Below are positions 1 through 26,285 of a DNA stretch of 26,285 nucleotides, piece after piece. Both the position numbers and the translations under genes were made by a program. The stretch covers positions 1 through 26,285 of the forward strand of contig JAZDJS010000043.1 in the NCBI GenBank assembly GCA_043803745.1, in the 5' to 3' direction. Below the pieces are notes generated by a model. That model was not told where the DNA came from, did not search any database, and was given only the letters and a program-made list of their open reading frames with translations. Numbering within the stretch: position 1 is the first letter of the stretch; every line of letters begins with the position of its first letter. Source of the DNA: an archaeon (lineage in GTDB: Archaea; SpSt-1190; DYHY01).

Positions 1-37
1 CAGTTTCTTTTTTATACTACAATTCCCCGGAACTCCC

Positions 38-43
38 AGGTGA
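38..43 (+). promoter_or_regulatory. Shine-Dalgarno site of cdc48
   Basis: AGGTGA 9 nt upstream of the ATG at 53; TTTTTATA TATA-like box near positions 9-16. Confidence 0.55.
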
Positions 44-52
44 GTTTGAGAA

Positions 53-2377
53 ATGCCCGGAAATCCGAAGAATGACAATAATAATCAAAAACCCAATGAA
101 AACAGCCAGCCCGGAGTCGAGGTGAAGGTAGCCGAAATCCCGACAGGACGGCAGGATGATGTCGGACGCGGAATCGTCCGGATTGAATCAAGGGCAATGC
201 GGGCGATTGGGATAGGTCCCGGCGAGGTAATTGAGGTAGAAGGCACGAGGAAATCGGTTGCAATTGCGGACAACGCATATCCGAGCGACATTGGCCTTGG
301 AATAATCCGGATGGACGGGCTTACCCGCAGGAACGTCGGGACAAGCGTTGGCGAATCAGTGACGGTAAGGAAGGCGCAGATTTCGGATGCGAAGAAGGTG
401 ACGATTGCGCCGGCACAGGCGGGAATGATGATCCAACTTCCGGCAAAGACCCTTTCGGTAGTTTTGATGGGGCGCGCCGCAGTGAAGGGCGACATAATCC
501 AGCTCAAGGGGCTCTCTTCCCGCAGCCGCGGCTGGGACAATCCCTTCGACGAGGCAATGGGGATTTTCGAGGCGAACCCCTTCTTCAGCCTTGGCGAAAT
601 GAAATTCATAGTCACTAACACCTCTCCGGCAGGAGCGGTCAGGATTAACGAAAAGACGGAGATAGAAGTGCTTGCCGAGCCTGCGGAGGTTTCGGAGGAG
701 CGGATTCCGGACGTCACTTACGAGGATATCGGCGGGCTCGGGGACGAGGTAAGGAAGGTCAGGGAAATGCTTGAAATTCCCCTGAAACATCCGGAGCTTT
801 TCGACAGGCTTGGAATCGCGCCACCGAAGGGCGTGCTCCTCTACGGGCCTCCCGGAACCGGGAAGACACTCCTTGCAAAGGCTGTTGCGAACGAGACTAA
901 CGCCCATTTCGTCATAATCAACGGTCCCGAGGTGATGAGCAAGTTCGTCGGGGAAGCTGAGAAGAAGGTCCGGGACGTTTTCGAGGAGGCAAGCCAGAAC
1001 GCACCCGCAATAATATTCCTTGACGAAATCGATGCAATCGCCCCGAAGCGGGACGAGTCAATGGGCGCGGAAGGGCGCGTCGTTGCCCAGCTCCTCGCCT
1101 CGATGGACGGGATGACGAAGCGCGGCCAGGTGATGGTCATCGCAGCAACGAACAGGCCGAACGCCCTCGACCCCGCCCTCAGAAGGACTGGAAGGTTCGA
1201 CAGGGAAATTGAGCTTGGCGTCCCGACAAGGCAAGGGAGGAAGGAAGTCCTCCTTATCCACACGAGGAACATGCCCCTCACAAAGGATGTTGAAATTGAC
1301 CGGCTTGCCGAAACTACCCACGGCTATGTCGGAGCCGACCTCGAAGGCCTCTGCAAGGAAGCCGCGATGAACGCACTCAGGAGGCTCATCCCGAAAATAA
1401 ACCTTGAGGATGAGGGTCAGATTCCGAAGGAAGTCCTTGACAAGCTCGAGGTCACGATGGAGGATTTCAATGAGGGGCGGAAGCTCATTGAGCCCTCGGC
1501 AATGCGCGAGGTAATGGTCGAGATCCCGAACATCAAATGGACTGACATTGGCTCGCTGGAAGATGTGAAACAGGAACTCAAGGAAAGCGTTGAGTGGCCG
1601 CTTAAACAGAGGGAAATGTTCTCAAGGATGGGAATCAAGCCACCCAAGGGAATACTCCTCTACGGCCCCCCCGGAACCGGAAAGACCCTCCTAGCCAAGG
1701 CAGTTGCAACGGAGAGCGAGGCTAATTTCATCTCAGTGAAGGGGCCAGAGGTCCTTTCCAAATGGGTCGGGGAAAGCGAAAAGGCGATACGGGAGATTTT
1801 CCGCAGGGCCCGCCAGGTCGCTCCATGCATAGTTTTCTTCGACGAGATAGATTCCATCGCCCCGATAAGGGGGACTGAAACTGGAGGCGCGAAGGTCGGG
1901 GAGCGCGTTGTAAACCAGCTCCTGACCGAGATGGACGGCCTTGAGGAACTCCGCGATGTGATTGTAATTGCGGCAACCAACAGGCCCGACCTAATTGACG
2001 CAGGCCTAATGAGAATCGGAAGGTTCGACAGGCATATCTATGTCCCGGTCCCGACGAAGGAGGATAGGTTGAAGATTTTCCAAATCCATACGAAGGGGAT
2101 GCCGATTGCGAAGGACGTCGACTTTGAGGAGCTTTCAAGCAAGCTCGAGAACTATACCGGCGCCGACATTGCCGGAATCTGCCGGGAAGCGGCGATGTTC
2201 GCGCTCCGGGAGGATTCGGCGGCGAAGGAAGTGAAGGCAAGCCATTTCGAGAGCGCTGTTGAGAAGGTCGGACCGACTGTTACCGAGGATATCCGCAAGT
2301 TCTACGAAAGGATCCAGGATTCATTCAAGGCGGTTTCCTTCAGAAGGAAGGCTCCGGACGACCCGTTCACCCGCTAG
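53..2377 (+). CDS. cdc48: CDC48/VCP (VAT)-family AAA+ ATPase
   Basis: 774 aa. N-domain (DVGRGIVRI), two AAA modules each with Walker A GPPGTGKT, Walker B ([16 protein letters not shown]) and second region of homology (AATNRP...GRFDR). Confidence 0.97.
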
Positions 2378-2455
2378 GAAGCGCCGGATATGCTGCAGGT
2401 AAACTGCTTTGCCCTCCTTGGGGCGCTCATTTGCCAGCCACAATGTGATTCCCCG

Positions 2456-4531
2456 CTACGGCATAACCCGCTCGGCTTCCGCATCAACCTTTCCCGTGAC
2501 CGCGTCGACCGCAATCCGTCTCTTCTTGCTCGTGCGGAAAAGCCAGTACGGATAGTAGCACAGCCCGGCCGAGACAATCCGCGCCGAAGTCCCGAAAAGG
2601 CTTGAGACAATCTTCTCGGCATCGGTTTCCGAAAGGTCGGGCTCAAGGACCCGCCCCTCGGCGGAGATTTTCTCGGATGTTATCTCGGGGGTTTTCGGCA
2701 GGGCAAGCGGAACGTTCCTCTTCGACTTGGAGGCATATGTCGAGACCTCCCCCTTCTTCGTCGTCATCACGAACCTTTCCTCAATGAGGTGGTTCAGGTA
2801 TTTCTTCGCAATCCGCTCGTCAAGCCTCAGCCGGTCGACTATTTTCTTCAGCTCAGCCGGTTCGTTAAGGAAAAGGAGCAATTCTCTCTCCGCAGGGGGA
2901 AGCCCGAGAAGCTCGGTAAGTCCGCTTGACTTGCCATTTCCGGTCAGAATCTCGCCAATGAATCCGTCAACATAGACGATTCCAGACTCCCTTGTTGCCG
3001 GGAGCTTGACCTGGACCTGCCAGAACGGATAATAGACCTTTTCCTTCTGGAGGAAATGTTCGGCGGTTACGAAGAAGAGGATTCTCCGTAGTATTTTCTT
3101 CGCTTCCTTGGTTGCCTTGTCAAGGTCGGTTTTCTCCTTTATCGAGAAAATCTTCCTCGCCGCTTCCGGGGCGCGCGCGCGGGCGGTCCCTTCAGATTCT
3201 AGCTTCTCCTTTTCCCTGAGCTTTCTTTCGACAAGCTCCTTCGGGATTTTCCTTTCAAGGGCAAGGGCGCTCCTCCCCTCGTGCTGGGTTCTTCTGGGCC
3301 TTATGTTGATGACGAAGGCGCGGCTGGAGCCCTCTTCCCTATCGGCTACAAGAGCCTCGCCGAGGGGCAGGGAGCGGATGAATGAAACGTCCTCCATTTT
3401 CTTGTCAACTGTCTTTGGAACGCGCCTGAAAACCGACTTGATGTCGTCGTAGAAAACCAGCTTGTGGGAGATGAGCAAGTCCAGCTGGGAAAGGACCTGC
3501 GAGTCAATTGCAGCCGGCTGCTGTGTTGCGAGGACAATCGAGCACCCGGGCCTTCGCCCCTGCTTGACATATTCGACAATTGCGTCTGAAGCAGCGGTTT
3601 TCCTGCTGTTAGGTATCAGCGTGTGAGCTTCGTCAATAACGAGCCAGGTTGGCGGGACGGTTGTGGTCACCTGCCCGAGAGCTTCCCCCCGGGCCGCTAG
3701 CTTGCGGATTTCCAGCACCTTCCGTGCAACAAGCCCGACAACAAGGGCAGAAACGTCCTCCTCGAGGAAGGAGACATCGACAACAGTTACCTTTCCCGGC
3801 TGGGAAAGCTCCTCAATCGGGGTTGCCTTGTCGGAAAGAACTCCCCAGCTCTTGGCTGACTCGAGCCGAGAAATAAGCCCGCGCCGGGTCACTTTTGAAA
3901 AGCCCTTGACCTTGCTTGTAAGGTCCTCGTCCTCCTCAAGTATTTTGGAGATTTCGGCAATAGTATGGTTCCGTCCCGCCTTTGCAATTGCCCTTTCAAG
4001 CGCCAGGGCTGCCGGATCGAACCTTTCCATGCCGAAAGTCAGGCACCAGTCGTCAACAGTAAGGTCCGAGGTCTTGAGCGAGAAGAAGCCGTCATATGTT
4101 TCCTTCGGCGCCTTGCCAACAGCCCCTTCGGGAATCAGGATTGAAACGTTCTCAAGGCCGTCCGGAGTAAGCCCCCACTCCTTCAGGGCTGCAAGCTCCT
4201 TTTCCTGGGAATTGGCTCTTTTGATGCTCCAGAAAACCCCGACAGGGTCAATTACAATAACTCCGACGTTCTTGTTCTTCCTTGCAAGCTCCTCGAGGAG
4301 CACGCCGACCGTATAACTTTTCCCGCTGCCCCTCGCCCCGCAGACGAAAATGACGTGGGGAAAAATCGAGTCAAGGAGGACCTTCGAATCCTTGTGCTTG
4401 CCATCCTCGCCAACCTTCCCGAGGAAAAGCGCGCCCTCCAAAGCGAACTTCTCAAGAGCATCCCTGCTCCTCCCGATATGCGCGTTGCCAGCTTTGTCAG
4501 TTAAGAGGGAGAGCTCTAGGTTTGTTGGCAC
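2456..4531 (-). CDS. HerA/FtsK-like (DUF87-type) P-loop ATPase with C-terminal extension
   Basis: 691 aa, GTG start. Walker A GARGSGKS, IDPVG motif, Walker B LVIDEAH, KQGRRPG arginine-finger region, ATQQP. C-terminal ~230 aa has two YYP(F/Y)W motifs and a probable winged helix. Confidence 0.85.
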   Translation of the reverse strand: MPTNLELSLLTDKAGNAHIGRSRDALEKFALEGALFLGKVGEDGKHKDSKVLLDSIFPHVIFVCGARGSGKSYTVGVLLEELARKNKNVGVIVIDPVGVFWSIKRANSQEKELAALKEWGLTPDGLENVSILIPEGAVGKAPKETYDGFFSLKTSDLTVDDWCLTFGMERFDPAALALERAIAKAGRNHTIAEISKILEEDEDLTSKVKGFSKVTRRGLISRLESAKSWGVLSDKATPIEELSQPGKVTVVDVSFLEEDVSALVVGLVARKVLEIRKLAARGEALGQVTTTVPPTWLVIDEAHTLIPNSRKTAASDAIVEYVKQGRRPGCSIVLATQQPAAIDSQVLSQLDLLISHKLVFYDDIKSVFRRVPKTVDKKMEDVSFIRSLPLGEALVADREEGSSRAFVINIRPRRTQHEGRSALALERKIPKELVERKLREKEKLESEGTARARAPEAARKIFSIKEKTDLDKATKEAKKILRRILFFVTAEHFLQKEKVYYPFWQVQVKLPATRESGIVYVDGFIGEILTGNGKSSGLTELLGLPPAERELLLFLNEPAELKKIVDRLRLDERIAKKYLNHLIEERFVMTTKKGEVSTYASKSKRNVPLALPKTPEITSEKISAEGRVLEPDLSETDAEKIVSSLFGTSARIVSAGLCYYPYWLFRTSKKRRIAVDAVTGKVDAEAERVMP

Positions 4532-4552
4532 GAAATACTTTCAAAAACCCTC

Positions 4553-4592
4553 CTATAAATAAAATAGCCGCCGCCCCGGCAACGCTTATAAA
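4553..4592. promoter_or_regulatory. Divergent TATA boxes for the HerA-like gene (-) and tRNA-Phe (+)
   Basis: CTATAAATAAAA at 4553-4564 and CTTATAAA at 4585-4592, each about 21-26 nt from the respective gene start. Confidence 0.5.
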
Positions 4593-4618
4593 CCTCTTTT
4601 CGGCTATTCCTGTTTGCC

Positions 4619-4692
4619 GGGTCCGTAGCTCAGACTGGGAGAGCGGCAGACTGAAGATCTGTAGGTCATGGGTTCAAATCCCATCGGACCCA
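4619..4692 (+). tRNA. tRNA-Phe (GAA)
   Basis: Acceptor GGGTCCG/CGGACCC, discriminator A, D-arm GCTC/GAGC, anticodon arm GCAGA-CTGAAGA-TCTGT, T-arm ATGGG-TTCAAAT-CCCAT. No intron, CCA not encoded. Confidence 0.97.
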
Positions 4693-4925
4693 CTCGTCCA
4701 GCTGAGGCTGGACTCGTGTTTCCTCAGACTTCGGCTGATGCCTCAGCCATCGGACTCACCAGCGCCGACCGGAAAATTTCAAACTCGGCGCTGTTGACTT
4801 CTCCGGTGCCAAGTAGAACGCAACTTTTCTTATTGGCACGGACCCTCTGAGGAGGGGCTACGCACTGCGTGCTGCTCAGCCACTCGCGGCGCCCCTGCAA
4901 TTTATCTGCGCTGCTCAGCCACCTT
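4693..4925 (+). ncRNA. Putative structured RNA in the tRNA-Phe 3' trailer
   Basis: Serial hairpins: GTCCAGC-TGAG-GCTGGAC, GGCTGA-TGCC-TCAGCC, CAGCGCCGA...TCGGCGCTG, TCCGGTGCCAA...TTGGCACGGA, CCCTC-TGAG-GAGGG. The last two are shared with the tRNA-Asn trailer. Expression not demonstrated. Confidence 0.5.
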
Positions 4926-4952
4926 ACAATCCAATTTTCAAATCCAAGGATG

Positions 4953-5483
4953 CTAGCCCTGTTCGCAAGGCGTGCTATAGAGAACTTCGGCAAGCAGATA
5001 TGCTGCTTCCTTGGACGGCGCGGCTCCCACGAATTCAAGGGAGCGCGTAGCGTCATCTTGGTCGGCGCAAAACCTATATTTTGCAATCGGGGGCACCAGG
5101 AACTTCAGGCCAACGGCACGGAGGCCCTTCACAACAGAGCTTCCTCTGCCGCCGTAGATTGCACACGCCCCTTCGTCTACTGGCAAGGCATATGCGCTTT
5201 CAATTTCCCCGTTCTCAAGGGCGCCCTTGCCTGAAAGTATTTTGGCAACCAGTTCAGGGACTGGCCCGTCCTTGAACATTGGCGTTTTCACAGAAGCCGA
5301 AATCAAGCGCGGCTCGTATTTTCCATTTTTCTCCCTGAACACAACTTCGATTTCAGCTTCCCGGAATCTGAGTTCTCCGACGTTTGTGAGGTCCTGCTCT
5401 CCGATTTTCTCTAGCGACTCGCCAAACTCCCTGTAAATTTTGTCAACGGCGCGCTCAACCTCAGCGGAAATTCTAGTTACCAT
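4953..5483 (-). CDS. Hypothetical protein
   Basis: 176 aa ORF filling the gap, ATG start with TTATAAA about 22 nt upstream; no recognised motif. Confidence 0.7.
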   Translation of the reverse strand: MVTRISAEVERAVDKIYREFGESLEKIGEQDLTNVGELRFREAEIEVVFREKNGKYEPRLISASVKTPMFKDGPVPELVAKILSGKGALENGEIESAYALPVDEGACAIYGGRGSSVVKGLRAVGLKFLVPPIAKYRFCADQDDATRSLEFVGAAPSKEAAYLLAEVLYSTPCEQG

Positions 5484-5521
5484 GTGTAAAGGGTAAGTAT
5501 TCCGTTTATAACAATTTCCAC

Positions 5522-5902
5522 TCAGCCAAGCTCTATTTCCTTGACCTCAACGCCTTTGCCCTCATGGACCAAAAGCTCGATTTTCCGGCATTTCGGGCAT
5601 TCCGCAACAACCTTCCCCTCGGCAACCTCGAAAACGTTCGGCTTGCCAACGAAGCCGCAGATGCATTCAACGACTCCGGGGGTCGTAACGACCTCCATTT
5701 CCGATGATTCGAGCGGACTGTCCTCGATAAGGGCTGAGAGCGTTTCCGCAAGATCGTTAGCCTTCAGGTGGGAAAGCTCCCCGAGCCCTATCACAATTCT
5801 CTTCACGCGCACCTTCCCCTTGTGCTTCCTCCTGACTCCGTCGACAATAACGAGTGCATCATGAAGGATTTTCTCGGCAGCCTCGTAAAGGTCCTTTGCC
5901 AT
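5522..5902 (-). CDS. HypA/HybF-like zinc-binding protein (atypical N-terminus)
   Basis: 126 aa. VKRIVIGLGELS, CICG...CPKC zinc ligands and GKGVEVKEIE C-terminus match the HypA pattern; the N-terminal MHE is absent. Confidence 0.75.
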   Translation of the reverse strand: MAKDLYEAAEKILHDALVIVDGVRRKHKGKVRVKRIVIGLGELSHLKANDLAETLSALIEDSPLESSEMEVVTTPGVVECICGFVGKPNVFEVAEGKVVAECPKCRKIELLVHEGKGVEVKEIELG

Positions 5903-5911
5903 ATTCCCGGA

Positions 5912-6658
5912 CTAGCCGCCCCTTCTTTTTAATCTTTTCAGCAGTTTCTCAACTTCCCTTGCCGCTCCGGATGAGTATTGTATCGCCTTTTTCGGCGCGT
6001 ATGCGATTTCCCTCGGGATTCCCAGCTCCTCGGCAACTCTCCTGAGGACAATCTTCCTGTTTTCCGGGTCCGCGAGCTTCCTTCCAATCGGGATTTTCAA
6101 AGCTTCTTTGACAAGCCTTTCGTCAAGGAAGGGGTTGATGAGGACTTTCCCCTGGCTTGCTGCGACAAGCGAATCCCTTTTCCCGTTCTTCTCCCACATT
6201 TCCTCAATGTCTTCCTTCTGCATCCGCCTAGCTTCCGTCGAGGAACAGGCGTAATATCTCCGGTAGCCGAGGAAAAGCTCGTCAGCTCCCTGACCGGTGA
6301 GGATTTCCCTCGTTCTTGCGCCCTTGCAAAGGAAGTAGAACGGGAGCGCAATCCCCGTCTGGAAAGTGTCGGCTGTCTTGATTATTCTCTGGACTGTTCT
6401 CACGGTTGGAAGGGTGGCCTTGAACCTGATTTTCCGAAGGGGCAATCCAAGGAGTTCCGCGGCCTTTTCCGCCTGCTCGAACTTTCCTTCAACTCCGACC
6501 GCAAGGCAGTCTATCTTTGCCTTTTCCGAAGCGATTTTCGCAACAATTGCGGAATCAACCCCCCCTGAAAATGCAACAGTTGCCTTCTTCAGCCCGGAAA
6601 CCGATTTTTCAACTGCGGACTTTATCAGCTCGGCAATCCTCTGGGAATCAGAAGCCAC
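5912..6658 (-). CDS. Asparagine synthase C-terminal (synthetase-only) domain protein
   Basis: PP-loop AFSGGVDS, TGQGADELFLGY, PFLD, KIVLR, PKKAIQYSSG; no Cys-initiated glutaminase domain. GTG at 6658 preferred over the track start 6667 because of TATA spacing. Confidence 0.85.
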   Translation of the reverse strand: MASDSQRIAELIKSAVEKSVSGLKKATVAFSGGVDSAIVAKIASEKAKIDCLAVGVEGKFEQAEKAAELLGLPLRKIRFKATLPTVRTVQRIIKTADTFQTGIALPFYFLCKGARTREILTGQGADELFLGYRRYYACSSTEARRMQKEDIEEMWEKNGKRDSLVAASQGKVLINPFLDERLVKEALKIPIGRKLADPENRKIVLRRVAEELGIPREIAYAPKKAIQYSSGAAREVEKLLKRLKRRGG

Positions 6659-6681
6659 GGGAGCCAAGCCCGGGCAAGCGT

Positions 6682-6689
6682 TTTTAAAA
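6682..6689. promoter_or_regulatory. Palindromic TATA box shared by divergent genes
   Basis: TTTTAAAA lies 23 nt from GTG 6658 (-) and 22 nt from ATG 6712 (+). Confidence 0.55.
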
Positions 6690-6711
6690 GTAAGGGGGTT
6701 ATTTTGCCCCG

Positions 6712-7689
6712 ATGGCAGTTGAAACTGTTGCCCTCCTTACCCTTTCCCTCCTTGCGGCTTTCGCAACAACCTTCTTCCTGACTCCGGTGATTGCGCGGGA
6801 GCTTGTGAAAGCCGGGATAACCGGTCGGGACATGCACAAGCGGAAGCGCCCGATCCTCGCTGAAATGGGCGGGCTTTCAATTGTGTTCGGGATAATAGTC
6901 GGCTTCTCCTTTGCGATCGCGCTTACGAAAAACAGCAACCCCCTTGAGAACCTCCTTGGCGCGTTCGCCTGCATCCTTGTCATTGCGCTGATAGGGATTG
7001 TCGATGACATTTTCCAGCTTCCCCAGCTCGTGAAGGCGCTCCTGCCGATTCTCGGTGCGCTCCCTCTTATTGCACTCCGGGAAGGCACGAGCGCAGTGAC
7101 CCTCCCGCTCGTAGGGCAGGTTGACTTTGGGATTTTCTACTTGTTGATCCTGATCCCGCTTGGGATAACCGGAGCCGCGAACGCAACGAACATCCTTGCA
7201 GGATTGAACGGGCTCGAGGCGGGGCTCGGGATTGTGATGCATTCGGCGGTTCTTGCGGTTTCACTCCTCGTCCTCCCCTCCCAGCCGGAAGCGATTTACT
7301 CTGCGGCAATCTCGGCAATAATGGTCGGCTCCCTTTTGGCTTTCCTCTGGTTCAACAAATATCCGGCAAAGACTTTCCCGGGGGATGTAGGCACGCTCGT
7401 AATCGGCGGGGCACTTGGCGCAGCAGTAATCCTCGGGAACATTGAGCGGGTAGGGGTTCTCCTTATTATCCCCTATTTCGCAGAGCTCCTTCTCAAGGCG
7501 AAAACGCGCTTCAAGGGCCAGAGTTTCGGCGTCCTTCAGAAGGACGGAACCCTTGCCGCTCCGAAGAAAATCGAATCTCTTACACACGTTGCAATGAAGC
7601 TTGGCAGACTGACGGAAAGCCAGATTGTCCTGGTTCTTGTGGGGATTGAGGCTGTTTTCGGGGGCCTGGCCATTCTGAGCGTTCTCTAA
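6712..7689 (+). CDS. aglH: Glycosyltransferase family 4 (MraY/GPT-like), probable UDP-GlcNAc:dolichyl-phosphate GlcNAc-1-phosphate transferase
   Basis: 325 aa polytopic membrane protein with GRDMHK, EMGG, GIVDD, NILAGLNGLE and FNKYPAKTFPGDVG motifs. Confidence 0.85.
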   Translation: MAVETVALLTLSLLAAFATTFFLTPVIARELVKAGITGRDMHKRKRPILAEMGGLSIVFGIIVGFSFAIALTKNSNPLENLLGAFACILVIALIGIVDDIFQLPQLVKALLPILGALPLIALREGTSAVTLPLVGQVDFGIFYLLILIPLGITGAANATNILAGLNGLEAGLGIVMHSAVLAVSLLVLPSQPEAIYSAAISAIMVGSLLAFLWFNKYPAKTFPGDVGTLVIGGALGAAVILGNIERVGVLLIIPYFAELLLKAKTRFKGQSFGVLQKDGTLAAPKKIESLTHVAMKLGRLTESQIVLVLVGIEAVFGGLAILSVL

Positions 7690-7736
7690 GCCCAGCCAGC
7701 AGAAATCCTTAAAAACTGGCCACTTTTAAATGGTCT

Positions 7737-8591
7737 ATGCCTTCAGAATCAATGGAACCGCGGTTCCTGATGTACAAGCTCCCGGACGGAAGGATTCTTG
7801 CCGGGATGGACGGTTTCAGCTTCAGGCAGGTCGGCGGGACAACCGTCTTCTTCAAGGGGGAAGAGCCTCCCGAAACAGTTTCGCGATATTTGGCTGCCTG
7901 GGCTTTTCTGAACGATGAGTTCGGAAATCCCCCTTCAGTCGAAGGAAAGAACTTTCCGAAAGCGGTCAGCATGGAGACGGGAGAAGATGGAATAGTCCGC
8001 TGGACATATGCTGATACAGACTCCGCCCAAGCTGCTGAAAGGGACGGATTGGTTCTTGGCAAAGCGGAAGGCGAATATGTTCCGCTCCTTTTCACAAGTC
8101 CGGCGGAAAGGATAACAACAGTTTTCGAATATTCCGATTTCATAGAAATGGGGAAGAAATCCTCTCTGAACCCCTCGAGGAACCAGCTGATTCCCATGAA
8201 TTCAGTCCTTTTCGAAGTCAAGGATGGGATTGCCCGCCCAAGCCTGCACGGGCTTTGCCTTGCTTCGGCAAGAGCGCCGGACGCGGAAATCCTCGCAGTT
8301 GACGAGGAAGGGTATGTTGCGCACAAGGGCGCGATTTACTATGCAGACCCAAGGCGCGCTCCGAAGGAAAATAAAGCCGCTTTCAATCAAAAACAGCCCC
8401 CTGCGAAAATCCAAGCGTTTTACGGGAACGTGAGCGTCCCACAAGACGCGCCTTCAGATTATTCTTCCGCCTTGGCAAGCCTGCAGGAAAACGGCTTCAC
8501 CGAACAAGGAATCCCTGGAGACAAGGGCTTCCGCGCTTCAGGCTCGGCCGACGGAAAATTAGTCGTTTTCACATCTCCCGGAGGAGAATAA
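7737..8591 (+). CDS. Hypothetical protein
   Basis: 284 aa ORF filling the gap, TTAAAAA about 21 nt upstream; no recognised motif. Confidence 0.7.
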   Translation: MPSESMEPRFLMYKLPDGRILAGMDGFSFRQVGGTTVFFKGEEPPETVSRYLAAWAFLNDEFGNPPSVEGKNFPKAVSMETGEDGIVRWTYADTDSAQAAERDGLVLGKAEGEYVPLLFTSPAERITTVFEYSDFIEMGKKSSLNPSRNQLIPMNSVLFEVKDGIARPSLHGLCLASARAPDAEILAVDEEGYVAHKGAIYYADPRRAPKENKAAFNQKQPPAKIQAFYGNVSVPQDAPSDYSSALASLQENGFTEQGIPGDKGFRASGSADGKLVVFTSPGGE

Positions 8592-8620
8592 TATTAATAC
8601 CGAGGGAGGTTAGTTTTGCC

Positions 8621-9247
8621 ATGGACGCGCTCACGGCAATCAAGTCAAGGAGAAGCATAAGATCCTTCCGCTCGGACAGGGTCCCGATAAAAACGATTTA
8701 CAAGCTTATTGACGCGGCAAGATGGGCCCCTTCAGCAGGCAACCTGCAGTCGTGGGAATTCATCCTTGTCGAGGATGCGACCGCCAAAAAGCAGCTTGCG
8801 GCAGCATCCCTTAGCCAGGAATTCATTTCAACCGCCCCGGTTGTAATCGTTGCCTGCGCGGACACCGAGCGGAGCGCCGTCAAATACGGCTCGCGCGGGA
8901 AATACTTTTACAGCATTGTCGACGTTTCGGCGGCAATCGAGAACATGATGATTGCGGCAACTTCTCTAGGTCTTGGAACCTGCTGGGTCGGCTCATTCAA
9001 CAACAACATTGTGCGCGACGTCCTGGGGCTCCCGGAAGGGATTGCGCCTGTCGCGATAATTCCCGTCGGCTATCCTGCTGATGACGGAGTGAGAACTGCA
9101 AGGACAAGCCTTGGCAACATCCTCCATTTCGAGAAATTCGGCAAGTTCCAGACAATAAGGACCGGAGATTCGGATGAGAGCCCTCCGCCCAAGGCCACAA
9201 AATCGAAAGACAGCCGGGGTCCGGGGCTTTTGGACATTTTCCGGTGA
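8621..9247 (+). CDS. Nitroreductase family protein
   Basis: RRSIRSF, WAPSAGNLQSWEF, ENMMIAATSLGLGTCWVG, IPVGYP. Confidence 0.95.
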   Translation: MDALTAIKSRRSIRSFRSDRVPIKTIYKLIDAARWAPSAGNLQSWEFILVEDATAKKQLAAASLSQEFISTAPVVIVACADTERSAVKYGSRGKYFYSIVDVSAAIENMMIAATSLGLGTCWVGSFNNNIVRDVLGLPEGIAPVAIIPVGYPADDGVRTARTSLGNILHFEKFGKFQTIRTGDSDESPPPKATKSKDSRGPGLLDIFR

Positions 9248-9296
9248 GTTTTCAAGCAAACAACTTTAAGCCCTGACTCCTTACGAATGGTGTCGA

Positions 9297-10253
9297 ATGG
9301 GGAGCGGTGACAAGTATTCGAACGTTGTCGGAATCCGGGGCGCCGACAGCCTCGGGCAATACGTTGTCTTGAGCGCCCTTGGCAGGGTCGGGGAAACCGA
9401 TTACCATCCGCATTCGTTCGGTTCTGGGACTTTTGGATTTTTGTCCCTCGAGGATCCCCGAGGGTTTCCCGACCAAGAAAGCATCACAAGGATGTCTTTC
9501 GAATGCGCCCAGACTGTGCGGAGGGATGTAAAATACCAACGGAGCCTCGCGGTTGCCCATGCGCTTTCGGCAGGCGGCTTCAGTTACTCCTTTGACGATC
9601 TCGGCGCAAGGCTCCCTCTGGATTGCTACATTTCCGGCGCAAACAAAGAAGGCTGCGACGAAGTGTTCGTCGGCGTTCCGTTCGCAGTGACTATGAGGCC
9701 TTTTGGAACCTCCGGAACCTCCGGAACCTCCGGAGCCCCAAAACCTTTCTGGGAGCAGCAAGTACTTGTCGAAATAACTGAAGCGCCCTCCTACTGTCCC
9801 GGAAAAATACGGTTCGTCCAGATGTTGAGCGGGCTTGTCGCGCCCCATCCCGTTGACGTCGCATGGGAACTTTTGGAGGCTGCGGGCGAGCGGCATTGCA
9901 TTTTAAGAGTTCTTGTCGGCGGCCCAGCAGGTCTTGCTTCCGGGACTTGCGCGCATTACAATTTTTTCATGGGAGACGGGGATGTTGGCGAATATGACTG
10001 GGCCGCTCGTTCGGATTCCTCTCCATACTGTTCCGAGTTGATTTCCTCTGCAAAGCCTCCAGAAACCGCGTTCGAAGCAGCCGCAATCGCGGCATATGCG
10101 GTTAACGAGCTGCCGCCTTTTGAAAAGGGTGAGTTTCTAGATTCGGCAACGAAGATTTTCATCTGCCGGTCAAGCGGGGCGCATCAATTTTTTCCGGGGG
10201 AACTCTCCGCAAGAAGAGGAAACCGTAAGAAAATCCCGCAGGGAGCCGACTGA
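9297..10253 (+). CDS. Hypothetical protein, possible diverged proteasome-subunit/Ntn-hydrolase fold
   Basis: 318 aa. Segments SNVVGIRG..VVLSALGR, LRVLVGG, DWAARSDSSPY and FEAAAIAAYAV resemble proteasome-beta elements in the right order. The CDS is fairly safe; the fold is inference. Confidence 0.6.
   Translation: MGSGDKYSNVVGIRGADSLGQYVVLSALGRVGETDYHPHSFGSGTFGFLSLEDPRGFPDQESITRMSFECAQTVRRDVKYQRSLAVAHALSAGGFSYSFDDLGARLPLDCYISGANKEGCDEVFVGVPFAVTMRPFGTSGTSGTSGAPKPFWEQQVLVEITEAPSYCPGKIRFVQMLSGLVAPHPVDVAWELLEAAGERHCILRVLVGGPAGLASGTCAHYNFFMGDGDVGEYDWAARSDSSPYCSELISSAKPPETAFEAAAIAAYAVNELPPFEKGEFLDSATKIFICRSSGAHQFFPGELSARRGNRKKIPQGAD
9705..9734 (+). repeat. In-frame 9-bp tandem repeat (GGAACCTCC)x3 encoding GTSGTSGTSG
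   Basis: Three exact copies plus GGA. Confidence 0.9.
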
Positions 10254-10257
10254 GAGA

Positions 10258-10749
10258 ATGCAAAACTCCGCGCCTCTTTGGATCTACACCGAACCGGCAA
10301 GGTCGGAAACCCCTGAACGGGAGGTTCTTGTAATTGATTTCCCCGTCCTTGGCGTTTCCTTTGTCAATTACAAGCCGGAGGATTACGAATATGCCGCAAA
10401 AGCGCTCGGGAAGGAGATTGAAAAACGCGCCCGGGAAATACTTATTCTTGACGACAGGAAAAAATCAGGAATCCTCCTTGAGCTTGCACGGGTGAGATTT
10501 CCGGAAACCGCGGAAACCTCGGAGAAGCGCGCCGAAATCCTTGTGCCGCTTGCGAAAGCATTCCCGCAGGAAATCCCCTACGAAGCAGTTCTTGGGGAAT
10601 TCGCGGAAAGGGAACCTGAGAAATATCCGCACCTTGAGAAAGCAGCCCTTGTCTGGTTCCGTTCCCCCGGGGAAGATTCCCTGCGCTATTTCATCGACCT
10701 CCGGCTCCAGGTAAGCTATCTTGAAACAAGGGGCGCAGAACTCCAGTAG
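10258..10749 (+). CDS. Hypothetical protein
   Basis: 163 aa, ATG 4 nt after the upstream stop, so probably co-transcribed. Confidence 0.7.
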   Translation: MQNSAPLWIYTEPARSETPEREVLVIDFPVLGVSFVNYKPEDYEYAAKALGKEIEKRAREILILDDRKKSGILLELARVRFPETAETSEKRAEILVPLAKAFPQEIPYEAVLGEFAEREPEKYPHLEKAALVWFRSPGEDSLRYFIDLRLQVSYLETRGAELQ

Positions 10750-10750
10750 A

Positions 10751-10906
10751 CTAGAACAATCTCGACTGCTTTTCCGGGATTTTCAGTGACGGTTTTGTTG
10801 AACTCTGCTCAATTTTGTTAATGTCGAAAAGGAGCTTCTCCCGCTCCTCAAGGATTTTCCTGACCTGCTCGTTCAAAGCCTTCAAATCGTTTTCGCTAAG
10901 ACCCAT
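10751..10906 (-). CDS. Small hypothetical coiled-coil protein (51 aa; absent from the ORF track)
   Basis: Hand translation MGLSENDLKALNEQVRKILEEREKLLFDINKIEQSSTKPSLKIPEKQSRLF*. ATG 4 nt after the stop of the 86-aa gene, and the ORF fills the gap exactly. Confidence 0.7.
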   Translation of the reverse strand: MGLSENDLKALNEQVRKILEEREKLLFDINKIEQSSTKPSLKIPEKQSRLF

Positions 10907-10910
10907 TTAT

Positions 10911-11171
10911 TTACCCCAGCACCCTTCCAACTAGGATGTTGGCAAGTCCGGAAAATAAATCTGCCGCTGCTTGGCCCATAAAAAGGACTTTTTCAAACCC
11001 AAAACGTGCCAACCCCGTTGCCCAGAGAAAATAGAGGAAAGCGGCAAGGGAAAAGATGCTGAGGACGATTCTGATTGGCGCGGTGATTTTTTTGAAAAGC
11101 GCAAGCGCAACAAAGACTGAAATCACCAGAATGAAAATGAAAACATTTATCCAGGTGAATGAGAGGGACAT
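10911..11171 (-). CDS. Small membrane protein
   Basis: 86 aa with two clear hydrophobic helices; TTTTAAA-type box about 25 nt upstream. Confidence 0.75.
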   Translation of the reverse strand: MSLSFTWINVFIFILVISVFVALALFKKITAPIRIVLSIFSLAAFLYFLWATGLARFGFEKVLFMGQAAADLFSGLANILVGRVLG

Positions 11172-11267
11172 TTTCCTTTCAAATTACGCGGAAGTTTAAA
11201 AAGTTTCTTTGAAAGCGCTTTTTAACCACTTGAAAAACGTTATAAATTCAACTTGGTTCAGGGAGGA

Positions 11268-12335
11268 ATGCCTTCAACCCAACTGAACCTTTCGAATGTT
11301 GTCCTTGCATATCGGAGCCCGGAAACCGTTGTTTTCGTTTCGCCGTTCGATTTTGCCGAAGGCTTTTTTGCAAACCTTTCAGTTGACGAACGGAAGGACT
11401 TGATCGGAGCCCTTGGGGAAACATGGGGAAATTTCAGGGAAGCTGTCAGGGGAAAGGAAAGGTCTCACCCGTTCAATAGGGAGCCGGACGAAATTTTCAG
11501 GAAAAGGGAATGGTCAAGCGATGCAGTCTCCGGGGAGGCAAAGCCCTCAAGCGGGCTGATCAGAAAGCCGCCGGGGGCTTACAAGGTCGGTGCAAAGGGG
11601 CTTTTCAAGCCGGAGGAGGGATATACCCAGATGGATTGCGGCTGCCCGAAGAGCGTTATCGCAGGGATAAGGGATGAGGCTGCCGTATCAAGCAGCTCCT
11701 GCGCACATTCCGCCGGGTTTTTGGTTGCGTTCTACCGGCATCAGCTTGGGAAGGACGGAGCCCCGGAATTCAGGCAAGTCCATGGAAAGGATGACGGGCG
11801 CGTGCCGTTCGTCCCATTCATTTTCACACCAATGCAAGCGGGCCAGGCAATTGTCAACCATTATCTTGGCGGGGAAACCCAGATGGGAATAAACCTGGAA
11901 CTCTTGAACGGCCTTGGGGAAAAATACACGCATGCCGCTGTCCGGGAAGCAATGCGTAAGCACCGCCTGAGAATTGAGGGACTAAAGGCCTCTCAGGAGG
12001 GAATGGACACCGCAGAATATGAGGAAATCCGGAGGCAGCAAAAGGAGCTTGAGGGCGAAGGATTCGTCCGCCAGGGAATCTGGGTTGCGCCGGATGGGGT
12101 TACTGCCGGCTGGAACTATTTGAATCCAAAAAACGGGTTCGTGACCCGTTTCTTCTACGACGAGAGAGAAGGTCCCCTCTGCCTTGCCGGGAGCTATAGC
12201 AGGGGAACATTCAAGCTTCCCAAATTCGACCCAAAATTTAAGCTTGAGGTGGACGACCAGGGAGAGATGACTGACACTTGGAACGGGATGCTTTTGACCT
12301 ATGAGATAACTCCGCTCAAGCGCGCCGAAAGGTGA
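11268..12335 (+). CDS. SWIM zinc-finger-containing hypothetical protein
   Basis: YKV...DCGCP-x17-CAH fits the SWIM CxCx(n)CxH pattern. ATG 11268 follows TTATAAA at 11240-11246 (track start 11253 is TTG). Confidence 0.7.
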   Translation: MPSTQLNLSNVVLAYRSPETVVFVSPFDFAEGFFANLSVDERKDLIGALGETWGNFREAVRGKERSHPFNREPDEIFRKREWSSDAVSGEAKPSSGLIRKPPGAYKVGAKGLFKPEEGYTQMDCGCPKSVIAGIRDEAAVSSSSCAHSAGFLVAFYRHQLGKDGAPEFRQVHGKDDGRVPFVPFIFTPMQAGQAIVNHYLGGETQMGINLELLNGLGEKYTHAAVREAMRKHRLRIEGLKASQEGMDTAEYEEIRRQQKELEGEGFVRQGIWVAPDGVTAGWNYLNPKNGFVTRFFYDEREGPLCLAGSYSRGTFKLPKFDPKFKLEVDDQGEMTDTWNGMLLTYEITPLKRAER

Positions 12336-12344
12336 GATTTCCGA

Positions 12345-12548
12345 AGAAGAAACGGGGGTTCTGATGACGCCTTGCAACGAAACTTTAGGAAAGTCCTCCG
12401 CAGAGGATCTCGCACGATTTCACCAAACCGCCCGTTCAGTTGCTTCAGTTGCGAACGGGCAGCGGGGGGTAGGATTAACCTTGCTCCGCAGAGCATCCGT
12501 GCCTTAGCACCGGAAAAACTGGGGGGTCGAAGACCCCACGGGTTGGAG
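12345..12548 (-). ncRNA. Putative structured RNA in the tRNA-Asn 3' trailer
   Basis: Minus-strand hairpins: GGGGTC-TTC-GACCCC, TCCGGTGC-TAAG-GCACGGA, TGCTC-TGCG-GAGCA, GCCCGTTC...GAACGGGC (extended by G-U pairs on this strand only), TCCTC-TGCG-GAGGA. Confidence 0.5.
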
Positions 12549-12620
12549 CGCCTTGAGCAGGACTCGGACCTGCGACCTAGTGGTTAACAGCCACTCGCTC
12601 TACCGCTGAGCTATCAAGGC
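12549..12620 (-). tRNA. tRNA-Asn (GTT)
   Basis: Reverse complement GCCTTGA TA GCTC AGCGGTA GAGC G AGTGG CTGTTAA CCACT AGGTC GCAGG TCCGAGT CCTGC TCAAGGC G. CCA not encoded. Confidence 0.95.
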
Positions 12621-12650
12621 TTTCTCGGCTGGCTGCAGTCCGCGGAAGGA

Positions 12651-12657
12651 TTTATAA
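12651..12657. promoter_or_regulatory. Bidirectional TATA box between tRNA-Asn and the lycopene-cyclase-domain gene
   Basis: TTTATAA (reverse TTATAAA), 30 nt from the tRNA 5' end and 25 nt from ATG 12683. Confidence 0.55.
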
Positions 12658-12682
12658 CGATTTCTAGGAGATATTTTGCGGA

Positions 12683-13411
12683 ATGCCGGAAAGCTATACC
12701 TACCTGATTGGAAGCCTTCTGACATTTGTTTTTTTCATTTTCCTTTACCTGAGAAGGAAGGATGTCCGGGAGGAAATGCTTTTTTCCGGAATAATTTTCA
12801 TCTTTCCCGCAATTTTCGTCCAGGCATTTTTCTGGACACGGGACTGGTGGAGGATCCCGACGATAACAGGTACGAGGATAGGGATTGAGGATATTCTTTT
12901 CACAATATCCGTTGCAGGCGCTTGTTCCGCGTGCTACGAGGTACTTTTCAAGAAAAGGGTTTCGATCCGAAAGGGGCGGCACGCCCTCGACATCTTCCGG
13001 AAGAGGGAATTCTGGATATCGACTCTGTTTTTCCTCGTAACATTCACAATTGCCCACTATTTTCTCGGACTCACCTCATTCTGGGCATGGGTTGTTGTGA
13101 CAATAATCTTGGCACTTGCGTTGTGGCTTCTCAGGCGGGACTTGATAGTTGACTCGCTTGCAAGCGGGGCAATCTACGCAGCTTTTTCAATCCCAGTCTT
13201 TTTCCTTCTGAACCTGCTTGAGCCCGGATTTGTCCAGAAATACTGGTTTTTGGAGAAGCTTTCTGGAATAATTTTTCTCGGGGTCCCGCTCGAGGATTTG
13301 ATATGGTTCTTCACAATTGGCCTCTTGATTGGTCCGGTATACGAATTCTGGCAGGAAGGAACACTTAAAGATTATCCTGGAAAGGTCGGGACTAAATCGG
13401 CGCGACCTTGA
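12683..13411 (+). CDS. Lycopene cyclase domain-containing membrane protein (CrtYcd-like, two repeats)
   Basis: 242 aa, multiple TM helices, duplicated W...(IG/VP)(I/L)ED motif (RIGIEDILF, GVPLEDLIWF) and duplicated LRR(K)D. Confidence 0.7.
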   Translation: MPESYTYLIGSLLTFVFFIFLYLRRKDVREEMLFSGIIFIFPAIFVQAFFWTRDWWRIPTITGTRIGIEDILFTISVAGACSACYEVLFKKRVSIRKGRHALDIFRKREFWISTLFFLVTFTIAHYFLGLTSFWAWVVVTIILALALWLLRRDLIVDSLASGAIYAAFSIPVFFLLNLLEPGFVQKYWFLEKLSGIIFLGVPLEDLIWFFTIGLLIGPVYEFWQEGTLKDYPGKVGTKSARP

Positions 13412-14558
13412 GCGCATCCTTCAAAGTAAGCCCGAATCCGAAAAGACGTTCCCGCTCCCCTTCGTCAAGCTTCCCGAGGTTTTCGACAACCTTGTCAATC
13501 CTGTCGTTAGGCAGATTGTAAATCGCTTTGCTCAGGAGCATCCGGAACTTGCGGTCCTTCTGCATTCTCTCGAGCTCGGAGCAATATCGCGACAGGAACT
13601 TTCCGGAAAAATCGTTCTTCGAAAACGCATCAAGCGAAACCTTGGCGGCAAGCCGCCCGGACCGGAGAGCCTCCCGTATTCCTTCCCCGACAATCGGCTC
13701 AAGGGTTGAAACCGCATCTCCCGCCGCAATAAGACCGTCACCTACTGCCCTTTCGGATGTGTCCAGATAACCCGCGCCTCCGTGCATTTCAACAGGAGTT
13801 CCCTTCCTGAATCGTTCATCCGATTCGATTAGCAGTTTGAGCTGATGGAGCGGAGTTCCTCCGGCAGGTCTCTTTTTCATGAAGGCATCCATCCGCCAGC
13901 AGACTCCAACCCGCCCAGATGTTTCGCCCAGGGGATAAACCCAGTAGTAGCCGCCAGGAACCCTTTCAAAATCGAAGCCAATCACCCATGAGCGCGGATA
14001 TTCGACATCGAACCCATCCATCTCGAATTCGACTCCAACGCCATGGTTCGCAGTATCAAGATGCCTTATTCCCGCCTTTGTTGCAATTACTGCCGATGGT
14101 CCGGTTGCATCAATCACAAGGCGGCTTTTCGCGATTTGCTTCTCCCCATAGATGTTCCGATACTCGATGCCAACGACTTTTCCGCCTTCTATGATAGGTC
14201 CTTCGGCAACTGCGCCAAGAAGGAAATGCGCCCCGCTTCTCATCGCTTCCCTCGCAAGGAAGGATTTCAGATATGCGAAATCCAGGACGTGCCCTTTGCA
14301 GGGAAGCTTGCTTGTGTTTGTCCTCCCTTTGAAAACTAACGAGTCTATTTCCCAAAGGGATGTGCGTTTGGGAAGTCCGAATTCCAAAACAGTTTCATCA
14401 AGCGCGCCTGCAGTCGACTTCTTAGGCTGTCCTAGCTCGGTTGTTTCATCAATGAGTAGGACTGAAAGCTTGGAATTCTCCGAAAGATGCCGCGCGCATT
14501 CCCCGCCAGCCGGACCCGCCCCGACAACTATAACGTCAAAACTCTCTTCGTTTGCCAT
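13392..14558 (-). CDS. Geranylgeranyl reductase family FAD-dependent oxidoreductase
   Basis: GAGPAG dinucleotide-binding motif, IDATG, PGGYYWVYP (PxxYxWxFP-like), AAGDA...PIVGEGI. Confidence 0.88.
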   Translation of the reverse strand: MANEESFDVIVVGAGPAGGECARHLSENSKLSVLLIDETTELGQPKKSTAGALDETVLEFGLPKRTSLWEIDSLVFKGRTNTSKLPCKGHVLDFAYLKSFLAREAMRSGAHFLLGAVAEGPIIEGGKVVGIEYRNIYGEKQIAKSRLVIDATGPSAVIATKAGIRHLDTANHGVGVEFEMDGFDVEYPRSWVIGFDFERVPGGYYWVYPLGETSGRVGVCWRMDAFMKKRPAGGTPLHQLKLLIESDERFRKGTPVEMHGGAGYLDTSERAVGDGLIAAGDAVSTLEPIVGEGIREALRSGRLAAKVSLDAFSKNDFSGKFLSRYCSELERMQKDRKFRMLLSKAIYNLPNDRIDKVVENLGKLDEGERERLFGFGLTLKDALKVAPI

Positions 14559-14565
14559 TTTCCGT

Positions 14566-16005
14566 TCAGCTCTTTTCCGGGACCTTCTTCGCTTTCGAGA
14601 AGAACTCTATCGCGTCCGCAAGTTCCTGGTGGCTCTTCGCATGTTCCTCAATTGAAATCCCCTTCTGATATGCCTCGCAAGCCTGCACCAGCGCCGCCGC
14701 TCCCGCCTTCGTCCCCTTCGGATGGGCATGGCAGCCAGCTCCCATGGTCGTTATGAAATCGACGTTCCCCATTACATCGATGAACGGCTTCAGTAGCGTC
14801 GGATTAAGCCCGCCTGAAATGATGGGGCAGCATTTTTTCATCCCCCGCCAGCTGTCGTCCGAAAGGATTACGTGATGCGCCAAGTCTTTGTTGACAATCT
14901 CGACTGCATCCTCATCGTTTTCTGGAATCATCCCCCACTCCTGCTCGAAGAAAAGCCCCTTGCCCTTGAAGTTGAGTATGCTATGAGCCGCAACAACATC
15001 CTCCTCCGGGCTCCCCATCATTTTCCCAACCCCGGCAGTCCCGGTATGTATCCCGGAAGCCCCGGCAAGCCGGGCGAACTTGGAAAGGACCAAGACGGAA
15101 AATCCGAAAACGTTCTCAGGCCTGGTGAACGCGCCATGGGCAGCCCTGTGGAAATGGATGAAAACGTCCGGATACCTCCGGCGAAGGGTCTGGACAGCCA
15201 TCCAGCCCGCGGTTATCCCGTCAATCAGGAAACAGTAGCTTCCCGGCTCGAACCCGGCAGCCCGGATGAGCTCGCACCGCCTAACCATTTCATCAAAGTC
15301 GGCAGCCGAAACGTTGAAGGAATGCACTTTCTTCTTTCCCGTCTCACGCACCGCTTTGTCCATCGCCTGCTTGACATTGGGGACCATCTTGTCATATGGG
15401 CAGAAATCCTGGTCAGCCTGGGGCTCGTCGTTCTTGACGAAATCTCCGCCCCCGACCCAGAAATCGTAGCAGACTTCGGCATATTCGGCAGAGGTAAGTC
15501 CCATCTTCGGCTTGATAATCGTCCCGAGAATCGGCCTGTCGTAAATTCCCAGGTATTTCCTGAGGTCATCGAGGGTATAGCTCGGCCCGTCATATTGCTC
15601 AAGCATTGAGGGCGGGAACCAGACGTCAAGAAGCTTCAGCGCGCTTACTTCCTTCATTCCCAAAACGTTCCCGACAATATAGGTCAGGATGTTCTGGACG
15701 TTCCCCTTCCTGTCGAAGAGGCGCCAGGGATATGCTATCCAAACAAGATTTCTCTCCAAATCAATCCTGTAGACGAGCGCGTTCAGCTCCCTTGAGAACG
15801 GGGTCTCCGTCTTCACCGGGAAGTTAGTCCCTGTCGAGGATTCCGCAGCGATTTCAGCAGCAGCCTGGAGGAACGAAAGCCTCCCCCCAGGCACAAGGCG
15901 GAAGACTGAAAGCATATACTCCCCGTTCTTCGGGTCGCGCAGGGAGAGATTGACATATGCGAGCTGCTTGTCGTTGAGCGTTTTGAGCAAGTCCTCATGA
16001 GCCAT
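14566..16005 (-). CDS. rbcL: Ribulose-1,5-bisphosphate carboxylase large subunit, form II/III
   Basis: AESSTGT, GTIIKPKMG, GGDFVKNDEPQ (carbamylated Lys plus Asp/Glu), HFHRA, HTGTAGVGKM loop 6, SGG, GAG, and a 29-aa insertion before KKCCPIISGG. Confidence 0.93.
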   Translation of the reverse strand: MAHEDLLKTLNDKQLAYVNLSLRDPKNGEYMLSVFRLVPGGRLSFLQAAAEIAAESSTGTNFPVKTETPFSRELNALVYRIDLERNLVWIAYPWRLFDRKGNVQNILTYIVGNVLGMKEVSALKLLDVWFPPSMLEQYDGPSYTLDDLRKYLGIYDRPILGTIIKPKMGLTSAEYAEVCYDFWVGGGDFVKNDEPQADQDFCPYDKMVPNVKQAMDKAVRETGKKKVHSFNVSAADFDEMVRRCELIRAAGFEPGSYCFLIDGITAGWMAVQTLRRRYPDVFIHFHRAAHGAFTRPENVFGFSVLVLSKFARLAGASGIHTGTAGVGKMMGSPEEDVVAAHSILNFKGKGLFFEQEWGMIPENDEDAVEIVNKDLAHHVILSDDSWRGMKKCCPIISGGLNPTLLKPFIDVMGNVDFITTMGAGCHAHPKGTKAGAAALVQACEAYQKGISIEEHAKSHQELADAIEFFSKAKKVPEKS

Positions 16006-16052
16006 ATGCGGACGAAAGGTTTTTCCTATTTAATGGCTTCCACCAGGCGGAA

Positions 16053-16751
16053 CTATTCTACCAGGAAAGTTTCAACAAACTCCTTGCCGGCGCCCTTCGT
16101 GCTCCTCTTCATCCGTATTTTCCCGATTTCTCCGGTGTTTCTCACATGGGTTCCGCCGCAGTACATCTTCAGCTCCTCGCACTGCCAGAGGCGAAGAAGC
16201 GGATTCTCCTCGGATGGTCCTGTCCGTATTTCAAGGTTCCTTGAAATGAACTCGTTTGTCATTTCCTCAGCTTTTTTCAAATCCTCGGGACCGAACTTTT
16301 TCTCGCTCCCGTATGTTCCCCTGTCCTTTTGCCAATCGACTTTCGAGCCAAGCCGGGACAGGTTTCCGAAAACCTTGAAGAGGAAATGCTCCATTATGTG
16401 GCTTGCCGCATGCAGGCGCATTGTCTTATGCCGCTTCTCCCAGTCGATTGCGCAGGCAACAACATCGCCGACCGCAAAAGCCGGCGCGGATTCCAGGACG
16501 TGGATTATTTTTCCGCCTATGGGAATCTCGTCTTCCCCGACCTTTAGGATTTCCGAGCCAACCTTGATTGTATTGGCAACTTTTACCCCGCCAATTGTCC
16601 CCGTGTCGCCGGCTTGCCCGCCGCCCTCGGGATAAAAGCAGGTTTTGTCAAGGACAACCTCGTTCCCGCTGATTTCAAGAACCCTGGCTGAGAACTCCTT
16701 TTGATACGGGTCTGCGCAATAGAGCCTCTCCGTCAGTTCCGTTCCGCCCAT
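16053..16751 (-). CDS. alaX: Alanyl-tRNA editing protein AlaX-M
   Basis: 232 aa; FYPEGGGQAGDTG, HAASH (HxxxH) and CGGTH (CxxxH) zinc ligands. Confidence 0.92.
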   Translation of the reverse strand: MGGTELTERLYCADPYQKEFSARVLEISGNEVVLDKTCFYPEGGGQAGDTGTIGGVKVANTIKVGSEILKVGEDEIPIGGKIIHVLESAPAFAVGDVVACAIDWEKRHKTMRLHAASHIMEHFLFKVFGNLSRLGSKVDWQKDRGTYGSEKKFGPEDLKKAEEMTNEFISRNLEIRTGPSEENPLLRLWQCEELKMYCGGTHVRNTGEIGKIRMKRSTKGAGKEFVETFLVE

Positions 16752-16775
16752 TGGGAGAGCGGGGGTCGCGCCAAT

Positions 16776-18170
16776 TTAACTTTTGCGGCTAAGAAGGTTT
16801 TCCACCGTTTTCCTGACGAACTCCGGATTCGGGCTTCCCGAGGATTTGTATGCCCGGAGTATCTTCAAGGGATTCTGGAATTCCTCAATCTCCGCCTCGG
16901 TCAAGCCAGCGCCCCCGGCCTTTCTGAAGGCGGAATAGGTTATCCTGTCCTTTCCTTCCTTCTCCGAAATCTTAACCGCAAGCTCGACAGTTTCCTTCGC
17001 TTCCCGGAACGGGTTCCCCGTCTTTATCGCGAAAAGCTCGAGGAAATGCGTCGCAGTTATGAAGTGCGCCCCCGACTGCTCAAGCATCCGTTTCCTGTCC
17101 GGAACAAGACCGGAAACAAGCTCGGGGAGAAGGGAAAGCAGCTCTGAGAAATCCGAGACGAGGGGAAGTATCTCCCCCTTTGTGAGCTGGGTCTCCCTGT
17201 TATATCCGATGAAAGAAGAGCTCCCGAGCGAGAGGATTGAAAAAAGCCTGCCTTTCGCAACCGAGGCATGTCCCTTCACGAGCTCAAGGAAATCCGGGTT
17301 CTTCTTCTGCGGCATTATCGAGCTTCCGGTGCAGTATCCGTCGGGCAGCTTGATGAAGCCAAACTCCGGAGAGGAGAGGAGAATGATTGTTTCGGCAAAG
17401 GAGGAAAGGTGATTAAGGCTTACTGAAATCGCGAAAGCTAGTGCAGCTTCAGCTTCCCACCTGTTCTGTATGGGGTCGAGGGAATTCTCTTCAGGACCTG
17501 AAAAGCCAAGCTCCTTTGCAGTAAGCTCCCGGTCAATCGGGAAAGCAGTACCGTAGCTTGCGGCAGAGCCGAGGGGACTCTTGTCATAGAGAGCGAGCCA
17601 CTTCTCGAGCTGTTTTGCGTCCCGCTCGAGAGCAAGACAGACTGAGAGGCAATAGTGCCCGAAAGTCGTCAACATTGCCCGCCTGTGATGCGTGTAGCCG
17701 GGCATTACGGTTTCTGCCTCTTTCAGGGCGAGTTTCGCAAGCGCGACAATAACCCGGGAAAGCTTTTTCCCCAGTTCCTTCGCAACCCCCTTCAGGAAAA
17801 TCCGTGTGTCAAGGGCAACCTGGTCGTTCCTGCTCCGTCCGGTGTGGATTTTCTTTCCGGCGGGAGCGAGCTTGGTGAGCGCGCATTCAACGGCAGTATG
17901 GACATCTTCAATCTCGGAAGAGAGCTCAACGCCCGCATCCGCGATTTTCAGCAGGCCCGTCTTGATTTCGGAAAGCTCCCTTTTTGTCAGCAAGCCGACC
18001 TTCCGAAGCATTTTCGCATGGGCCAGGGAACCGGAGACATCCGCTTCGAAAAGCATCTTGTCCAGGGGAAGCGAGCACTTCACATCCCTTCCGGAGAGGA
18101 AGGAGAGCAGCGCGCCGTCCGGCGCGGGCAGGTCCGTCCCCCAGAGCCGTTTTCCACTCTGCCCACTCAT
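16776..18170 (-). CDS. argH: Argininosuccinate lyase
   Basis: HTGRSRNDQ, MPGYTH, GSSIMPQKKNP fumarase-superfamily signature; ATGA overlap with argG. Confidence 0.95.
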   Translation of the reverse strand: MSGQSGKRLWGTDLPAPDGALLSFLSGRDVKCSLPLDKMLFEADVSGSLAHAKMLRKVGLLTKRELSEIKTGLLKIADAGVELSSEIEDVHTAVECALTKLAPAGKKIHTGRSRNDQVALDTRIFLKGVAKELGKKLSRVIVALAKLALKEAETVMPGYTHHRRAMLTTFGHYCLSVCLALERDAKQLEKWLALYDKSPLGSAASYGTAFPIDRELTAKELGFSGPEENSLDPIQNRWEAEAALAFAISVSLNHLSSFAETIILLSSPEFGFIKLPDGYCTGSSIMPQKKNPDFLELVKGHASVAKGRLFSILSLGSSSFIGYNRETQLTKGEILPLVSDFSELLSLLPELVSGLVPDRKRMLEQSGAHFITATHFLELFAIKTGNPFREAKETVELAVKISEKEGKDRITYSAFRKAGGAGLTEAEIEEFQNPLKILRAYKSSGSPNPEFVRKTVENLLSRKS

Positions 18171-19393
18171 TTCTTAGTCTTGCTCCCGATGGCATTGGCC
18201 ATCCTTGTCGAAAGCCCCCAGAGCTCGATGAAGCCGACCGAGTTCATCTGGTCGAACTTGCTGTCAATGTTGTAGCTTGCGAGGTTGAAATCGTAGATTC
18301 CGTAGGGCGACTTTCTGCCGACAACCCGGACCGAGCCCTTCTCAAGCTTGACCTTCACAGTTCCTGTGACAGTTTCATTCACTTTTTCAACAAAAGAATT
18401 CAAGGCGCCCATCAGGGGGTCGGTCCAGAGCCCGGAATAGGCAAGCCAGGCCCATTTGGAATCGACCTGCTCCTTGAAGTGGTTCGTGCCTGAGGTGTTC
18501 GTGAATTTCTCCAAATCTTTGTGGGCGGAGATTATTATCGCGGCAGCGGGGTATTCGTAGACTTCCCTGCTTTTTAGGCCAACGACCCGGTCCTCCATGT
18601 GGTCTAGCCTCCCTATTCCATAGGAACCGCCAAGCTTGTTGAGCGCGCAGATAAGCTCAAGCGTTCCGGAGACGAGCTTCCCGCTTGACTGGATTTTCGC
18701 CGAAACCGGAACGCCCTTCTCGAACTTTAGTTCGACTATCTCCGGCTTGTCAGGTGCCTTTGAGGGAGCGACAGTCCACTCGAAAGCCCTTTCAGGAGGC
18801 TCGTTCCAGGGATCCTCAAGAACCCCGCATTCGGCGGAGCGCCCCCAGAGGTTCTGGTCGATTGAGAACTCGCTTTTCTTTTCGCTTACAGGCAGCCCGT
18901 TCTTCCTGCAATACTCGATTTCCCCGTCCCGTCCCATGTTCCATTCCCTGACGGGCACGAGCACCTGCATCTCCGGAGCAAGGGATTTCACGATTATGTC
19001 GAATCTCACCTGGTCGTTCCCCTTCCCGGTGCAGCCGTGCGCAATCGCGCTTGCGCCCTCTTTCCGTGCGATGCCGACCGCAAGCTTCGCCATCAGGGGC
19101 CTCGCAATCGAGGTCCCGACAGGATAGATTCCCTGATAGAGCGCGTTAGCCTTTATTGCCGGAATAACGTAGCCCTCGACGAACTCTTTTTTCGCGTCAA
19201 TCGTGTAATGCTTGACTGCCCCGATTTTCTTAGACTTGTCCGCAACCTCGTTCAGATTCTCCTTCTGCCCGACGTCGAGCGTCAGGGTTATTATTTTCCA
19301 TCCGTGTTCCTTTTCGAGCCATTTGCAGATCGTCGTTGTGTCGAGCCCGCCCGAGAAAAGCAAGACCGCCTTCTTGCCCGCTCCCTTCTTCAT
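18167..19393 (-). CDS. argG: Argininosuccinate synthase
   Basis: FSGGLDT, HGCTGKGNDQVRF, SIDQNLWGRS, EDRVVGLKSREVYE. Confidence 0.97.
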   Translation of the reverse strand: MKKGAGKKAVLLFSGGLDTTTICKWLEKEHGWKIITLTLDVGQKENLNEVADKSKKIGAVKHYTIDAKKEFVEGYVIPAIKANALYQGIYPVGTSIARPLMAKLAVGIARKEGASAIAHGCTGKGNDQVRFDIIVKSLAPEMQVLVPVREWNMGRDGEIEYCRKNGLPVSEKKSEFSIDQNLWGRSAECGVLEDPWNEPPERAFEWTVAPSKAPDKPEIVELKFEKGVPVSAKIQSSGKLVSGTLELICALNKLGGSYGIGRLDHMEDRVVGLKSREVYEYPAAAIIISAHKDLEKFTNTSGTNHFKEQVDSKWAWLAYSGLWTDPLMGALNSFVEKVNETVTGTVKVKLEKGSVRVVGRKSPYGIYDFNLASYNIDSKFDQMNSVGFIELWGLSTRMANAIGSKTKK

Positions 19394-19395
19394 TT

Positions 19396-19809
19396 TCAGA
19401 AGACCCCCGGAAGATAGCCTTCCTCGACAAGCTCGGGATTCGCCCGCCCGAATGCCTGAATCGATTTCCCGTCGTCGACCAGGAGGAAATCCATGACCGG
19501 CTCTGCTTTCCAGGTTTTCTCCATATACTCGGCAAGCCAGCCAAGGCCGTCAGCATCCAAATCCGCCTTTCCGAAATAGACGAGCGCCTTGTTTTCTCCC
19601 GCCCCCGGCGCGTAGCCTCCCGCAGTTTCGGTTTTGCAGGTTTCCATTTCCATCACGACGGCATATGGTGCCCGCCCGAATTCGACAGCGTCCTCATATT
19701 TCAGCGCAACAAGCAGCCCCTTCTCAAAGACGGCAATCGCCCCCTTTCCGCTCCCATTTCCCATGGGAAACACTCCGCCGCCATCTGGGTTAAAAGGAAT
19801 TCGAATCAT
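19396..19809 (-). CDS. Hypothetical protein at the head of the argGH operon
   Basis: Stop 2 nt before the argG start. Start uncertain (ATG 19818, 19809 or 19764); the track extension to 20169 overlaps the ACT gene and is unlikely. Confidence 0.6.
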   Translation of the reverse strand: MIRIPFNPDGGGVFPMGNGSGKGAIAVFEKGLLVALKYEDAVEFGRAPYAVVMEMETCKTETAGGYAPGAGENKALVYFGKADLDADGLGWLAEYMEKTWKAEPVMDFLLVDDGKSIQAFGRANPELVEEGYLPGVF

Positions 19810-19846
19810 AGAAAACATAATAAAACACCCCTGTTCCAAGGGAAAC

Positions 19847-20521
19847 ATGAAAGCCAAATCGGGCAAATCAGGTAAGCCAAGCATACAGAAACTGGCGGAG
19901 GCCGAGATATCGTCGAACCTCCTTTTAGATGAATCGGTCCTTTCAGGCATTGCGAATTTCAGGGCCGTCGCCCGGAAACTGAGGCGGAAAATCCCCGAGG
20001 CAAGCGTCGAAGCTCTTGCGATTTCCACAAGGCGATACTTTGAAAAGGCCCGTCGCGGGCACGCTTCCGCAGACGAGGCTCTCTTCCGCCTCCTTTCGAA
20101 AGCCAAGATAAAAGCAACCACAGAGGTTGCCGACTTCACGCTTGAATCCGGGGAGCGGACGATTTCCAAGGTTTCCGAACTGATGAAAAAGATAAGCCCG
20201 AAGAGGGGGGAGATTTTCCATTTCGTCGCCGGCTACCGGGCGGCGACCTTGATAGTTGACATGGAGAATTTCGGGAAGGTCAGCCGCGCTGCCAAGGGCC
20301 TCGTCATCGACGTCAGGAAGAACGTTGCGGAAATCTCGATAATAACCGGCGCGGAGGTTGAGCGGGTTCCGGGCTGGGTCGCCCTCGTTTCCCGCCTGCT
20401 GGCGAGAAACGGCATAAACATGCTAGAGACACTCTCCTGCTACACCGAGACGATCCTGATTATCAAGGAGAGGGACGTAGGGAAGGTCCTGACCGTTCTT
20501 TCCGAGGGGCGGGAAAGCTGA
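19847..20521 (+). CDS. Archaeal ACT-domain protein, predicted regulator of amino-acid metabolism
   Basis: 224 aa from ATG 19847. N-terminal GIANFRAVARKL...RRY helical domain and C-terminal ACT PGWVALVSRLLARNGINMLETLSCYTE. Confidence 0.82.
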   Translation: MKAKSGKSGKPSIQKLAEAEISSNLLLDESVLSGIANFRAVARKLRRKIPEASVEALAISTRRYFEKARRGHASADEALFRLLSKAKIKATTEVADFTLESGERTISKVSELMKKISPKRGEIFHFVAGYRAATLIVDMENFGKVSRAAKGLVIDVRKNVAEISIITGAEVERVPGWVALVSRLLARNGINMLETLSCYTETILIIKERDVGKVLTVLSEGRES

Positions 20522-20533
20522 GTTTTTGAAGAA

Positions 20534-21241
20534 CTAGCCTTTGGCGCGCGGGGTTTCAGAGTCAAGGAGCGCGGTTTCAAGCGCGCCTCCACAGGCTTCC
20601 GAGACGATGCTTGCAAGTTCCGAGAGCGCCTCTCTGATTTCCTCCTTTCCAACCGGAGGAAGGCCCTCTATCACAAGGATGCAGTTCCGCGTTTCCTCGG
20701 TAAGCTTCGTCCTGTCAGCCTCCTTCCAGTTCCACCTGCGGCAGATAGTCGATAGGTCGTCCTTGTAAATCACTTCACCCTTGTGCGGCTGACGCGCTTC
20801 GCTTTCCCCGAGCATTATCGCGGGAGTTTCGCTTTCCCCGGCTATTGCCAGCCGTATTGTTCCTTTGACCTTGTCAAGGTCCTCTCCTCCGACAGGCAGC
20901 ATGTGCTTGAGGGAAATGTAGTTGTAGACGTCGACAATCTTGTTTATTTTCCAGAGGGAATTGCCCCCAAGAATCCTCTTGTAGAGGTTCTCAACCGACG
21001 ACTTGTTCTTCTTCGGCTCCCCTCCGAAAGTTCGGTAAGCGTCCCGCCAGATTTCTATCTTCTTCTGTTGGGAAAGGTTTTCGTTCGTGAACTCCTTCCT
21101 GATTCTTTCAATTTCAGCACCAATCAGTTCCTGGGCTTTCGGGAACGCTCCTGAGTTGTCCAAGTTTTTCGCAAAAACAACCCCAATTACAACTCCAGGG
21201 AACCTGTCGAAGATTTCCTTTTCAATTTCAATTTCAATCAT
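20534..21241 (-). CDS. Standalone B3/4 (PheRS-beta editing-like) domain protein
   Basis: 235 aa from ATG 21241; WRDAYRTFG, SSVENLYKR, INKIVDVYNYISL, PVGGEDLD, GEVIYKD, CRRWNW. Confidence 0.88.
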   Translation of the reverse strand: MIEIEIEKEIFDRFPGVVIGVVFAKNLDNSGAFPKAQELIGAEIERIRKEFTNENLSQQKKIEIWRDAYRTFGGEPKKNKSSVENLYKRILGGNSLWKINKIVDVYNYISLKHMLPVGGEDLDKVKGTIRLAIAGESETPAIMLGESEARQPHKGEVIYKDDLSTICRRWNWKEADRTKLTEETRNCILVIEGLPPVGKEEIREALSELASIVSEACGGALETALLDSETPRAKG

Positions 21242-21264
21242 TCTGCTATTATCCTTGTGACTGC

Positions 21265-21272
21265 TTTTTAAA
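21265..21272. promoter_or_regulatory. Bidirectional TATA box between the B3/4 and EndoQ genes
   Basis: TTTTTAAA exactly 23 nt from both ATG 21241 (-) and ATG 21296 (+). Confidence 0.55.
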
Positions 21273-21295
21273 TTCTGGTTCTTGTTTTTCTCAAG

Positions 21296-22489
21296 ATGTT
21301 CCCTTCCGACTCGCTTTTCGCCGACCTCCACATACACTCGAACAAGAACGGCAACTTGGCGCGCCCCGGCGATGTCGGAAAGCTTGTTTCGGTCTCGGAG
21401 CAAAAGGGGCTCGGGCTTGTCGGGACCGGCGACCTTACGAACAGGAGATGGCGGGAAATCGTCTATTCCGAAACCTCCGAAGCTGACGGGCTCCAGTGGT
21501 CGGCCGAGCGGAGCGAAGGTCCTCAGCGGAGGAAAGAGTTCCCGCTTCTTTTGTCAGTCGAGGTCTGCTGCTCCGACAAGGCGCACCACCTGCTCCTGCT
21601 CCCGGACCGGGAAAGCGCCCGCGCGCTCTTTTCCGAGTTCGCAAAGGTCGGAAAGATAGAGAAAATGGGGCGTCCCTTCCTCCACATTGACTCCCGCGCC
21701 CTTGCAGAAACCTGTTTCGGGATTGACAAGCGAATCGAACTTATTCCCGCACATGTCTGGACCCCGCATTTCGGGATGTTCGGCGAGGAAGCTCATTACA
21801 ATTCCCTGTCAGAAGCTTTCGGCGAATTCGAGCCAAGCATCAACGCAATTGAAACCGGTCTCTCTTCTAACCCTGAGATGAACCGGCGCATGCCCTGGCT
21901 TGACAAAAAAGCAATCCTTTCCTTCTCCGACTGCCATGCCCACACCCTCCTCAGAATAGGAAGAGAGGCAACTATTTTCTCCCGGGCGGAATCCTATTCG
22001 GAAATAATCTCCCAAATCCGGAAAAACTCCCACTTCGGGACAATAGAAGTCTTCCCTGAATTCGGCAAATACCATTGGTCCGGCCACAGGAACTGCGGGA
22101 TTTCCCTTTCCCCCGAGGCTGCCGAGAAGGCGGGCAATAAATGTCCGAGATGCGGCAAGCCCCTTACCCGCGGAGTCGAATCGCGCGTATTCGAGCTGCA
22201 AAAGCGAGCCAGGGGCTCGTCCGAGAAGCCCACTCTCCACACCCTCCCGATTCCGGAGATTGCCTCGGCAGTTTATTCGGTTGGCGCGAATTCCGCAAAG
22301 GTCAGAAAGATTCAAGAGAATTTCATCGGCAGGTTCGGCTCGGAACTCTCAGCGCTTGTCTCCGCTCCGGAGGCTGAACTTGTCGCTGTAGATGAGAATG
22401 TCGGTAAAGCAATTCTCTCCTGTAGGAAATGCGCGGTCAAGCTGACTCCGGGCTATGACGGGATTTACGGGAAAGCTTTGTTTGCCTAG
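21296..22489 (+). CDS. endoQ: Endonuclease Q family (PHP domain plus zinc finger)
   Basis: ADLHIHS, GTGD, PAHVWTP, ETGLSS, SDCH, GREAT, GKYHWSGHRNC...CPRCG...GV, PGYDGIYGK. Confidence 0.88.
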   Translation: MFPSDSLFADLHIHSNKNGNLARPGDVGKLVSVSEQKGLGLVGTGDLTNRRWREIVYSETSEADGLQWSAERSEGPQRRKEFPLLLSVEVCCSDKAHHLLLLPDRESARALFSEFAKVGKIEKMGRPFLHIDSRALAETCFGIDKRIELIPAHVWTPHFGMFGEEAHYNSLSEAFGEFEPSINAIETGLSSNPEMNRRMPWLDKKAILSFSDCHAHTLLRIGREATIFSRAESYSEIISQIRKNSHFGTIEVFPEFGKYHWSGHRNCGISLSPEAAEKAGNKCPRCGKPLTRGVESRVFELQKRARGSSEKPTLHTLPIPEIASAVYSVGANSAKVRKIQENFIGRFGSELSALVSAPEAELVAVDENVGKAILSCRKCAVKLTPGYDGIYGKALFA

Positions 22490-23574
22490 GGTAGGAATTC
22501 TTTTTTCTTGATTTTGGACGGCAGGTACTCCTGAGAAACGAACTTGAGGTGCCTGCTTGCAAGAGCTTCCTGCTCCGCCTTGATTTTCTTGTCAATCATT
22601 GTCTTGAGCTCTTCCTGCCACTCCTTCGCCGCGAACCAGGGGTATTTCATCATCTCCTTCGTCCGTTTCAAATCCTGGTCGGTCGCCCGTATAGTGTATT
22701 TCTCAAGGCCGAAATTCTGGATGTCCGCCATTGTCAGCCCGATGAACTTTGCCGAAGGCGTTGCGAATTCCTCGGATGCATGGGCGAGGTTTATCGAGCC
22801 GCTCTTGATTACGGAGTAGATGTAATATCCGTACGCATCCGCATCGGTGAAGACGTAGACCGGCAGCTTCGTTTTTACGCTAAGGTTGTGTATTAGCCTC
22901 TTTGTGCCGCGAGCCGCCTGCCCGTGCGTCCCAATCAGTATGCACTCGTGATTTTCCCAGAACCGGTCCTCGTTAAGTCTGTCGAATGTTGCGTTTTTCT
23001 CGACAACCAAGATGAACTTGGCGTTGATTTTCTTCAGCTTGATTGCCTCTACGTTCGAGGGAATTGACCAGCCCCCCGATCCGAGCTTCGACCAGTCAAT
23101 GCTGTCCCCCCGGTCCTCAATCATCACCTTGCCCGCCGCGACCCCCGACCTGTCCGCGTTGAGGTGAAGCTGTTCCCTGAGGATGTCAAGCATCACTTCA
23201 AGATCGACTATTATCGGGTCGCTTTCGCTCTGCTCCTCGAAAGTGTTCTCATGCGTCCCGGCAATGTTCCGTTTCAGCGAATAGTACGCTTCCCTGATTG
23301 AAGCGTGTATGTCGTGCTCGACAAGCTCCTTGCAGAAGGCGCCCACGAGCATCGTCTGCATGAACTTGCGCGCGTGCGCAACGTTGACAAAGTAGCGCTT
23401 CGATTCCTGGCTCCCTAGGGAAAGCGTCTTTTTTTCCTTGTTGAACGTGATGTTGGAGAGCGCCCGCACGGGAATCGAGACGTACGGATTGTCCCCCCTC
23501 TTGATCTGCTCGGCGACTCCCCTGCCCATTTTCTCAAGCTTTGGAACAATGCTGTTTTCGTCTTCAGACGTCAT
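22486..23574 (-). CDS. top6A: DNA topoisomerase VI subunit A
   Basis: REAYYS catalytic Tyr region, EQSESD, TOPRIM VVEK and DAD, KAEQEAL. Confidence 0.96.
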   Translation of the reverse strand: MTSEDENSIVPKLEKMGRGVAEQIKRGDNPYVSIPVRALSNITFNKEKKTLSLGSQESKRYFVNVAHARKFMQTMLVGAFCKELVEHDIHASIREAYYSLKRNIAGTHENTFEEQSESDPIIVDLEVMLDILREQLHLNADRSGVAAGKVMIEDRGDSIDWSKLGSGGWSIPSNVEAIKLKKINAKFILVVEKNATFDRLNEDRFWENHECILIGTHGQAARGTKRLIHNLSVKTKLPVYVFTDADAYGYYIYSVIKSGSINLAHASEEFATPSAKFIGLTMADIQNFGLEKYTIRATDQDLKRTKEMMKYPWFAAKEWQEELKTMIDKKIKAEQEALASRHLKFVSQEYLPSKIKKKEFLP

Positions 23575-23576
23575 TT

Positions 23577-25298
23577 TTACTCTTCTCCCCCGCCATCATT
23601 TTCTTCAGAATCTTTTCCATTCGGTTGAGGCACCCCGCAGGCCTCTTCCTCCTCGTCCCCGACATCCCCCTTCTTCAGCTTGGCTGAAACGAGCTTCTGG
23701 AGTTTCTCCTTGAGCGTGCCTTCAGGCACGCGGGAAAGCTTCGAGACGCTTTTGGCTATCTCCGGAATGTATTTGTTGAAAAGGTCCCGCCTCCGCTGCT
23801 TCATCTGCTCGCGCCTGATTCCGGCAAGATGGCTCTTGAGCTTGCGACCAGCATCCATAAGGGCGAACCTGAGCTCAGCTATTATGTCGTCGTCCTCCGC
23901 AAGCGCCTGCTTTCCTGCTGACGTGTACGGAACGTGCGGCGAAATGAAGTTGACAACGACAGTTATCGGCGAGTTGTCAAAGTCGGTTATGTGATATCTC
24001 TTCCACTCAACCGACTTTACCGCCTGCGTTATTGCGCAGCCCCCCAAATCGAAAAGGAGAGGGACCCTGTTCGTGAACCGCATTATCTCGGCAGCCCTTG
24101 CCGACTTGGAAGAGCCGTCTTCCCGGATCGTCACCGTCCGCCCAGCTTCGCCCTCATATGCAATGCCGACTTCTACCTGGAAGGGGATTCCTCCCTTGTA
24201 AACCGAAGGCGCGCGGGTGACTACCGAGTAGAAATTAGGCTTGAGTATTGTTTTCAGGCTTTCCTCAATCCGTTCCTCGCCAATCGGGACGAGCCCGTCG
24301 GTTGTAGGGGCAATGAATTTTATCTGGCTGAACGATTTCACGATTGCCTCCGCCTGGTGATGCGTTATTTCCCTCGGGTCAATCCCAAAGTCGACTCCGG
24401 GGCAGAGCTTCGCAATCTCCTCGACCTTTGCGGAAGAGACGCGCGAAAGGGCGCTTGAAAGGAATGTCGAAAGCTTCCTCGCATCAGTGTTTGCCGCAAG
24501 CCCCCTAAGGTCGTCCGCCGAAAGCCCCAGAGGATGCGGCTGCATCTCCGTTGGCTTGGGCGGGATTTTCTTCGCGCTCCGCTCGAATGCCACGACATTC
24601 CCGTCGGGCTCCTTGAGCGTTATCTTCGCATGGGGATTCGCCATTGCGGTCCGCCTCAGGTATTCCAGGACGCCCTGCTCGGACTTTTGGTAGAGGACCT
24701 CCTTGTAGTGGGCGACTATCTTCGTCCCCCGCCACTTGCCCTTCGCCTTGAGAAGCTCGTAAATCACCGGCTCGTTCTTCTTGATGTCAATGTCCATGAC
24801 TGCCGTGATAATCGTCCCGTTTCCGGTCGAGGTGACGATTTTTATCGGCTGGCCGGTTGTCATGTGTGCGAACATTATCGCCCCGACTGAGCCTATCCCC
24901 TGCTGCCCCCTTGACTGGATATATCGGTGGAATTTCGTTCCGGACAGCATCTTCCCGAGGAGTTTAGGTATGAACGACTCGGGGATCCCGGTGCCGTTAT
25001 CCTGGACCGAGACGATGAATTCGCGCTCCCCGACGCCCTCGAGCTCTACGACTATCTCCGGGAGTATGTTTCCCTCCTCGCATGCGTCAAGCCCGTTCGT
25101 CACGAACTCGTGGACTATTGTCGTGAGGTTTCTCAGCGGTCCGGCATACCCGAGCATGTGCAGGTTCCGCCTGAAGAACTCCGCTACGTTCGATTCCCGG
25201 TAGGTCCGCTTGAAGAAATCCTCGGAGTCGAATTCCTGAGTGTTGTCGGTTATCCTTGCTGCTTCCTTGCCGTTCACGTCTTTTCCGTTTGCCACCAT
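23577..25298 (-). CDS. top6B: DNA topoisomerase VI subunit B
   Basis: GHKL motifs HEFVTNGLDA, DNGTG, SRGQQGIG; RFTNRVPLL, PYTSAGKQ. Confidence 0.96.
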   Translation of the reverse strand: MVANGKDVNGKEAARITDNTQEFDSEDFFKRTYRESNVAEFFRRNLHMLGYAGPLRNLTTIVHEFVTNGLDACEEGNILPEIVVELEGVGEREFIVSVQDNGTGIPESFIPKLLGKMLSGTKFHRYIQSRGQQGIGSVGAIMFAHMTTGQPIKIVTSTGNGTIITAVMDIDIKKNEPVIYELLKAKGKWRGTKIVAHYKEVLYQKSEQGVLEYLRRTAMANPHAKITLKEPDGNVVAFERSAKKIPPKPTEMQPHPLGLSADDLRGLAANTDARKLSTFLSSALSRVSSAKVEEIAKLCPGVDFGIDPREITHHQAEAIVKSFSQIKFIAPTTDGLVPIGEERIEESLKTILKPNFYSVVTRAPSVYKGGIPFQVEVGIAYEGEAGRTVTIREDGSSKSARAAEIMRFTNRVPLLFDLGGCAITQAVKSVEWKRYHITDFDNSPITVVVNFISPHVPYTSAGKQALAEDDDIIAELRFALMDAGRKLKSHLAGIRREQMKQRRRDLFNKYIPEIAKSVSKLSRVPEGTLKEKLQKLVSAKLKKGDVGDEEEEACGVPQPNGKDSEENDGGGEE

Positions 25299-25834
25299 TC
25301 AGTACCACCAGTCAGGCCCGCGCCATCCGTCTTTTTTCTCTCAACAAACTTGTAGACTGTTGCGTGCATCGCCCCTGAAAAGAGCTTTTCAAGACCCTGC
25401 CTCGCAATCGCAACATCGTTCTCCGGACCGATAAGCCCGACCGTGTCGCCGTAAACTGAAATATATATCCCTAATGTTTCCTCGAAAAACCGCTTGCATC
25501 TTCCGCCGGCGCCGATTACCCTCGCCTTCAGCCGCCGGATTGCCTTGCTGTTGGGCGCGTAATCGCCCAGGTCTATCAGCACGAATTCAACCCCTTCCTC
25601 GAGCAGGAAGAGCGCGCGATCCGGGGAAAAGCCCCTTCCGATCGCCTTCACGAGGTCCCTTGCAAGATATGCCTTGAGGGGGTCCCCGCCCGCGTTCCCG
25701 AAAACCGAGACCTGTCCGTCCTTGCTTATTTCAAGGGTCACGTCGCAGGCCTTTTCGACCCGCGCCTTCGTTTTTCCCTCTATTCCGACGAGTACTGCGA
25801 CCCGGTCCTTCGGGATTGATAGGAATTCCGGCAT
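25274..25834 (-). CDS. dim2: KH-domain pre-rRNA processing protein Dim2/Pno1
   Basis: IPKDRVAVLVG, AIGRGFSP, RVIGAGG, GAMHATVY; usual position between rio1 and top6B. Confidence 0.92.
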   Translation of the reverse strand: MPEFLSIPKDRVAVLVGIEGKTKARVEKACDVTLEISKDGQVSVFGNAGGDPLKAYLARDLVKAIGRGFSPDRALFLLEEGVEFVLIDLGDYAPNSKAIRRLKARVIGAGGRCKRFFEETLGIYISVYGDTVGLIGPENDVAIARQGLEKLFSGAMHATVYKFVERKKTDGAGLTGGTEWWQTEKT

Positions 25835-25842
25835 GATGGAAG

Positions 25843-26285
25843 TCAGCCAACTACCCTCTTTAAAATATCAGCGGGCGAGACCTTCACGCCCATTTTTTTC
25901 GAGAAGAAGTGCGCAACATTCTCGCAGTCCCTTTCAAGGAACTCCTTTGAGCGCGGGTGAGCCAGGAGAACCGCCTGCGCGCAGTCTATTATGACCGGCT
26001 CGCCGTCGGAGACGAGCAGGTTGTATTCCGAAAGGTCGGAGTGCACAAAGCCCGCCTTGTGGATCTTCCGCATGTTCTCGACGACTTTCTTGAGGAATTC
26101 CGCGGGCTTGGCGGTTTCGGCATAGACCTTCTTCAGCTGCGGGGCTATCGCATCCCCGTCAAGGAGGAGCTCAAAAATGAGCACGTTGTCCCGGAATGCT
26201 ATCGGGTGCGGCACGCGCACGCCAGCCCCCTCGAACTTGGAAAGGTTCGAAAATTCCTTTTTCGTCCAGGCGAAGACTATTTCCC
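25843..26285 (-). CDS. rio1: RIO1 family serine protein kinase (5'-truncated by the window edge)
   Basis: Frame open to the window end (EIVFAWTKKEFSNL...GVRVPHP); VHSDLSEYN catalytic loop, IDCAQAV, HP, RDCEN. Confidence 0.93.
   Translation of the reverse strand, partial: EIVFAWTKKEFSNLSKFEGAGVRVPHPIAFRDNVLIFELLLDGDAIAPQLKKVYAETAKPAEFLKKVVENMRKIHKAGFVHSDLSEYNLLVSDGEPVIIDCAQAVLLAHPRSKEFLERDCENVAHFFSKKMGVKVSPADILKRVVG

Follow-up and report, generated by a model that had tools for sequence, protein, structure and literature searches.

A two-hairpin module in archaeal tRNA-trailer cassettes that resembles a miniature insertion element

The tRNA-Phe and tRNA-Asn loci of the window

The window, that is, the whole stretch of 26,285 nucleotides that was analysed, is contig C43 of the source genome G000, an assembly of 1.23 Mb in 51 contigs with 54% G+C and 90% completeness. 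Two relatives recur below, G001 from the same genus and G003 from the same family. The window carries archaeal genes (CDC48, topoisomerase VI subunit B, digeranylgeranylglycerophospholipid reductase and a type III-like RuBisCO) and two tRNA genes located by both ARAGORN and Rfam, tRNA-Phe at 4619-4693 (+) and tRNA-Asn at 12620-12548 (-). The tRNA-Phe gene is flanked by the CDC48 gene and a HerA-like ATPase gene. The features of the two loci are as follows.

4619..4693, plus strand: tRNA-Phe(GAA) gene, no encoded CCA (ARAGORN; Rfam tRNA, 71.1 bits)
4694..4759, plus strand: first trailer cassette, a 54-nt hairpin-rich insert, then a tail copy of the tRNA (4748-4759), then CA
4761..4801, plus strand: 5' part of the Phe-type host cassette, an 8-bp hairpin, the linker GTTGAC and TTC; architecture common to paralogs
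4802..4842, plus strand: hairpin 1 of module copy 1, TCC, bulged G, GTGC...GCAC, GGA, with a 26-nt apical extension
4843..4856, plus strand: hairpin 2 of module copy 1, CCCTC-TGAG-GAGGG
4857..4883, plus strand: 3' part of the Phe-type host cassette, a small hairpin plus GCTCAGCC-AC; module-free in three paralogs
12548..12620, minus strand: tRNA-Asn(GTT) gene (ARAGORN, Rfam)
12515..12547, minus strand: 5' portion of the Asn-type host, made up of TCCAACCC, the GC hairpin at 12537-12523, CCAG and a T run
12482..12514, minus strand: module copy 2, 33 nt, hairpin 1 at 12514-12496 and hairpin 2 at 12495-12482
12464..12481, minus strand: 3' portion of the Asn-type host, AGGTTAATCCT followed by a C-rich run
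12394..12407, minus strand: hairpin resembling hairpin 2 but standing alone, TCCTC-TGCG-GAGGA, 141 nt past tRNA-Asn

The first-pass annotation had reported one RNA motif in both trailers, each time in tRNA sense, and the letters bear this out. Copy 1 reads TCCGGTGC (4802-4809), 26 nt, GCACGGA (to 4842) and CCCTC-TGAG-GAGGG (4843-4856) on the plus strand and begins 108 nt after the end of tRNA-Phe, and copy 2 reads TCCGGTGC-TAAG-GCACGGA-TGCTC-TGCG-GAGCA at 12514-12482 on the minus strand and begins 33 nt after the end of tRNA-Asn. The hairpin-1 pattern had 2 matches in the window and none in 100 shuffles (0/100). Also as described before, each copy is preceded by another hairpin (4761-4792 and 12537-12523, respectively) and a T/C-rich linker. 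In the Phe-type host the 8-bp hairpin is formed by 4761-4768 with 4785-4792, and TTC at 4799-4801 abuts the module; in the Asn-type host the final T of the T run (12518-12514) is the first base of copy 2. The Asn copy and a copy on contig C6 both start inside a T5 run, which at the Asn copy is a place where archaeal transcription would be expected to stop.

The tail copy at 4748-4759 repeats the last 12 nt of tRNA-Phe with 1 mismatch. At the syntenic locus of G001, tRNA-Phe has an encoded CCA and lacks the first trailer cassette with its insert, and 4694-4761 of the window has the look of DNA inserted between C74 and C75 together with a duplication of 12-14 nt. Within 4694-4761 the distal tail copy reads ...CCA, while the tRNA-Phe gene itself is without CCA.

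Structure and covariation of the module

The core of the module is 33 nt, in which hairpin 1 abuts hairpin 2 in fixed order. Hairpin 1 consists of TCC, an optional 1-nt bulge, 4 bp, a free cap and GGA, and hairpin 2 of NNCTC, a 4-nt loop and GAGNN. An alignment of ten copies (A1; 8 from G000 and 2 from G003) had 97.5% paired cells, and changes on both sides of a pair were restricted to the two outer pairs of hairpin 2 (UA/CG, CG/GC), whereas hairpin 1 was invariant across the ten. The covariation that had been claimed for the motif therefore holds for those two pairs but not for hairpin 1 in A1; it is real but thin, because it is based on two pairs and about three haplotypes. Weaker members of the family do show compensatory variants of hairpin 1 (GTGC/GCAC, GTGT/ACAC, GGCT/AGCC). 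A stem identical down to its bulged G had also been described, and both window copies do share TCCGGTGC/GCACGGA, but across the family the bulge is G, A or T, or is missing.

The spacing between the hairpin-1 arms ranges from 4 to about 38 nt, which is unsuited to a double-stranded operator and thus points to a folded single strand as the substrate; an operator for a dimeric protein was considered and, with such variable spacing, found unlikely. The apical extensions of hairpin 1 measure 26-27 nt in 3 copies (window 4810-4835, C36:32504-32530 and C15 around 62960) and share no sequence with each other, and the remaining copies have 4-nt loops, so that there are two size classes with nothing between. 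On the sense strand the hairpin-2 loops of all ten A1 copies read T-[G/A]-[A/C]-G, which we take to be the stable YNMG/UNCG class of RNA loops. The wobble cells of A1 were about 4 G.U versus 2 A.C, a ratio that does not clearly favour the sense strand.

Size and range of the family

A covariance model, R1, was built from hand-picked copies, and its matches to its 10 source copies are by construction, because the model was built from them. In the window it matched copy 1 at 4799-4856 (46.9 bits, E 9.6e-10) and copy 2 (56.9 bits, E 1.7e-12). G000 as a whole gave 8 strong copies (E <= 3.2e-8) and about 8 weaker matches. Among the latter, C48:50239 has a compensatory inner helix (GGCT/AGCC) and a bulged T, C49:36061 has a copy of the 3' end of tRNA-Met after it, C15:84404 is located in the tRNA-Ile trailer, and C10:18030 lies directly behind an intron-containing tRNA. 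A match on C21 was discarded as false, a perfectly palindromic hairpin being its cause. By pattern, the exact hairpin 1 has its third G000 copy on C6, and the strict 3' half gave 8 matches in G000 versus 0 for the reversed control.

Across 61 genomes, G000 and 60 relatives, at E <= 0.001, R1 matched only G000, G001 (1 match) and G003 (4 matches), all of one family and making up 3 of its 4 members in the set, with 0 matches in the other 58. The G003 copies score 53-54 bits and represent a near-identical module in another genus. A search of the genome and its relatives, with a covariance model, had been proposed as the check on the motif, and its outcome was positive on both counts: besides the 8 strong G000 copies it found further ones in G001 and G003, several of them near tRNAs, and R1 recovered the family together with weaker members that compensate in hairpin 1. 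The motif had not been recognised as a described family, and the window indeed gave no Rfam match for it at gathering score.

A wider scan of metagenomes with hairpin 1 plus the first three stem bases of hairpin 2 (CTC), serving as an independent control, found 39 loci, at which hairpin 2 was fully complementary at 1 (L207), had 4/5 pairs at 1 and had 3 pairs or fewer at 37; because only one of the 39 has a fully complementary hairpin 2, hairpins 1 and 2 do not stand together by chance. The pattern scan of genome contigs gave 112 loci versus about 70 estimated by chance for 17 fixed bases, and in the first 80 of these 112, R1 found the full module only at locus L070, in a record of Candidatus Micrarchaeum sp. 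Three viral-contig loci with the 3' half pattern were rejected, as their R1 scores (19.6-20.3 bits) were like those of chance matches. Judged from these sequence searches, the module family appears confined to one family of Micrarchaeota-type archaea.

All ten tRNA-linked copies (10/10) stand in tRNA sense: behind tRNA-Phe, -Asn, -Gly, -Thr, -Ile and the C10 tRNA in G000, behind tRNA-Thr in G001, behind tRNA-Tyr and -Lys in G003, and at the tRNA-Met tail. The module lies anywhere between 33 and 180 nt from the tRNA end, and 4 of the 8 strong copies have no tRNA upstream. Every copy is intergenic, in most cases 3' of a same-strand ORF as judged from raw ORFs.

Filled and empty sites

The Asn-type host (~50 nt) also occurs in G001, at a tRNA-free locus. 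When it was aligned with the two filled G000 copies, the gap covered exactly the 33 module columns and the flanks were joined. This empty G001 host is closer to the host in the window than the filled C6 copy is, so that either the module was lost once, precisely, or it was inserted twice at that one point. The empty host (L031; G001:C9, about 1450-1800) sits inside a stretch of roughly 110 nt that has direct repeats of about 30 nt on either side and no tRNA nearby, and the bracketing habit is therefore not limited to tRNA ends.

The Phe-type host has the order hairpin, then GAC, TTC or CTC, small hairpin, GCTCRGCC. Its 3' part occurs in G000 in 5 copies, of which 3 are empty, 1 holds the module (window) and 1 holds another insert of 34 nt at the same point, ending in a hairpin-2-like CTC-TGAG-GAG; this reading of filled and empty sites is based on the raw sequences, MAFFT having placed the module ambiguously. 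The tRNA-Phe locus is syntenic between G000 and G001, with coding flanks only 72-76% identical and an 850-nt trailer region that is unalignable, and the G001 trailer holds a Phe-type host without the module. On the metagenome contig L207 the module lies in the trailer cassette of tRNA-Arg(TCT), both G000 units of which are empty, and the first hairpin of this host carries a compensatory change between G000 and L207.

Dead copies of the T-arm, made up of the tRNA T-arm plus the acceptor 3' strand, are split by the module exactly between TTC and AAATCC in two units behind tRNA-Thr(GGT) on C51 of G000 and in one behind tRNA-Thr(TGT) of G001; the tRNA-Met trailer of G000 has the T-loop-split layout too, with variant hairpins. 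We found no duplicated bases at any junction inspected, including the filled versus empty sites, and in nearly all of roughly 18 copies the module directly follows TTC or TTT. The sole R1 match of G001 is the one behind tRNA-Thr(TGT), its Phe and Asn trailers being without the module, and none of the orthologous tRNA trailers of the relatives share a module.

These comparisons showed that the module is present or absent as a precise unit, in unrelated flanks and untied to orthologous tRNAs. Of the conserved pre-tRNA-trailer module that had been postulated, the part that survives is a real, repeated, structured and tRNA-enriched element; conservation at orthologous tRNAs is not found. A conserved processing or termination signal of trailers, which had also been offered, is contradicted by the different tRNAs used in each genome, by distances of 33 to 180 nt and by the 4 of 8 strong copies that are not behind a tRNA.

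tRNA tail copies and other T-loop inserts

Tail copies (last 12 nt, <=2 mismatches) were found within 400 nt downstream of 23 of the 40 tRNA genes of G000, often as 2-3 tandem units of insert plus tail, and the repeats bracket 30-130 nt. The bases before a tail copy are nearly always CTCAG, CTCGG or CTCAA, followed by CC. At least 14 dead T-arm fragments in G000 contain some T-loop insert, and the hairpin TCCGTGC...GCACGGR recurs in the T-loop inserts of Ser-GCT, Val-CAC, Leu-TAA (GTGT/ACAC) and Met. The module is thus nested, hairpin 1 being one piece of other T-loop inserts and its cap being extended in 3 copies.

A second type of T-loop insert begins with the hairpin C[C/T]GAGCG...GCGA[A/G]G (trailers on C19, C21, C51, C15, C6 and C49); the tandem mismatch G.A/A.G at its centre is retained amid covarying pairs on either side, an RNA-like feature. 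Two ideas about the tail copies were dropped. Cassette and tail copy together do not form an acceptor-like minihelix, as only 2/30 beat shuffles at p <= 0.05 (in-register 7-mer), and a casposon-like origin of the 12-15-nt tail duplications was set aside with Cas1 not found and terminal inverted repeats not seen.

Search for a mobilising enzyme

The 90%-complete G000 assembly gave 0 matches for Cas1, for the tyrosine recombinase PF00589 (E <= 0.001; not even one of XerA type), for the serine recombinase PF00239, for the Y1 transposase PF01797, for TnpB (PF07282), and for an IS110-type transposase or a reverse transcriptase; since the assembly is incomplete, these negatives need not hold for the organism itself. 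The sole transposase-like gene is a DDE_Tnp_1 gene, a 343-aa open frame at G000:C15:86409-86936 (-) (locus L221), directly downstream of a second, compositionally odd tRNA-Leu(TAA), with which it may form a small foreign island. DDE transposases generate inverted ends and target duplications, and the module has neither of these.

Interpretation of the module

We propose that the module is a miniature two-hairpin insertion module, nested in hairpin cassettes of tRNA trailers and moved by a putative trans-acting activity, and we give this reading an even chance of being right. Such a module would lodge, always in one orientation, directly 3' of TTC or TTT, and its sites would be small hairpin-rich cassettes and dead tRNA 3' fragments behind tRNA genes. 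The presumed trans-acting activity would read the folded single strand and copy and insert the module, or remove it precisely. Copies would survive because trailer sites are not under tRNA selection, and, if the trailers are transcribed, the hairpins may secondarily serve as stable 3' structures. The uniform tRNA-sense orientation may simply be inherited from oriented host cassettes. Among the options that the first-pass annotation had listed, a mobile repeat targeting tRNAs fits best, given the precise filled and empty sites, so that its interpretation as a whole is partly supported: the module resembles a miniature insertion element that may also have a role as RNA, and does not resemble a tRNA-processing signal or a ribozyme. 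Besides these exact indels, the nesting and the recurrence of one sequence in unrelated flanks and in different genera, although genes are only about 75% identical within the genus, speak for a mobile or selfish unit.

Several points speak against an insertion module. The copy number is low (8 strong copies), the two hairpins are unlike each other, in contrast to the paired ends of known hairpin transposons, and the enzyme searches of the 90%-complete assembly gave only the one DDE transposase. Gene conversion between cassettes could also yield a precise indel, and mobility is deduced from the sites compared and not from a directly seen insertion event. Moreover, the tRNA-sense orientation and the structure-keeping compensatory changes fit an RNA function equally well.

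That the module acts as RNA, forming a structured part of pre-tRNA trailers made by read-through and of other 3' regions and having spread by cassette duplication, is in our view somewhat unlikely; it could then bind a protein, or cap the 3' end and so block exonucleases or aid termination. The sense orientation of all ten tRNA-linked copies, the intergenic positions mostly 3' of same-strand (raw) ORFs, the uniform sense-strand loops of hairpin 2, and the compensatory variants of hairpin 1 together with the one in the Arg(TCT) host hairpin (G000 versus L207) all suit it. The Phe trailer folds better than 200/200 shuffles (z = -4.58), whereas the fold of the Asn trailer is unremarkable (z = -1.75). 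Tandem G.A mismatches are more typical of RNA than of DNA palindromes, and neighbouring T-loop inserts, as read by eye, keep them between covarying pairs. However, the module is not kept at orthologous tRNAs, even paralogous cassettes differ by its presence or absence, it stands at variable distances (33 to 180 nt) from the tRNA end, the Asn and C6 copies start in a T5 run, and the wobble pairs have no clear sense bias.

It is improbable, we think, that the copies are passive debris, neither mobile nor functional, left as by-products of integration scars and of replication template-switching at tRNA gene ends. Tail copies at more than half of the tRNA genes (23/40) and trailers that are unalignable between genomes of one genus would be expected of debris, and the fragments that start at the T-stem resemble attR sites of T-loop-class integrases; such integrases, with attR-type tRNA fragments, were reportedly described by Williams in 2002. 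Debris does not explain one 33-nt sequence in unrelated flanks and in different genera, the association of hairpin 1 with hairpin 2 beyond chance, the exact junctions, or near-identity across genomes whose genes are about 75% identical.

Quite doubtful, too, is an archaeal intron-like element or its relic, namely a tRNA T-loop intron cut by the broad-specificity splicing endonuclease of Micrarchaeota, with the element now mostly in displaced 3' gene fragments and in copies moved to other sites. Several copies do split a T-loop copy precisely, and in ARMAN-2 (Candidatus Micrarchaeum acidiphilum), as described in PMC3239211, tRNA introns lie in the T-loop at 53/54 and 59/60, 56% of the tRNA genes are disrupted, and the endonuclease cuts relaxed motifs. 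The module, however, lies at position 56/57, which differs from the reported positions, and the Phe and Asn copies are outside tRNA-derived sequence. A non-exhaustive inspection by hand saw no 3-4-3 bulge-helix-bulge and no junction-spanning helix at the T-loop or Phe-type junctions, and a hand check showed that the 3' end of the insert has no possible pairing with the 4 exon bases that precede the 5' site. Removing each candidate T-loop insert in silico (5041 removals) led to 9 ARAGORN calls across the junction, 5 in ORF-like sequence and 4 that either were already known tRNAs or fused a tRNA with a fragment of itself, and none of them a new intact module-bearing tRNA.

A ribozyme domain that cleaves itself and thereby trims the pre-tRNA trailer, as the HDV-like theta ribozymes of phages do, is very improbable: for it speak the structure and the place in tRNA trailers, along with the conceptual precedent named in the first-pass annotation, and against it stand the lack of an Rfam match at gathering score in the window and of any ribozyme family, whether HDV-like, hammerhead, twister or another, at E <= 10 in 4690-4960 or 12360-12550 (matches there being chance-level and off-strand, and none a ribozyme in either trailer), a 33-nt core of two plain hairpins with no conserved unpaired core, a start 108 nt (Phe) or 33 nt (Asn) away from the tRNA 3' end, and the dispensability of the module at orthologous loci.

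Comparison with known systems

The closest known systems each fail at least one defining feature tested. REP/BIME (REPIN) elements are alike in being short imperfect extragenic palindromes that cluster at gene 3' ends, form mosaics and possibly serve as RNA 3' structures; unlike them, the module has about ten copies and not hundreds, has an archaeal host where the REP system is bacterial, consists of two unlike hairpins in fixed order with a strong tie to tRNA ends and T-loop copies, and comes from a 90%-complete assembly with 0 matches to the RAYT/Y1 transposase (PF01797). Miniatures of the IS200/IS605 type share with it a hairpin-based structure, a place 3' of a short fixed word (here TTC/TTT), the absence of target duplication and a fixed orientation. 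They have similar hairpins at both ends, spacer 'guide' bases and lengths of about 100 nt or longer, whereas the module is 33 nt with two different hairpins and no spacer, and TnpA/TnpB were not found in the assembly.

The theta or HDV-like tRNA-trailer ribozymes of phages are also structured RNAs encoded directly 3' of tRNA genes. Theta ribozymes begin immediately behind the last nucleotide of the tRNA, which their cleavage frees; the HDV-like fold is a nested double pseudoknot of P1, P1.1, P2, P3 and P4. The module differs from them in having no Rfam ribozyme match and no pseudoknotted core and in not lying next to the tRNA end.

The non-canonical tRNA introns of Micrarchaeota and Thermoproteales are likewise small structured inserts at precise tRNA positions, including the T-loop, with related sequences in different tRNAs ('intron transposition'), but every module copy found lies in a dead fragment or a non-tRNA cassette, none interrupts an intact tRNA gene, and inspection showed no bulge-helix-bulge. 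The Micrarchaeota lineage is described in PMC3239211 as having a splicing endonuclease of broad specificity. The attL/attR partial copies of tRNA genes resemble the present repeats in that both directly repeat the 3' part of a tRNA downstream of its gene, in some cases beginning at the T-stem. Known cases, as described in PMC9897764, bracket 9-23 kb with repeats of about 44 bp, whereas the brackets here hold 30-130 nt, the module lies inside a repeat copy and not between repeats, and no integrase (PF00589 or PF00239) was found in the 90%-complete G000.

The literature searches made here found no published description of the module. Tentatively, we suggest the possibility that the module and the wider T-loop inserts together are a new kind of very small mobile unit of DPANN type or, in an RNA version, new structured RNAs derived from trailers. 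As a mobile unit, the folded hairpin would be recognised by an enzyme of a new family, or by one that a host or virus supplies, and placed at the TTC of sequence resembling a T-loop; as RNAs, the cassettes would be structured products of tRNA trailers that end in a mimic of the tRNA 3' end. If mobile, the 33-nt core would be among the smallest insertion units known, with the universally conserved tRNA T-loop as its target in reduced genomes in which no matching transposase was seen; it would point to a new insertion mechanism and help to explain the fast-changing mosaic tRNA gene ends of DPANN archaea. If it works as RNA, archaeal tRNA transcripts would contain a structured element of a new kind. 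For annotation, the tRNA 3' fragments and hairpin cassettes described here should be taken neither for split tRNA genes nor for ribozymes.

Further elements near the two copies

Past the Phe module, GCTGCTCAGCCAC is directly repeated at 4871-4883 and 4910-4922, 39 nt apart, and this repeat is another small unit of the insert-plus-tail kind. Hairpins of the hairpin-2 type CTC-TGNG-GAG are also found alone (CTCTGNGGAG, 41 matches in the genome versus an estimated 10 or so expected), and many of these solitary hairpins close other trailer cassettes; the region of the one behind tRNA-Asn gave a weak R1 match at 12394-12427 (E 0.15). Elsewhere in the window, the RuBisCO homologue of the region 14566-16005 (-), 16776-19393 (-) had its best match to PRK13475 (633 bits) and also matched type III, and it is adjoined by the genes for argininosuccinate lyase and synthase.
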